This document shows, piece after piece, positions 1 through 64,000 of a stretch of 64,000 nucleotides of DNA (within the stretch, counting starts at the first letter, position 1; the number at the start of each line of letters is the position of its first letter). A model generated the notes under the pieces. That model worked only from the letters and a program-made list of their open reading frames with translations, ran no database searches and had not been told where the DNA came from. Origin of the DNA: Selaginella moellendorffii (lineage: Eukaryota > Plantae > Lycopodiophyta). The DNA lies in contig NW_003314269.1 in NCBI RefSeq assembly GCF_000143415.4, forward strand, positions 2,531,176 through 2,595,175. Reading direction: 5' to 3'. The translations under genes and the position numbers were made by a program.

Positions 1-147
1 TACGTCGAGTACAATGAGAAGCGAAAAATGTTTGGATTCACCGAGCCTCTCATCGTCAAGCATGGGCTCGGGTGTGCACAAACTTCCGGAAGCTAAACGA
101 GCTCTCCGGACAATAGTAAGGTCCACACTTCTCTCTTTTTCTCTATG

Positions 148-660
148 CTAATATGTGAGATAAACTTTGAACAGGAGCACTGCGTTGAGCCCCTTTAGAG
201 CCTGCGTCTCGATGGTAGCGTAGCCTCGCACCGATCTAAAATCTCCGGTTCCTCCCGTCACAGCGAACTCTCTCACGGTCAGTGCAAGCATGTCGAGGCC
301 GTGGAAGCTGATGGTCCCTTTATACTCTGGAGTGTCCAGGACAGCGGCGAAACTGAAGAGCAAGTTAATGCCGGTGAGCGAGCACACCATATAAGTTCCC
401 TGGCCCCGTCCCAAAACTTTGGAGCTGGAAGAGGGTCCTTGCGTGATGAGATCGTCTATTATCATCACCAGGCCAAACGAATCGTTCCTGGAAGGGGGCT
501 TGGCCACCATGACGGCGGTGGGATGCTTGGCCGTGACAATGTCGTGCATGTAGAACTGGAGGAAGGTTACCTTACCTTGCTTCTTCGTGGTAGATCCATT
601 GGCAGTGGCAACCAGAAAGAAGAGGACGCAAAGCGATAGAACAAGCGAGAGATATCTCAT
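148..660 (-). CDS. Dirigent (DIR-like) protein, secreted, intronless
   Basis: Signal peptide MRYLSLVLSLCVLFFLVATA; dirigent motifs FYMHD, FGLVMIIDDLIT.GP, LGRGQGTY, REFAVTGGTGDFRSVRGYA. Confidence 0.95.
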   Translation of the reverse strand: MRYLSLVLSLCVLFFLVATANGSTTKKQGKVTFLQFYMHDIVTAKHPTAVMVAKPPSRNDSFGLVMIIDDLITQGPSSSSKVLGRGQGTYMVCSLTGINLLFSFAAVLDTPEYKGTISFHGLDMLALTVREFAVTGGTGDFRSVRGYATIETQALKGLNAVLLFKVYLTY

Positions 661-1200
661 TGGAAGAGGGGCTACAAATGTATGGGCTGTGTGAGAAAGA
701 AGAGAGGGTTTATAATGTTTGGAAAAACCATTATGGTCGTCGTTGCAAAAGTGCTGGCCACAATGACATGGACCCTTGAACTAAAAGCTAAGATTCCTCT
801 AGAAATCGAAGAATATCTTAAATTCGTTGTTTACAAATAAAAGGTGGTACCTTTAATTTAGTACGATGTTAAGCACATGGTTATGTTAACAAAGGTCGTT
901 AGGTAGACTGTTGCTCAATCGAGCAATAGTTAGCGTCGCAGCCACAACCATAGACAATGGACAAGTATCCATATATCGATCAAGACACAAGGAATTAAAG
1001 TTAAGGTTTGCAAGAGACACGGTCAAATACAACGCTGCCTTGGTTTAAACACACACCGCTGGTCAAATAAACGTGCGGCAGGAGATGTTTATCCTCTGAC
1101 ACGTGGCAGCACCGCGTTCTGGTTTTTCACGAGCGCGGATTCACTCGTGGTTAAAAGTGATAGGTAAGAGAAGATTCACATAACTTACATGCCGTGTTGG

Positions 1201-1202
<2 letters not shown>

Positions 1203-1236
<34 letters not shown>
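1203..1236. repeat. (CT)n microsatellite in the 5' leader of the O-fucosyltransferase gene
   Basis: About 17 CT units seen directly. Confidence 0.9.
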
Positions 1237-1239
<3 letters not shown>

Positions 1240-1361
1240 CTCTCTTCTCCCTTCTTGCTCGATCATCGATTCTTAGTTTCTTGGTCCCCATTGCGCGTGG
1301 GATAATTGACGACGACTCGGCGCGGCGGCGGTCGGAAGCGGAGGCGTAATATCGCCGATCC

Positions 1362-3515
1362 ATGGCGCCGCAGTGGAGCAGAGGTCATCTCCCGGGCGGC
1401 ATGATGTCGCGGGATGTTGCGGAGATCGTTCTCAGCCCCAGGCTGAGCGGCGAGAGCAAGACGCCCGTCTACCGGCGGTCGATCTCCACCAAGCGGATGC
1501 AGGTTGATCCCTTCCACGCTTTGGCCACGAGCATTTTCCAGAGCGATGCCAAGGATTCCAGCTGCGCGGCCGCCAGAGCGTGGAGGAAATCCTTGCTGGG
1601 ACTCATCGGCCTGCTCTTGATCGTTCTTGCCCTAGCCAAGATTTTGTCTGTGGAGTGGCTGGGGGCAGATTTCGATCAGCTCTTGTTGACGAAGGTATGG
1701 GCTCCGAGACTAAAGGACGAGGATCACACTGTTTCTTCTCTTTGTTTCAGCCAGCCGAGTCCTACCAGCGAGCGATGATCGAGAGCACAATCACGAAAGT
1801 GTCTCATGTCGAGAGGAAGGTAACGTGAATTCTTTCATGCATTAGGCTAGATCATTTGAGAGAATGAATTTGGCAGCTCTACAACTCCTTGTGGGCGAAT
1901 CCAGACTCCTCAAAGTACGAGCAATGCATAGCACGACCCAAGAAATCTCGAAGTAAGTTTTCTCACTCTCTTGTGGAAATGCTAAGAATTTTCTGGCAGA
2001 GGCTGGAGCAGCTACAAATGGTTATCTTCTGGTAAACGCGAATGGTGGCCTCAATCAGATGAGAACCGGGGTATGCGCTTGTCTGTTTCTTTTCTATTCA
2101 TTTGGAATAATACGGATATGTCGTTCTCAGATATGCGACATGGTTGCTGTAGCCAGGATCATGAATGCCACTTTAGTCATGCCTACACTTGATCACAGCT
2201 CCTTCTGGGAGGATCCAAGGTACTTTTAAATCTGGAGTTGAATGCTTATGCCAGTTTCATAGTGCAGTGAATTCGCGGACATTTTTGACATCGATCACTT
2301 CATAGAGACCTTGAAAGACGATGTACGAATTGTGAAAGCCCTTCCTTCCCATTTGGAGAGCGTCGAGCCAGTCAAGAAAGCTCCCGTATCATGGTCGAAG
2401 GTATAGCTTGCTACGCTGTCTCGTTTGGATAGTATTGACGTGCGATTTACCAGGCATCTTACTACAAAGAGGAGATTCTTCCCTTGCTCAAGAAGCACAA
2501 GGTTGTCTACTTCACCCATGCGGATTCACGTCTAGCGAACAATGATATTCCTAACAGTGTACAACAACTTCGCTGCCGAGCAAATTATCGAGCTCTGAAG
2601 TACGCCAAGCCAATTCAAAGGTTGGGACAAGTTCTTGTTGAGCGGATGCGAGATAAAGGGCCGTATATAGCTCTCCACTTGAGGTAAAATGTGATATGTC
2701 CTACCTATCAACTGCAGTTTCTGAGGCTTCACCTGAATGTAGATACGAAAAGGACATGTTGGCATTCACGGGTTGTTCGCACGGGCTAACAGCCGATGAA
2801 GCGAACGTGTTACGTGATATGCGTTACAGCACTAAGCACTGGAAAGAAAAGGAGATTGCTGCGGAAGAAAAACGGATGGAAGGAGGTTGCCCTCTGACAC
2901 CTCACGAAGCTGCTCTTCTACTGAAAGGCTTGGGATATCCGGCATCCACCAACATTTACATTGCGGCAGGCGAAAGTTTCGGAAACAACAGTATGAAAGC
3001 TTTCCAAAGCGTGTATCCAAACGTTTACACCCATTCAACTCTTGCAACGGAGCAGGAGTTGGCGGAGTTCAAGGGCTTTCAAAACAGAATCGCAGGCCTG
3101 GACTATATCATGGCATTGAAGAGCGATACCTTCGTTTATACATACGACGGAAACATGGCCAAGGCTGTTCAGGGGCACAGGAGGTTTGAGGGACACAGGA
3201 AAACGATCAGTCCAGACCGGTACGTCCTGGTTGTTTGGTTCTCTGATGGATTATCTTACAGTTGGTTTTTGTTGCAGACAAAGTGTAGTAACTCTCGTGG
3301 ATGATTACGAAACAGGAAATCTCTCGTGGGACAATTTCGCAGCAGAAATCAGAAGAGTGCATCACAAGAAAATAGGTGCTCCATCGTACAGGGAATCCGG
3401 TGAATCTCCGAAGTGGGAAGAAAACTTCTACGCAAATCCGAATCCAGGCTGCATTTGTCAGTCAAAGAAAACGAGCAGCAGAAGGCTACTTACAAGACAG
3501 CAAAAACAATTATGA
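1362..3515 (+). CDS. GT106/DUF246 O-fucosyltransferase-family glycosyltransferase (FRIABLE1-like), multi-exon
   Basis: N-terminal TM anchor; spliced motifs [84 protein letters not shown]; short GT-AG introns. Confidence 0.92.
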
Positions 3516-3585
3516 GAACGCGTGTACAGCGAAGGCTTTTGGTTAGTACCGGGGATCATTTTGTACAGTCCGGAAATAATGCCGC

Positions 3586-5616
3586 TTAAGTCGAGGCTCT
3601 TCGACGACGACTTTCAGCTGCGAAGATGTTAGCCAGAGAGATATATGGTGCCGAGTTCTCAGGGTCCAGCTCAACGACGCGCTCGGCTATATTTGATCCG
3701 GCAGACGCACCACCGTAAGCTGACCACACTCCCAGCAAGGCTCCCAAAGTTGTGCCATCGGGAAGGTATGGCATCCCTTGGAGTAGCTCCTGCGCATGCT
3801 TCAGCTGCCCAGCACGGCCGAGAACGTTGATCATGCAGCAGTAGTGCTCGGCAGACGGATTTAATCCGTAGTCCTGGTTCATGAAGCCGAAGTACTGCAA
3901 GCTTTCCTTGAAGAGGCCACCGTGACTACAGGCACTCAAAAGACCCGTGACCGTGATCTCATCGGGGCTGAGTCCGTCGAGACCCATCAGTTGGAAGAGC
4001 TCGACGGCAAGCTTACCATGGCCAGAATGGGCATAAGCAGCTATCATGGCTGTCCAGGACACAACGTTTTGTTTTGGGAGGCAGTCGAAGATCCTCCTGG
4101 CTTTGATCAGATGTCCTGCTTGGGCGTACGCGGCCACAAGCACAGTCCAGGCAACTATATCCCGCTCGGGCATCTTCTCAAAGGTGGCCCTTGCTTCGAG
4201 GAGCTGGTTGTTCTGGGCATAAGACTCCATTATCACGTTCCAGGACACCATGTCGGGCTGCGGCATTCCATCAAACAGGACCTTGGCCTCGTCCGGATAA
4301 CCGTGGTTGGCATAAGCAGAGATCATGGTGTTCCAGGCTACTCCATCACGTACCGGCATTCTTTCAAACATCTCTCGGGCCTCGTCCAGTTTTCCAGACT
4401 GAGCGTACGCAGTTATCATGTTGGTCCAGGCAACCAGGTTCCTCTCCGGCATAGTGTCGAAGGTTTCTTTGGCATCGCGAAGATGGCGGGCTTGTGCACA
4501 GCAGGTTATCATCGTCGACCACGCGACTACGTCGAGCTCGGGCATGCCGTCGAAGATCTGCTTCGCCGACCTCACGTCGGCTTCCTGCCCGTAGGCAGTG
4601 ATCAGAGCAGTCCAGGACGCGAGGTTTCGCTCGGGCATCCTGTCAAAGAGCTGCTTTGCCTCGGCTAAGTTGGCCTTTTGGACGTGGACTTGGATCATGG
4701 AGTTCCAGGAAACGATGTTCCGGTGCTTCATGCTGTCGAAGATGCTCTTGGCGGCCTCCAAGTTCCCGTGCTGGGCGTAACCGGTAAGCATCGCATTCCA
4801 GGATTGAGTTTCTTGTTCGGGAATCTCGTCAAAGATTAACTTTGCCTGTTCGATGCTCCCGCAGTGAACGTTGGCGGTGATGATGTTGATCCACGAGACG
4901 AAGTCGCGCTCGGGCATTCGGTGGAAGAGCTGGTTGGCCTCTTGGAGGTTCCCGCTGCGGGAGTAGACTTGGATCATCGCGTTCCAGGAAGCGATGTTCC
5001 TGCCAGGCATGGAATCGAAGAGTTTTTTCGCTGAGGGAACTTGGCCTTTGTCGGAATAAACGGTGATGATCGCAGTCCAGGAAACTACGTCTCTCTCCGG
5101 CATGCTTTGGAATATCTCCTGGGCTTTTTCCAGATGCCCGTTCTGGGCATATCCTGTTATCATCGCGTTCCATGTAACAAGGTTCCACTCGGGTATCTTT
5201 TGGAAAAGAATCTCTGCTTCTTGGATTCGACCGTGCTGGGAGTATGCCGCGAGGAGCCCATTCCAGGCGACGTGGTTGCGCTCGGGCATCTTGTCAAAAA
5301 CCCGTTTGGCATCGTCCAGATGCCCTCTTTGGGCATATGCCGTGAGGAGGATAGTCCACGAGAAAACGTTTGGGCGGTTGATGGCATCAAAGACCGCGCG
5401 TGCCTCGTCAATCCTGCCAAACTTTCCATAGACTTGGATCGTGAGATTGGCAAGGTAGAGATTCTGGCGATGCTCGCTCTCCAAGATCCGAGCCCGGATG
5501 CCTGATGCCTCCCGAAAGTCGCCGCTTGATCGGAGAAGCGCTGCAAAGTAGTCGGATCCATCGTCAGGAAGGGCTCGCAGTGGAGGCAGCACAGCCACAT
5601 TGCTGCTGGGATTCAT
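3586..5616 (-). CDS. PLS-class PPR protein with a long run of 31-aa (SS-type) motifs and a truncated E domain
   Basis: Repeated ...FDxMPERxxVSWNxMIxAYAQxG...; terminal L2/S2/E motifs (LSACSHGGL, HYCCMINVLGRAG, ELDPENSAPYISLANIF); no DYW domain. Confidence 0.95.
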   Translation of the reverse strand: MNPSSNVAVLPPLRALPDDGSDYFAALLRSSGDFREASGIRARILESEHRQNLYLANLTIQVYGKFGRIDEARAVFDAINRPNVFSWTILLTAYAQRGHLDDAKRVFDKMPERNHVAWNGLLAAYSQHGRIQEAEILFQKIPEWNLVTWNAMITGYAQNGHLEKAQEIFQSMPERDVVSWTAIITVYSDKGQVPSAKKLFDSMPGRNIASWNAMIQVYSRSGNLQEANQLFHRMPERDFVSWINIITANVHCGSIEQAKLIFDEIPEQETQSWNAMLTGYAQHGNLEAAKSIFDSMKHRNIVSWNSMIQVHVQKANLAEAKQLFDRMPERNLASWTALITAYGQEADVRSAKQIFDGMPELDVVAWSTMITCCAQARHLRDAKETFDTMPERNLVAWTNMITAYAQSGKLDEAREMFERMPVRDGVAWNTMISAYANHGYPDEAKVLFDGMPQPDMVSWNVIMESYAQNNQLLEARATFEKMPERDIVAWTVLVAAYAQAGHLIKARRIFDCLPKQNVVSWTAMIAAYAHSGHGKLAVELFQLMGLDGLSPDEITVTGLLSACSHGGLFKESLQYFGFMNQDYGLNPSAEHYCCMINVLGRAGQLKHAQELLQGMPYLPDGTTLGALLGVWSAYGGASAGSNIAERVVELDPENSAPYISLANIFAAESRRRRAST

Positions 5617-5635
5617 GCGACCATTGCGCTCTAAA

Positions 5636-5684
5636 TCTTTTAGGGTTTATGTTCTGTTCTGGGTTTTAGGGTTAGGGTTTATGG
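5636..5684 (-). promoter_or_regulatory. Telo-box-like (AAACCCTA) cluster just upstream of the PPR gene, in the divergent PPR/MFS promoter
   Basis: tttagggttt...ttttagggttagggttt within about 70 nt of the PPR ATG. Confidence 0.55.
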
Positions 5685-5921
5685 GCAACTCTATATTAGG
5701 GCTGATGGGAGGTGGACACGTGTCCTGCCAGGATTTCGGACCGCCGCAGCCACGACATGAGCAGCAAACAGCGGCAGGGTTTTCCTCTATTCCATTCTGT
5801 TTGGTGTCAGACTAATCATCGCGAGTCGCCCACCAGTGCCATCCAGGTGGGTGTCCTTGAAATCCCCCTGCCAGATGCTACTGCTCTCGTGGGTCGATCG
5901 GCGGAGAAGCGAGCAACAAGA

Positions 5922-8091
5922 ATGGCGTCGATCTCTTCCGGGCCCTCGTCGCAGCTGACGATCAAATGGCTGGGCCTGGCAGCGTCGATTTGGATCCAGG
6001 CATTTGCCGGCAACGCCTACACCTTCTCGCATTTCTCGCCGCGGCTCAAGGCGGTGCTCCACTACTCGCAGATTGAGCTCAACAATCTGGGCGTGGCCAA
6101 GGACATCGGCGAGAATGTGGGGCTCATCACTGGCTATCTCTCCAACAAGCTCCCTGCATGGCTCATCCTCTTCATTGGGGGGCTGGAGGCGTTCCTCGGA
6201 TATGGCGTTCTTTGGCTCGTCGTCAGCGAAAGGATCGCTCCACTTCCATACTGGCAAGTAAGTTTTTCCTGACATCTAGAGATAAGTTTTGCGTTGCAAG
6301 TTCTCTTTCATTCTCGGATTTCTTTCTCATTTCCTGGCAAAGCACGAGGTAAAAAAAACAAATTTTTTTTTCAAGTGCTAGTTTCATTTTCTAGATTTTG
6401 CGTTTCGCTTATAGAGTTAGTCAACGAAAGAGTGGCTGAAAGAGTGGAAAAGCTTGCAAACTATTTTGGGTTTCTGAGCTTGAAAGTCCTTCCTTTTTCT
6501 TTTCTTCTAATATTCATATTTTGCAGATGTGTCTAGCTATTTGCATCGGTGCCAACAGTGCCACATTCTTCAACACCGCGGTTCTCGTCACAACCATGCG
6601 GAACTTCCCCCAGAGCCGAGGTACTGTTGTGGGAATCCTCAAAGGCTTCGTTGGTCTCAGTGGTGCCATTTTCACCCAGCTCTACACGTCCTTCCTCTTT
6701 AAGAACCCGGTCTCGTTGTTGCTGCTTCTTTCCACCAGTCCTTTCGCCGTGTCCGTGGCTTGCATGGGTTTCGTTCGTCCAGTTCCCGACGCCACCCGTG
6801 AACCCGAAGAGAAACGAAACTTTTTCCTCGTTCATGTTATTTGCGTGTCCCTCGCGCTCTACCTTCTCGTCGCCACTTTTGTCCAGGACTTTCTCCCGAG
6901 TAATCCAATCGTCTCCGGAGTTATAGCCACTGTCATGCTCTTGTTCCTCTTTGCTCCGGTTTTCGTCGCTCTCAAGTTCTTTATCCTCGGGTTGTTTAAG
7001 AGAACTGAGGAACCACCATCGAGACGTAACTTGGAAAAAGAAGACGGCGGCGTGAGCGAGCCCCTCGTGCGCGAGGAAACCGTCCAGTTCCAAATAGGAT
7101 CCACCGAAGAAGAACTCGGGCAATCTGACGAGGAGGACGCGAGAACTCTGCCAACTTTCCGGCACGACGATAGCTACATCGAGCGGACCGAGGAGGAGCT
7201 CTCCTGGGACGATCGAAAGAAATTCCCGCCGGGGATGAGCACCAGCGACAGCGCGACGAGTCTGAGTGAAGCCGAGATAGAAAACGATACGGACGTGCTG
7301 ATGGCCGTGGGAGAAGGCGCTGTGCCGAGGAAGAGAAAGCCGAGGCGTGGAGAGGACTTCAACTTGAGGCAGTCGCTGCTCAAGGCGGACTTCTGGCTGC
7401 TCTTTTTCACGTTCTTCTGTGGAGTCGGGTCGGGTGTGACGGCCATCAACAATCTGGGACAGATCGGCCAGGCGCAGGGATTCACCGACGTGACGATCTT
7501 CGTCACACTCCTGGGGATATGGAACTTCCTGGGCCGGCTTGGAGGCGGAGCAATCTCGGAGAAATACGTCCGGTAAGATCTCAGCTCGTAGAAGTTCTAT
7601 AGCGCCAATGGTCACTGACCAGCATTCTTTGCAGGAAGGCTGTTCCTCGGACTCTCTGGCTGGCCGGAGCCCAGTGCCTGATGGCAGTCGCGCACCTCTT
7701 GTTTGCATGGGCCGGCACGAGCTCGCTTCACGTCGGCTCCATCTTGCTGGGCTTTTGCTACGGCGTCCACTTCTCGGTCATGGTTCCCACCGCGTCGGAG
7801 CTCTTCGGCCTCAAGCACTTTGGCAAGATCTACAACTTCCTCACCATGGGCGACCCGGTGGGATCGCTGCTCTTCTCGGGGGTCATCGCCGGCTACCTCT
7901 ACGACATGGAGGCGCGAGACGGGCCGCAGGCCGACCAGTGCATTGGAGCTCACTGCTTCCGGCTCACGTTCTTGATCATGGCTGGAGTGTGCCTCGTCGG
8001 GTCCGCCGCCAGCGTCTACGTGAGCGTCAGGATCAAGCCCGTGTATCAATCTTTGTACAAGTCTGGCCGCGCGGTCAGGGACTTGCATTGA
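5922..8091 (+). CDS. Nodulin-like / NFD4-like major facilitator superfamily transporter (exons 5922-6257, 6527-7572, 7635-8091)
   Basis: KWLGLAASIWIQAFAGNAYTF, RNFPQSRGTVVGILKGFVGLSGAI, RRGEDFNLRQ, SELFGLKHFG, CIGAHCF; in-frame GT-AG splices. Confidence 0.93.
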
Positions 8092-9364
8092 GGAAGACAA
8101 TGATTGTGTGATACAAGAGCTTCCTTCCCGATCTCCCAGTGATTCACGAGGATTCAAAGATACTCATACTTGCTTCCATAGCCACAACTCGTGCATTTCT
8201 CTGCTTCCGAGTCAACGCAACGGCTTCACTAGGTCTTGGAGAATTTGGAGCCGAGCAGGATGAGGATTCGGACGAGATCGTTTTTTTCCACACCCAGCAA
8301 GTTCCTCCAGCGAACTGTAATCTCGGTAAGTTGATGGCTAGAAGATAGCTCACCTTCAAATTTTGCTATAAAATATTATGGAGTGGTTAATATAAACAAA
8401 TTCAAAGATGTGTGGCATTCATGCATAAATTAAGATCAAAGTTTGACCTCAATAACAAACGATTTCTACTCTAAGAACATTAGTGGGCTTTTAAGCTTAT
8501 TAATCTTTTTGAATAAACAAGAGCAGAAAGGTATCTTTTCCATGGCAACTTCAAAGCAGCGTCTATAAATTATGGGAATATGCTAGATATAAAGGTGGAA
8601 ATTAAAAGATATTTAATAAAACTCCCTTTACCCAAAACTTTAAACACCCTCAGGAATTGAATCTTGAGGATGTGGATGATGAAGAGATGCTAGATCTCAC
8701 ATTTGAGGAGGTTTCTGAGTGCCAAGAACACAAGGAGGCCTTGATGGAAGTTCAAATTAAGAAATGAGCTAAATCCTCCAAAATGTGGACAATGTGCATG
8801 TTATGCTTGAAGAGGATTCTCAAGAGCAGCTAGATGCAATGGAGGCAGACATTGATTTTGCTTTTGAGCTTGAATAAGATCTTCAGGCTAAAGAAGATAG
8901 GTATAAAAACGAAATAATAATGTTGTGGAAGAATAAATTTGGAGAGCTTTAGATTTGGTGGTATTTTAAATTTCAAAATCGAATCACCATAGTAATATTT
9001 TTTTACTGATCAAATTAATGATCAAATCAACACAATTAAAATGACATAAAAACAAGATCAACACAAAACTTTCCATGTTTAGTCTTAAAAGGACCACTTT
9101 GGATGATGTTCACATAATTTTTAATTGGTTCTGAAATCAGGAAGCAGTCTGGGCATGTATCAAAACCTAGCAGTTCCGGACCTGTTCTTTCCCAGATGTG
9201 CTGGTGCAGAGAAGCCTGCCAAGGGGTGCTCCAATGGAACAAATAAGAAAGCTTCACCAAGGACATTCCACCTTTCTCCATTGATCCTGCAGCCCTGCTG
9301 GTCTTGACGAGTTTTATGAGAAGCACCTGGATCGCTTCGTATCCAAGCTGTAACTTGCTCCGAG

Positions 9365-9417
9365 CAATTGACTGCTGAGGATTTGGCTAAGCTGGTTGGC
9401 TTCGACCAGCAGATTGA
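9365..9417 (+). pseudogene. Displaced fragment of exon 2 of the JmjC gene
   Basis: caattgactgctgaggatttggctaagctggttggcttcgaccagcagattga is near-identical to the reverse complement of 17810-17862 ([17 protein letters not shown]). Confidence 0.8.
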
Positions 9418-9725
9418 CGTTTATCTATTCAAGTTTCGTTCTTCTCACTTCCTGCGATTTAGGCTGAAGGTCCCGTGTATACCACGGAGGATTGGTTGTC
9501 GTGTCAAATCTAAAAAGCCTCTACTAATCGTTGTGTAACATCCATTCCAGATGTTTGTGACTTCGTCTAACTGCTCTATGAATAATGCTTCTCGTTGATT
9601 TTTAAATCTAAATGGCTTTGTAATTTCATGCATAGTCTGGTGTTAGTTAACACCAAGACTGGTGTTGTCTTCTGCTTCCTTCTGCTGCTCAGTGATTCAT
9701 GTTGATTCATAGATGCTCATGATAG

Positions 9726-11223
9726 CTACTGCCAGCCGCATGGTATGTGCGAATGCGACTCATGCATCCCTCTGCACCAGTGATCGATTGCAGCGTAGGG
9801 AGCTTCCGAGTCAACACTTTCCTGCCAAGATCGCCACAGCATGCCGCAGTCGCTCCGGGGCACCCACTGCAGGGGCTGCAGCTTGACACGTCCTGGGTGC
9901 TCTCTCGCAAACTCCTCGAGCAGCGCAGGAATCTGTGGACTAGCATCTTTGTTAGTCCAGTAGACACACTTTAGCTCGACCTTTGTGCCGCTGCTTCTCT
10001 CCACCAGCCCACGGACGAACTCCAGTTCCAGACCGTTTCTTTCCCAGATGTGCTTGGTGTGGACGAACTCGACTCTAACTGTCAAGGGTTTCTCCATGCT
10101 GCTCCAGTTTGCAACGTATAGTTGCTGCATTTAGTCACACACACCGTGAGGCATTGGAACAAAAAGCAAAAGCTTCACCTTGATACTTATGAAAGAGACA
10201 ATGAACTCCTCAAGGCCCTGGAACGGCTCCAGCAGGGCCACAAGATCAATAGAGCAGGGTGGAATGCCATCGTCAAAGATGCAGAAATAGAACTTCTTCA
10301 GGCTCAACGTTCTACACAAAGCTACCTTGTCCATTACTTGGGCAGGGCTGCTAAACGGGTTGAGGAAGATGATCTTTTTGAGCCTGGAGTAGCGCAGCCC
10401 CTGGATATGCCGCATGCTCTCTCTCACCCGGATCCACTCTACGTTGCATGTAGTGGGCTGCAGTTGGATGCGCGGAACGACAAAGAACATCCACCGGAGC
10501 TTTGGTGTGTCAAGTGCAAGCGTAAAGTTGTCGCGTCCATCACCCTCGCAGAATTCCGACTGGCAGCTGTCAAGGCTGCGGCTTTTGAGCACGTAGGTAC
10601 CTATAAAGTCACATATTTGAGAATGCAAGCTGACAACAAAAAATGCCCAAACTGGGGAAATCGGGTTAGCTTTACATACCGGGCGAGCTCACCACTATCG
10701 TACCCATCCGCACTGCAAGAAGGGAGGGGCAGATCTCGAGCAGCTGCTGCAGCACAGTCACGTTGATCGGTCTGTGAAAACTGAGGAAGAGGAGATTGGG
10801 CAGCAGCGGTGAAGGCAAGGTTGCATTGCCGAGCGTGGAGCCGAGTTGTGTGACGTGGACGTGGAGACAGCGGAGCTCCTGACACGCCGAGATATTGGAC
10901 CAGAAGTCCTCGAACTTGTGCTGCGGACCTCCGTAGATGGTGACTGAGTGGAGCCCTTTCCCGATCTGGTGCAGCCAGCGAGTGCAACTTTGCTGGAACC
11001 GAATGGATAACTGGCGAAGATCGTTGTGGCCAAACCAGCGGATGAGCCCCTGCTCCACATCACGACTGCTCGACTCCAAGGAGTAGTGCGTGACGAGCCT
11101 TGCCAGCTGCGCCCACCTCTTGCTTACCAGAGACGAGGGATTCAAGTCGCGCGACCAGGCGAGGAGAGACATGATCCGAATGAGCACCTCGTCTGGAAGA
11201 TCGTCAAGGCACTGCCTCCGCAT
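9726..11223 (-). CDS. F-box/LRR-like protein (exons 11223-10680, 10600-10179, 10124-9726)
   Basis: F-box LDDLPDEVLIRIMSLL...LVSKRW; LRR-like LQQLLEICPSL; two GT-AG introns join three ORF pieces in frame; last-intron position parallels the 44116 F-box gene. Confidence 0.8.
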
Positions 11224-11450
11224 CGTAACTCCAAAAGCTAGACCGAACTTTTCGATGTTTGCATAGCGTAGAAACCGTGGAGAGGAGAGTACTTGAACAC
11301 GACACCAGCGGATATATCGTGCTGGCTGGAGCCCAGTGCCTGATGATACGCACCTCGGCCCAGCCCAGCAAGACCGTCTATGCCCGGCTACCATGGCTGG
11401 AACGACGTCGATTCTCATTTCGAGCAAAAAAGTTTACAAAACACGAATCA

Positions 11451-12408
11451 TCAGTAGATGAGCCATTCCGGGTCCACGTAAGGCGCGCTGTCGCCACCAC
11501 CCCCGCCGAGTCCGCCGCCACCACCATTCCTACCATTGCCGCCACCACCATTCCCACCATTGCCGCCACCACCGTTGCCATTGCGCGCACCGTTGCTACT
11601 ATTTCCGCCGCCCGCGCCGTTGTTTGGTCCGTCCGCCCCGCCAGCACCGTTGGGTCCGTCCACACCGTCGGCTCCGCGATTGCTGGGTCCGTTCCCACCG
11701 CCCGGTTCGCCGTTGCCCACGCCAGGTGACCAAGAATCGGTTTCCTGATAAGAAAACAAGAATTTCCAGTGACATTACAGAGAAAGAACAACTAACCGAC
11801 ACAGGAGATCCCCACGACGGCGGAGGCGCGTCCCTCAAAGACATCTGTGAATCTTGCCCGGATGTGACCGACGATGGCGAGGGCGTGTCCCAGGACGACA
11901 TTGGTGATCCAGCAGCTTGCCCAGCTTGCTCGGAGGTGGCCGAGGACGACGACGAAGAAATGTCCCAGTCCCACGACGACATTGGGGATCCACCTTGCCC
12001 GGAGGTGGCCGACGACGATGAAGACGCGTCCCAGTCCCACGTAGACATCGGGGATCCAGCTTGTTCGGCGGTGGCCGACGACGGCGAGGGCATGTCCCGA
12101 GCAGCAGGAGGTGCGCCACCGTCAGCAGCAGGAGGAGCGCCAGGACCGTGAGCAGCAGGAGGAGCGCCTCCGTGAGCAGCAAGAGGAGTGCCACCGTTAG
12201 CAGCAGGAGGAGCGCCACCGTCAGCAGCAGGACCGTGAGCAGCAGGAGGAGCGCCACCGTTAGCAGCAAGAGGAGCGCCTCCGTGAGCAGCAGGAGGAGC
12301 GCCTCCGTGAGCAGCAGGAGGAGCGCCACCGTTAGCAGCAGGAGGAGCGCCACCGTGAGCCGCAGGAGGAGCGCCACCGTGAGCAGCAAGAGGAGCGCCA
12401 CCATCCAT
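11451..12408 (-). CDS. Low-complexity repeat protein (exons 12408-11797, 11744-11451): AAHGGAPP repeats, Ser-rich SPMSSWD repeats, Gly/Asn tail
   Basis: Phase-0 intron gttagt...ttatcag joins ORFs 11599..12519 and 11451..11759; start uncertain because the frame is open to an acceptor at about 12522. Confidence 0.55.
12100..12405. repeat. 24-bp coding minisatellite (gagcagcaggaggagcgccaccgt), about 12 units
   Basis: Tandem units seen directly; adjacent about 60-bp repeats at 11860-12100. Confidence 0.9.
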
Positions 12409-12918
12409 GTTCTCGTTGTCAGCTCCTGCAGCTTGTTGGGCAATGATCAGGGTCTGGCTACGCCAGATCCTCTGGTCTTGGCCTGTCCCCAGGATCACAC
12501 TGTGCTCGGACTGCTCCACATCTGAAATGCAAAGAGGATCTCTGAGAAAGGAAGAAGAAACAAAGACATTTTAAAACAAACGAGTGAAGCTTGTTTCCCA
12601 TCCACGACCACGAGATCCGAAGTTCCTAACAGAGAAAGAACAAACGAAAGGACGGAAGAGCCGAGCGAAAGCCATAGCCAAGCGAAGAAAACCAGAAGGA
12701 AAGAGATCCGGGAGAGAAAAAACGAAGAGAATGATGTATACCTTTTATACTTAGAATACAATAATGAGTATAAACCCCCGCAGCTGTGAATATCTTGATT
12801 CATTATTATCCTTCGAGCAAGAAGTTTCTAGGGGCACAGAAATCCTAACCGTAATAACAGCGATTGTGCCTTTTTTCGATCACCGTGCCAAGCGAACAAT
12901 TTGACGAGGGTCGTGATT

Positions 12919-13510
12919 GCATCGAAACAAATTCTAGCAGCTCCTTCACCTTGATTGATCGACGCAGAACGGGCAGGAAATCTGACCTTGCAACCGTCCA
13001 TTTTACATAGTCAAATGTATGTCGAGCCTCGCAGAAACAAACAGATTTCTAACAAAGGGTGACCGATAAATCGTTTGAAATTTGGTCTTGATTGAGAATA
13101 TAAAAAGCTCAAGAAATTTGTAATAACCATTTGACGTTGACACTAAAAGTAATGATGTTCTCCACCTCTCATTATTCTATCAGCAACTCACGTCTTCTTT
13201 TAGATGTTTAACTATTTTCCGTACTTTTATACCTGTGCTCGACCTAGCCCGGGAATCCGCATCGAAACAAATTTGCTCCTTCACGTTAATGATAGACGCA
13301 GAACGGGCAAGAAATCTGACCCTGTGACTCCATTATATTCCCATTTTGTCAATAGCTTTACAAAGGGTGACCGATAAATCGTTTGAACTTTGGTCTTGAG
13401 AATATCATTCGTTCATTCACAGCCCAAGAAGGTCAAAACAAAGGGTGAGTCCACCTCTCACGATTATTCTTCCAAATTATCAACAACTCACGTCCTCTTT
13501 TTATGTTTAA
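12919..13510. repeat. Diverged non-coding tandem duplication (12919-13212 and 13259-13510)
   Basis: Shared blocks gcatcgaaacaaatt, gacgcagaacgggca.gaaatctgacc, acaaagggtgaccgataaatcgtttgaa, tccacctctca, caactcacgtc. Confidence 0.8.
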
Positions 13511-14009
13511 GCACTTGGGGAAACTTCACTGATTTTCGCGAGCCACTGGATGACTCTTCTCATAGCCCAGCCTGGCATCCAGCATCAGAATTTCACCCAC
13601 TTTTCTCCTCATCCGCAATTGCGCAGCGCCAACCGCCAAGAAGCCATGGACAAGGTGCTTATGAGATCGTCAAGAGGACTGTGGAGGTGAGGTGGGTTTG
13701 TTCCCAAAGCTCTTATTGGGTATAATCCTTGAACCAAGCACAAGCTTGGATATTTGCTCAATATTCCTGGTGGTCATAGCGGTGAGAACAACCCAGGATG
13801 CCCCCTAGTGGCAAGATTACTCGCCAGCCAGGCCCTCTTCCTGGGATGGTTCGTCCTTTCCATGGCTTATGCTGTGGGGTTGATCACATTGATTATGGCT
13901 TTGTAAAAAGCATTTGCAATAATGTATACAAACCATTTTTGGCTGGATCTCATATTTAATTTTTTTAAAGCGATTAGGCACTAATATATTTGAAAATTGC
14001 AGTTCTAGT

Positions 14010-14267
14010 TCATTCGAGTTCCTTGAGAAAGTCCTTGTTATCAACGAAGACCTGAAGGAGAAAGGAAAGGGAACAAAATAGTCGTGTGAGATGGATCGAG
14101 AAACAATGCATTAGGAAAAGCTTACAGTCTTCCAGCCATCCGGATCGAGGCAAGCTGTGATTTTCGTGCTGATGCCAGGAAGAGGGCCTGGCTGGCGAGT
14201 AATCTTGCCACTAGAAACTTTGACTGCTTCAGCAGTTTTATAGACATCATCCGTGCCAATAGCAATC

Positions 14268-14304
<37 letters not shown>

Positions 14305-15559
14305 TATAAAGGCCAAAGATGGAGTGATGCACGAACCTGGGCATAAGCATTTCCTTTGGTGTACTCGGTAACACCATAGTTGTAAGTCAGCTCCATCACA
14401 GTGGTCTTATCTTCCTCCGCGTATCCCATCATCGCAAGCGTGTACTGCACACTCACGCACGAGACAAGCATAGAAGCATGAGGCGAGAAACTTTAAGCTT
14501 ACCTTGTACTCGGGATTGTCACGCTTGCGGAGGAGCTTCATTCCAAGCGCCTGGAACAAAAGACCATGAAGAAAGACACGAATGGTTTAAGCACGTTGAT
14601 ATACCTTCTCATAGAAGCTGATGGATCGATCGAGATCACCAACACGCAGCATGACTTGACACAGAGGCTCCGGGGTCGCTGGTCTCTGAATAAGCTCGAA
14701 CTTGTATCCATCGGGATCATCCACAAAGGCTATCACAGTGGATCCTCCTTTGACAGGACCCGCCTCTCTCGAAACTTTCCCACCTTTGGCTTTAACCAAA
14801 TCCACGGTTTTGTACACCTGTAGTTTCATATGAGCTCACAGCTATGAATCTCAAACTCACTCACGTCCTCGACAGCAATCCCGAAATGTCCAAATCCAGT
14901 TCCAATATCGTACTTATCAACTCCATAGTCTTGCAAAAAGAAATTGATCAAAACAGCGCATTGAGAGGAAAGGTCTGAGAAAAACTTACTGTATGTGAGC
15001 TCTACGACGAAGTGACTGTCCTCGGGTCCATAACCCAGGAAAGCATTCGTGTACCTCTCTTCGGGAATGTCACGCTTGCGCAAGAGCTTCATTCCAAAAC
15101 ACTCAGTGTAAAATCTAAGGACAAAAAGCAAAGATGATCCCACAGAAAAAGAAAAAAAAAAGAAAAAAAAACCAACCGAAGAACTCACTTGATCGTCTTA
15201 TCCAAATCGCCAACACGGTACACGACATGTAGCATGCGGCGATTATCCTTTTGTGCCCATTCCAGAACGCTCTCCTTTCCAGTGTCCAATTCCGCCGCTT
15301 CGGTAGACGCCATCCCTCTGATCCTCTGCCGGAAACCACCTGCAACACCAAAGCCATCGATAATCCAAGCCCGATGGAGTAGAAAATCCATACCAGCAGC
15401 GGGAGCTCGATCAATGCGGCGCCCGACGATCCTCGCGCAGCTGGAATGCAGCGATGTGGATTGAAGAGACGAAGAGCAGCGATTAGACGAAGAAGCTAGC
15501 GCCGCCCTGTGGATCCGCGACACACAAGGGACCGAAACCCTCAATGCCATGTCTCCCAT
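14010..15559 (-). CDS. GLX1: Glyoxalase I (lactoylglutathione lyase), two-domain plastid type, multi-exon
   Basis: Transit peptide; [70 protein letters not shown], terminal [13 protein letters not shown]. Confidence 0.96.
14268..14301. repeat. (GA)n microsatellite forming the polypyrimidine tract of a GLX1 intron
   Basis: Seen directly next to the acceptor of the IAIGTDD exon. Confidence 0.85.
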
Positions 15560-15699
15560 CTTTCCACCTGGCTAAATATTTCGTTTCGCGGCCTCCCTAG
15601 ATTCGACCTCGCGACCGGGCTAGTTAGCTATTGTCCAGACGATAGAATACATTCTATACATCCAAATGAAGCATAAGCATATGACTGGTTCTTATTCTC

Positions 15700-18284
15700 T
15701 TAAATCCTCGTGGCTTCTTCCCCATCGAATTCGTCTCCTTCATCGCCTTCTTCTTCCTCCGGAGGGGGGCTTTCTTCTCGCTGCCTCGGCTTTTGCTGCC
15801 TGGGATTGAAAGGCATCCTCGGATCTACTCCGATCTTCTTCATCAATCGCTCCCTCACGGTCGTGTTGGCTTTGGTGTTTGAGGCTTTCTTCACCGGCGA
15901 TGGCTTCGTTCCGTGCATTAGCTTCGACACCGAGGCCGACTTTACTTCCTGGAATTCGAGCTCTTGTGATATCTAAACACGCGGGGGAAGAGTATTGAGA
16001 CTTTTACCTTTCGTCCTCCTCGAGAGTATGGCTTTGGTTTCCGACGTGGTCGATCACTGTCTTCTGAGTACTCTGATTCATCGTCAAACTCTTCGTCAGT
16101 GTCGCTGCTGGTCGCATCTCCGTCCTTTTCCACGTCGAAATCCTCGTCGTCGTCCTTCCGGTTTTCATCGTACAATACCTGCATTGGCACGAGAGGTGTG
16201 TGACTACCACATGTAGAAAGTATGAGCTTACCTCTCCTTCATCGTCCTCTTGCTCTTCCTCCACCTCTTCTTCCTCATTTTCGAGCTTTTCTGGCTTCAC
16301 CTGAAACATATGCAAGAATTATAGTAGATTAAGTCGAATCCCTTCGCTTACGCTTGTCTCGCCTTCCGTCGGGCTCGTCAAACCCACATCCGGATTGCTT
16401 TTCTGCCACATACACATGTGAGCAACCATAAAAATGCCACTTTGTTTGTTACCTTCACTTTTAAGATGTTCTCGAGTTCTTTCAAAAGTTCAACCGGGTC
16501 AGAAATGTCGGGAGGCACCTCACCGCCATCCTTAGACTGAAGAAAACACGAGTCTTGTAAGAACGTAAGCATGAACACTACCCATCTTACCTGCAACCAA
16601 AACTTGAGACCTCTTACAAGTTTCGGAAGACCTTCCTTTTCCCAGCTAGTAACCTCTTCTTTGCCAGAGTCATCTTTTAGTAGCTGTAAATAGCGAGTTG
16701 CAGTATACCTATAATTTCAAACATGAGCTACACAAATCTGCCATGGAAGTATCACATACCACATTAGCTGCTTATAGAAGGGAAACCGAAACTTTTGGCG
16801 AACTTTGAGCCGCTCCTCCATCAGCCAAGTATTGTAAGGTCAAGGAAAAGAATCTGTCGCTGTCATCCAAAGAACAAGATAAAGGATATATGTCGAGCTG
16901 AAGCCCCAAATTGTAGCCTGTCAGGAAATTTCCACCAATAACTATCGAGTCGGCGTGAGTTACAACACAATGCGGCCAGCCCCCAGGCCTGCAGCAAAAG
17001 AAACGTTAGATGGATGTGCAAACTAGCGAATAGAAGAACGGCTTACAGTAGGAGAGTGTCTCCAGTCGAGAGCTCGACTTTCTGGCCTCCGCTAGCTCGC
17101 TCTGCAAAGAACACGCTAGCCTGCAAGGCCGCTTCTCTCATAAAACAATGCTAACATCGAAAACTAAATACCTGCCTGCCTATCTGAAGAAGACCATTCT
17201 TCGAAAAGCATGAGGTTTCCCTTTGTTGGAGGGATCATCAAAAATGTCTTTTTCCCACTGCAAAACAAGCGTTTACACAAACAGAAAAAAGGAGACAATA
17301 CCAGCACCTACCTTATAACATGATACCACACCGAGGAGCCTCCAAAATCAAGATGAAAATCCATGAAACAACCCTCAACGCTCATTATCGCATAGAGCTG
17401 GACCTATTTGTAGACTACGTTTGAGTAAAGCCATGCGTACAGTGACGAAGTCGCAAACCTCTGGAATGGTGGTACTCTGGTTACGAGGCCACGCCTTCTC
17501 CACAAGGTCCAGCTCTTTCACTAAGGAAGGCGCACTGACCTATACAGGAACATGCCGTGTTATCCTTCTGAAAAAATAATGACTTTTGAGCTCAAGGTGA
17601 GGGAATTTACGGCCTCACCATTTTCTGGAGCGGAGTGTTCGCCAGATCCAGTGACACAACGTTTAGTAAAGGCTTCTTTGGATTTGGCGACGAGAAATAC
17701 GACACCCAATCCTCCATAGCATACACGGGACCTTCAGCCTGATTCCCAAAGAAGAAGTGAGAAGAACGATAAGCAGAAAAAAAATACCTGTGTGGTAACA
17801 TCTATAGTTTCGATCTGCCGGTCGAAGCCAACCAGCTTAGCCAAATCCTCGACAGTCAATTGTGTCTCCGGGAGCCTAGAACAACCAGGAATGCGAAAGA
17901 GATAAAAGAATTTAGCAAAAGTAAGCGAGAACAAAGAAAAAGAAAGCATCCATACCTTAGCCCAAGAGCAGAGGCACCATCGTCCACAGCTCTCACGACA
18001 CACGGGTTCTTAAAGCCCGTGGAGTGCACATAGTGTGACAAATCCTTGGCCTCCACGACGGGCACGGCGGTGGCTGCGAGAGTCTGGCCCCCTCCGCCTC
18101 CGCCTCCTCCTCCGCCTCCCTGGCTGCCGATCTCGGCCTCGCCTTGAGAAGCATCGTCCCACTTGGCCACCGCCCGCGACAGCTTCCTGTACTGAACCCT
18201 GGTGCAATCGTCGAAGCCCGTCTCGTCCAGGCGCGCGTAATCCACCGCCACTCTCTGCCGCTTGGAGCGCCTCACCTGTGCCAT
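15700..18284 (-). CDS. JmjC histone demethylase of KDM2/KDM7 (JHDM1/PHF8) type with an acidic C-terminal tail, multi-exon
   Basis: Spliced motifs [79 protein letters not shown]...[24 protein letters not shown]. Confidence 0.88.
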
Positions 18285-20919
18285 GGTTTCTCCCCCTCCC
18301 TCGCGAAATTCAGTCACATTCTTCGCGCCCAGGCGCTGCCGCCTAGCTCGCGCCCACCAAGATTAGCTCGCCCGTGAGCTTTAGGTCAAGATAGAATATT
18401 CTACCTTCGCAACGGGAATATTATTTTCTTGCCCTCTGTTCTTTTGCGATGCAACGAAGAAGCTAAGCGCCACGAGCAGCCAGGGTAGCCAAGTCTTTGC
18501 GTGTGAGGAATATGGACTTTCTTCGATTTTCATTTTTCCCTGTTCATTCAGTCTGCTTTTTACAAGCATTGTGTAGTGGATTTGCAGCAGCCAGTTTGTC
18601 CAAATGAAGAAGATCTCGCAATGCAACCTCCACGCTGATGGATCAATTTGCATTGGTATCCTGCAACAATTCTTGGCCACAAAGTCAGTCTTCACATCTT
18701 GCTCCTGGCTTTGCAGGTGAGAAACTTTGTGAAACTTTTAGCTTCCCACGTCAAACTTGACTATTTTGATTTCACTACAAAGGTGATCCATTCTAGTGTT
18801 AGGCACCAAGTTAAGATGATAAGATAACAAAATGTAGCTCCATTCTAGTAGGGCAAGAATAATATTTAACATGTGGTGGCAAATCCTAAAGGACCTTCTA
18901 AAGGGAGACTTATGACAAAAACCATGGTGATCAGAGGGTGGGTTATATATGATCATAGATGATCATTCCTGAATTTGGGAGGGCACTTGTATGCAAACCA
19001 TGAGAGACTACAGCATAGATTAGCAACGAAAATAAAAACTAGGAAACTTTAAAAGTAAGACACTAAGTCTCATTCCCTTTAGAACATTGGAACTCTTTAT
19101 TTCCCTATGCTATAATCTCTTATATGGTTTGAGTACAAGTACCCTCCCAATGGTCGTGGGCTTATGTACTTGTGGAGTAGTGAGTCAATAACTTGCTCTT
19201 GAAAATCTAGAAGTTGTGAGAGTTGGAGATGCAAGAATGCTTGGCCTTTGCATTAGTTGGCTCTCACAAAGAAAATCTTACTCATGAGCAGCAAACTGGG
19301 TAAAATAGAAAAGATTCACATACTAGGTTCCAATTGCCTTAAGCACGCTTGAAAAAGGCAAGAGCAAAGCTAAATTATCTCACTCTAGAGAAGGGAGAGG
19401 AGTAAGGTTGTTAATTGTCACTAGAAGGGCTCATGGTAGGAAGTGCAGTAGTAGGCACAGATGTGGCAAGAGGAGTATGACATGTCAACAGCTGTAAAGA
19501 GGAAGGAGTGGATATATAGGTGACCTAAGCATCTTGGGCAGATGGAATGACATGTAAAGAAGGCAATGTTTGAAATTGGATCTTTGTAGGCTCAACCAAG
19601 TGACAGGATTCAGGTAGTGCATTAAAAATGATAATTTGGAAACACCTAAGTTTTTAGAAGTGAGACACCAAGTCTCACTCACTAACACTAAATAACAACC
19701 TTGATCAAATGAGCAGAATAGAATGATACATTGCAATTTTAATTTCAAACGATAGGTTAAAGTTGAAGAAATCAATACATTCTTGCTTGAGCCAGTCCAC
19801 CACTGTAGCATAAAGACTATCTAAAGGATTTGGAAAGGGAAAAGATGAATAAAAAGGTAGAGAGATAAAAGTGATGAAAGTTAAGGTGGAACAAAAGTGA
19901 GAGGAATAAAAGATATAAGAATATAAGATAATCAGGAAAAACTTCAAATTCATACTTGGCATAATTGTGTTACAATTGATTTATATTAAGTATGAAGTCA
20001 AAAATTTAACTTGACACCACCTATAATGATTGGAGCTCAACCTTGAGATCACCTATATATACATCTAAATCCACCTCATTTTGTGCATATATATATGTAC
20101 ACAATCATTGTCATAAAGAATGAAGATTAGCTCTATTGCATGACATAAATGTAAATAACAATCTATTATAACAAATTGAGCAATAGAAAATAAATTAAAA
20201 CCTATATCAACTAATACAAAAAAGATAACAAGGGACTTTTTGTTATAAAACTAAACTTGAAACATAAACATTGGATGAATTAGTGTTAAATGAATATTTT
20301 TATAGTATTCTTGAAAAAAGGATGGAAGGGTCACTAATTTATTCATGCAAGGTCTCTCTATTATTTACATGACTCTTTATTTCCTAAAATAATCTCAGTG
20401 TTAAGACCTTTTACTAAAGTAGCATCAATAGTATGTTGTTGATGCCAAAATCTCTATCTAGGAAATGGAGGATATCAAATTAGGAAATGCCAATAACGTA
20501 AATACATGTGGCTAACCTCATCATAGGCAAAATAATAAATATTATAGCCATGACCATTTCTTTATTCTTGTCCTTGAATATAGACAATAGCAACATTATC
20601 CTCTATTAGAACAAAATTGTCTCCCATAGGAAAAATATGTATAGCTACAAATGGGAGAGGTAATATCTTAGAGCATTATGCTAATTAAAGAGAATTATCA
20701 AAAGTGGCTAGAGTAAGTATATGCACAAGTCCTATAAAATTTTGATGAAATGTTAACCACAATATACTCAACTTATTTATAATATAGTATAGTTCCTTTT
20801 ACTTTGGTTGCCAATCTTTGTATCTAGCCAAATTTCTTCTATGGGAATTCTAGGATTAAATTGCATAATTGACTCAAATGGCCCTCGATAGATTTCCGCT
20901 AACCCAAACTCTATGTCCT

Positions 20920-21019
20920 NNNNNNNNNNNNNNNNNNNNNNNNNNNNNNNNNNNNNNNNNNNNNNNNNNNNNNNNNNNNNNNNNNNNNNNNNNNNNNNNN
21001 NNNNNNNNNNNNNNNNNNN
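20920..21019. other. Assembly gap (100 N)
   Basis: Run of N. Confidence 1.
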
Positions 21020-21079
21020 CCAACTATCTTAAAGTGATCAAACAAATAATACATATCATCAACCAAAAGGAACAATTTA

Positions 21080-21547
21080 AGAAATGATCTTTTGGAGTTT
21101 AAATAAAAAGGAAAAAGTTTATGAATAAAAGTGCAATCATTTTTTTAATTGGTTAAAAGTCTTGGGATAATTAGGGTTAAGTGTCCTTGGTTTAAATGAT
21201 ACTAGATTGCATAACCTTTTGAAAAGTCTAAATTCAGAAGTTTATATTTGGTATTAGAAAGGTCTCAAATTCAATTCTATTGGTTGGTTAATAGAATCAC
21301 ACCATATGTTGAGATTAACTTTTGATGGTCCAATTTCCTTTAATTAGGTTTGACTTAAGGGGTAAGGTGTTAAAAGAGATAACTCTTAACTTTTGTAGAG
21401 GTTTTAGAGTATACTAAACTAAGTAACCTCTTAGGAATTTCCAAGGGGTAAAGTGTCAAGAGAGTTATAACTCTTAACTTTTGTTAGAAGTCTTAGAATA
21501 TATTAAGCTGAGTGACCTCTCGAAAAATCCAAATTTAGAAGTTTATA
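21080..21547 (+). mobile_element. Degenerate Cassandra-type TRIM remnant
   Basis: gggttaagtgtccttggtttaaatgatactagattg (5S-like), LTR end agaagtttata followed by PBS-like tggtattaga; reverse-complement similarity to 53859-54451. Confidence 0.55.
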
Positions 21548-21777
21548 TATGTGTCACAAACATTGCCATCAACTAATTTTAATTTATTAGCTATAAATGT
21601 ATAATATTGAGTAACCACACCAATTGTTGCTCTAAAGTCAAAGGAGGAGTATGCTATTTTGCACAAAAAGAATATAAAAAATAAAAGAGAAGAAATGAAA
21701 AAGATGTAGGAACAAAAGAGATCTTGATAATGCAAAAGCTAGATTTAAATAAAAAGCATAAATGTAAATGCATGGAA

Positions 21778-21781
<4 letters not shown>

Positions 21782-21832
<51 letters not shown>

Positions 21833-22031
21833 GTACATATATATATGTATATATGTACATATATATATGTATACATATATACATATGTACATATATACAT
21901 ATATACATATATATACATATATATATACATATATACATATATACATATATACATACATACATACATATATACATACATACATACATACATATATACATAT
22001 ATACATATACATATACATACATACATATACA

Positions 22032-22065
<34 letters not shown>

Positions 22066-22153
22066 CATACATATATACATATATACATGTATATATGTAT
22101 GTATATATGTATATACATATATATATGTATGTATATATATATATATGTATATA
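21782..22153. repeat. (TA)n/(TACA)n compound microsatellite
   Basis: Seen directly; runs into the gap. Confidence 0.97.
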
Positions 22154-22253
22154 NNNNNNNNNNNNNNNNNNNNNNNNNNNNNNNNNNNNNNNNNNNNNNN
22201 NNNNNNNNNNNNNNNNNNNNNNNNNNNNNNNNNNNNNNNNNNNNNNNNNNNNN
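22154..22253. other. Assembly gap (100 N)
   Basis: Run of N. Confidence 1.
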
Positions 22254-23112
22254 CTATAATAGGTAGATAGATTTAACACAATTGTTGATTTTTTTGGTAA
22301 TGAAATATAGGAAGTTTAATACTTGGACACATAATTTTTCTGAGTATAAAAAATTGTTTGCATAAATGACATAAAAAATGTATATTCAGTTTAAAATTTG
22401 ATTTTATTTTTTCTTTTTGAAAATTTTCTTACTTTCTATATCATATAAAAACCACTTATCAAAAATAAATATTTGGCAGTTTTAAATGCTGGATTTAAAA
22501 ATAATTGTTTTTCTCAACAATCTTCAAATGGAAAAAGTATATTATAATTAGAATAAAATTGTACAATTTTACTTTTTTATACAATCAGAGAATAATAAGG
22601 ATAATTATGAGTTTTTTAAACTTAAAAAAATGGTATTATATACTAAATAAAAATACATCATAATAAAAAAAACATTCATATAACACTAAACTATTTTTTA
22701 TTTTGTGATTTTATTTTTTATTTTTCTGATCACTTCTAATCTCACCATCGTTGACACTATCATTAGACTGTCAGAGAGAAACTTAAACATTCCTAAATAT
22801 TTTAGTCCCCAAATTTGTTACTATTTAAAATGAACATAAGTTCTTAGCCAAGTGGCATTAATGGAGTAAAATGTAGCATATAGATCCTTTTTTGTTCATC
22901 CAGACAGAAGATCGTTCCAAGGAAAAAGGAGACAAGGTATTGGTTTCAATTGAGACACTCCAGAAGATGAATATTCTCTTGTCTCGACTTGGAAAAGTTC
23001 TTTCTCTTCTCCGCGTGCACGCGTGGTCAAACCTGGCAAGCTCTTTGAGGGAGGAGAAAGGAAGGGCTAAGAGGTTTCATTCGATCGATTGGCCGACTGG
23101 TAAATTAAAAGG

Positions 23113-24009
23113 ATGAATAATTTGCTATCGAGTTCCTTCCCTCGGGGATCCGACATGGAGGCCAGCCCCCTGGACGTGGAGATGGCGGTCCACAACTCGG
23201 AGAAGAGCCTGGTGGGCTTTTTCGAAGAGGTGAGCAAGATTAAGGACGCCATGGACGCGATCCAGGAGCTCCTCCTCAAGCTCAACGAGGACAATGAGTC
23301 GAGCAAGGGCATTCACAGACCGGGAGCCATGAGAGAGCTCCGGTTGCGCATGGACGAACACGTATCCCTCGTGCTCAAGAACGGGCGCTCGATCAAATCC
23401 AAGCTCGAGGCGCTGGATGCGAGCAATCTGGCCAACAGGAAGGTGAAAGGCTGCGAGGAGGGCTCGTCCACCGATCGAACCAGGATGTCCATCACCAACA
23501 GCCTCCGGATCAAGCTTCGCGACCTGATGGCCGATTTCGCAAACTTGCGGGAGAGGATGAGCAGCGAGTACCGCGGGACGATCGAGCGCCGTTACTTCAC
23601 CGTCACGGGCGAACAGGCGAGCCAGGAGGTGATCGAGCGGATGATCCAGACGGGGGAGAGCGAAAATTTCTTACGGAAGGCCATCCAGGAGCAGGGGAGG
23701 AGGCAGATTCTCGACACAATCCAGGAGATTCAGGAGCGACACGATGCCATGATGGAAGTGGAGAAAAATTTGCGGGAGCTGCAGCAGATCTTCCAGGATC
23801 TGGCAACACTGGTGGACGCACAGGGCGCGCAGCTTAATACAATCGAGGAACATGTCAACAAGGCAGCGTCTTTTGTGGATCGAGGAACACAGCAGCTGGT
23901 CAAGGCCAAGCGATCGCAGAGGAGAAGCCGAAAGTGGACATGCATCGGGATAATTATTCTCATTATCATCCTCCTCGTCATTCTTCTTCCCATTCTTACC
24001 AGAAGATGA
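23113..24009 (+). CDS. SYP12: Qa-SNARE syntaxin, SYP12-like, intronless
   Basis: MNNLLSSSF start, GSSTDRTRMS, ERRYFTVTGE, EIQERHDA..EVEKNLRELQQIFQDLA SNARE motif, C-terminal TM. Confidence 0.9.
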   Translation: MNNLLSSSFPRGSDMEASPLDVEMAVHNSEKSLVGFFEEVSKIKDAMDAIQELLLKLNEDNESSKGIHRPGAMRELRLRMDEHVSLVLKNGRSIKSKLEALDASNLANRKVKGCEEGSSTDRTRMSITNSLRIKLRDLMADFANLRERMSSEYRGTIERRYFTVTGEQASQEVIERMIQTGESENFLRKAIQEQGRRQILDTIQEIQERHDAMMEVEKNLRELQQIFQDLATLVDAQGAQLNTIEEHVNKAASFVDRGTQQLVKAKRSQRRSRKWTCIGIIILIIILLVILLPILTRR

Positions 24010-25247
24010 TCGAAGTGAATATATTCTGATTATACAAGAGAACTGAAATAAGAGTTGCTATGAGCTTTCTTCCTTTGAATTCTTCTGCAGTTGAATAGTC
24101 AATCTGAATAGTCAACCTTTTCAGTGGAGTCGAGAAACATATCCTGTGAGACTCAACCAGAAATGTTCCGCAATAAAGTTTCCAATTTTGAGCATTTGGT
24201 GAGTGAAAGTTAAGATTGCAAGCTAGCAACTCATGCAAATGAGAGTAAGGATCTGAAATGGCATTATATCCATCATCCATCAGCTTGTTGTTTCTTAGGT
24301 GACCTCTTACCAAAGAGATAACAGTAACATGTGAGATTTTTTACAGCTTTTGTATGTGTTCTTTGCACAAGTGGCTCCTGCAAATGCTCAATGCTCTTAA
24401 AACCTATCCACAGTAGACTAAATGAACAAAAAAACATTGAAAACTGAAGAAGGTAGAGAAAGAGAGATTATAAGACCATAGTGCTTACAAGTTTTAAAGA
24501 CTAGAAAAGCAAGTTCTAACATATGGCAATAATTACTCCAATGGGGTCCTAAACCTATGTACTGCAAGGTTTGGAGATATCTTTTATCAATCTCATTGGT
24601 TTCATGATGGTAAGTTGCACTTAATTCTGAATAACATGAGAAATTTGCATCATAAACAATAAGAGAAACTTACAATATACTGAGGGCTGTTATACAATAT
24701 TAAACTGAACCACTTCTTCACAATTAGTACATAGAAGAAAATAAGTCATCTTAGTGAACTTGCTGATTTTGGACTACCACCAAAAATTGCAAGAAGTGAC
24801 TATTTAGCAAAACTAACTTCAAATGTCCAACACTAAAATTTCATCAACAAATCTCTAAAGCCTTCTTACTTAAATTCTTGAACTCTTTCAGGAATAAAAT
24901 TTTTCATTCACCACACAAGATTTACTGATATGGCAGAAAAATTCTCCTTTTCCCGTGGCTGTAGTTCAAATTTACCGCCCAAACTATAAAGTACTATACT
25001 GTTTTTGAAATGCTCGGTTTTACCGGGAAAAGGATCTGACCGTTTATATCCAGCCCAACGAAACATTAAACCCTGGTGGAAGAAAGCGGCGAGGGAGCGG
25101 CGAGATCCATTCTTGCGGCGTTTGATCTGAGGTAAGGATCGTCCTGCCCGATAGTTCTCCCAGGTGTTCCCTTTCCCATTTTCACATCGGTGCTGCAATA
25201 GTAGCTTTCCTTGCTATAAAAATCTGTGCCTGTGCCGCGCAGGAGAG

Positions 25248-27293
25248 ATGCCTACCCGCAGGAAAGCCGCGGCAGCAGCGGCAGCCGCCCAAGCTCCAGC
25301 TCCGGCGATGGAGTCCAACAAGGAGAATGTGGCCGAGGGGGCTGGGGCTCCAGTGCCGGTGTCTCCACCCATGAGGGCGGCTGGAAAGGGGCTTAAGAGT
25401 GCCAGGAACTGGGAGGGGGAGCTGGAGACGATGACCCAGAAGCTCAACAAGATGAGGCTTGAGAAGGAGGAAGTCCAGAAGCTCGTTCTGGAGCAGGGCG
25501 CCAAGATCAAGGAGCAGCACGATCGCATCGCGATGCAAAGCAAGGAGCATGAGAAGCTCCAGGAGAAGATTAGGAAGCTCGAGAAGGTCAAGGAGTTCCA
25601 GCCAAATCTTGTAAGTGTGGTTTGCTTTTTTTTTTTTTTTTCCATTTGATTCTTTTTTGCCATCGTTCTAACTTCAGCCCCGTCGCTTTTGTAGAGCATC
25701 CCTTTGCCAGACGAGTCCTCCGACGATTCGAAGGGAAAGAAGAAGAAGAATGACCCCGAGAGAATCAAAAAGCCTCTTAGTTCGTACTTTCTTTGGTGTA
25801 ACGATCAGCGTGAGAAGGTTTGGAAGCAATATTTTCGGGTGAAATTCCATCCGCTGATGCTTTGGTCTCAGGTGCGCGCGCAAAATCCCAACGCTGGTAT
25901 TAAAGATCTGAGCTCCATTTTTGGCGAGCTCTGGAAATCTGTTTCGGACGAGGAGAAGAAGCCATACGAAGAGATTTACCAGAAGAACAAAGAAGAGTAC
26001 CTGAAGGTGGTATATCTTAATCCAAGTCTTAGATTCTAACCAGTACTTTCTATAAGCAGCTTGTCAGCAAGGAGAAGAGAGAAGCCGAGGCACTTAAGCT
26101 TCTACAAGACGAGAAAAACAGAAAGCTTTCGAAGGAAATTCTGGACCAATTTATGGAATATAAAAAGGTTTGGTATCTAGTGGTTTGTTTTTTAGCTGAT
26201 GCATGACATTGTTTGTTCTTGTTCTTGATTGTTTCAGGAAATCCAAGCCCAGGCGAAACCAAAAAAGTAAGTTGTCTTAGTTTGATGCACAAAGTTCGCT
26301 CTTATACTGCTCTTTCAGGAAGGAAAAGGACCCGGAAAAGCCAAAAAGGCCCACGACTGGCTACATGGCTTACTCAGAGGAACGAAGGCCCGCTTTGATG
26401 AATGAGAATCTCAAGGTCCCACAGGTCAGCACATTTTTTGTTCTGCTGGTCTTGTCGATTTATTATCATGTTTCACAGATAGGAAAAATACTTGGCGAAG
26501 AATGGCGAAGCATGGATGAAAAAGCACGTGCACCTTATGAGAAGGTACTTCGCTTTCACCATTCCAGTTAACCCTTCCTGTGTTTTTGTCTAGATTGCTA
26601 CTGACGCAAAGGCTACATACCTCACTGAAATGGAGGCTTACAATAAGAAAAAAGCCCAGGTAAGGCACGTTTTGCTCATGCTTTCTAGAACTTGAACACC
26701 TCTTTTGACTCCAGGAGGAAGTTGTCGCAGAGCAAGCTCTGAAAGAGAAGGCGAAAAGAGACAAGGTCTGTGGTTTGGAGCTGCTGAAGCAGAAAGAGAA
26801 GGAAGACGAAGTTAAGAAGGTTCTGTTTCTCTTCTTCCTCTCTGCGTGTTGATATAGTTAAGTAATCTCTGCAGGCAATGAAAGCGGAGAAAGCACCACG
26901 CAAAGCTAAAGCCAAGACAGCCGAGCCAGGAAAACCGAAGAAGGCGGCGACGGCTTACATCCTGTTTGGGTAAGAGAATTTTGTATTGTAGTTCCACGTC
27001 TCAAACCTTCACATTTAGAATGGAATACCGGAAGAAGTTACAGGCCGAGATGCCAACAGCGAAGTTCGCAGAGCTCACTGCGCTCGTTGCGAGCAAATGG
27101 AACGTAAGTTGGAAAAGAGCTTTGACAAGGCAACAACTCATTTCTTTGATTGTGGCAGGAGATGGGCGCCGAGGAGAAGCAGCCTTACGTCGATCAAGCA
27201 GGCGTTGAGAAGCAAAAGTATCAGGAAGCTATGGAGGAATTCAAGAGGCTCAGTCCAGATCCCAAGGACGGAGCTACGACCTCCACAACTTAG
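25248..27293 (+). CDS. 3xHMG-box chromatin protein, multi-exon
   Basis: N-terminal coiled coil (KVKEFQP); three HMG boxes IKKPLSSYFLW, DPEKPKRPTTGYMAYS, EPGKPKKAATAYILF; stop TAG at 27291. Confidence 0.9.
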
Positions 27294-27379
27294 CGTGAGA
27301 TTGCCTACTTTGCAAAAGCGTCCATTCAATGATAGATGTTGAATGTGAATGATGTTAAATTTCCATCCACTCTTTGCTA

Positions 27380-29230
27380 TGGTGTATCGCTTTGATTAGC
27401 CTTTTAGTATCACGAAACCTTCAATGTAAATGATAATAGCTTACTATCATTGCATATCTTGACGTCCCTGTGGATGCCTTCTCCAAAAGGCCTTCCCTGC
27501 ATTCTATGGGGATCCCTTCTCTCTGCCAGACAAACTTTTCTTGAGCTTTTCATTGTGCAAGCACACCCCTACTTACTTCCTCGGGAAACCAGACTCCAGG
27601 CAGTGTTTTGCCTTGCAAGATGGGAACTACAAACGCTGCAGTTGCTGCTCCTGCGCACCTGGAGATTTTCCAGAAGCTTAAATGAGTTCTTAGATCGCGC
27701 AAATGCGGAACGTTACTTAACACTGAAAGATCTGGATGCGTGTATAGTCCAGTAGATCTCGTGCCATCTTTGCAATCCAAGTCCACCTGTGACGGGTAGA
27801 CCAAAGAAGCAAGCTTGAGATCCAAGATATAATGAATAAAAGCAGCCACATCTTTCTTACTCGCATCGAAACCTTTCCTCCCACAAGAACATCAATGGCT
27901 CTGACAGCTGGATCGGACAATCTTGCAAAGCTCTCCACTTTGGAGTAGTCTTCGAGAAATTCCTGGTAAAAAAGAAATAACATATTCGTGAAGAAAGAGT
28001 GCTCACCATTCCCGCAATTTGGCTCAGTAGCCAGTTCCAGAAGAAGGGAGCGGTACCAAATTTCGCTGTTACGTTTGGAATGTTTAGAATCTCATGAGCC
28101 GTAGTAACTTCGGGAAGATTTCTGAGAAGAAATAAAAAAGTAGAAATTCGTTCTTCTTCAGAAAGTTTTGCACGATAGAGATGCAGACTTACATGCCAAA
28201 TACAGAACGTTTGCCAACTCCATCTCCAAAATCCACTTTTGTCTCATCAGTGTATGGCTTTAGCTTCAACAGCTTTCCTGCTTAAAAATGTTTTGCAGTC
28301 TGAAAATCAAGCAGGTTGACTACCTTGACTGTAAACTGACACATTTTGGTTTAAAAGCAGAAGACTTGTGGCTAAAACAGTCGGACCCGCGCCGCCGGAC
28401 CCTGCAATAAAGTAAGAAAATCTGCACGTGATCTAAGTCAAGGAAGAAGAAACAAAAAGAACATACTTCAGTTCTTCTGGTTTGCTCGCATTTTCTTGAG
28501 CCATCCGAACAAGCTCTGCTGCCATTACTGCAAGAGGAGCATATGAGCAACCATCTGAGAAAAACCTGCAGTGTACTATTGCTCACTCCCGGACAAAGTC
28601 CAGACATGACGATTGCCGAAACACCAGCTTCGACTGCTTTGTCGTGAAAGGATTTGGCGAGCCGAGCGTGGGATAAATCATCGCAGATATCAATATATGA
28701 AATCTGCGCAACACAAAATGAGCTCAAGAGTTTGTTCCACTTGCCTCACCTTCTTCTCGATTGCAGCTTCTAAAACAGTGCAGCGCTTCCGGGATTGGAA
28801 GGGGCCAGCCGAATGAATTACCAGATCAGCACCTGGACGACGTGAAACACACACGAAAAGTGCACCACAGTCCTACCATCAAGAGCGATTGTTATCGACT
28901 CGAAATCATCGATGTCCACACTCTGAAACGTTGTTCCAACTCCAATCTCGGACGCTAGTCCTTCGCCCTTCTCCCTGAAAGTTCATTTTTCAACGAGTGA
29001 GCTCGAGCTTCAATTTTAGACACGTACCTGTTCCTTCCAGCAAGGACAAGCCTGAGTTTCGGAGAAGTCTTGGCCAGCGAGCGAGCAATGGAGCTCCCAA
29101 CACGCCCGGTGCCTCCTATCAACACCACTCTCTTGCTCTTAGTGTCTGTAAGTTGGGCAGAACTTTTCGAGATTGTCGATGAAATCGTTGGCAATCCAAA
29201 CCGAGAAACTTGTCGCTGAAAAGCTGCCAT
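27380..29230 (-). CDS. Saccharopine-dehydrogenase-like NAD(P)-binding plastid protein, paralog A (3' end approximate)
   Basis: VLIGGTGRVGSS, LVIHSAGPFQ, YIDICDD, NLPEV...KFGTAPFFWNW, PGVWFPEE. Confidence 0.8.
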
Positions 29231-29363
29231 TTTCCTTTGCTAACACGAAGTCCCGAGGCTCCTCATGTAAGGAGTGAGACATCAACGTCACTATCTTCGA
29301 ACAACAATTGTGAGTTGAATGCTTTGTGGAGCCGAATAATGTGTAACACGAGATTCAGACGTC

Positions 29364-31390
29364 TCATTCGAGATATATGCCGAAGCCTATCTCTTTAGGA
29401 TCTCCCTCGACCATCCAAGGTGACCTGCACAGCGACGTAACATCAGCACAAGAAAGCTCATTTTCTCGTTCTGATAGCTTACGTGTTCATCACGAAACTC
29501 GATGTTCCTTTTGACGCCTGCTGGAGGAGTTGTTCTCGATACTGAAAAGGAATGGCCTCGTCCTGAATGGAAAGCTGTCTAGTGATAGAATACAAAAGAG
29601 AAATGAGCAAAGGATATTGCCTGTTCAGGGAACCAGACTCCAGGTCGAGTTTTGCCTTGTAAAACTGGTGCTGCGAAGGCTGCAGTAGCCGAACCAACGC
29701 ATCTGAAAATGAAACAGCATGGAAACAATTTTCTTTGAGAGAAAAGTAAGGAGAGGGAAATGTTGCTTACACGGATAGATTGCGATGAGTATACAGTCCA
29801 ACAGCTCGTTTCCCATCCGTGCAGCTCAAGTCTACCTGCATGTCTTGCCGTCAAACTTACAGGATAATATCCGGGAAGTTAGAACTTTACCCGCATTGAG
29901 ACTTTTGCTCCAACTAAACGATCAATTATTCGTACGGCAAAAGCTGAAATCTTAGCCAAGGATTGTACTTTGGAATCATCTTTCAGAAAATCCTGCATAC
30001 TTTCTCAGTAGAACTAAAAGAAAGGCCATACATTAAGTTCTCAATACCCGTCCTGCAATCGCGCCCATAATCCAGTTCCAGAAGAAGGGAGCGGTACCGA
30101 AGCGAGCAGTTATGGTAGGAACTTTCAAATTCTCAAACGCTGTCACGACTTCAGGAAGGTTTCTGGCTAGCAAAAACAAAGCTCTCAAAAGCACAAGTTG
30201 TTTGCATGGACTTACATCAAGAATACGGAACGTTTGCCGACCGCTTTCCCAAAATCTACTATCCTCTCCCCACTAAACGGGTCCAGCTTTACAACTTTTC
30301 CTGTGCATTCAAAGACAACTTTGAGATGCTGGAAGCAACAGTACGAGAACATAACCTTTGCTATACGTTAAGACTTGCTCGCTGAGAAGTAAGAAACTTG
30401 TTGCAAGAATCGTAGGACCAACACCACCAGATCCCGCGGTGAAGTAAGAGAACCTGGCAGCCTGTTTTTAGTTCAGTGTAACTCAGCAGCATTATCTTAT
30501 TCTAATGTTTTGAGCCAAGCTTTTTACCTTAGCTCTCGAGGTCTGCTTCCAGCCGAACTCTCTCTAGCAAGCCGGACAAGCTCTGCGGCCATAACTGCAG
30601 TAAATCCAAACTTAGCGAGACAATTAGATGCTTGCATATGGAATGTGAGATTCTCTGAACGAACTGTTGCTCACTCCAGGATATAGCCCCGTGGTGATAA
30701 TCGCAGGAACGCCAGCCTCTACTGCCTTGTTGTGAAGGGACTTTGCAAGTTGAGCGTGAGTTAGATCATCGCAGACATCAATATATGGAACCTGGATAAT
30801 AGCACACACGTAAATATGTCTCCAAAGTTCTATGGACGCTTTCTTACCTTTGTCTCGATGGCGGCCTCCAATACTGTGCAACGATTTTTGCGTTGAAATG
30901 GCCCAGCGGAATGGATCACCAGCTTCGCACCTGGATCAAAGTCATTTATCTCAAAGAAAAATTACACAAACACACAAACACACAAACGACCAAAAGCAAA
31001 ACAAGAAAAAACTCTCACCTTCTATAGCTTGTGCCACCGAGTTTAAATCCTCTATATCCACAGCTCGAAATTTCGTTCCAGCCCCAATCTCGGACGCTAT
31101 TCCCTCTCCTCTCTCCCTGGCATTGGCAATCCACATTCCTAGCCCCTCAATATCACCGATCCATACCTGTTTCGTCCAGCGAGAACGAGCTGGAGATCCG
31201 GCCACACCCTTGCAAGCGCTCGCGCTGTGGAGCTCCCGACGCGGCCAGTCCCTCCAATCAGCACCACTTCCTTCTTCTCCGGGCCTGGACCTGCGAGAGA
31301 CGAGGAAGCGCCGCACACGATCGAGAAATGCCGGCAGGAGATCGCCGGCTGCTGCCATGGCGGCGGCAATCCTGAAGAACTCAAAATCAT
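29364..31390 (-). CDS. Saccharopine-dehydrogenase-like NAD(P)-binding plastid protein, paralog B
   Basis: VLIGGTGRVGSSTA, YIDVCDD, TGLYPGVSN, RFGTAPFFWNW, PGVWFPE, last exon PWMVEGDPKEIGFGIYLE*. Confidence 0.88.
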
Positions 31391-31735
31391 CGTCGTGTGT
31401 AGCGATTGGTGGAATGCCCTCCACGGCTATCACACATGCTCGCCATTCCGGACCAGAATGCCCTCCCACATTCCGGATGAGAATCATCAAGGTACTAAGT
31501 CAACAGTCTTGAACTTTTGCATTGACTACGTTGACTTGCATTATGTTTGAGCGAACAAATAATCTTTAATTTCTTTCAAAACTCCTCTCTTGCTGGGCAA
31601 CTTCTGGTCATTCTTCTAAAACTTTTTGCAGCCAAATTGGATCGTGCTAGCTTAAAGATAGAACATTGCATGCTTGGAAGACAGGGAAATCCTGGATACT
31701 TAAGCCGGCGGGGCCAAGGATGTAGCCGGGTTTCA

Positions 31736-33499
31736 ATGAGCACCCAGTCATGGCTCCGAGTCTAGCGCGACCTCACGGAGCTGACCAAGGAGCCGCTTCA
31801 GGGCATCCAGGTTTGCAGCAATACCAACCGGCTGGACCGGATGTGCCTCGTCCTCTCGCCGCTCAGCGGCCCCTACGCGGGCGTCAACCTCCACCTCTAC
31901 GTCTGCATTCCTGTCGACTATCCCCACGCCCCTCCGCAGATTAGCATCCAGACGCCCGTCCCACACCCCAACGTCTTCGGCTCCTTCATCTGCTGCGACA
32001 TCCTCAAGCCCGCTTCCACGGGGCGGCTACACCCCGGCCTAGTTGCTCAAGTACCTCTTCCTCCAGCTTCTCAGCTTCTTCAGCAGCAAGTTTGTGCAGC
32101 AGGACTATGGCCACGAGGCGGTGGAGCTGGAGAGCTAGACCCTGGCGGACGGTGACTTAGACTCCTCGGATCCTTTGGATTGCGTGAAGCGCTTCTCGTG
32201 TGCCAACTGTGGATTCAATGTTGCTTTTCTCGGATTGAAGAGCGCTCCAGAATCGATTCTGTCGCGAGTCCAGCCAAGATTAAAAGTGAGTCTGATGATC
32301 ATCTCTCGATGGACCTTTTCGAGACGCTGGGCGTGGACTCCTGCCTCGAGATCGTGGACAGGCTCTCGGACCAGGAGGCCATAAGGCTGACACCGGCCTG
32401 CGGCGGCGTGAGAGAGCTGGTCAACACGGAGAACTTGCTGCTACGCCGGCAGCTGGTTTGCTTCTTTCTGCGCAAGACTTTCAAGGAGCGCGACACGATC
32501 CTGGGGATTGGAGTGTCGTGCCCCGTCGGCCCTGCGTTTCTCCTACGAGGATTTCAATCGCTTCCTCCAGCTGGTTCTGGACGAGGATCACTTCCGTCGC
32601 GCCAGACCGCTGATAGACGACTCGCTCAAGAGCCTTGCTCTCAGCTTCCCCAGGAAACCGACGGCTTCGGCAGTGCCAACTTCGGTGGTTCTCCAGACGC
32701 TGCCTGCGCTGAATGGTTTTCAGATCGCCAGAAAAGCGAGCTCAGCAACCCTAAAGTTGTGCATGGCACTGCAAGGGGCTATTGCCACCTCTTCTCCAAG
32801 CTGGTGCGAGAGGACCATCGCCTGGAAGAGGAAAACCAGCACAAGGTTGACGCGTTCATATCCAACATCGAGCTTCGCAGCAAGGATCACGTCCCCAACC
32901 TTGGCGAGTTCTTGACGTATTTACTGGGTTGGGTTCGTATGATTTTACGTAAGATTCACAAACAATAAACAACTGAAAGTTTGCGGGCTCTTCCTGATTC
33001 TCACCAGAAACGTCCTTTGGGCCTTGGAGGTATACCTTGCGTACTTTGAGCCAGCCAACTATCCCTCCGAGGTCCGTCTCCAGCACACGTTTTTGAGGCA
33101 AATGCCGATGGCCTCAGGCCGGTGATGTTCCAGATTTGCTTCTTTCATATGACGAGATCAACAAAATTCGACTAGAGTTATGGGTTCCCATCAGACGAGA
33201 TGTGCTCCAGGCTTCTCCAGACCATCAAGGACATCTATAGCGTCAAGGAGTACCTCCGGATATTTTGATCTGGTGGGATGTGGAATATGATCAAGCTTCT
33301 CAAGCAGGCCATTGTCTCGAGCGAGAAGAGAGGGTATCATGTGGTACGCTACTCTAGACACGAGCTCTATGTGCTGAGAAGAGCCGTGGAGCGGAAGTGC
33401 CCTCCTCCCTCGGGATTGAACATGTCAAGGCTCCGGTGCATTGCCACGCAAATTTTCTTCCCGAATGAAAACAAACGTCACAACAGGCAAAGATGGTGA
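31736..33499 (+). pseudogene. Frameshifted, deleted tandem copy of the 34170 UBC-fusion gene
   Basis: Collinear high similarity with 34170-36143 from ATG to stop; several stops, frameshifts and internal deletions. Confidence 0.92.
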
Positions 33500-34169
33500 A
33501 AAACCAATTCACCTTATGATCTTTTATTTTCTTTTTATTGTTGTGATATTCTCTACCAGGACATTATCGCTTCCCTGCATTTCCTGTTCTTCGTCCAGCC
33601 TCACATCAACAAAACTGGACAAGTTGACGAAGCCAACGTGACTGTCTTTGATCGGTTGGAACCCAGAGCCCGGAAGCCAATCGATCCAACCGTGGATACC
33701 AACCGTGGATATCATGTTCTTTGCGTTTCATAACTTGGTGAATTGTGGATGTTTCAACGTGTTTTGTGTTTTTTTAGACTTTTCCTATTGGGGATTTTCT
33801 GCACCAGATGAAATTTCCTCTGGAGGTATCCAACACAGTATTTCTTCCTTTGTCTTTTTAAGCAAACTTCTGACTAAAATGGTAGTAGATATATCTAGAA
33901 TATGCTTGAATATTATAAGATATTCTACAATTTAACGGTTGTTATTCAATTTTTTATTTATAATTTATAAACTTTCTTAAACTCTTTCTAGTATATTCTT
34001 TTTTTTCTATCAGCTAATAGATTGTTTATAAATTGGAAACATGCTTATAATTTTAAACTTATTTGATCAATTGGATTAGTAAGTAATTTAAATAGCCACT
34101 TTACTTGGAGGACAAGGAAATTGTGAATACTTAAGCCATACCTGGGTTTAGGATTACAATTTCCAGCCA

Positions 34170-36143
34170 ATGAGCACCAAGTCATGGCAAGTCCGAGTCC
34201 AGCGCGACCTCACGGAGCTGACCAAGGAGCCGCTCCAGGGCATCCAGGTTTGCACCTATGCCGACCAGCTCGACCATATGTGCCTCGTCCTCTCGCCGCT
34301 CAGCGGCCCCTACGCGGGCGTCAACCTCCACCTCGACGTCCGCATACCAGCTGACTATCCTCACGGCCCTCCGCAGGTTAGCATACAGACGCCCGTCCGA
34401 CACCCCAACGTCTTCGACTCCTACATCTGCTGCGACATCCTCAACCCGGTTTCCACGAGGTATGACTACAATCCTCAGGGCGGTCATTGGCAAATCTACA
34501 ATGGCGGTTACAGCCCGGGCTACTTGCTCAAGTACCTCTTTCTCCAGCTTCTCAGCTTCTTTAGTAGCAAGTTTGTGCAGCAGGACTATGGTGGCAAGGC
34601 AGTGGAGCTGGAGAGCTATTCCCAAAGGGAACGTAGCTTTGACCCCTTGGATCCATTGGATTGGGTGAAGCGCTACTCGTGTGCTAACTGTGGATTCAAT
34701 GTTGCTTTTCCTGGTGTGAAGAGCGCTCCAGAGTCGACTACTGTCACTAGTCCGGCTATGATTGAAGGTGAGTTTGATGATCATCTCTCTCTGGTGGAGA
34801 GTCCCAACCTTTTCGAGAGGCTGGACACTGATTGCTGCCTCGAGATCGTGGACAGGCTCTCAGACCAGGATGCCATACGGCTGACTCGGGTCTACAGAGG
34901 CGTGAAAGAGCTCGTCAACTCGGAGAACTTGCTGCTGCGCCGGCAGCTGGTTTGCTTCTTTCTGCGCAAGACTTTCAAGGAGAGCGACACGGTCCTGGGG
35001 ATTGGAGTGTCGTGCCCCGCCGGCGGTGGAAAGCCCTTTGTGGCAGCGGTTGATCTCTTCTCATACGAGGCGTTTAACAGCCATGGCGTGAGGAAGGGCA
35101 TCACGGGCGAGGATTTTGATTACTTCCTCCCGCTGGTTCTGGACGAGGATCACTTCCAGCGTGCCAGACCGCTGATAGACGACTCGCTCAAGAGCCTTGC
35201 TCTCAGCTTCCCCAGGAAACCGACGGCTTCGGCAGCGCCAACTTCGGTGGTTCTCCAGACGCTGCCTGCGCTGATGAACACCATGGTTTTCACGCTCGTC
35301 CAGTCTTGCGATCAGCAGAAGAGCGAGCTCAGCAACCACACAGTTGTGCACGCCTCGGAGAAGGCACTACAAGGCTACTGCCTGCTGTTCCACCTCTTCT
35401 CCAAGCTGGTACGGGAGCACCATTACCTGAGACGGGAAATTCAGCGCAAGGTTGACGCGTTCATCTCCAATATCGAGTGTCGCGGCAAGGATCACGTCCC
35501 CGACCTGGGCGAGTTCTTAACGTATTTGCTGGTAGCTCCCAATGCCGTGGAGTGGGACAAAGTATGCGGGCTGTTCTTGGGCGAGATTCTCACCAGGAAC
35601 ACCCTCTGGGCCCTGCAGAAGAAGCCATACCTCGCGTACGTGGAGCCGGACAACTTCCCCTCGGAGGTCCGTCTCCAGCACACGTTTGAGGCAAATGCCG
35701 ACGGCCTCAGGCTGGTGATGTTCCAGATTTGCTTCTTCCGTATGACGAGATCAACGAACTTCGACCAGAGGTACGGGTTCCCATCGGGCGAGATGAGCGC
35801 GCAGCTTCTCCAGACCATCAAGGACATCTACAGCGTCAAGGCATACGATGTTTTCCTCCGGATCTTTGGGTTTCCAGTTGATCCCGCGGGATGGAAGTGG
35901 AACATGATCAAGCTTCTCAAGCAGGCCATTGTCTCAAGCGAGAAGAAAGGGTATCATGTGGTACGCTACTCGAAAGAGGAGCTCTATATGCTGCGAAGAC
36001 CCGTGGAGCCGAACTGCCCTCCTCCGCCAGGATGGAACAATCCAAGGCCCCGTTATATTGCCACTAAGAGTTTCTTCCCGAATGAGAACAAGCGTCAAGC
36101 TCCCGGACGGAACCAAGGAGATCACAACAGGCGAAGGTGGTGA
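34170..36143 (+). CDS. Intronless 657-aa protein: N-terminal ubiquitin-conjugating (E2) domain, CxxC, F-box-like helix, large C-terminal domain
   Basis: RVQRDLTEL, GPYAG, PADYPHGPP, HPNVFDSYICCDIL (HPN plus catalytic Cys), YSPGYLLKYLFLQLLSFF; CANCG; LDTDCCLEIVDRLSDQD. Confidence 0.88.
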   Translation: MSTKSWQVRVQRDLTELTKEPLQGIQVCTYADQLDHMCLVLSPLSGPYAGVNLHLDVRIPADYPHGPPQVSIQTPVRHPNVFDSYICCDILNPVSTRYDYNPQGGHWQIYNGGYSPGYLLKYLFLQLLSFFSSKFVQQDYGGKAVELESYSQRERSFDPLDPLDWVKRYSCANCGFNVAFPGVKSAPESTTVTSPAMIEGEFDDHLSLVESPNLFERLDTDCCLEIVDRLSDQDAIRLTRVYRGVKELVNSENLLLRRQLVCFFLRKTFKESDTVLGIGVSCPAGGGKPFVAAVDLFSYEAFNSHGVRKGITGEDFDYFLPLVLDEDHFQRARPLIDDSLKSLALSFPRKPTASAAPTSVVLQTLPALMNTMVFTLVQSCDQQKSELSNHTVVHASEKALQGYCLLFHLFSKLVREHHYLRREIQRKVDAFISNIECRGKDHVPDLGEFLTYLLVAPNAVEWDKVCGLFLGEILTRNTLWALQKKPYLAYVEPDNFPSEVRLQHTFEANADGLRLVMFQICFFRMTRSTNFDQRYGFPSGEMSAQLLQTIKDIYSVKAYDVFLRIFGFPVDPAGWKWNMIKLLKQAIVSSEKKGYHVVRYSKEELYMLRRPVEPNCPPPPGWNNPRPRYIATKSFFPNENKRQAPGRNQGDHNRRRW

Positions 36144-36475
36144 ACTGCTTGATCTTCAAAGTTTCATGGAACAAAATGGTAAATGATTTTTCTTTTTTTT
36201 CTTCTTTTATGTTTCAAGGAATCTATACCCATGATAAGCAATAGTGCAGTGTCGACAAAATACTGTGGAAGTCAAGGATGATGTGCCGCGTATAAGAAAA
36301 CTCTGGATGTTCACGGGAGGGAGTCAAAGAATCTTTCGATGAATCCGGAGAAAGAAATAGACTTCATGATAGAATATGGATTTTAAGCGTGGAAGTTTCT
36401 CTTTGCCGACTCTAGGTGAAAGAAAATGGTCTCCGCCCTTCCTTCGCTAGGAAGTATCGACACTGCCGCTTGGCT

Positions 36476-38408
36476 ATGGAGGACCCTCTCGACGGCGCCG
36501 CCTTGTCAATAGAAAATGGGAGTAGCACCAACGATCTCTTGAAGGTCCTTGTCCCCAAATTTCTCTCTTGTTTTTCTCACTTCTGGTCTTCAATGCCAAA
36601 TGCCAGAGGGAAGTTGGGTTTAGCGCGGACTCGATCCCAGTTAGCCCTTCACGTCCCTGTTTCCAGGCAAGCGATTGTTCTTCGTCTTTGTTAGAGATGC
36701 CTGTTGTTCTAGTTTTTCTCCAAGTTTGTGTGAGAGATTGGCTGTGGTTTGTGGCAGAAAGTGTGGCGGTCATGGCTATCGATCAACGATTCCTGGACCT
36801 CCAAATGGTGGTATGCGGCGGTCCACAACATCACTGCCGTGATTGGAGCTGGAGTTCTTTCGCTCCACGGAGCTATGGTCGACTTAAGCTGGTAACATAT
36901 CTTTACTTGTGTGAATACTATTTAGTGCCATTTAACAAAGACCTCCTTGATTTTCCAGGGCTCCAGGGATTTTCGTGCTGTGCGTTATCGGCATCATAAG
37001 TCTCAGCACAATGTGGCAAATGATCGAGCTCCACGAGCTCGATGGGAAACGCATGGACAGATACCATGAGCTGGGCCAGAGGGCTTTCGGAAAGAAGCTC
37101 GGGCTCTGGATTGTGGTACCCATGCAAATGCTCGTCGAGATCGGTGTCGACACCGTCTACCTCCTCACCGCTGGAAAATCCATCCGGAAGATCCACAGCC
37201 TTCTCTATGGTTGCCCAATTCAAGACTCTTCATGTAACTGGGAGCTGCGATATTGCATCATGGCGTTTGCATCGGTCCAGCTTCTCCTCTCGCAGCTTCC
37301 ACATTTCACCTCCATCACCTGGGTTTCGATTATTGCCGCTTTCATGTCTCTCGGGTACGTAGATTTCAAAGTTTTTTTGTCAACTTTTTCACTTGGTTTT
37401 ATCATGCAAGAACAGCTACTCCACAATTGCTTGGGTCGCCACCTTAATGCGTGAACGAAGCCCCACAGTCAGCTATGAATTTCCAAAAGCAACTTCTACT
37501 GCGGATGTTATTTTCGGGGTGTTTAGCTCGCTGGGCCAGATCTCGTTTGCATTTGCGGGACACAATATCGTTCTTGAGATCCAGGCCACTATTCCTTCCA
37601 CCATTGAGAGACCCTCCAAGATCTCGGCCTGGAATGGAGCTCTCCTGGCCTACACGATGACCATCTTGTGTTATTTCCCAAATGCCCTGGTCGGGTATTA
37701 CGTTTTTGGGAATCAAAAGAACCATGACATGCACGTCCTTGAGATTCTGGACAAGCCTGTTTGGCTCGTCGCACTAGGAAATGCAATGGTGGTGACGCAT
37801 ATGTGTGGTGGCTTTCAGGTTAGCCATTTCTTTTCTTAAAGATCGAACTTCTTGGTTTTCATAGTTTTGGATTTTCAGATATTTGCAATGCCGCTGTTTG
37901 ACAATGTGGAGATGCTTCTCACAAACCTGTGGAAGGTTAATGGAGGGATCAATCTTAGATTACTTGTTCGATCAATTTACGTTGGTAAGTAACTTCTTCT
38001 TAGCTTAAAATCTGAAGGATTTTTTATTTTATTTTTGCAGCATTTACATGCTTTCTTGCTGTGACATTTCCTTTCTTTGACGATTTGCTCGCTTTTGTTG
38101 GGGGAATAGCCTTCGTCCCAACAACATTCCTGGTACTTTTTGAACTTGAGGAAATTGCTATTTACAAAGAGATCTTCTTCTCGGTTGCAGCTACCTTGTA
38201 TCATCTGGCAAATTCTTCGCAAGCCCAGAACATTCGGATTGCCATGGCTAGCGAACATGGTAAAATTGAATAAGTAGATTTTCCACCTTTGATTTTATAA
38301 GCTTTTCAGGCTTGCATAGGAGTGGGCTTCTTTCTTACAATCGCTTCCACAGCTGGTGGGCTTCGAAACATTCTCCTCAAGGCTTCGCATTACCAGTTCT
38401 ACAAATAA
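36476..38408 (+). CDS. Lysine/histidine transporter (LHT)-like amino acid permease, multi-exon
   Basis: KWWYAAVHNITAVIGAGVLSL, GKRMDRYHELGQRAFG, FAFAGHNIVLEIQATIPST..PSK, TFPFFDDLLAFVGG. Confidence 0.92.
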
Positions 38409-38459
38409 CTTTCCTTGTAAGGTTTTCATATGTGAATATTCGTATCCTTCTTCCGCGTT

Positions 38460-40070
38460 TTAGGGTACCCAGGTTAGGGCTTCTTCGTCGGCCAGGTTCT
38501 TGCGGGCGCCCACGAGAATACTCCATTCCATCTCACACGGATCCTCCTCAAGCATCGCTTCCGCCCCCTCGATCTGGCCGGCGCGGCCCAGGAGATCAAT
38601 CAAGCAGCGGCAGTGCTCGGGGCTTGGGACAATCCCATGCTCGGCCTCCATCTCCAGGAAGCATTCCAGGCCTCGTTCCACCAGCCCCGTGTGGCTCGAG
38701 GCAAACATTGCTGACATGAAGGTCAGTTGATCCGGCATGACTCCCTCGATCTTCATCCTCAGCACGAGATCGAGGGATTGGCGGCCATAGCCGTGATGTG
38801 AGTATGCCCCAATCAGGGCATTCCAGCAGCTCAGGCTCCGACAGTGGGAGTCTTTCTCGAATACATGCCTGGAGCTCCCCAAATCGCCAATGCGGGCATA
38901 GAAATCGATGGCAGCGCTCCTCACTTGATCGAATTGGTCGCAAGCGGCAGCCGCGGCCTCCGAGAGGATTTTTTCGCCATCTTCGATTCTCTGACAGCAG
39001 CTCAAGACGATGCTGAAAGTTATCTCGTCTGGGACGACCGATCCCTCCACCGACATCTGGGAGTACAGATCGAGAACTCTCTCGTGGAAGCCATGCCGAG
39101 CGCAAGTGAGCACCATCGAGTTCCAGCATGACAAGCTCCTTCTCGAGCTCCCAATATCCTGGAAAACTTTCCAAGACTTTTGGAAGTTGTCATGCTTGCC
39201 ATAGACGCTGACGAGTGCAGAGGCCAGCACGGGATTGGAGTCCAGGCCCCGGGAAGAGATTTCGTCGTGGATCTGGCTCGCCACCTTTCGGGACAAGGAG
39301 CCGCAAGAACAGCAAGAACAGGCAGTGAGCGCGACAACAAAGGTGACAGTGCTTGCTGGAATGCCTTCGAGGGCCATTCGACTTCGCAAGTTTAGCGCCC
39401 CACTGGGATCACCCCATCGAACCAACGCATCCATCATCGCAGTCCACCACACAGTGTCGGTACTCTGGAAACTCTGGAAGATTTCTCTGGCTTCTCGCTG
39501 ACACCCACACTTCGAGTACATATCAAGGAGAGCAGTCATCAAGTTCATCGAGACTTGGGCCTCGATTCGCTGGTGGAGTCTCTTCCCGATTCGTAGGCCG
39601 TGAGGAGCTCCAAGCTTGCTGCAAATTCCGACAGCGATGACTAGAGTGGCTTCGCTCGCTCGAACTCCAGCCAGCTCCATGCGGTGGAAGAGATCCAAAG
39701 CTACGTTGTTATGCCCATTCCGGGCATAAGCTGAGATCAACACTGTCCACGAGAAAACGTTGGGTCCGTCGCGGTCTTGTATCGACTGGAACACTGCTCG
39801 GGACTCGTCCAAGCCGCCACACTTGCCATACATGTCAATCAGGACGTTCTTGAGCAGCTTGTCAACCACGACTTTCTTCTGGATCATCTGCTGGTGGATC
39901 TTCCTCAGGCTCGAGAGTTTGTCACAGGCGCGCAGCAGAGGAAGATAAGCTTCTTTGGTGTGCTCCAACACTGAATTTAGAGCTGTTTCCAAAGCGTGAT
40001 CGACGTGCTTCCCCGTATACCACCGGACTGGAACTTTGACGAAGAACAGCAACTTGGTTCGTGCTTGCAT
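38460..40070 (-). CDS. PLS-class PPR protein, C-terminally short (no E+/DYW)
   Basis: NVLIDMYGKCG, NVFSWTVLISAYARNG, ASSHTGLVERG, HCRCLIDLLGRAG. Confidence 0.9.
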   Translation of the reverse strand: MQARTKLLFFVKVPVRWYTGKHVDHALETALNSVLEHTKEAYLPLLRACDKLSSLRKIHQQMIQKKVVVDKLLKNVLIDMYGKCGGLDESRAVFQSIQDRDGPNVFSWTVLISAYARNGHNNVALDLFHRMELAGVRASEATLVIAVGICSKLGAPHGLRIGKRLHQRIEAQVSMNLMTALLDMYSKCGCQREAREIFQSFQSTDTVWWTAMMDALVRWGDPSGALNLRSRMALEGIPASTVTFVVALTACSCCSCGSLSRKVASQIHDEISSRGLDSNPVLASALVSVYGKHDNFQKSWKVFQDIGSSRRSLSCWNSMVLTCARHGFHERVLDLYSQMSVEGSVVPDEITFSIVLSCCQRIEDGEKILSEAAAAACDQFDQVRSAAIDFYARIGDLGSSRHVFEKDSHCRSLSCWNALIGAYSHHGYGRQSLDLVLRMKIEGVMPDQLTFMSAMFASSHTGLVERGLECFLEMEAEHGIVPSPEHCRCLIDLLGRAGQIEGAEAMLEEDPCEMEWSILVGARKNLADEEALTWVP

Positions 40071-40110
40071 CGATCACTTACATGGACTAAAATCTTTTAT
40101 TCTCATCATT

Positions 40111-40854
40111 TTACAGTGTTGAGGCCCACACAACGATCTGTTGGTCGCTCCTATACATCACCAGATTCCTATCATTTTGGAGAACTAGAATCGTCGAAAC
40201 CAGCTTTCCCGGCACTGCTGTATTGGTCGCCCACACACAGAAGCTCTTGTTCTCCAACACGGCATTTCCGTCCAACTGCATCAACAAGTAGCAACCTTTG
40301 GCGTCACCAACGAAGACTGTAGGCATCCACACAACGATGCTCCCCTCCCGGAGCTTCAGATCACAGGCATCTCCCAGCTCCAACTTGTAGAGCCCGTTGC
40401 GAGAAGCGAGAGATGACCCGGGCATGAGTTTGGAGTAGCGCATGGACTTTGAGGAACCCGACCTTCCCGCAACGATCGCCAGCAGAGTCCACAGCAGGCC
40501 CAGCACTCAGCATGTACTCGACTCCAAATCGCCCGTCGACGATGGTGTAGCAGCTGAAGCGGGACTGGTGCAAGGCGTGCTTGACGTACTCGGTGAGAGC
40601 TTCAAAGGCTTGGATGAGCATGAAGCCAGGAAGAGTTTGGTCTTCGTCGGGGTCAGGATCGCATTCAGTATTGAAGAACCACAACCGGCGGTAACGGTGG
40701 AGGAGAATGATCGAGGTGAAAAGGTGGTGAGTGGGATGCTGTTGATCAGGGTGGTCAGGCCCGCGATCACCCAGTTAGGAAGTCCGGTGTCGATTAGGGT
40801 GGACAGTCCCTGCAACGAAGAAATGGTGGCAATTAGCGCTGAGAAACTCGTCAT
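40111..40854 (-). pseudogene. Novel-domain + bulb-type (GNA) lectin, diverged copy with frameshifts
   Basis: Homologous segments in three frames (GLTTLINSI..PRSFSSTV; LWFFNTECD..DGRFGVEY; SRNGLY..QLDGNAV..LQNDRNLVMY). Confidence 0.75.
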
Positions 40855-41281
40855 GGCGCTTCCAAGCATATTGACTCGTGAAATGGATTGGTATGGTTTT
40901 TTATCTGAAAGGTTTGGCGGACGATGCAAAGACAAATCTATTGACAAGTTTGCACTCCTGTCATCTTCCCAGGCTCTAACCTTTTCCACAGCCATAGTGA
41001 TAGACAAAGAAGAAAGGTATCTTTACTGGGGCAAGAATCTTGGGAAAACTAGTTTGCATGTCTAAATATTTATAGATCACCCAAAGTAAGTTTCATTTTG
41101 TGGAAATTAAAGTGTAATGTAATTTACAAAAACAATCTGTAGTTGTCTTGCATATTGGAAAAGTTCTACAGAACTTTGTCATAGGATGACTTTCCGGACC
41201 TGGGCTTGTCTCATATAGAAGAGTTACGCATATCAGAATGCAATATAATGGCGTAGAAAAGCCCAAGGCCGTGAATCTATA

Positions 41282-42149
41282 ATGGATCGGCTTTTGCTGA
41301 TGACAACCATCACCATTTATCTCTCTACGAGGGGCAAAGCCGTGGACATCTTCGACAAGGGCATCCCTCGCAAAATCGGTCCCAACTTTCGCACCGTTGT
41401 TCTTAGCGGCCTGGCCACGCTCGTCAACACAATCAGCTATGGCCTCCATATGCCCCGATCCTTCTCAGACACCGTGACAGTAGACGGCCAGGAGTGCTTC
41501 CTCCGCCTCTGGTTCTTCACCGCCGGCTGCGATGCCACGCCTGGCAACCCTGACGCCGACGCAATGCAGGGATTCCAGCTTATCAGCGCCTTCCGTGATC
41601 TCCACGATGTTGTGGGCGACGCTGTGACAGTGGGGCTACAGCTACATCACCGCAATCGATGGGCGATTTGGAATGGAGTATGCTCTCAAGGAGGCCAACG
41701 AGGAGTTAGAGGTGGCAAGAGAGGGGGCTCCAGTGATCGTCCATGGCGGCCAGGCATGCTATCCCTACTCGAACATGATCCAGAGCGGCCCAAAGGCGAG
41801 GCGCTACTCCAGGCTCACGCCGGGATCCTATCTCGTCTCTCGCAATGGGCTATACATGCTGGTGCTGGGCTTTGATTGCAACCTGGAGCTCATGGAAGGG
41901 AACATCGTGGTGTGGAGGCCTCTAATCTCGATTGGCGCCAATCGAAATTGCTACTTGCGAGTGAGGCTAGATGGAAGAGTGGTGTTTGAGAACGAGAGCG
42001 TGTGTTTGTGGACTATCGATAGCGGGGTCTCGGGCGAGTCGGTCTCGTCGGTCCTAGTGCTCCAAAACGATAGGAATTTGGTGCTGTATAGGAGTGACGA
42101 GCAAGTCGCTGTATGGGCCTCCAACACAGTGAAAGAATGGAAAATCTAA
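41282..42149 (+). pseudogene. Novel-domain + bulb-type lectin, copy with a frameshift near 41625
   Basis: Near-identical to 43099-43962, but gacgctgtgacagtggggc replaces gacgcgttgatcgaatggggc and splits the ORF. Confidence 0.8.
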
Positions 42150-42299
42150 GGCTTATGATAAGAAGCTTTATAGATCTTCAAATTTACAGTAATTTTGCGC
42201 GATCTAGGTCTTTCGATGGATCTTCAAATTTACGATAGGATGCGTGCGATCTTGTGGGATCTCTCCGAAAAAGCAGTCTGGAAGTAACCCTAGTGGCTC

Positions 42300-42560
42300 A
42301 TGAAGCTCGCGGAAGATGTATGAAATGTATTAGCTATTGAATTGGCATTTGCTTCTACAGGTGGATTTGGAGAAAATACCCACGGCTTCGTTTGGCGCGG
42401 ACCTTGCTGCCCTATGCACCAAGCCGATACGTGAAAAGATGGACGTGATTGACCTTAAACTATGGATGCCGACGTTCACAGCTCAATGGCTGTAGTGAAC
42501 AAGCACACTTTCAGCCAGCTTTGGGAACGAGCAACCCTTCTGCACTCCATGAGACGGTCG
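42300..42560 (+). pseudogene. CDC48: CDC48/p97 gene fragment with an intron
   Basis: Reads MKLAED|gt..ag|[58 protein letters not shown] with small indels. Confidence 0.8.
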
Positions 42561-43098
42561 ACTTGTAATAAGGTTTTCCTTTTAGGTGGTTGCAAATGCC
42601 TATTGTTACATTGGTGCCCTTGAGAACGTCAAGAGGGAGCTTTAAGAGTTAAGTGTTTGTTAGTAGCTGGACGTGGCTGATTCGTTGGGCTGGAACTTGT
42701 GCAGACTGTGCAATTTCTAGTTGAGAAGTTTGAGAAGTTCGGGATATTGCCGTCTAAAGGAGTCTTTGTTATATGGGCCTCCTGGATGTGGACAGACTTT
42801 GGTTGCAAATGCATCTAACATGAACTGATTTTTTTATTCCATTGGTCACAATTTTACAATGGCTACCAATGAAGAAATAAAAATAAAAAAGACCATAATG
42901 AGGTGAACAATGCAATATTGTAAAATTAAGGTCCTTGGGCACAAAGCAAATCTATATTATTAATGGCAAAATTTCCACTAGAAATTTGTCCTTAGAATGA
43001 CTTTCTAGCCCTTGATTTGTCTGCTGTAGAAGATTGATGTGTCAGAATGCAATATAACAAAGAATTTGCATAGGAAAGCTCGACCCTTGAATCCCCTA

Positions 43099-43962
43099 AT
43101 GGATCGATTTGTTCTGATGACAGCCATCACCATTTATCTTTCTACGAGGGGCAAAGCCGTGGACATCCTCGACAAGGGCATCCCTCGCAGAATCGTTCCC
43201 AGCTTTCGCATCGTTGTTGTGAGTGGCCTGGCTACGCTCGTCAACACAATCAACCTTGGCCGCCATATGCCACGATCCTTCTCGGACACCGTGATAGTAA
43301 ACGGCCAGGAGTGCTTCCTCCGCCTCTGGTTCTTCACTGCCGGCTGCGATGCCACGGCTGGTAACCCTGACGCCGACGCAATGCAGGGATTCGAGCTCGT
43401 CCGCGCCTTCCATGATCTCCACGACGTTGTCTCCGACGCGTTGATCGAATGGGGCTACAGCTATATCACCGCAATCGATGGGCGATTTGGAATGGAGTAC
43501 GCTCTCAAGGAGGCCAACGAGGAGTTAGAGGTGGCAAGAGAGGGGGCTCCAGTGATCGTCCATGGCGGCCAGGCATGCTATCCCTACTCGAACATGATCC
43601 AGAGCGGCCCAAAGGCGAGGCGCTACTCCAGGCTCACGCCGGGATCCTATCTCGTCTCTCGCAATGGGCTATACATGCTGGTTCTGGGCTTTGATTGCAA
43701 CCTGGAGCTCATGGAAAGGAACATCGTGGTGTGGAGGCCTCCAATCTTGATTGGCGCCACTCGAAATTGCTACTTGCGAGTGAGGCTAGATGGAAGAGTG
43801 GTGTTTGAGAACGAGAGCGTGTGTTTGTGGACTATCGATAGCGGGGTCGTCTCGGGGGAGCTGGTCTCGTCGGTCCTAGTGCTCCAAAACGATAGGAATT
43901 TGGTGCTGTATAGGAGTGACGAGCAAGTCGCTGTGTGGGCCTCCAACACAGTGAAAGAATGA
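43099..43962 (+). CDS. Chimeric protein: unknown N-terminal domain of about 170 aa + C-terminal bulb-type mannose-binding lectin
   Basis: Intact intronless ORF; LVSRNGLYMLVL..DCNL, LVLQNDRNLVLY (QxDxNxVxY), VWASNT. Confidence 0.85.
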   Translation: MDRFVLMTAITIYLSTRGKAVDILDKGIPRRIVPSFRIVVVSGLATLVNTINLGRHMPRSFSDTVIVNGQECFLRLWFFTAGCDATAGNPDADAMQGFELVRAFHDLHDVVSDALIEWGYSYITAIDGRFGMEYALKEANEELEVAREGAPVIVHGGQACYPYSNMIQSGPKARRYSRLTPGSYLVSRNGLYMLVLGFDCNLELMERNIVVWRPPILIGATRNCYLRVRLDGRVVFENESVCLWTIDSGVVSGELVSSVLVLQNDRNLVLYRSDEQVAVWASNTVKE

Positions 43963-44115
43963 AGACGACGAATATGCTTTTAACGGCGGATATTCTGGCA
44001 GTAGACCTAGCAGAATATTCTAATTCGCGTGATGAGCTTTGTTCCGTCAGTCAGTCAGTAACACCATTTCTTCTCTCTCCTCTCTCCACTAGGGTTTTTT
44101 GATGCCTCCTAGGGT

Positions 44116-45593
44116 ATGAGAGGGAACGCGAGCAGGGAGGCCGTGATGGCGCCCGCAAAGGACTACTTCCAAGCTCTCCCCGACGCGCTCGTCTGCCGCA
44201 TTTTCGGCGAGATCGGGCCGCTCCACAAGATCGCGCCCTGCCGCCTCGTCTGTCACCGCTGGCGAATGCTCTTCCGGGGCGTCGACTACCTGGATTTCTC
44301 CTGCGCCGATCTGGTGAAGAAGGTAAAGAAGGACGCCAAGCGCGTGCCGCTGCTGGAATCCTTCATAGGGCGGACGATCGGCGCCACGACGTGTGGAGTC
44401 CAGGATCTCCACATCACGGGGCCCGAGTTTGGGGTCGGGGCGGTGTGCATGTGGCTGCGAGCGGTGAATTCCACGCTCGAGTGCCTCACTCTCGAGGAGG
44501 ACGGGGAGGGATTCGTGCAGATGGGCAACAAGCTTCTCGAGATCTTCAAGTGCCAGCTTCTCAAGGAGGTATCTCTCTCATACTACCAGATCGATCGCGT
44601 GCCTGGCGAAGCCACGCCGCTCAAGAGGCTCACGTCTTTCACCCTCAACGACGTGTGTATCACAGACGAGGCACTCGAAGGCATCATGGAGCTCTGCCCG
44701 GTTCTAAATTATCTCGACATTTGCGACTGCTCGGGGCTCAGGTCACCTTACATTAGGCACACGGAGCTCACCACCATCTTTCTCAGCTTCCAGGAGGCGC
44801 TCACCGTCTTCACGCTGTCTGCGAGAGGGGAGAAGGATCCCAAGGTGGAGGTGATCTGCGTCAAGTGGGTGACGAAGCTCGTCGTCAAGGCCAGTGGAGT
44901 GGGGAAGATTGTAGTGCGGTCTCCTTGCGTGATTGGGCTTCCAAGGGGATCTAGTTTAGAGAAGCTGGTGCTAGAATCAAGCGAGGAGGGGGAATGGACG
45001 CTGCCGGACGTGGCTGCTGCGATTGGTGGCCTCGAGAAAACTGCGATCAAGTCGGTCGCTATTCCTGCTGCATTGAACAAGATCGAGAAGGTTGCTCCGT
45101 TAAAGTTTTTCGGCTGCATGGCCAACTGGAGTGGGCTTGAGATTGGCGGTGATCTCTTCAAGGTTCTTCCATGTCTTTCTTTTACAAAAGCTTGGTTTTT
45201 TACAGTGTTTTCTTTGTGATTATGCAGTGTTTGAGGTGCTGTAGAATGGAGGAGCTCCCGGAGCTTCCACTAAAGAGAATTGTTATTCATATGCCGTGGG
45301 TGGACGAGAAGAGCCTGGAAGTACTCAACAATCTGGTCAGGAGATGTGCGTTGCTGGAAAAGCTGTCGATTTGCGTCAAGGACAAGTCCAAGGGATGGAA
45401 GTTTGCCGACGGCCTGCTGAAGCTCCAGAGGACGATGAAACAGGTGGAGATCACACTGAGCGAAGAGAGGGACGCGCAGAGCGAGCCAAGCGATGACAAG
45501 GACGAGGAGAACGAGGACGAGAGGATTGACGAAGATGAGGAAGACGAAGATGAGGACGACGATCAAGATGACGAAGACGAAGACGACGAATAA
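44116..45593 (+). CDS. F-box/LRR protein with an acidic tail (exons 44116-45162, 45228-45593)
   Basis: FQALPDALVCRIF...CRLVCHRWR; LRRs (ITDEALEGIMELCPVLNYLDICDCSGL); phase-0 intron. Confidence 0.88.
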
Positions 45594-45734
45594 ACGTAAG
45601 TTTATCTTTGTTTTCTCTCAGCGCTAGATAGGATAGGAGTTCTTTAATCTTTGTTTCCAGGGGATTCAAAGCGTTGAAACGATCCGATTCAAGGAAACCA
45701 AAACTGTTCTTGGCAGTGGTCCACTGTTTTTTTT

Positions 45735-46183
45735 TCAGGAATCCGGGAGAAGACTGTCGAGATACATGTTGAGAATGTATCGTCCAGTCGGCTGAACTTC
45801 GAGCTTCTTCGCGCTTGGAGCATACCTTCCTTTCTTGAGCTGGTATTGGTAGACGACGCCCGAGACAATGTAGGACTCTCCACTAACTGTGACTGTCTCA
45901 CCACATTGGGTGTTCTGGGAGGAAAAAATCGTTTTTTTTCTTAAGTGGAAGCTTTGTGCTTTCTTGCTTACCGATGGAAGGCAGTGTATTCCCAAGTTTT
46001 TGGGAGGTGGAGTGACAAGAGTGACCCTGTAGTGGTGAGAGTTCGTATCGGCTCTGTCTCGCCGCTTGCAAACCGGTTGGACGAGCTTGGTCTGGAAAGA
46101 TTCGCTATGAGAATCATTGTTTCCCTGGAATTGGGTCTTACCGATCGATTGCCAAGCATTGGCCGCTTCATTGACATCGCCAT
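45735..46183 (-). CDS. Small conserved plastid-type protein of unknown function (3 exons)
   Basis: MAMSMKRPMLGNRS|TKLVQPVCK..YRVTLVTPPPKNLGIHCLP|NTQCGETV..YQYQLKKGRYAPSAKKLEVQPTGRYILNMYLDSL; resembles a conserved green-plant/cyanobacterial DUF. Confidence 0.7.
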
Positions 46184-46559
46184 GGCGAGATCGAGCAGAT
46201 CGAGCAAACAAGCTTCAATTTTTCCAGCGGTGGCGGAAACAAATGTCCTAAAATTCGAGCTGCGAGAAGACCCAATGGAATGGGAACTCGTTTCCAGCAC
46301 CTGTGTGTTGAATTCTCCTGTGGCTGCGGCGGCGCTCCACTGCGACACGGCTACACATAGCTTTGGACACGAATATCTATCTCCCAGGCAAAGAATATTC
46401 TCCTCTGCGCGGGCATGAATATATCAGGCCGCGCTGGAGGCTCAATCCAACGCCACGTGTCTGGTAAAGAAAGTAACCTGAATAATCGCTTCATCAGGTA
46501 GGGAGGGGTAAAAACTTCATCTTGAGAAGAAAATATTCCTGATGTTCTTATTATTCTTA

Positions 46560-46977
46560 CTATCTAAGTAAATCACAAACAGGTACATTGATTTTCACCT
46601 GGTTTGAAGTAGTAGTTCCCAATGGACTTCTAAATTCTACACGCATGTATGGTTGTACTCCTTCGTAGAAACGCGCATAGCCTCCCATGAAACCATAAGC
46701 AATGCAGCTATTGTAAATTTGGGTGATAGCATTATTAAAATCGTCCAAAGCCTCTAGCTTGATACATTTCGATTGCTACGTATGCGGTACCATCTAGACC
46801 CTCGTAACGTCCACGCTGGAAATTGCTATTTACCAATTGTCTCCAGCAAAGTCCCTGTGCTCTACACATGTTACGTGGATCAGTATTTGGTGTTCTTCGA
46901 GCGAAGCAGCTAACAAACGGGAACTCTGAATAAGATTTAGAAACAAGAAATAAGAGTAAGACAATTCTAAAAAACAT
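46560..46977 (-). pseudogene. Small secreted Cys-rich protein, copy with an 11-nt frameshifting deletion
   Basis: Paralog of 48676-49101; AGAGGCT-TTGGAC versus AGAGGCTACTACGTAACCTTGGAC. Confidence 0.8.
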
Positions 46978-47126
46978 TTTGCCGGTACAGCCATTGCCAA
47001 AGAGATATTTATGAGCATAATAATACGACGAGAAAAGTTTTGACATTCCAAATAATTGAAGCTGAATGATTGCTTGAAATCTTGGCATATTCAAATTATT
47101 ATGAGATGAATATTAAATGATTTGTG

Positions 47127-48455
47127 CTAAACCATATTATCAATCTTTGTAAATATGGCTGCGCCACCTTCATGACAGCCAGGCATTTCATTTGATTTGT
47201 CGATAAGTTCTTCCTGAAAGTTTAGAACAATTAATAAGAAAAGGACAAGCGCGCACACACACACACACACACAGAGAAGTTTCACTCACTCTGTTCACGA
47301 AGCAAAGCTTTGTTGACTCAAAAGAATCTGCTGCGCGGGTGTAGTGTTCTGAAATTACGCTTGAAGTCAATCGGCACTTCATGAAGAAGAATGCGGTGGG
47401 ACGAACATTCACGCTCCTGCGAGAGATGCCAATCAGCTCCGCCTCGCTCTTCACACAAAAACACGCCCGAAAGATATGAACTCAAGAAGAAAAGAACGTA
47501 ATCCTGTTTGTTCCTACCAGGGACGACGCAGGAATCCCAGTCTCTTCACAAACTTCACGGACAATACCCTCAAACATCTCATCTGCGATCTTGTTGTTCA
47601 GTTTTTCGCTGTGATCCGAGTGGCCAAGGATACCAATCTCTGAAGGCTAGCAAGCAGCGTTCTAAACTTTGGGAATACATAAAAAATACAATGTGTACCT
47701 CTGAATGGCCACCAGGAAAGACCAAATGCCCAGGATATTCGCCTACGTTTGAGCTGCGCTGCAGTAGAATGATCAGAGAGTCTAGTGTTTCCACAATTGC
47801 ACCATTTCCCAGGGGGCTGGACGTGCGCTTGCATCGAAGAACATCATCTGGGAGGGAATCCCGCATTAAATGGATAACAATCTCGAGTCTTACCAGTACT
47901 TGGCGACAAGAAATTCTCCCACTTCGGTGACAAGTTCGTCCCAACAAAAGTTCTAGTTAAGAAGAGTTTAGATCTATCGAAAAAAGAAACGATCGATCTC
48001 AGACGCATACTTGTAGTCTGTCAGGCCGAGACGAAGGCATATTTGTTGACAATCGGGGGATAGATCATAGCCGCCATACTGCACAGTTCAACAAAGCAAA
48101 AGAGAGAACAAAATCACTAGAAAAGGAGAAAAAAAGGGGAGTTTTCTTCGAGATATTACTCTGAATTTGGTGGCATTGAAGAGAGATGGATTCGCAGAGC
48201 GACGTTGATCCCATATCTAAACAGCAAAAGATGAAACAAACGATTACAGAATGCATGTAATTTTGATTTTACGTCGTCAATGCTGGCTTCCAAGCTAGCA
48301 TCTGGATGTGGCTCTCGATCGTAGAGCGGCGAGAAATCCACGCAAAGCTGGGCAAGAGACGCGATCGGCATTTCTAGAGAGCGATCGCCATTTCTTACCT
48401 GAGAGCGGCGTAGCGGTGATGGCCACTGGAGTAGCACTTGGTATGCCTTGCCCAT
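47127..48455 (-). CDS. NUDX9: Nudix hydrolase 9-like (NUDT22 family), multi-exon
   Basis: DFSPLYDREPHPD, LRLGLTDYK|TFVGTNL, SSPLGNGAIVET, VFPGGHSE|P, REVCEETGIP, DSFEST, MPGCHEGG. Confidence 0.88.
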
Positions 48456-48675
48456 GGAATGAAGAACCCTAAATTGCCCATTTCTTGTCTCTCTAGCATC
48501 GCACGAGATGCCTTGCGCTGTCCTGTGCAAATATAGAACATCACAGTCACGAAGAAATAATCAAAAGTACGTATAACAAAGGTCAAGCAAGAAACATGGT
48601 GTGAAGAGAAGAAAACTCATGAAGAGAAAGGATAGGAGAGAGATTGAAACTTTAGATTATTATTTTTCCTCTCAC

Positions 48676-49101
48676 TCAAGCTAAATCACAAATCGGTCCA
48701 TTGATTTTCACCTGATTGAAAGTAGTATGCATTGCAGGACTTCTAAATTCGACAAGCATGTATGGTTGTACTCCTCCATAGAAACGCGCATAGCCTCCCA
48801 TGTAACCGTGAGCAATGCACGTATTGTAAATTTGGGCCATAGCATTATTAAAATCGTCCAAGGTTACGTAGTAGCCTCTATGTCGAAACATTCCGATTCG
48901 TACATATGCAGTGCCGTCTAGACCCACGTAACTTCCAGTCTGCAAATTGTTGCCTACTAATTGTCTCCAGCACATACCCTGTGCTCTACACATGGACAGG
49001 GGATCAGTATTTGGTGTTCTGCGAGCGAAGCATCTAACAATCGGGTCTGAATAAGATTTTGAAATGAGAAATAATAAAAGTGGGACGATCTTAAAAAACA
49101 T
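48676..49101 (-). CDS. Small secreted Cys-containing protein of unknown family (141 aa, intronless)
   Basis: Signal peptide MFFKIVPLLLFLISKSYS; 5 Cys; conserved with the adjacent paralog. Confidence 0.8.
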   Translation of the reverse strand: MFFKIVPLLLFLISKSYSDPIVRCFARRTPNTDPLSMCRAQGMCWRQLVGNNLQTGSYVGLDGTAYVRIGMFRHRGYYVTLDDFNNAMAQIYNTCIAHGYMGGYARFYGGVQPYMLVEFRSPAMHTTFNQVKINGPICDLA

Positions 49102-49359
49102 TTTGCCTATTTGTTGTGGCTAAAGAGATGTTTATGATCATAATAAAACGACAAGGGTGTCAAGCATAGTCAAGCCGTCAGCTTAAAAAAATAATAGATT
49201 GTAGAAATTTTGAAGTCTACAAATTATTGCTTGAAATCTTGGCATTTATATTGGTATAATCGTAATTTTCCCTAATTATTATGAATATTAAATAATTAAG
49301 TCATAGAGTCATTTTTATTTCCTGAAAAATGAAATCAATACAAATTTCTACAATTCACC

Positions 49360-49835
49360 CTCACAAAGCAAAGCTGTGTTGACTCAAAAGAATCTGATGC
49401 GTGGATGTAGGTAGTGCTGCAAAACCTCGCGTGAAGTCTGTCAGCACTTTATGAAGAAGAATTCGGTGGGACGAACATTAACGCTTCTCCGAGAGATGCC
49501 AATCAGCTCGGCTTCACTCTCCCAGTCTCTTGCGGAAAATTCTCTCAAACATCTCATCTACGATCTTCTTGTTGAGTTTCTAGTTGTGATCGCTGTGAAA
49601 CCAATCTCTGAAGGCTAGCAAGTAGCGTTCTAGACTTATATGGAAAGATATATGCGAGTATGATCCGAGCAAGAGTCTGGTGGACGTGTGCTTGCATCGA
49701 AGAGTCTTATTTGTAGTCTGTCAGGCCGAGACGAAGGCATATTTGGGGATAGAACATAGCCGAGACACATATCTACAAACACAAGCTATCTAATTTCCTT
49801 TAATGAAGAACCCTAGATTTCCCATTTATTGTCTA
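49360..49835 (-). pseudogene. Heavily deleted NUDX9 duplicate
   Basis: Ordered blocks matching 47290-47450, 47540-47670, 47818-47840, 48010-48075 and 48459-48495, including intron sequence. Confidence 0.85.
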
Positions 49836-49837
49836 GA

Positions 49838-50166
49838 ATGTCTACTTGGTTCCCTAGCATCGAGCCGATCAGCGTGGAGAATCCCTGGGAGTGGTCGATC
49901 GCTGCGAACGAGGAGGCGCTGCTAGCTCAGGAGGAGGCCGAGCTCGAGGAGAAGGTGAGCGCATTTCTTGACAGCTGCAGCATCAGGGTTTCATTTGGAG
50001 GGATTTCCAGTGGAACGAGATCAAGACTGCGAACGAGGGGATTATCCTGGGCAAGACGACGGCAGAGAACGATCCGGAGGAGTACGATCAAGATGGGGAG
50101 GAGGAGGAAGTCGACAATGTGGAGGAGGAAAGCGAAGGGGAAGAGTTTGAGCAAGAGACCGTTTGA
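49838..50166 (+). CDS. APC15: Anaphase-promoting complex subunit 15 (exons 49838-49954, 50011-50166)
   Basis: Spliced: MSTWFPSIEPISVENPWEWSIAANEEALLAQEEAELEEK|WNEIKTANEGIILGKTTAENDPEEYDQDGEEEEVDNVEEESEGEEFEQETV*; matches recalled plant APC15 motifs (EELLLAMEE..EEK.NEIR, IGK, EESEGEEFEQET) and the animal MSTLFPS start. Confidence 0.85.
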
Positions 50167-50192
50167 GCAGCTACAGTAGTAGTTTTTGTAGG

Positions 50193-52312
50193 ATGAGCTC
50201 CAAAGCGACCGATCGGGTCGTGATCCATCTGGTAAACTTGGTTCTTTTTCTTTCGATCTAGTATCTCTTCCTGTTTATCCCTGTTTTGATTTTCTTCTTA
50301 ACAGGATGTCGATTGCTTCTATGCTCAATCTGAGATCTTGCGACGTCCTTGGCTTCGAGATCGACCAGTCGGTGTCACTCAGGTGTCCTTTCTTTTTTTG
50401 TTGTCTTCCCATTTTTCTGTTCTAATTCTTTTGTTGGAATGATATATCTTGCAGAAGTTCCTTGTTGTTACTTCCAACTATGTAGCTAGGCAGCTTGGAG
50501 TCCCGAAAATGGTTCCTGTTGACGAAGCCAAGAGATGGTATGCTTTCAGTGCTGGTCTTTTTACTGTTAGACAAACATAGAATCATTTTGCAGTTGCTCG
50601 GACTTGGTGCTGATCAATGGAGAGGACCTCACGCCTTATCGGTATGCAAGCAAGCTGATCATGGAAGTCATCAAGAGATTCGGGACGGTTGAGAAGTATG
50701 TGCCTTAACTTTGCTTATGTATTTGCTTCTAAACGAATATTTCAGGAGAGGTCTGGACGAGTGTGCGGTGGATGTCACTGAAGAAGTTCTCAAACGCGTT
50801 GCAAGTGCCAATCCAACTTCTTTTGTCGGCCATGTACTCGGCGGTGATTTAACTACGCAAGCTACCCAGGGAGACCTATTGTTGATGGTGGGAACTCAGT
50901 TAGCTGCTGAAATTCGCTGCGCGGTTGAAAAAGAAACTGGCTATCAGTGCTCCTGCGGCATTTCTCACAATGTAAGTGCCTGCGTCATGAGTATCATCTT
51001 TGTCATTCTTTTGCATTTGTGCAGAAAATGCTGGCGAAAATGGCTTGCTCGCTAAACAAGCCAGATAAGCAGACCTGTATTACTCAGTCAGCTGTAAACG
51101 ATTTCATTGTTCCTTTACCAGTTCGCAAGGTGATCTTAAACATTCTTATGGAGTGCTTTTTATGTTTAAAGGAAAAGCTTTCAGATCCCGGGAGTTGGAA
51201 GGCAGACAGAGGCAACTCTAAAAGAAATGGGAGTGGAAACCATGGGAGATATGCAAAGTCTTACTCTGGCGCAATTGTCTTCCAAGTACGTAAAATGCAT
51301 TCTGTGAAAAGCTTAAATTTTTACATTGCTGAATGTAGGTTTGGGGATCGATTTGGAAACCAGCTGTTTGATGCATGCCGTGGCCACGACTACAGTCGTG
51401 TTCAAGACAAGGGCTTTTCAAAGTCTCTCTCGGTTGAGGATTCCTTCAAACCATGCTCTTCTCTGGACCAAGCAAAAGTAAGACTTAACTCGAGCTGCAT
51501 ACGTGTAACCTCTGTTTGCCTTCAGGAGATTCTAAGCTGTCTTGCTCCGGATTTGATTGCGAGGCTCGACGAAGACAAAGCCGAGACGGAACGTACACCG
51601 AAAACTTTTACAGTGAAATGGAAGTCTCGAGGGGTCTGGTGAGCGAGTGTTCTACTCCTTCTGGTCTTTTATCATAACTTGGAACTGCAGGAAATTCACG
51701 AGCACATCAGCTGGGATGCCTGCAGAGCTGCTATTGGCGACCGTGCCTTTGGGAAGAAGAACGCAAGTGCTGGTCGAGACAGGCTTGAGACTCCTTTCTC
51801 AAAGCCTCCAGGGTCGTGAGTTTTGCGTCCTTAACATTGGTGCAACAAACTTTATAAAAGATGGCTCTCCAAGCTCGGCAGATATACGCTCCTTCATGGC
51901 GAGACCATGCAACACACAGTCGGGCGTTTCACCAACCCAAGTTCGTGGGAAGAGACAGGCAAGAATCGAGAGAGAAGAATCGACACACATCAGCAAAGTT
52001 TCAGTGTGTATTCCTGCGAGCTCTTCCAGTCCAACCGAATTTGAAGAGGATGCGGAAGACGTCTCAGCGGACAGCTTTAAATATTCTTTTCAAGTTCCAG
52101 GGCCTGAATCGAGGAGGATTGGACTGGAAAATAATAGCTGCTGCTCCCAGTGTGGCGTGGAATTTCTAGACGAGCGAACGAAGCAGCAACATTTGGATTT
52201 TCACTTGGCTTTACAGCTGCAGAAGTCCGAGAATCGATGGCTCGATGCCATTACGCCTCCACGCAAGAAAAGACAACGAAATGGTACACTTGACTTTTTC
52301 CTGTTGAAGTAA
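50193..52312 (+). CDS. POLI: Y-family DNA polymerase, iota-type core with C-terminal UBZ, NLS and PIP-like box, multi-exon
   Basis: RVVIHL|DVDCFYAQ, RPVGVTQ|KFLVVTSNYVARQLGV, LVLINGEDLTPYR, GLDECAVDVT, GTQLAAEIR, CSCGISHN|KMLAKMA..NKPDKQT, SLSVEDSFK. Confidence 0.88.
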
Positions 52313-52522
52313 GGTGTACTCTTTGAACTCAAAAAATGCCATATGTTAATCTTCTGGATTGTAATCCATGGGTGGATGCTCTTCAACTATGCTAGTGGCC
52401 CTGAGAACTTTGTCCTCGGTGAATATCTTGAGCACAAATGGGGTATCGTCTGTCCTTAGAAGCTGCAAGGAGCACATTGATTATAATAAGGTTAATTTTT
52501 TTCTTTCAAATTATTATTTTTA

Positions 52523-52785
52523 AATATTGATATTATATTATTACCAATATAAGCTAAATATTAAATTATAGCTCATAATTATTCTCCTGATGTTGCAAAA
52601 GGACGGTTAAAATTAATTATAGTTTCCTGTCCATTTGAGTTGGTGGTGTTTGATTTGATGGGGCCTGCTGGCAATAAGTATGTCTTTATTACCTCTAACT
52701 ACTTGACTCAGTTATAATATAATATTTAGCTTATATTGGTAATAATATAATATTAATATTTAGCTTATATTGGTAATAATATGAT
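52523..52785. repeat. AT-rich inverted repeat of about 47 bp enclosing a retro-integrase fragment
   Basis: atattgatattatattattaccaatataagctaaatattaaattata pairs with 52714-52760; the spacer reads PFELVVFDLMGPAGNKYVFITSNYLT. Confidence 0.65.
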
Positions 52786-53858
52786 ACGAAGCTCTTACTA
52801 ATGTATCTACAATTATTTTTAGATACTTCCTCATCAATTGAGTAGTATTCTAGCATTCCTGTCCGGAATGAATTCTTTCAGATAATACTATGTCACTCAA
52901 GGAATTTGAAGATTAGAAAGAAAGTACCATGGAATTTTGAAACTCTATTTTGGCTGTGTTCTAAATTATACATTACAAATCCATGGTCTTTTAGTTGAAA
53001 AGGGCTTTTTGATACTTTGCTATAACATGATATAATGTATATTTTGTAACGCACTAGAATCTAAGAGGATTGAATTTCAAATTTTTCTCTAAACCTTTAG
53101 ATTTGAAGGTGTTTGTTTTACCAATAGTGGATGACTTTGAGGTCTTGATTTTGTGTAAACACCTATGCAGCCAAGTAGTTTCTAGTGAGAAACTCTTCCT
53201 GTCTCTTTCTATGACTAGAATCTTTTTATATAAAAAAAATGGTGTAGGGTCCTACAAGAGAATTGGAGCAAATTGTAAACTTTTTTTGCAAAGCTTTTTC
53301 TTCTATATCCTTAGTTGAAGTCAAGATGGCACTATTGTATGAAGTGAGGAAAATTGAAAAAGGTAGACATTGAGAAGAGGAGACATATGTTGAATAATAA
53401 ACTTTGTCAACTAACTAACATTTGCTTAGCAATTTCTAGTTCTTAAATAAAGTTATAACATGTCCAATGTTTTATATTTGAGTAATTTTTCTATTAGTGA
53501 GTGCATGGAATATGGAAATGGAATACAGAAATGTGCATATCAATTAGCTTAAACTATCACTCGCTCTTTATATACAGAAGCAATTGGTTTGGATTGAAAC
53601 CAATCTGACATTTATTAAAATCCCACTATGCTAATATTAATATATGGCATTATAATTGTATGCTTGGACCTTTTATAGTGGATGGGTTAGGATCTAGAGG
53701 AACATTAGGAGGAGGTATCAATGGATTTGTAGGTGGTGTCAATTGTTCATGCCTTTGTACAAAGCATTTCAGCCATTACACATGTATAATTTCTAGAGGA
53801 TTTGTTTGTTGGATATCATGCCAAACCTCATAAATTTGTGGTCTAATTTACCATAACT

Positions 53859-54451
53859 ATAAGCTCCTCGATTTGGACTTCCTAAAAGGTCACCCAACCT
53901 AATATTATTCAAACCCAAGGAGACTTAATCCCAAGTATCCCAAGGCCCTTAATTGATTAAAAAATGGGGTGCACCCTTATTCATGGGCTCTTTTATTTTA
54001 TATTTAAACCTCTATGGATCATCTCTTGAGTTTTTTTTTTTAGTTGTTTATAATCCATCACACTTTCTTGCAAGTTCACACCCTTGTGAATGAAAGTTGA
54101 GAACTGCAACTTTCCCAAGAGCCATGCTCTCTTGACACCCTACCCCTTGAGTCGAGCCTAGCTAGAGCAAAACAAACCTACCAAATATCAATTAACATGT
54201 GGTGCAATTCCCTTAAGTCAACCAATAAAGTCAAACTTAAAACCCCTCTAATACCAAATATAAACTCCTTGATTTAGACTTCTTGAGATTTCACCAACCC
54301 AATACTATTCAAACCCAAAGACACTTAACCTCAAGTATCCCAAAACTTTTAATCAATTGAACAAAAGGGTACACCTTTGTTCATGGGCTTTTTCCCTCTA
54401 TATTTGAACCCTTATGGATCATATTTTGAATTGTTCCTTTTGGTTGCTTAC
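53859..54451 (-). mobile_element. Cassandra-type TRIM (two LTRs of about 193 bp with a 5S rRNA-like segment, internal region of about 205 bp)
   Basis: Direct repeats 53859-54052 and 54258-54451; PBS-like tggtattagagg and PPT-like gtgatggat on the minus strand; LTR carries 5S A/C-box similarity. Confidence 0.8.
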
Positions 54452-54789
54452 AGTAGCACCCGATACGGTCCCTTCTATTAAACAATAAGCCCTTTAGATA
54501 AACCATGTACCATAAGATTGGGAAAACAAATTAACACTAAGTTATCCATTTTGTATTCTGCAGGTGGATGATGATGGGAGTTGTAGCATTATTGCTGTCC
54601 CACTTGTACATAGCCTAGGTTTTTGGCAAACTCTGCTTAGATAAGTGGAAGAATGTTTATCAAATACTAATCCTAAGACATAGCATTAACAGCTTTTGGC
54701 AATCATGAAGGTAAACTCAACTCTATTAATAGTATTGGATCATAACTATATAGGAGTTCATATGGTGAAGCACTAATAAAACTTTACAC

Positions 54790-56130
54790 TCTTATGACAT
54801 ACTGTAAGCGACTAAATTTTCCATTTTATTTTAGTCACTTAACCACACATTTGACTACTTGGAGGAGTCTCACTCACCACCTCCATAAGTCTTATTCTTG
54901 ACTTAGGGATATACTAGTCTTATGAATGGCATCTATACCACTCAACCTTTGCACTTGGTCTAAGTGCTTCACGTGTCCAATCCCACTATAGACACCCAAA
55001 GATACCATTGACATATCAACTTGTTATACTAAGATTATATCCATTCACTTTTGTCTCATTGGTAATCCAAGACCACCCATACTATAGACCCATCTCCCAA
55101 AGATTATGCCATCTATCCATAAGTAGTCATCCCTTGACCACACTTTAACACCCTTATGATGCCTAGAAACATGAGGAACACCCTTCTCCAATATCCTTCC
55201 ATTGGTCCCTACTAAATCCCACTTCGTCCTCAGTAGTGTTCACCAACCCTGCCACTGAGTAGGGCCCATAGGCCCTACCACCAAGTCCCATTGACCTCTA
55301 GGACTTCCTCACCACGTGACTATGCCCTTGATCACTATACAAAAAGTCCACTCTTCTTTCTTTCCACAGTCTGGGACTTTGGGATGACATTTCTAAACAC
55401 TATGGCCTTACGTGAGCCTCATGGGTACTCTCCCCACCTTCTACCTTTAGGTGCCCTAGCCATATGGCTATAGCAAGGTTTTGATGAGCCACACTAGATA
55501 TCCAAGTACGTAGTGCCACCCACACTTGGATTGGGACCATTGACCATTCAATTTCCTGGGGGAGCTAAAGATGGTTCTTGAACACTTCACCAAATTACCC
55601 CACTTGTCTATTTGCATTGACTTTAGCCTTGGACTCCTCAATGATTATTGTAAGCGACTAATTTTTCCATTCTACTTTAGTCACTTAACCACACCTCCGA
55701 CCACTTGGAGGAGTCTCATTCACAACCTCCATAAGTCCCAGTTACGACTTAGGGCTTGCTAGCCCCAAGAATGGCATCCATGCCACTCAACCTTTGCACT
55801 TGGTCCAAGTGCTCTACGTGTCCGATCTCATGACTGACACCCTAAAGTACCACCGACCTCTCAACCCGTTACGCTAAGGCCATGCCCATTTACCTTGGTC
55901 ATGCTGGTGGTCCAACACCACCTGCATTGCAATCCCGTCTCTCAAAGACTAAGCCATCCGTCCATGAGTGATCATCCCAGATCCACTCCTTAGCATTCTT
56001 AGGATGCCCACCGACATGGGGAATAGCCTTCCCCAGTATCTCTTTTCCAGTCCCCACCAAATCCCTTTCTATCCATGGCCGTGTTTGCCAACACTACCAT
56101 TGGGTCAAGGCCTGTAGCCTAGTGGTCAGC
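54790..56130 (-). mobile_element. Degenerate LTR-retrotransposon gag/protease remnants, internally duplicated (about 54800-55260 and 55645-56105)
   Basis: Repeated block gtaagcgactaa.ttttccatt.ta.tttagtcacttaaccacac; minus-strand LSGMDAILG protease-like motif; no intact ORF. Confidence 0.5.
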
Positions 56131-56149
56131 TCATCACCCAACACCTGAG

Positions 56150-57010
56150 TACAGCCTTCTTGGGCCAAACTGGCCTTTCCTGGCTAAACTGGCTCCATTG
56201 CAGTCCTCCCCCTCACTATACTTTTGGAGCTCACCAAACCCCCCAGGGTCGGGGAGACAAACGCTTTGGGCTTTCACCCTCTCAGACTCGAACTCAGACT
56301 TGGACTCGGACTCGGACTCGGACTCGGACTCAGGCTTGGGCTCGGTCTTGGCCTCGGCCTTAGTCTCAGTCTCGGTCCCGGTCGCAGTCTCGGTCCTGGT
56401 CCCGGTCTCGATCTCGACTTTGGACTCCATCTTGGGTCTTTCTCAGACTCCATCTCGGGTCCATCTCGGACTCTATCTCGGACTCCATCTCAAGTCCATC
56501 TCGGATCCATCTCGAACTCCATGTCGGGTCCATGTCGGGTCCATGTTGGGTCCATGTTGGGTCCATCTCGGGTCCATCTCAGACTCCATCTCAGGTCCAT
56601 CTTGAACTCCATCTTGGACTCCATCTCAGACTCCATCTCGGGTCCATTTCGGGTCCATCTCAGATGCATCTCGGACTCCATCTCGGGTCCATCTCGGGTC
56701 CATCTCGGGTCCATCTCGGACTCCATCTCGAACTCCATCTCGAGTCTATCTTGGGTCCATCTTGGTTCCATCTTAGACACTTCCATGTGTCATGTGTTGG
56801 TCCTCTTGTGTCCCTTTTCTAGAGACTCACTTATTGCTTGCTCCGTGCTTGTTCCTTGAGCACTTTGTTAGGAGTTCCACTCCTGCTCTTGATCTTTTAA
56901 GTCGGAGCTTTTAGTCCAAACGTGTTACGTTTGTTTGGTTTTCGCTTTGGCCACTACCACATGGCACCCTTCCGGCTCCACTTTGGGGCTTAGGGATTTT
57001 GTGTCTCACA
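56150..57010 (-). mobile_element. LTR-like repeat (family A) containing (ggactc)n and 11-12-bp gggtccatctc/ggactccatctc arrays; other copies end at about 59712, 60729 and 62585
   Basis: All copies end at gggattt(t)gtgtctcaca (TGTGAGAC on minus); shared gacacttccatgtgtcatgtgttggtcctcttgtgtcccttttctagagactcac. Confidence 0.7.
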
Positions 57011-57059
57011 ATTATATCATCACCCACTATGTGGGTATAACCTTCCTTGGTCACACTAT

Positions 57060-59312
57060 GTCGCGAATGTGACTTCGGGTATCGAAAGTTACCTGTCGGC
57101 AAGTCCTTACGGACACTCTTACCTTACTGCCACGATAGCAGGAGGTTAGTGTTGCTAGACCCTTTATCAGCCCCTCTTGTTCAAGTGTTAGTAAACTGGA
57201 CTTTGCATCTGTACTTGGCCGGATGAGCATAAAGACGGAATTCCTAAGTGTCTATTTAGCCAAGCATACTTGGCCTGGCTTTTTAGTTCTCTTTTGCTCT
57301 GTCTTGCACTGGCTTGATAAGAACCCTTGCGTATTGAGACTAATCCCTCAATATCGCTAGATGATAGCTTATCGTGTCTGCCAAACACCCTCGCTATCAT
57401 GCCCTTTGTGTTAGTCTCATTTCGGTCCCAAATACTATTTATGGAAAGTGTCCAGATTCGCTCATTTGGCATATCTATGGAATGTAGAGATCGGCCTGAA
57501 CACAATGGTGTTCGTCTCGTGTCCAAATTCACAATCTAGCACCATTCCATATTTAGTAAGTTTCGAGCTTGTCCCAGTAGTATAGGGATAGTAGTAGGGA
57601 TAGTGGGTAGGTCGGGCATGGCCGACCAACCTGAGGCATAGTTTAGCTCCCGCTTGCGTGCCTGTCTTTGTTCTGCATTCGGCTTGGGTCTAAGCCCAAG
57701 CTCCACACAATGCTAGTTGGTGGAGTACCCATATCCTCATGTTAGGCCACTGGTATGCCGAAATAGCGCCAGACTCCGTTTGGCTCCGTTTTGCGTGCTA
57801 GTCCTAGCATTAGGATGTTGGTTGCTCTAGGATTGTTCCAAGTCGCTCCGGGCTCCTGTCCCTTCGCTCCTTGGGCTATATGCTCGAGAGTTGCTCCGTG
57901 GTCTGGTTCCATCGCTCCTTGGCTCCATGCTTGGGAGTTTGGCACCGTTCCTTCGTTCAGTGGCCCAAGGCCCTGAACCTCGGGTTCTGCACCATTGTTC
58001 TTTGGACACGTGGCATATGACACATGGCATGTGTCACGTGGCATAAAGAGGGTTTAGGTTCTGCTTCGTGGTGTTATCCTATGGTAAATCACCATAGGAT
58101 GAAGGGTCAAAACCACGTGCACTACACACTAGCCGTTCTTAGCCAAATTGATTCCACTAGAGTCCTCCCCTTATTATCCTTTTGGAGCTCACCAAACCCC
58201 CCAGGGTCTGGGAGATGATCACTTTGGGCTTTCACCCTTGGACTCGGACTCAGTCTTAGTCTCAGTCTCGGTCTTAAATTCGGACTCATTCTTGGCCTTA
58301 GGCTCGGTTTGGTATGGGTCTTAATATCAATCTTGGACCCAGTATTGGTTTCCATCTCAGACTCAACTTTGGGCTCCATTTCGGACTCCATCTCTATAGC
58401 GCACTTGAATTTGGAGCCGAACTCCAAACCCGTTGTGTTATGAAATGAGGGTTCAGTACACTCACAATCCCACAACCACTAGCTCCCCATATTTAGCACC
58501 TACATGCTAAATGGTGTTAAACAGTGTTTAGCATGATTTTGGCATACCGGTGGCCTAACGCGAGGAGGAGGGTACCCCACCGACTAGAGCAGTGTGGAGT
58601 TTGGGCTTAGACCCAAGCTGGATACAGAAGAAGGGGCGACACAACCCAGTGAGAGCCAAACTAATGTCTCATGTGGTCAAACTTGCATTCCAACCACTAT
58701 CCCTACTATACATTTAAAACCCCCATAACCCCCGTACCGTTGAGGACACACGCTTTGGGCTTTCACCCTTAGCCTCCCTTAGTATCAGGAGTTAGTCTCT
58801 AAGACAAGTGTGAAACTTACTAAATATGGAATGGTGCTAGATCGCAAATCCGAATGCAGGAACAACACCATAGGGCTTAGAACACTCTATATTCTGTAGA
58901 TATGCCTCTTGGACAGATTTAAACATTTACCATAAATAGCATATGGATTCGGAACGGAATCAACATATAAGACATAATAGTGAGGGTGTTTGGTGGACAT
59001 GGTAAGTTACCATGTAACAATATTGAGGGACTAATATTAATATCTTGGGGGTTCCCAACACTAGCAAGTGCAAGTTAACAAGTGAGTTTCTCTAATCAAG
59101 TCAAGTATATTTGACTAATAGCATTTAGGAATTCCATCCTTATGCTCATCTGGTCAAGTGCACACGCAATGACCAGTTTCTCAACTAGCTTGAGTGGAGA
59201 CTATAAAAAGAACCAACAATACCAACCTCCTACCGTCATGGCAGTAAAGAAAGAGTGTCCATAAGGACTACCCAACAAATATCTTTCGATATTCGAAGTC
59301 ATATTTGTGACA
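57060..59312. repeat. Two oppositely oriented copies of a repeat of about 700-770 bp (57060-57765 and 58538-59312)
   Basis: tgtcgcgaatgtgacttcgggtatcgaaag versus ctttcgatattcgaagtcatatttgtgaca; gttaggccactggtatgcc versus ggcataccggtggcctaac. Confidence 0.7.
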
Positions 59313-60079
59313 ATCTCATACTCCTTTTAAACTCTAATTGGACTTTATCTCGGACTCCTTCTTGGACTCCATTTTGCATTTATCTTAAACTCCTTCTCAA
59401 ACTCCATCTCAGACTCTAACTTAGAGTCCATCTCGAACTCTTTCTCAGACTCCATCTTGAGTCCATTTTGGGTCCATCTCAGACTTGGTTTTGACATATC
59501 CATGTTATATATTGGTCCTCTTGTGTTCCTTTTCTAGAAGTTCACTTATTGATCATTTCGTGCTCGTTCCTCGAGCACTTCATTGGGAATTCCACTTCTT
59601 CTCTCGACTTTTCAAGTTAGAGATTTTAGTCTAAATGTATTATGCTTATTTAGCTTCTACTATATAGCACCCTTTTGGCTCCACTTTGGGGCTTAGGGAT
59701 TTGTGTCTCACAAATCCACCACCCATAGATGAAGTTCAATGTCCTCATTGAGTGATAAACAATTTCATAAAGTAGCTCTATCATGGATTACTATTTTCTT
59801 TAGCACCAAGTTAATATTTGACATTAGAGCCTTACCATGCCTTTCCCATCCTCTAAGGAACATAGTCTCTCTAACTTAAAGTCTCATTAGACCACATATG
59901 ATGGTTCTCTCCCTTTGTTTGTTTAGTTTTCACTAAACCCATTAAAGACACCTTCTCTATCTCAATCTTACTATTTATTCTGGAGTAATCTTAGCCTCCA
60001 TCAACATAATCATCATACTTTGGAATTATAATATTTATTTTTCAAATAAATTTCCTTACATTGCATATATCCACTTAGA

Positions 60080-60410
60080 GTTTTTGCTCTCTTCACCCTA
60101 CCCCTCAGGTTGAGCCCAGCGGGAGCAAATTGGACTTGTTAGATGTCAATCAACATATGTGGTGCCATTCTTCTAGCCAATCAATAGAGTCGGATCCAAG
60201 ACTGCTCCGATACCGAATGTAAGCTCCTAAGTTTGGACTTCCCAGAGGTCACCCAACCCAATACTATTCAAACCCAAAGACGCTTAACCCCAAATATCCC
60301 AAAACCCTTAATCAATTGGAAAAATGGGTGCACTCTTGTAAATGGGCCCTTTCCCTTTATATTTGAACCCTATGGATCGTATTTTGAGTCATTCCCTTTG
60401 GTTGCTTACA
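60080..60410 (-). mobile_element. Partial Cassandra TRIM (internal region, PBS and best-preserved LTR, 60218-60410)
   Basis: LTR bounded by TGTAAG...CTTACA; minus strand GTTAAGCGTCTTTGGGTTTGAATAGTATTGGGTTGGGTGACCTCTGGGAAGTCC resembles plant 5S rRNA. Confidence 0.8.
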
Positions 60411-63400
60411 CTTGGACTCCATCTCAGACTCCATCTCAGGTCCATCTCGAATTCTGTTTCGGGTCTATCTCGGACTTCGTTTTGGGTCCATCTTGACACT
60501 TCCACATGTCATGTGTTGGTCTTCTTATGTCCCTTTTCTAGAGACTCACTTATTGCTTGCTTTATGCTCGTTCCTCGAGCACTTTATTGGGAGTTCCACT
60601 CTTGCTTTCAATTTTTCAAATCAAAACTTTTAGTCCAAACGTGTTACTCTTGTTTAGCTTTCGCTTTAGCCACTACCATATGACACCCTTTCAGCTCTAC
60701 TTTTGGGGCTTTAGGATTTGTGTCTCACAATTTGGTTATGCCCCTCAATTTTTATAGTTCAATTTTATCCCTTTACTACTCGCTTTTTGGCCTTACACCT
60801 TCCCTTGCCTTAGTAAGTATTATTAGGGATGAATCTACTCAATAACTTAAGGAGTGGTTCTTAAATCTGGATATGCTCACTGTGTAATCCCATACATTGG
60901 GATTAACGTCATTATGTATGGGCCTCTTTATACCTATTGCTAACCATGCCAAAATCCCTTTTTGGTTTTATCTAATTCAGATAGACAAACTTCTTCCGTC
61001 TCCGCAACTTTGGATGTTAGATAACACATTTTATCCATTATTTGTTAGGGACTTAGTCCCTTGGGCCTTATCTAATTCCTTTATAATTCCAAATACCACT
61101 CATTTATATTTTAGAGTGTTTTGGTATCTCAATGATGACCTTTTTTGACAATGAACATTTTTCTTTATGACATTGACTTACTATATCTCAACATAAGCAA
61201 TTTATCCCCCTGAAAGGTACATTTAACCTCCTTACCTCAATAAAAAGTCTTGGGTAGTTAGCTTTTACCAATCCAATTAATTATTTTGTACATTTTGCTT
61301 AGTTTATTCATAGTTGTCAAAGTCTTACAACTCAGTGCTAGTGCTTCCACACCTCAATCATTATTTGGGTTACCACACTCTAATTGCATGCCTTCCAACT
61401 TAAGATATGCCATTTTCATTTCTATTGGAATTTCTTTGGTAAGGGGTTCTCATAAACCCACTAACTTAATCTCAAGGTAGGCATATTTGGTGTTTCCACA
61501 CCATCAGCTCTACAAGTTTACCCTTATGATACTTCCCACTAGTGTTTAGGTATTTGCCAAGACCAAAGTAGCCATTTGTCATGCCAATTATCAGTTACCA
61601 CTGCACTTTAGTGTTCATATACCTTTACCATAACTTTAGTATGGCACATTCTGTCATCAAAGAGATACCCACTATTCTCATACTTAGATTTTATAATCCT
61701 CCTTGTCCTTTGTAGGATATAACACACCTTAGTCCAAATGCTTTTATTAGTTCTTTAGGACCATTTTTTGATTCCACTCGAATCATCTAGTTTTTTGGAC
61801 TTTGATAATTCAATGACTCATAAGGTTTTATCCTCCTGGCTAATTTTGAGGTGTTAGTTCACTAGAATATATCTTTTTGTATTCATGTCCTACTCACAAG
61901 AACTATCTTTGCAAGTGTTACTCCAAGACTTGATTATTTTTCATTCCTTGTGGGTTATCTTTACCCCTTAGGATTATTCGTCCATATGATGAGAATACCG
62001 ATTCATCTTCTAAGTACAACCTTAACTCTTTGGGTTTATTCCACCATTTATAAAAGGTAACCCCAGCTACCATTTCAAGGACTTATGTCCTCATCCATAT
62101 TTGACCTCCCACAGTTATTAATTATAGTTTTAAATTCATGGGCATCAACCTCAATTATATAAGGAGGTGATATATTTGACCACTAATAAGAGTTGGACTA
62201 AGGAATAACTTCAATACCAAATTGTAAGTGATTAATTTTTTCATTCTACTTTAGTCACTTAACCACAACTTCAACCACTTGGGGGAGTCTTACTCACAAC
62301 CTTAGATTCCAATTTGGACCCTATCTTGGACTTTATTTTGGGTCCATCTTGACACTTCCATGTGTCATGTATTGGTCCTCTTGTGTCCCTTTTTTAAAGA
62401 CTCACTTATTGATCGCTTTGTGCTCGTTCCTCGAGCACTTCATTGGGAGTTTCACTCCCACTCTTGACTTTTCAAATTAAAAATTTTAATCCAAACATGT
62501 TACTGTTATTTGGCTTCTGCTCTAGCCACTACCACGTGGCACCCTTTCAGCTCCACTTTTGGGGCTCTGGGATTTATGTCTCACATAATGAAGCCCTAGA
62601 GAAGTTCCAGACCAAAAAGTCTTTGAGTTGCTCATTACTTCCCAACACTTTACCACAATTTCACATGTATGTGAAAAATGTAACATTGTTACCTCTTGCA
62701 GCAATCAAATTGAGATTCAAAGAGGGCGAGAAGACACTTGGGCCACAAAAGCTAGATTGCATCATTGGTGCACTCCCTCACTAGCCCTACCTATGGTGTT
62801 GCTGATGCACCACAAGCAGAGCAGCCATGGAACTCTAGAATTGCATGGTGTAACACTTATCACCACACCCTCTTCCCTTCCCAGCCATATGTGCATGCCA
62901 CCCATTAGCCACCATAACATTGAGCTAATATTCCTAAAAATGATGGCTATTGACCTTGGCCTAGACTGGGATGGCCTTTTATTTTTGAGAACTATAGCTT
63001 TTGAGGCTGCAGGAGGTTGGTTGTTTTTATATATATACATTATTAAGTTTCACATTAGAGCAACTTGCCATGGTTTTTCTTCAGTTGTGGATCTCAGCTC
63101 ATGCACTAGTTCATTGATGCTGCTTGGGAATGTCAGGAAATCTTCCTAAAGAAAATACCACCAATACAGAAATTGAAATTGCAATCATACAATTTCCCTT
63201 AGCGGAGATTCTTAGAATATTTAAGTACACTCTAGAATAATCCTCAAACTATTATATTAAATCATTTAAATAGATATAAGCTCATTGTGTAACAAATAAC
63301 AAGGTTAATATTATTCTGTATATACTTCATGAACAGCATGTATGTATAGTATTAAATTAAGTAGTATTTTACTTTTTCCTGATATTTTGAAATTGGTTTT

Positions 63401-64000
63401 AATGGTTATAATAAATAATATAGAGAACTGGAAAAATGATATTTTCAAACTATTTTTATTTTTATGGTGTAATAATTTTTTTTAACATTAAACATAAGAA
63501 AGTAAATACAATTTTTATTATATAGTCCTTGCTAGAGAAATAATTATGTAAACTTTAATTATATATACTTTTAAAACTTTTTCTAAAACAAATCCTATAA
63601 CATCTTTTAGATTATTTATATATTATTAAACTTTATTTTTAATAAATAAATAAATATTTACATTTGTTACAAGTTCTACAATTGGAAGCTCACTGTTATT
63701 AATATTATATCTGATAAATTTAATACTCCATTCTAGATTTATAACTATTTTATTTTATTAGAAACAAAAAAAAGTCCAGATGTACAACAATACTATTACT
63801 AACATAGCAGGATTTTGGCAGTTGTTATATTGAATTCAATCCAAACCACTCATTCTTTTATATCAGAAAAGGTTTTAAGCTATTACAAATATGAGTATTC
63901 ATAGTTAATAGAGAAGGAATAGATATATTATTTTTAAATTTATTAAATCTAATTTAATATCCCCATATAAAAGAAATAACTCATTAATTAGAATATAAGT

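What the first reader, a model, noticed from the sequence alone, without database searches (positions are those of the whole stretch)
34170..36143. Intronless E2-CxxC-F-box-like fusion protein: possible horizontally acquired self-contained ubiquitination module
Seen: an intact E2 fold with HPN and a catalytic Cys, a long insertion after the Cys (like an extended loop), then CANCG, an F-box-like helix and about 400 aa with motifs such as LVCFFLRK, FLPLVLDEDHF, HASEKALQGY, KDHVPDLGEFL, RNTLWAL and LRLVMFQ. It has no introns among heavily intronic neighbours. Known: angiosperm E2 classes do not have this architecture. From recall, similar long N-terminal-UBC proteins occur in fungi, protists and giant viruses. 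Inference: HGT or patchy retention; it may combine E2 activity and SCF docking in one chain.
Basis: partly seen in the sequence, partly recalled or inferred. Interest (0 to 1): 0.7.

Follow-up and report, generated by a model that had tools for sequence, protein, structure and literature searches.

The report
Fungus-derived E2–F-box–UBR4-like ligase gene
This spikemoss gene is a real, transcribed, intronless gene of fungal origin whose single protein chain joins a ubiquitin-conjugating enzyme, an F-box and a module shaped like the E2-docking ligase module of the giant ligase UBR4; as far as I could find, that combination has not been described.

Summary
Window 34170-36143 (+) is an intact 657-aa ORF in Selaginella moellendorffii. 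It has a UBC/E2 domain (HPN 78-80, catalytic Cys87), a conserved CxxC (171/174), an F-box (aa 211-261) and a conserved C-terminal domain.

The main new result concerns that C-terminal domain (aa 257-587). A high-confidence model matches only the hemiRING-UZI E3 module of human UBR4 (Z 19.3) and the RING/cap-helical region of yeast Ubr1 (Z 11.8). Both dock an E2. The protein therefore looks like a single-chain E2 + E3 module with an SKP1 handle.

The family is mainly fungal. It also occurs in protists, rotifers and giant viruses. The only plant members found are Selaginella, Ceratodon-type mosses and the fern Adiantum. These nest inside Fungi next to Glomeromycotina. A tree with plants outside Fungi is rejected (AU p 0.0001). 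A single plant clade is not rejected (p 0.49).

The gene is intronless in Selaginella, moss and Rhizophagus. It lies between ordinary plant genes on both haplotypes and is transcribed at a low level.

The fungal origin of a Selaginella "ubiquitin-conjugating protein" was already published (Li et al. 2018). The domain architecture, the moss and fern members and the UBR4 link appear to be new. Biochemical function is untested.

The parts
34170..36143 (+). Intact intronless ORF, 657 aa: E2 - CxxC - F-box - UBR4-like E3 module
   Evidence: ORF. (RNA reads on the sense strand, no joints). (the same 657-aa ORF is intact on the other haplotype).
34182..34673 (+). UBC (E2) fold, aa 5-168; the Pfam UQ_con match covers aa 9-134
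34401..34409 (+). HPN motif (His78-Pro79-Asn80)
   Evidence: aligned with the HPN of UBC4/UBE2D. His78 is conserved in at least 90% of 54 family members.
34428..34430 (+). Catalytic Cys87 (first Cys of ICCDIL)
   Evidence: aligned with the active-site Cys of UBC4/UBE2D and nearly invariant in the family.
34446..34505 (+). Insertion after the active-site Cys (aa 93-112), modelled as a beta-hairpin. About 15 aa of it are specific to this gene.
   Evidence: Absent from the paralogue P0002; the corresponding 45 bp do not align in the upstream pseudogene.
34680..34691 (+). CxxC knuckle (Cys171, Cys174), nearly invariant in fungi and plants
34728..34799 (+). Low-confidence (probably disordered) linker, aa 187-210
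   Evidence: pLDDT below 50.
34800..34952 (+). F-box, aa 211-261. It is a divergent copy (LDTDCCLEIVDRL in place of LPxEILxxI..L).
34938..35930 (+). hemiRING-like beta subdomain plus UZI-like helical bundle, aa 257-587. This is a structural homologue of the UBR4 E3 module. Invariant Cys262 (34953-34955) and His328 (35151-35153) lie in it.
   Evidence: 8b5w Z 19.3, rmsd 3.7 A, 293 residues aligned; 7mey_A Z 11.8. (invariant residues).
31734..33480 (+). Degraded tandem copy (pseudogene) of the same gene, present only on this haplotype
   Evidence: 81-90% nucleotide identity, many indels and frameshifts. (no RNA). (absent from the other haplotype).
33481..34167 (.). 687-bp spacer between the pseudogene and the start codon. 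It has no counterpart on the other haplotype.

Best explanation
The ORF is a functional nuclear gene of Selaginella moellendorffii. It belongs to a mainly fungal protein family that entered early land plants by horizontal transfer from a Mucoromycota fungus close to the arbuscular-mycorrhizal Glomeromycotina. It was intronless in the donor lineage and has stayed intronless.

The protein reads, in order:
- a catalytically equipped E2 (HPN, Cys87);
- a CxxC knuckle;
- a disordered linker;
- an F-box;
- a module with the fold of the hemiRING-UZI E3 module of UBR4 and the RING-cap region of Ubr1, which in those ligases docks and modestly activates the E2 Rad6/UBE2A.

Most likely mechanism (inferred, not shown): E1 charges Cys87 with ubiquitin. 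The C-terminal UBR-type module holds the E2 of the same chain (or a second E2) in a RING-like manner. The F-box ties the unit to SKP1, and possibly through it to cullin-1 or to substrates. The result would be a single-chain E2/E3 ligase.

The canonical C2HC zinc site of the hemiRING is not kept within the module. Only Cys262 and His328 are invariant. I infer that the conserved upstream CxxC may supply the two missing ligands.
For: Gene reality:
- Intact ORF, intact on both haplotypes with 26 nucleotide differences and dN/dS 0.40.
- Low-level sense-strand RNA without splicing, while the adjacent duplicate has decayed.

Domains:
- UQ_con E 1e-13; HPN and Cys in register with UBC4/UBE2D.
- F-box by family profile, in 12 of 54 members by Pfam, and by fold.
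- C-terminal model pLDDT 92.6, pTM 0.90. Foldseek gives only the UBR4 E3 module at E 1e-4, probability 1.0.
- VIA-align: Z 19.3 over 293 residues to UBR4 4833-5183, Z 11.8 to Ubr1 1218-1644, next best Z 5.2.
- The same two are the only hits at Z 8 or more among 48,161 representative chains.
- The full-length model has pTM 0.88, which suggests a fixed arrangement of the E2 and the C-terminal module.
- The role of the UBR4 module and its zinc ligands C4838/C4841/H4887/C4890 come from PMC10873205.

Origin:
- The nearest non-Selaginella relatives are Glomeromycotina at 38-44% identity.
- ML trees place plants inside a Mucoromycota clade, sister to Glomeromycotina (SH-aLRT 98 and 96).
- AU test rejects plants outside Fungi (delta lnL 56, p 0.0001).
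- Plant-gene neighbours: Aa_trans, Sacchrp_dh, HMG-box and PPR in Selaginella; Dof in Ceratodon; LHC and P450 in the moss-like contig.
- The gene is intronless in Ceratodon, the moss-like contig and R. irregularis.
- Independent published HGT call: PMC5982333.
Against: - No biochemical data exist for any member that I could find.
- The link to UBR4 is structural only. A family profile of aa 257-620 finds no PDB sequence at E up to 10, and Pfam finds nothing there.
- Three of the four hemiRING zinc ligands have no conserved counterpart within the module.
- This copy's F-box lacks the Leu-Pro of the consensus and is below Pfam's threshold.
- The E2 domain is most like UBC4/UBE2D rather than Rad6/UBE2A, the partner of UBR4 and Ubr1.
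- Expression is low, and in two RNA runs it comes only from the other allele.
- The tree searches were 'quick' mode, and the tested groups were formally named after a first tree had been seen.
Confidence: 0.6

Rival explanations
1. A conventional F-box substrate receptor with an E2 attached. On this reading the C-terminal UBR4-like fold serves only as a substrate-binding or scaffold domain and has no E2-docking or E3 activity. The E2 domain works in trans, or simply raises the local E2 concentration at an SCF complex.
For: In F-box proteins the domain after the F-box is normally the substrate receptor. The hemiRING zinc ligand set is not conserved. There is no sequence-level similarity to UBR4. 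A shared fold does not show a shared function (caveats printed).
Against: The match covers both subdomains (hemiRING and UZI) at Z 19, far above background, and the only two strong matches are both E2-docking modules. The fusion to an E2 is constant across fungi, protists, plants and giant viruses. The high pTM of the full-length model suggests that the E2 and this module pack together.
Confidence: 0.3
2. Several independent transfers from mycorrhiza-like fungi into the lycophyte, moss and fern lineages, instead of one ancient transfer followed by many losses.
For: In the free trees the plants are paraphyletic: Adiantum branches first, and Selaginella and the mosses join only weakly (SH-aLRT 80, or unresolved). 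The distribution within plants is very patchy, with no Physcomitrium, liverwort, hornwort or seed-plant hit.
Against: A single plant clade costs only 0.63 lnL (AU p 0.49). All plant copies attach at the same place, on the stem of Glomeromycotina and not inside its crown. Plant-to-plant identities (about 37-45%) are as low as plant-to-Glomeromycotina identities, which fits great age.
Confidence: 0.35
3. Vertical inheritance of an ancient eukaryotic gene with patchy retention in a few non-seed plants (hidden paralogy and massive loss).
For: The family also occurs in diatoms, other protists and rotifers, so it is old and widespread.
Against: Constraining Fungi to be a clade that excludes plants is rejected (delta lnL 56.1, AU p 0.0001). 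Plants sit inside Mucoromycota, not with the protist sequences. No green alga or seed plant turned up in three searches of 5.8 billion proteins.
Confidence: 0.07
4. Fungal contamination of the plant assemblies, or delivery by a giant virus instead of a fungus.
For: Glomeromycotina live inside plant tissue. Giant viruses encode proteins with the same C-terminal module and an E2 annotation.
Against: The gene lies in megabase-size scaffolds between plant genes on both Selaginella haplotypes, on two Ceratodon chromosomes in two isolates, and next to an LHC gene in the moss-like contig. The viral proteins are only 20-23% identical in the structural alignment, against 38-44% for Glomeromycotina. The IMG/VR scans found no relative.
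Confidence: 0.03

Closest known systems
UBR4 hemiRING-UZI E3 module (PDB 8B5W, and 8BTL with UBE2A; Barnsby-Greer et al. 2024, PMC10873205)
   Same: Same two-subdomain fold: a beta-rich RING-like part with a long beta-AB loop, packed on an 11-helix bundle. Z 19.3, rmsd 3.7 A, 293 residues, aa 257-587 against UBR4 4833-5183. By offset, invariant Cys262 falls at the position of the first zinc ligand, Cys4838. Both are associated with an E2.
   Different: No detectable sequence similarity. The C2HC zinc ligands are not conserved within the module (Leu265 sits at the Cys4841 position). The protein is 657 aa instead of 5,183 and has no UBR box. The E2 is fused in cis and is UBC4-like, not Rad6-like. 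An F-box directly precedes the module.
Yeast Ubr1 RING plus cap helical domain bound to Ubc2 (PDB 7MEY)
   Same: Second-best structural match, Z 11.8, 276 residues, Ubr1 1218-1644. It is also an E2-docking module of the UBR family.
   Different: Ubr1 has a full two-zinc RING and belongs to a 1,950-aa N-degron ligase.
E2/E3 hybrid enzymes UBE2O and BIRC6
   Same: A UBC domain embedded in a larger chain that brings its own targeting or ligase function (general knowledge; reviews found).
   Different: Unrelated accessory domains. Neither has an F-box or a UBR-type module, and both are animal giants. No homology beyond the UBC fold was shown here.
F-box proteins of SCF ligases (SKP2, FBXW7, FBXO31, Cdc4)
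   Same: Three-helix F-box fold and profile similarity.
   Different: The F-box is internal, preceded by an E2 and followed by an E3-like module instead of WD40, LRR or other receptor domains. This copy lacks the Leu-Pro signature.
Published fungus-to-Selaginella HGT of a 'ubiquitin-conjugating protein' (Li et al. 2018, Front Plant Sci 9:701, PMC5982333)
   Same: Same gene family and same conclusion on origin: S. moellendorffii XP_002963132.1 paired with R. irregularis ERZ95571.1, domain listed as UQ_con.
   Different: That paper treats it as Selaginella-specific and lists only UQ_con. The moss and fern members, the F-box, the UBR4-like module, the intron status and the haplotype structure are not in it. 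I could not confirm that XP_002963132.1 is this allele, because the window's own accession is masked.
Giant-virus 'E2 ubiquitin-conjugating enzymes' (Tetraselmis virus 1 A0A2P0VP69, Terrestrivirus, Hyperionvirus)
   Same: Predicted structures share the F-box/UBR4-like C-terminal part of this protein (Foldseek E 8e-18 to 9e-17, TM by query 0.66-0.75, 20-23% identity), and they are annotated as E2s.
   Different: Much more distant than the fungal members. Their sequences could not be fetched for the tree.

Membership tests
Ubiquitin-conjugating enzyme (UBC/E2) superfamily | UBC fold recognised by the family profile above its curated threshold | tested here: met
   Pfam UQ_con 51.4 bits against a cut-off of 27. 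Foldseek TM about 0.7 by target to UbcH5 structures.
Ubiquitin-conjugating enzyme (UBC/E2) superfamily | HPN motif and active-site cysteine in register | tested here: met
   His78-Pro79-Asn80 and Cys87 align with UBC4/UBE2D. They are conserved in at least 90% of 54 members.
Ubiquitin-conjugating enzyme (UBC/E2) superfamily | E1-dependent thioester with ubiquitin or a UBL | not testable with these tools
   Needs a biochemical assay.
F-box proteins | F-box sequence profile above Pfam's gathering threshold in this protein | tested here: not met
   PF00646 15.5 bits against 20.5, E 0.016. LDTD replaces the LPxE consensus.
F-box proteins | Homology of the segment to F-boxes at family level | tested here: met
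   A profile of aa 212-262 from 53 members hits only F-box proteins in the PDB, best 1.7e-8. 12 of 54 members match Pfam F-box, best 1.5e-7.
F-box proteins | Three-helix F-box fold | tested here: met
   Model aa 211-261 against Skp1-bound F-boxes: Z 4.4-5.9, rmsd 1.6-2.8 A, 41-51 residues.
F-box proteins | Binding to SKP1 | not testable with these tools
   Needs a pull-down or co-expression experiment.
UBR-type E3 module (hemiRING/RING + UZI, as in UBR4 and Ubr1) | Two-subdomain fold: RING-like beta part interlocked with an 11-helix UZI bundle | tested here: met
   Z 19.3 (8b5w), 19.2 (8btl_A), 11.8 (7mey_A). The next hit is at 5.2, and these are the only Z of 8 or more among 48,161 chains.
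UBR-type E3 module (hemiRING/RING + UZI, as in UBR4 and Ubr1) | C2HC zinc site of the hemiRING (UBR4 C4838, C4841, H4887, C4890; PMC10873205) | tested here: not met
   Within aa 257-345 only Cys262 and His328 are invariant. Position 265 is Leu, and no HxxC is present. A composite site with Cys171/Cys174 is conjecture.
UBR-type E3 module (hemiRING/RING + UZI, as in UBR4 and Ubr1) | Detectable sequence homology to UBR4/UBR1 | tested here: inconclusive
   No PDB sequence hit at E up to 10 with the family profile. No Pfam family matches on this part. Profile-profile comparison with UBR4 orthologues was not possible, because I had no UBR4 sequence from a tool.
UBR-type E3 module (hemiRING/RING + UZI, as in UBR4 and Ubr1) | Docking of an E2 and stimulation of ubiquitin transfer | not testable with these tools
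   Needs a binding and discharge assay. The pTM of 0.88 for the full-length model is only suggestive of cis packing.
Fungus-to-plant horizontally transferred genes | Recipient sequences nested within the donor clade with statistical support | tested here: met
   (SH-aLRT 98 and 96 for the Mucoromycota+plants clade). (AU p 0.0001 against plants outside Fungi).
Fungus-to-plant horizontally transferred genes | Integration in recipient chromosomes (not contamination) | tested here: met
   Flanking plant genes on both haplotypes. Ceratodon chromosomes 2 and 7 in two isolates, with a Dof neighbour. RNA reads from Selaginella.
Fungus-to-plant horizontally transferred genes | Absence from the recipient's wider relatives (seed plants, algae) | tested here: met
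   Three word-index searches of 5.8 billion proteins, one of them with a plant-only profile, found only Selaginella, Ceratodon and moss-like, and Adiantum members. Caveat: two of the searches were capped at 8,000 candidates, and the exhaustive HMMER search was not run.

The most novel reading that the evidence does not exclude
A previously undescribed class of single-chain ubiquitin ligases in which an E2 is permanently fused to a zinc-poor UBR4-type hemiRING-UZI module and an F-box. The conserved CxxC after the E2 would complete the hemiRING's zinc site in trans and lock the E2 onto its own E3 module, and SKP1 would supply the link to substrates or to cullin-1. The family would be widespread in fungi, protists and giant viruses, and would have been handed to the first land plants by their mycorrhizal partners.
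Probability: 0.35. Interest if true: 0.8.

Novelty: new variant of a known kind. Interest (0 to 1): 0.62.

Why it matters
The hemiRING-UZI module was described only in 2024 and was presented as peculiar to the UBR ligases. A compact 650-aa family that carries the same fold fused to an E2 and an F-box gives a small, tractable system for asking how this atypical module handles an E2. It also suggests that the module is older and more mobile than was thought. For plant evolution it adds a well-supported case of a gene from the Glomeromycotina lineage kept in lycophytes, mosses and ferns and lost or never present in seed plants. This extends the published Selaginella-only report. The haplotype pair, one with and one without a 2.4-kb insert at the start codon, offers a natural test of cis-regulation.

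Tried and rejected
- Sequence searches of the C-terminal part against Pfam and against PDB sequences with a family profile gave only the F-box. Only the fold searches were informative.
- Pattern-based scans of IMG/VR with alignments A2 and A1 found no viral relative. The BFVD fold search did find them, but the viral sequences could not be brought into the tree.
- Contamination was considered and rejected on genomic context.
- Rad6-like identity of the fused E2 was considered because UBR4 and Ubr1 use Rad6. It was not supported: the top 60 PDB sequence hits are mainly UBC4/UBE2D and UBE2T types, and none is UBE2A/Rad6.
- The weak RWD hit was dismissed as the known E2-like fold relationship.
- The exhaustive HMMER representative search was not run. 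It returns no names and only the best 150 hits, so it could neither name plant members nor show UBR4, and the operators had asked for restraint.
- Literature searches for an E2 fused to an F-box or to hemiRING/UZI found nothing.
- The search of earlier findings by words returned nothing on this family.
Full report
**1. The observation**

Window 34170-36143 (+) is one uninterrupted 657-aa ORF.

- Pfam places a UQ_con domain at aa 9-134 (E 1.1e-13, above the curated cut-off). It also gives a sub-threshold F-box at aa 216-255 (15.5 bits against 20.5).
- PDB E2s of the UBC4/UBE2D type align over aa 9-92, with HPN (78-80) and the active-site Cys (Cys87, the first Cys of ICCDIL) in register.
They coincide with the most conserved columns of a 54-member family alignment.
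- The stretch between Cys87 and the Y-S-P motif is 26 residues, against about 7 in UbcH5. Part of this insertion is family-wide. About 15 aa are specific to this gene and its allele.

**2. Organism and gene reality**

The best database match is Selaginella moellendorffii LOC9641780 (97% identity), which is the allele on the other haplotype scaffold. A 657-aa sequence from a 3.7-Mb contig sits in the same 90%-identity cluster with its accession masked, and I take it to be the window's own protein. A 47%-identical paralogue exists at a second locus, again on two scaffolds.

The other haplotype (L003, GL377565.1) carries the same uninterrupted 657-aa ORF. It has 26 nucleotide differences (11 synonymous, 15 non-synonymous; dN/dS 0.40). 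The neighbours are the same: a saccharopine-dehydrogenase-like gene and an HMG-box gene upstream, and an Aa_trans gene and a PPR gene downstream.

True RNA-seq raw reads (X16, X17; about 12% of each run read) cover the ORF at 0.3-2.9x, mostly with the first mate on the minus strand (X16 entirely). In most stranded libraries that means plus-strand RNA. There are no joints inside the ORF. The downstream transporter gene shows GT..AG introns in the same reads. The gene is therefore real, intronless and weakly transcribed.

**3. The F-box**

A profile built from aa 212-262 of 53 members hits almost only F-box proteins among 177,635 PDB sequences, and only F-box proteins at E below about 0.8 (FBXO31 1.7e-8, KDM2B, FBXL17, SKP2, FBXL5, FBXW7, cyclin F and others). 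Twelve of the 54 members match Pfam F-box individually (best 1.5e-7).

In the model of this protein, aa 211-261 superpose on F-boxes from many Skp1 complexes (Z 4.4-5.9, rmsd 1.6-2.8 A). The copy is divergent: LDTDCCLEIVDRL stands in place of LPxEILxxI..L. Ascomycete and protist members keep the LP(D/N)E consensus. SKP1 binding is plausible but untested.

**4. The C-terminal 400 aa**

No sequence method assigns this part. AlphaFold2 with the family alignment gives confident models. The full-length model has pLDDT 89.3 and pTM 0.88. The model of aa 211-645 has pLDDT 92.6 and pTM 0.90.

- Foldseek against the PDB returns only two significant matches: the E3 module of human UBR4 alone (8b5w) and the same module in complex with UBE2A (8btl). 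Both have E about 1e-4 and probability 1.0.
- VIA-align gives Z 19.3 (rmsd 3.7 A, 293 residues; aa 257-587 against UBR4 4833-5183, which covers both the hemiRING and the UZI subdomain). It gives Z 11.8 for yeast Ubr1 residues 1218-1644 in its Ubc2 complex. The next hit is at Z 5.2.
- An exhaustive alignment against 48,161 representative chains finds the same two as the only matches at Z 8 or more.

According to Barnsby-Greer et al. (PMC10873205), this UBR4 module is the E2-docking catalytic module. Its hemiRING binds one zinc through C4838, C4841, H4887 and C4890, and UBR1-3 have an analogous RING-UZI.

In the present family the start offset puts invariant Cys262 at the C4838 position, and Leu265 at the C4841 position. 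The only other invariant potential ligand in the subdomain is His328, and there is no HxxC. The zinc criterion is therefore not met within the module.

A pair of Cys or His residues directly after the UBC domain (Cys171-x-x-Cys174 here) is conserved throughout the family. It could complete a four-ligand site. This is conjecture, because I had no access to coordinates. The pTM of 0.88 for a two-part chain suggests that the E2 and the C-terminal module have a fixed mutual arrangement. This too is an inference.

**5. Distribution and origin**

The family is large in Fungi: Glomeromycotina, Endogonales, many chytrids, Mycena, Armillaria and other Agaricales, Morchella, Orbiliales and scattered other Ascomycota. 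It is also present in a diatom and in unnamed protists.

Structure-based searches add three more groups:
- a rotifer cluster carrying UQ_con;
- an ascomycete cluster carrying UQ_con, TerD and F-box-like domains;
- giant-virus 'E2' proteins from Tetraselmis virus 1, Terrestrivirus and Hyperionvirus (E 8e-18 to 9e-17).

Among plants, three searches of 5.8 billion proteins, one of them with a plant-only profile, found only the following:
- Selaginella, at two loci;
- Ceratodon purpureus, on chromosomes 2 and 7 in both sequenced isolates;
- moss-like metagenome and Logan sequences;
- Adiantum nelumboides, with two proteins.

The moss-like contig carries a chlorophyll a/b-binding gene and P450 genes. 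The Ceratodon copy lies next to a Dof transcription-factor gene.

ML trees (LG+C20 PMSF, 72 and 38 rows) put the protist sequences outside. They put the plants inside a clade with Endogonales and Glomeromycotina (SH-aLRT 98 and 96), on the stem of Glomeromycotina. Forcing Fungi to exclude plants costs 56.1 lnL (AU p 0.0001). Forcing the five plant rows into one clade costs 0.63 lnL (p 0.49).

The topology therefore supports transfer from a Mucoromycota fungus close to the arbuscular-mycorrhizal lineage into early land plants. One ancient event with many losses, and a few parallel events, both remain possible.

The gene is a single exon in Selaginella, Ceratodon, the moss-like contig and Rhizophagus irregularis. 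The lack of introns is therefore inherited from the donor lineage and is not in itself a sign of retro-copying.

**6. What is already known**

Li et al. [quoted passage not shown] The HGT claim for this family is thus published, as a Selaginella-specific case with only the E2 domain noted. I found no paper that describes an E2 fused to an F-box or to a hemiRING/UZI module.

**7. Mechanism**

Shown:
- an E2 domain with its catalytic residues;
- an F-box fold;
- a UBR4/Ubr1-type E3-module fold;
- conservation of the three-part architecture across kingdoms.

Inferred: the chain is an E2/E3 hybrid in which the UBR-type module holds the fused E2 (or recruits a second one), and the F-box connects to SKP1. 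The main functional rival is that the C-terminal fold has been re-used as a substrate receptor of an otherwise ordinary F-box protein.

**8. Local genome structure**

Directly upstream, 31734-33480 is a decayed copy of the gene (81-90% nucleotide identity, many indels and frameshifts). It starts exactly 2 bp before the position of the ATG and is followed by a 687-bp spacer. The other haplotype lacks this whole 2,434-bp block. An RNA-derived contig in run X3 shows the insert-free junction 31733>34168.

In X16 and X17, every variant position listed within the ORF carries the other haplotype's letter in all the reads that cover it. All 15 variant letters seen in the reads and contigs match L003. 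In the same reads the neighbouring transporter gene shows both alleles. Contigs of run X1, which is RNA because one contig crosses the splice junction at 37358, match the window's allele exactly. Both alleles can therefore be expressed, but the depth is too low to settle whether there is allelic bias.

**9. Verdict**

The origin story is a published case that this work extends to mosses and ferns. The new element is the architecture E2 - CxxC - F-box - UBR4-like E3 module.

Noticed in passing
window 31734-33480 (+), spacer 33481-34167: A decayed tandem copy of the gene (81-90% nucleotide identity, frameshifts and deletions, no RNA reads) plus a 687-bp spacer sits immediately before the start codon. 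The whole 2,434-bp block is absent from the other haplotype (L003). The copy is far more diverged than the roughly 2% between haplotypes, so the other haplotype probably lost it by recombination between the copies' 5' ends (11 shared bases at the joint).
   Followed up: yes
window 34170-36143, compared with 36425-37400: In RNA runs X16 and X17, every variant position listed within the ORF carries the other haplotype's letter in all the reads that cover it, while the adjacent Aa_trans gene shows both alleles in the same reads. This suggests allele-biased expression, possibly because the insert separates this allele from its promoter. Run X1 contigs carry the window allele, so the bias is not universal. 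Depth is low.
   Followed up: partly
L003:5001-7248 (GL377565.1): NCBI's model XP_002960943.2 (644 aa) for the other allele ends before the stop of the uninterrupted 657-aa ORF that is present there. The annotation probably mis-models the 3' end.
   Followed up: partly
BFVD hits of model mf0aa72b8df8c: Beyond the three giant-virus 'E2' proteins, several uncharacterised, RING-finger and VWA-domain proteins of Klosneuvirus-like viruses, Marseillevirus and Pandoravirus match the same model more weakly (the best eight at E 4e-8 to 1e-3). UBR-type UZI-like modules may be common in giant viruses.
   Followed up: no
ESM Atlas clusters: The same C-terminal fold occurs in a rotifer cluster in which 42% of members carry UQ_con (TM 0.65), and in a 929-aa ascomycete architecture of UQ_con + TerD + F-box-like (TM 0.70 by query).
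   Followed up: no
window 36663-36759: In the downstream Aa_trans gene the RNA reads show two alternative 91-base skips four bases apart (36663>36755 and 36667>36759) with non-canonical ends (CA..GG and CA..GA). This may be an alignment ambiguity or an allele-specific intron. It is unexplained.
   Followed up: no
window 34417, 34423, 34445: Near the catalytic Cys the window allele reads D83, Y85 and N92, where the other allele and the pseudogene read G, F and K. The changes are therefore derived on this allele. The same VFDSYIC string occurs in some ascomycete members, so it is probably tolerated.
   Followed up: partly

Follow-up and report, generated by a model that had tools for sequence, protein, structure and literature searches.

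Do two unrelated genes of Selaginella moellendorffii, one for a small subunit of the anaphase-promoting complex (APC/C) and one for a translesion DNA polymerase, share a single messenger RNA? The question arises from a stretch of 64,000 nucleotides of contig NW_003314269.1 (the window), in which a first-pass annotation, made from the letters alone, had placed a two-exon APC15 reading frame immediately ahead of a DNA polymerase iota (Pol iota) gene on the same strand and had proposed that one mRNA carries both. Such a two-genes-one-message layout is rare for a land plant. Here, we find that APC15 and the Pol iota-like polymerase of S. moellendorffii are probably encoded by one bicistronic mRNA. 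The features of the locus, in the coordinates of the window, are the following.

49798-49837, + strand: 5' leader of the proposed shared transcript, with the telo-box-like AACCCTAG at 49809-49816 and the contig 5' ends inside it
49838-49954, + strand: APC15 exon 1, 117 nt (39 codons), ATG at 49838, N-terminus MSTWFPS
49955-50010, + strand: APC15 intron, 56 nt, GT..AG, spliced out in 4/4 RNA contigs
50011-50166, + strand: APC15 exon 2, 156 nt, 51 codons plus the TGA at 50164-50166, acidic tail
50167-50192, + strand: inter-ORF spacer, 26 nt, unspliced in RNA and the same in both haplotypes
50193-52312, + strand: DNA polymerase iota-like gene, 10 exons, 535 aa
50193-50231, 50305-50382, 50455-50537, 50594-50695 and 50746-50971, + strand: polymerase exons 1-5
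51025-51129, 51185-51285, 51339-51477, 51526-51638 and 51691-52312, + strand: polymerase exons 6-10
52313-52395, + strand: 3' UTR, with contig 3' ends at 52336, 52340, 52358 and 52395, that is, 24-83 nt past the polymerase stop

The upstream partner is an ANAPC15 gene at 49838-50166, with two exons and a product of 90 aa. We scanned each exon separately against Pfam (24,736 families) and found that residues 3-39 of exon 1 match positions 2-39 of the PF15243 profile (16.0 bits, E 0.016), while residues 4-49 of exon 2 match its positions 43-90 (16.2 bits, E 0.014). ANAPC15 (PF15243) was the sole Pfam family matched by either exon. The two matches are collinear and together cover the whole 90-position profile, and the scores of the separately scanned halves reach a rough sum of 32 bits, set beside a curated cut-off of 27. 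Judging by these profile matches, the appearance of the same family, in the right order, from two independent halves is not a matter of chance. The APC15 reading frame with its stop at 50166 had been suggested from the letters alone; it now stands as a gene model whose splice is present in all four RNA runs, and the profile search, which had been proposed as a check on its identity, agreed with the assignment for both exons. Nevertheless, APC15 is an unannotated gene of S. moellendorffii: in both haplotypes NCBI leaves the interval from the upstream NUDIX gene to the polymerase without a gene call, likely because APC15 sits where one would expect the 5' leader of the annotated polymerase gene. 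A search for relatives of the exon-1 region (the N-terminus) in a collection of 15 billion proteins likewise returned no candidate sharing words, and sequence searches of the PDB and the ESM Atlas with the 39 aa of exon 1 gave no further information. Absence from both the S. moellendorffii annotation and this collection marks an annotation blind spot, and plant APC15 has been described as uncharacterised (PMC7943633).

The downstream partner is better documented. The product of the 10-exon model exactly matches the RefSeq entry XP_024528028.1, 'DNA polymerase iota [Selaginella moellendorffii]'. The IMS core (PF00817) is matched by exons 2 and 5, and the Pol iota-type thumb (PF21999) gives a weak match on exon 8 and is precomputed for the full protein. 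The catalytic motifs DVDCFYAQ and GLDE are kept, together with a C-terminal PIP-like motif. While the tail of animal Pol iota carries UBM motifs, that of the Selaginella polymerase has a UBZ zinc finger (PF18439) instead; UBM motifs (PF14377), present for many of the animal relatives matched, are absent from its domain listing. Orthologues of the polymerase are present across streptophytes. Among the best 120 matches all named animal proteins are called 'DNA polymerase iota' rather than eta, kappa or Rev1, and in our tree, which was built without an eta or kappa outgroup, the clade of plant and algal polymerases joins animal Pol iota, with the Selaginella protein as the shortest of its clade and on a long branch. 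Going by best matches, RefSeq name and tree, the name 'Pol iota' appears acceptable. As a side observation, one Taxus entry among the best 120 matches also bears the UniRef name 'polymerase kappa'.

Are these two proteins, or could the locus encode one? The polymerase ATG at 50193 lies in the +2 frame relative to APC15, 26 nt beyond the APC15 TGA, and strand, frame and distance all proved to be as the first-pass annotation had given them. A fused APC15-polymerase protein, generated by alternative splicing, frameshifting or stop-codon read-through, could draw on two properties of this junction. The polymerase frame stays open for 14 codons upstream of its own ATG, and the APC15 frame continues past its first TGA for nine sense codons up to a second, in-frame TGA at 50194-50196. 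This TGA and the polymerase ATG share letters in ATGA (50193-50196), a stop/start overlap that had been noticed before and is indeed there. Yet the polymerase frame is closed by a TGA at 50148, a slippery heptamer is absent, and read-through of the APC15 TGA would gain only 10 residues before ending at the next TGA. The polymerase N-terminus (13 residues ahead of DVDCFYAQ) agrees with that of its orthologues, and in none of four runs did the RNA contain a splice between 50011 and 50231, in line with the earlier view that splicing does not fuse the frames. Given the lack of a splice, the closed frame, the missing heptamer and the short read-through, we therefore predict separate APC15 and polymerase proteins and regard a fusion as extremely improbable. 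The spacer itself is inconspicuous. No Rfam family was matched in it, and the folding of the region was not unusual compared with shuffled sequences (z = -0.62); on these two results, we rejected the idea that the spacer contains an IRES or another structured RNA.

The RNA evidence comes from Logan contigs. In 17 runs labelled RNA (7 studies), a fraction of 0.50-0.58 of the sampled words of 49600-52500 was present, and the complete spliced unit 49798-52395 would give 0.59, as computed from the exon coordinates. We mapped the contigs of four RNA runs, from four studies, onto 49200-52900 and found a single contig per run (1898-2030 nt), with nothing else covering the 3.7 kb. The contig 5' ends are listed at 49798, 49817 and 49829, which is 9-40 nt ahead of the APC15 ATG, and the stretch 50009-50230, comprising APC15 exon 2, the spacer and polymerase exon 1, is unbroken in all four contigs. 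All 10 introns are gone in each of them, namely the APC15 intron and nine polymerase introns at the predicted GT..AG borders, and the spliced model 49798-52395 measures 2030 nt, the same as the longest contig. An odd 'CG..TC' joint in one run was considered as alternative splicing and rejected, as SNPs of the other haplotype (51124, 51126) adjoin a normal splice there.

Logan contigs are k-mer (de Bruijn) assemblies, in which overlapping transcripts get merged, and a contig spanning two genes does not by itself demonstrate one transcript; the contig depth is a flat mean, in which a coverage step between APC15 and the polymerase would stay invisible. The proposal of one mRNA therefore came through in part: the genes are real and a continuous spliced RNA exists in 4/4 runs, but overlapping transcripts would be merged into the same contigs. 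Two separate, overlapping mRNAs, joined by the assemblers, are for this reason the alternative to be weighed most carefully, and we consider them possible but rather unlikely. The APC15 mRNA would be polyadenylated within 50167-50231, leaving it a very short 3' UTR, and the polymerase mRNA would start from a cryptic promoter within the APC15 intron or exon 2; an overlap of at least 31 nt would lead assemblers to join both. In contigs, such overlapping transcripts are inseparable. Moreover, the 3' UTR observed at this locus is itself just 24-83 nt long, without an AAUAAA near its end, so that polymerase exon 1 could physically accommodate the end of an APC15 mRNA, and nearby a convergent pair of coding regions is separated by only 142 nt.

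Several observations speak against this alternative. The 4/4 contigs start just upstream of the APC15 ATG, and no alternative contig was found in the four runs. Only four runs contained words for the unspliced polymerase intron 1 with its borders (50215-50320): one carries a DNA label, two are of unknown kind, and the fourth is small and labelled RNA. These words were absent from 17/17 RNA runs that contain the spliced unit, which makes an abundant APC15 mRNA ending there unlikely. A promoter for the polymerase is equally hard to place. TATA, E2F or other promoter-like motifs were not found inside APC15; TATA and E2F motifs are missing from 48800-50400, where the sole proximal motif is AACCCTA at 49809, and, in both haplotypes, from the 1.4 kb that precede the polymerase ATG. 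This proximal motif belongs to the telo-box-like element that had been reported just upstream of APC15 and that we located ahead of its ATG. Space is not short on either flank of the locus (~1.4 kb upstream, >2 kb of AT-rich sequence downstream), so nothing forces a promoter into coding sequence.

We thus favour one bicistronic mRNA, the continuity of the RNA reflecting, on this reading, single molecules. A single RNA polymerase II unit would give rise to a spliced mRNA of ~2.0 kb with two complete ORFs. ORF1 would supply APC15, the 90-aa accessory subunit of the anaphase-promoting complex, and ORF2, past the 26-nt spacer, would supply the 535-aa Pol iota-like Y-family translesion polymerase. 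How would ribosomes reach the second ORF? The AUGs of interest ahead of the polymerase start, on the + strand, are the following.

49803: AUG in the longest contig form only, 40 aa, out of frame, ends at 49925
49838: AUG of APC15, A at -3 and T at +4, 90 aa, stop at 50164-50166
50093: AUG with A at -3 and G at +4, 28 aa, out of frame, TAG at 50177-50179
50117: AUG with A at -3, 20 aa, out of frame, TAG at 50177-50179

In green algae, bicistronic mRNAs use leaky scanning, with weak ORF1 start contexts and an AUG-poor ORF1 (PMC11291117). At APC15, neither part of this signature was found. The AUGs 50093 and 50117 open nested short ORFs within APC15 exon 2 that share a stop 13 nt before the polymerase AUG, and the number of AUGs internal to APC15 shows no depletion (2 observed vs 2.9 expected from codon shuffles, P = 0.38). 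With an A at -3 of the APC15 start and two more AUGs of this kind behind it, leaky scanning would be expected to be inefficient. By contrast, the APC15 ORF and the two short ORFs terminate 13-26 nt ahead of the polymerase AUG, a geometry that favours reinitiation over leaky scanning of the algal type. Ribosomes that have translated as many as 90 codons usually reinitiate poorly (PMC11291117).

On the bicistronic reading, APC15 would be translated from the first good AUG in the ordinary cap-dependent manner, while the polymerase would be made at low output, mainly by reinitiation at 50193 after termination of APC15 or a short ORF 13-26 nt upstream, with some leaky scanning also feeding its synthesis. 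A low yield would suit an error-prone enzyme. The early stop lies upstream of nine exon junctions and would open the message to nonsense-mediated decay if ORF2 were left untranslated, as for the CDC26-TTM3 mRNA of plants.

One could also imagine that the joint RNA serves essentially APC15 alone and that the polymerase ORF is hardly translated and drifting towards loss. The comparison of the two haplotypes of S. moellendorffii bears on this. The part of the window from 44193 to 58312 is identical to positions 2575368-2589487 of scaffold GL377573.1 (GCA_000143415.2). Between GL377573 and GL377565, APC15 and the spacer show 0 differences in 355 nt, and the polymerase shows 14 differences; its codon changes are 4 synonymous and 5 non-synonymous, with 4 further changes in 512 nt of intron. 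These counts are too small for a selection test and give a rough dN/dS below 1. The 5 non-synonymous against 4 synonymous changes, the three AUGs with A at -3 that come before the polymerase AUG, the short length and the long branch would all fit a barely translated polymerase. On the other hand, both haplotypes keep the 535-codon ORF intact, its nine introns are precisely spliced, DVDCFYAQ, GLDE, the UBZ finger and the PIP-like motif are all retained, and the rough dN/dS, with the reservation just given, stays below 1. Furthermore, a 1.7-kb intron-rich 3' region without translation would expose the APC15 mRNA to nonsense-mediated decay. We hold this possibility to be very unlikely.

Is the pairing of APC15 with the polymerase a common arrangement? 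We sampled polymerase loci or transcripts from two ferns, two gymnosperms, two liverworts and one charophyte; among the transcripts, the tree places one with the ferns and two with the gymnosperms. APC15 was not found in the 5' leaders (157-192 nt) of the fern and the two gymnosperm polymerase transcripts. Both gymnosperm leaders contain canonical E2F sites, and one of them also a telo-box. In the Psilotum polymerase transcript, the ORF begins at nt 32. A tblastn search, of limited power for a protein as short and fast-evolving as APC15, detected no APC15-like sequence in the 7.5-10 kb upstream of the polymerase in the Calypogeia, Marchantia and Closterium genomes. The adjacency of the two genes, for which a search in other lineages had been proposed, therefore holds in S. 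moellendorffii but not in the fern, gymnosperm, liverwort and charophyte sequences. With Selaginella represented by S. moellendorffii only, the pairing looks lineage-specific. This lack of conservation speaks against taking selection for co-expression as given. Comparing S. moellendorffii, with neither E2F nor TATA upstream of its polymerase, with the gymnosperm leaders and their E2F sites, the simplest reading is a loss of the polymerase promoter. In the lineage of Selaginella, the polymerase would have lost its own E2F-type promoter and come under the telo-box promoter of APC15.

The closest known system is the CDC26-TTM3 bicistronic mRNA, which occurs in plants and green algae with CDC26 as the upstream ORF (Lorenzo-Orts et al. 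2019; described in PMC7943633, PMC11291117). It resembles the S. moellendorffii locus in several points: a small accessory subunit of the APC/C forms the upstream ORF and an unrelated enzyme the downstream one, ORF1 is shorter than 100 aa, the inter-ORF spacer is short, and the early stop should make the mRNA a target of nonsense-mediated decay. The partners differ, CDC26 and a triphosphatase there, APC15 and a translesion polymerase in S. moellendorffii. Conservation of CDC26-TTM3 reaches from green algae to flowering plants, whereas the APC15-polymerase pairing is absent in the other lineages sampled; the parallel implied by the first-pass annotation thus breaks down on conservation. The evidence differs as well, with single-molecule and protein data existing for CDC26-TTM3, while the APC15-polymerase unit is known from sequence and assembled contigs.

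A second comparison is with the exclusively polycistronic loci of green algae, which have ORF1 medians of about 290-600 nt and a long ORF2 (PMC11291117, drawing on an earlier Iso-Seq survey). These loci share with ours two ORFs with their own starts and stops in different frames, a short ORF1 followed by a long ORF2, and an inter-ORF distance of tens of nucleotides. The S. moellendorffii locus differs in the A at -3 of ORF1, in its two internal AUGs without depletion and in belonging to a vascular plant. A third comparison is offered by Arabidopsis, where polycistronic transcripts arise by read-through at 271 loci (PMC9768141). There too, same-strand neighbours lie on one RNA that is limited by nonsense-mediated decay. 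The Arabidopsis RNAs are minor products beside normal monocistronic mRNAs, from genes at ordinary spacing, whereas at the APC15-polymerase locus a gap of 26 nt leaves no room for a normal terminator and promoter, and the assemblies contain the joint form alone. In the literature on APC15, Pol iota and Selaginella polycistrons, we found no prior report of this pairing.

In summary, the APC15 and Pol iota-like genes of S. moellendorffii would, if one bicistronic mRNA is confirmed, represent a second bicistronic plant mRNA with a small APC/C subunit as the upstream ORF. A stronger version, in which polycistronic nuclear mRNAs are a regular mode of expression in S. moellendorffii, as in green algae, and a promoterless polymerase is translated only by termination-reinitiation, across 13-26 nt, of ribosomes that have finished APC15, seems doubtful to us; if true, the dosage of the polymerase would be mechanically tied to the synthesis of a cell-cycle subunit. 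With no depletion of internal AUGs and with stops 13-26 nt upstream, the locus lends itself, as a compact natural system, to telling reinitiation from leaky scanning in land plants. If confirmed, it would also be an evolutionarily young unit and would offer a view of how such units originate, with one gene losing its own promoter and falling under the control of the promoter of the adjacent gene.

The locus of APC15 (49838-50166, plus strand) and the Pol iota-like polymerase (50193-52312, plus strand) is expressed from both haplotypes, with the same structure in each. In run X3, one of four RNA runs whose assembled contigs were placed on 49200-52900, a joint at 51123-51183 (CG..TC, with an inserted TGTA) was considered as a non-canonical splice and rejected: the other haplotype carries SNPs at 51124 and 51126, and this pair adjoins the normal splice.

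The tail of the polymerase and a small ORF upstream of APC15 lie as follows.
52100-52312, plus strand, tail of the Pol iota-like protein: UBZ zinc finger (Pfam PF18439), basic stretch and C-terminal ...TLDFFLLK
46735-47094, minus strand, small duplicated ORF, one copy
48676-49101, minus strand, small duplicated ORF, other copy
The C-terminal ...TLDFFLLK resembles a PCNA-binding PIP box. In style the tail matches that of Pol eta, whereas animal Pol iota differs in carrying UBM motifs in place of the UBZ zinc finger.

Both copies of the small ORF belong to a tandem duplication of ~2.1 kb upstream of APC15 (46624-47450 and 48737-49520), composed of three direct-repeat blocks of 82-91% identity, which has also copied what resembles the 3' end of the NUDIX gene. 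The second copy has no NCBI annotation, and the APC15 ATG lies ~300 nt beyond its end. Farther upstream, an F-box/LRR gene converges on a gene of 113 aa, with only 142 nt between their coding ends (1401-1543 of the matching GL377573.1 scaffold stretch, approximately 45593-45735 in the window); 3' UTRs in this part of the window must be very short or overlapping. Downstream of the polymerase, ~2.5 kb (52400-55200) is very AT-rich (GC 0.29-0.39); in the portion examined, 52424-52900, none of the four runs yielded an RNA contig.

Among gymnosperm orthologues of the polymerase, transcript L003 has a 64-aa ORF called at 2-196 by a gene caller, overlapping the polymerase start as ATGA. This ORF shows no similarity to APC15 and looks like an open frame within the leader. 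The same 5' leader contains, at 35-95, two copies of the canonical E2F site TTTGGCGGGA and the telo-box AAACCCTAA, and that of a second transcript, L004, contains the canonical E2F site TTGGCGGGAAA (55-70). These leader motifs suggest that plant Pol iota genes are under S-phase or proliferation control.
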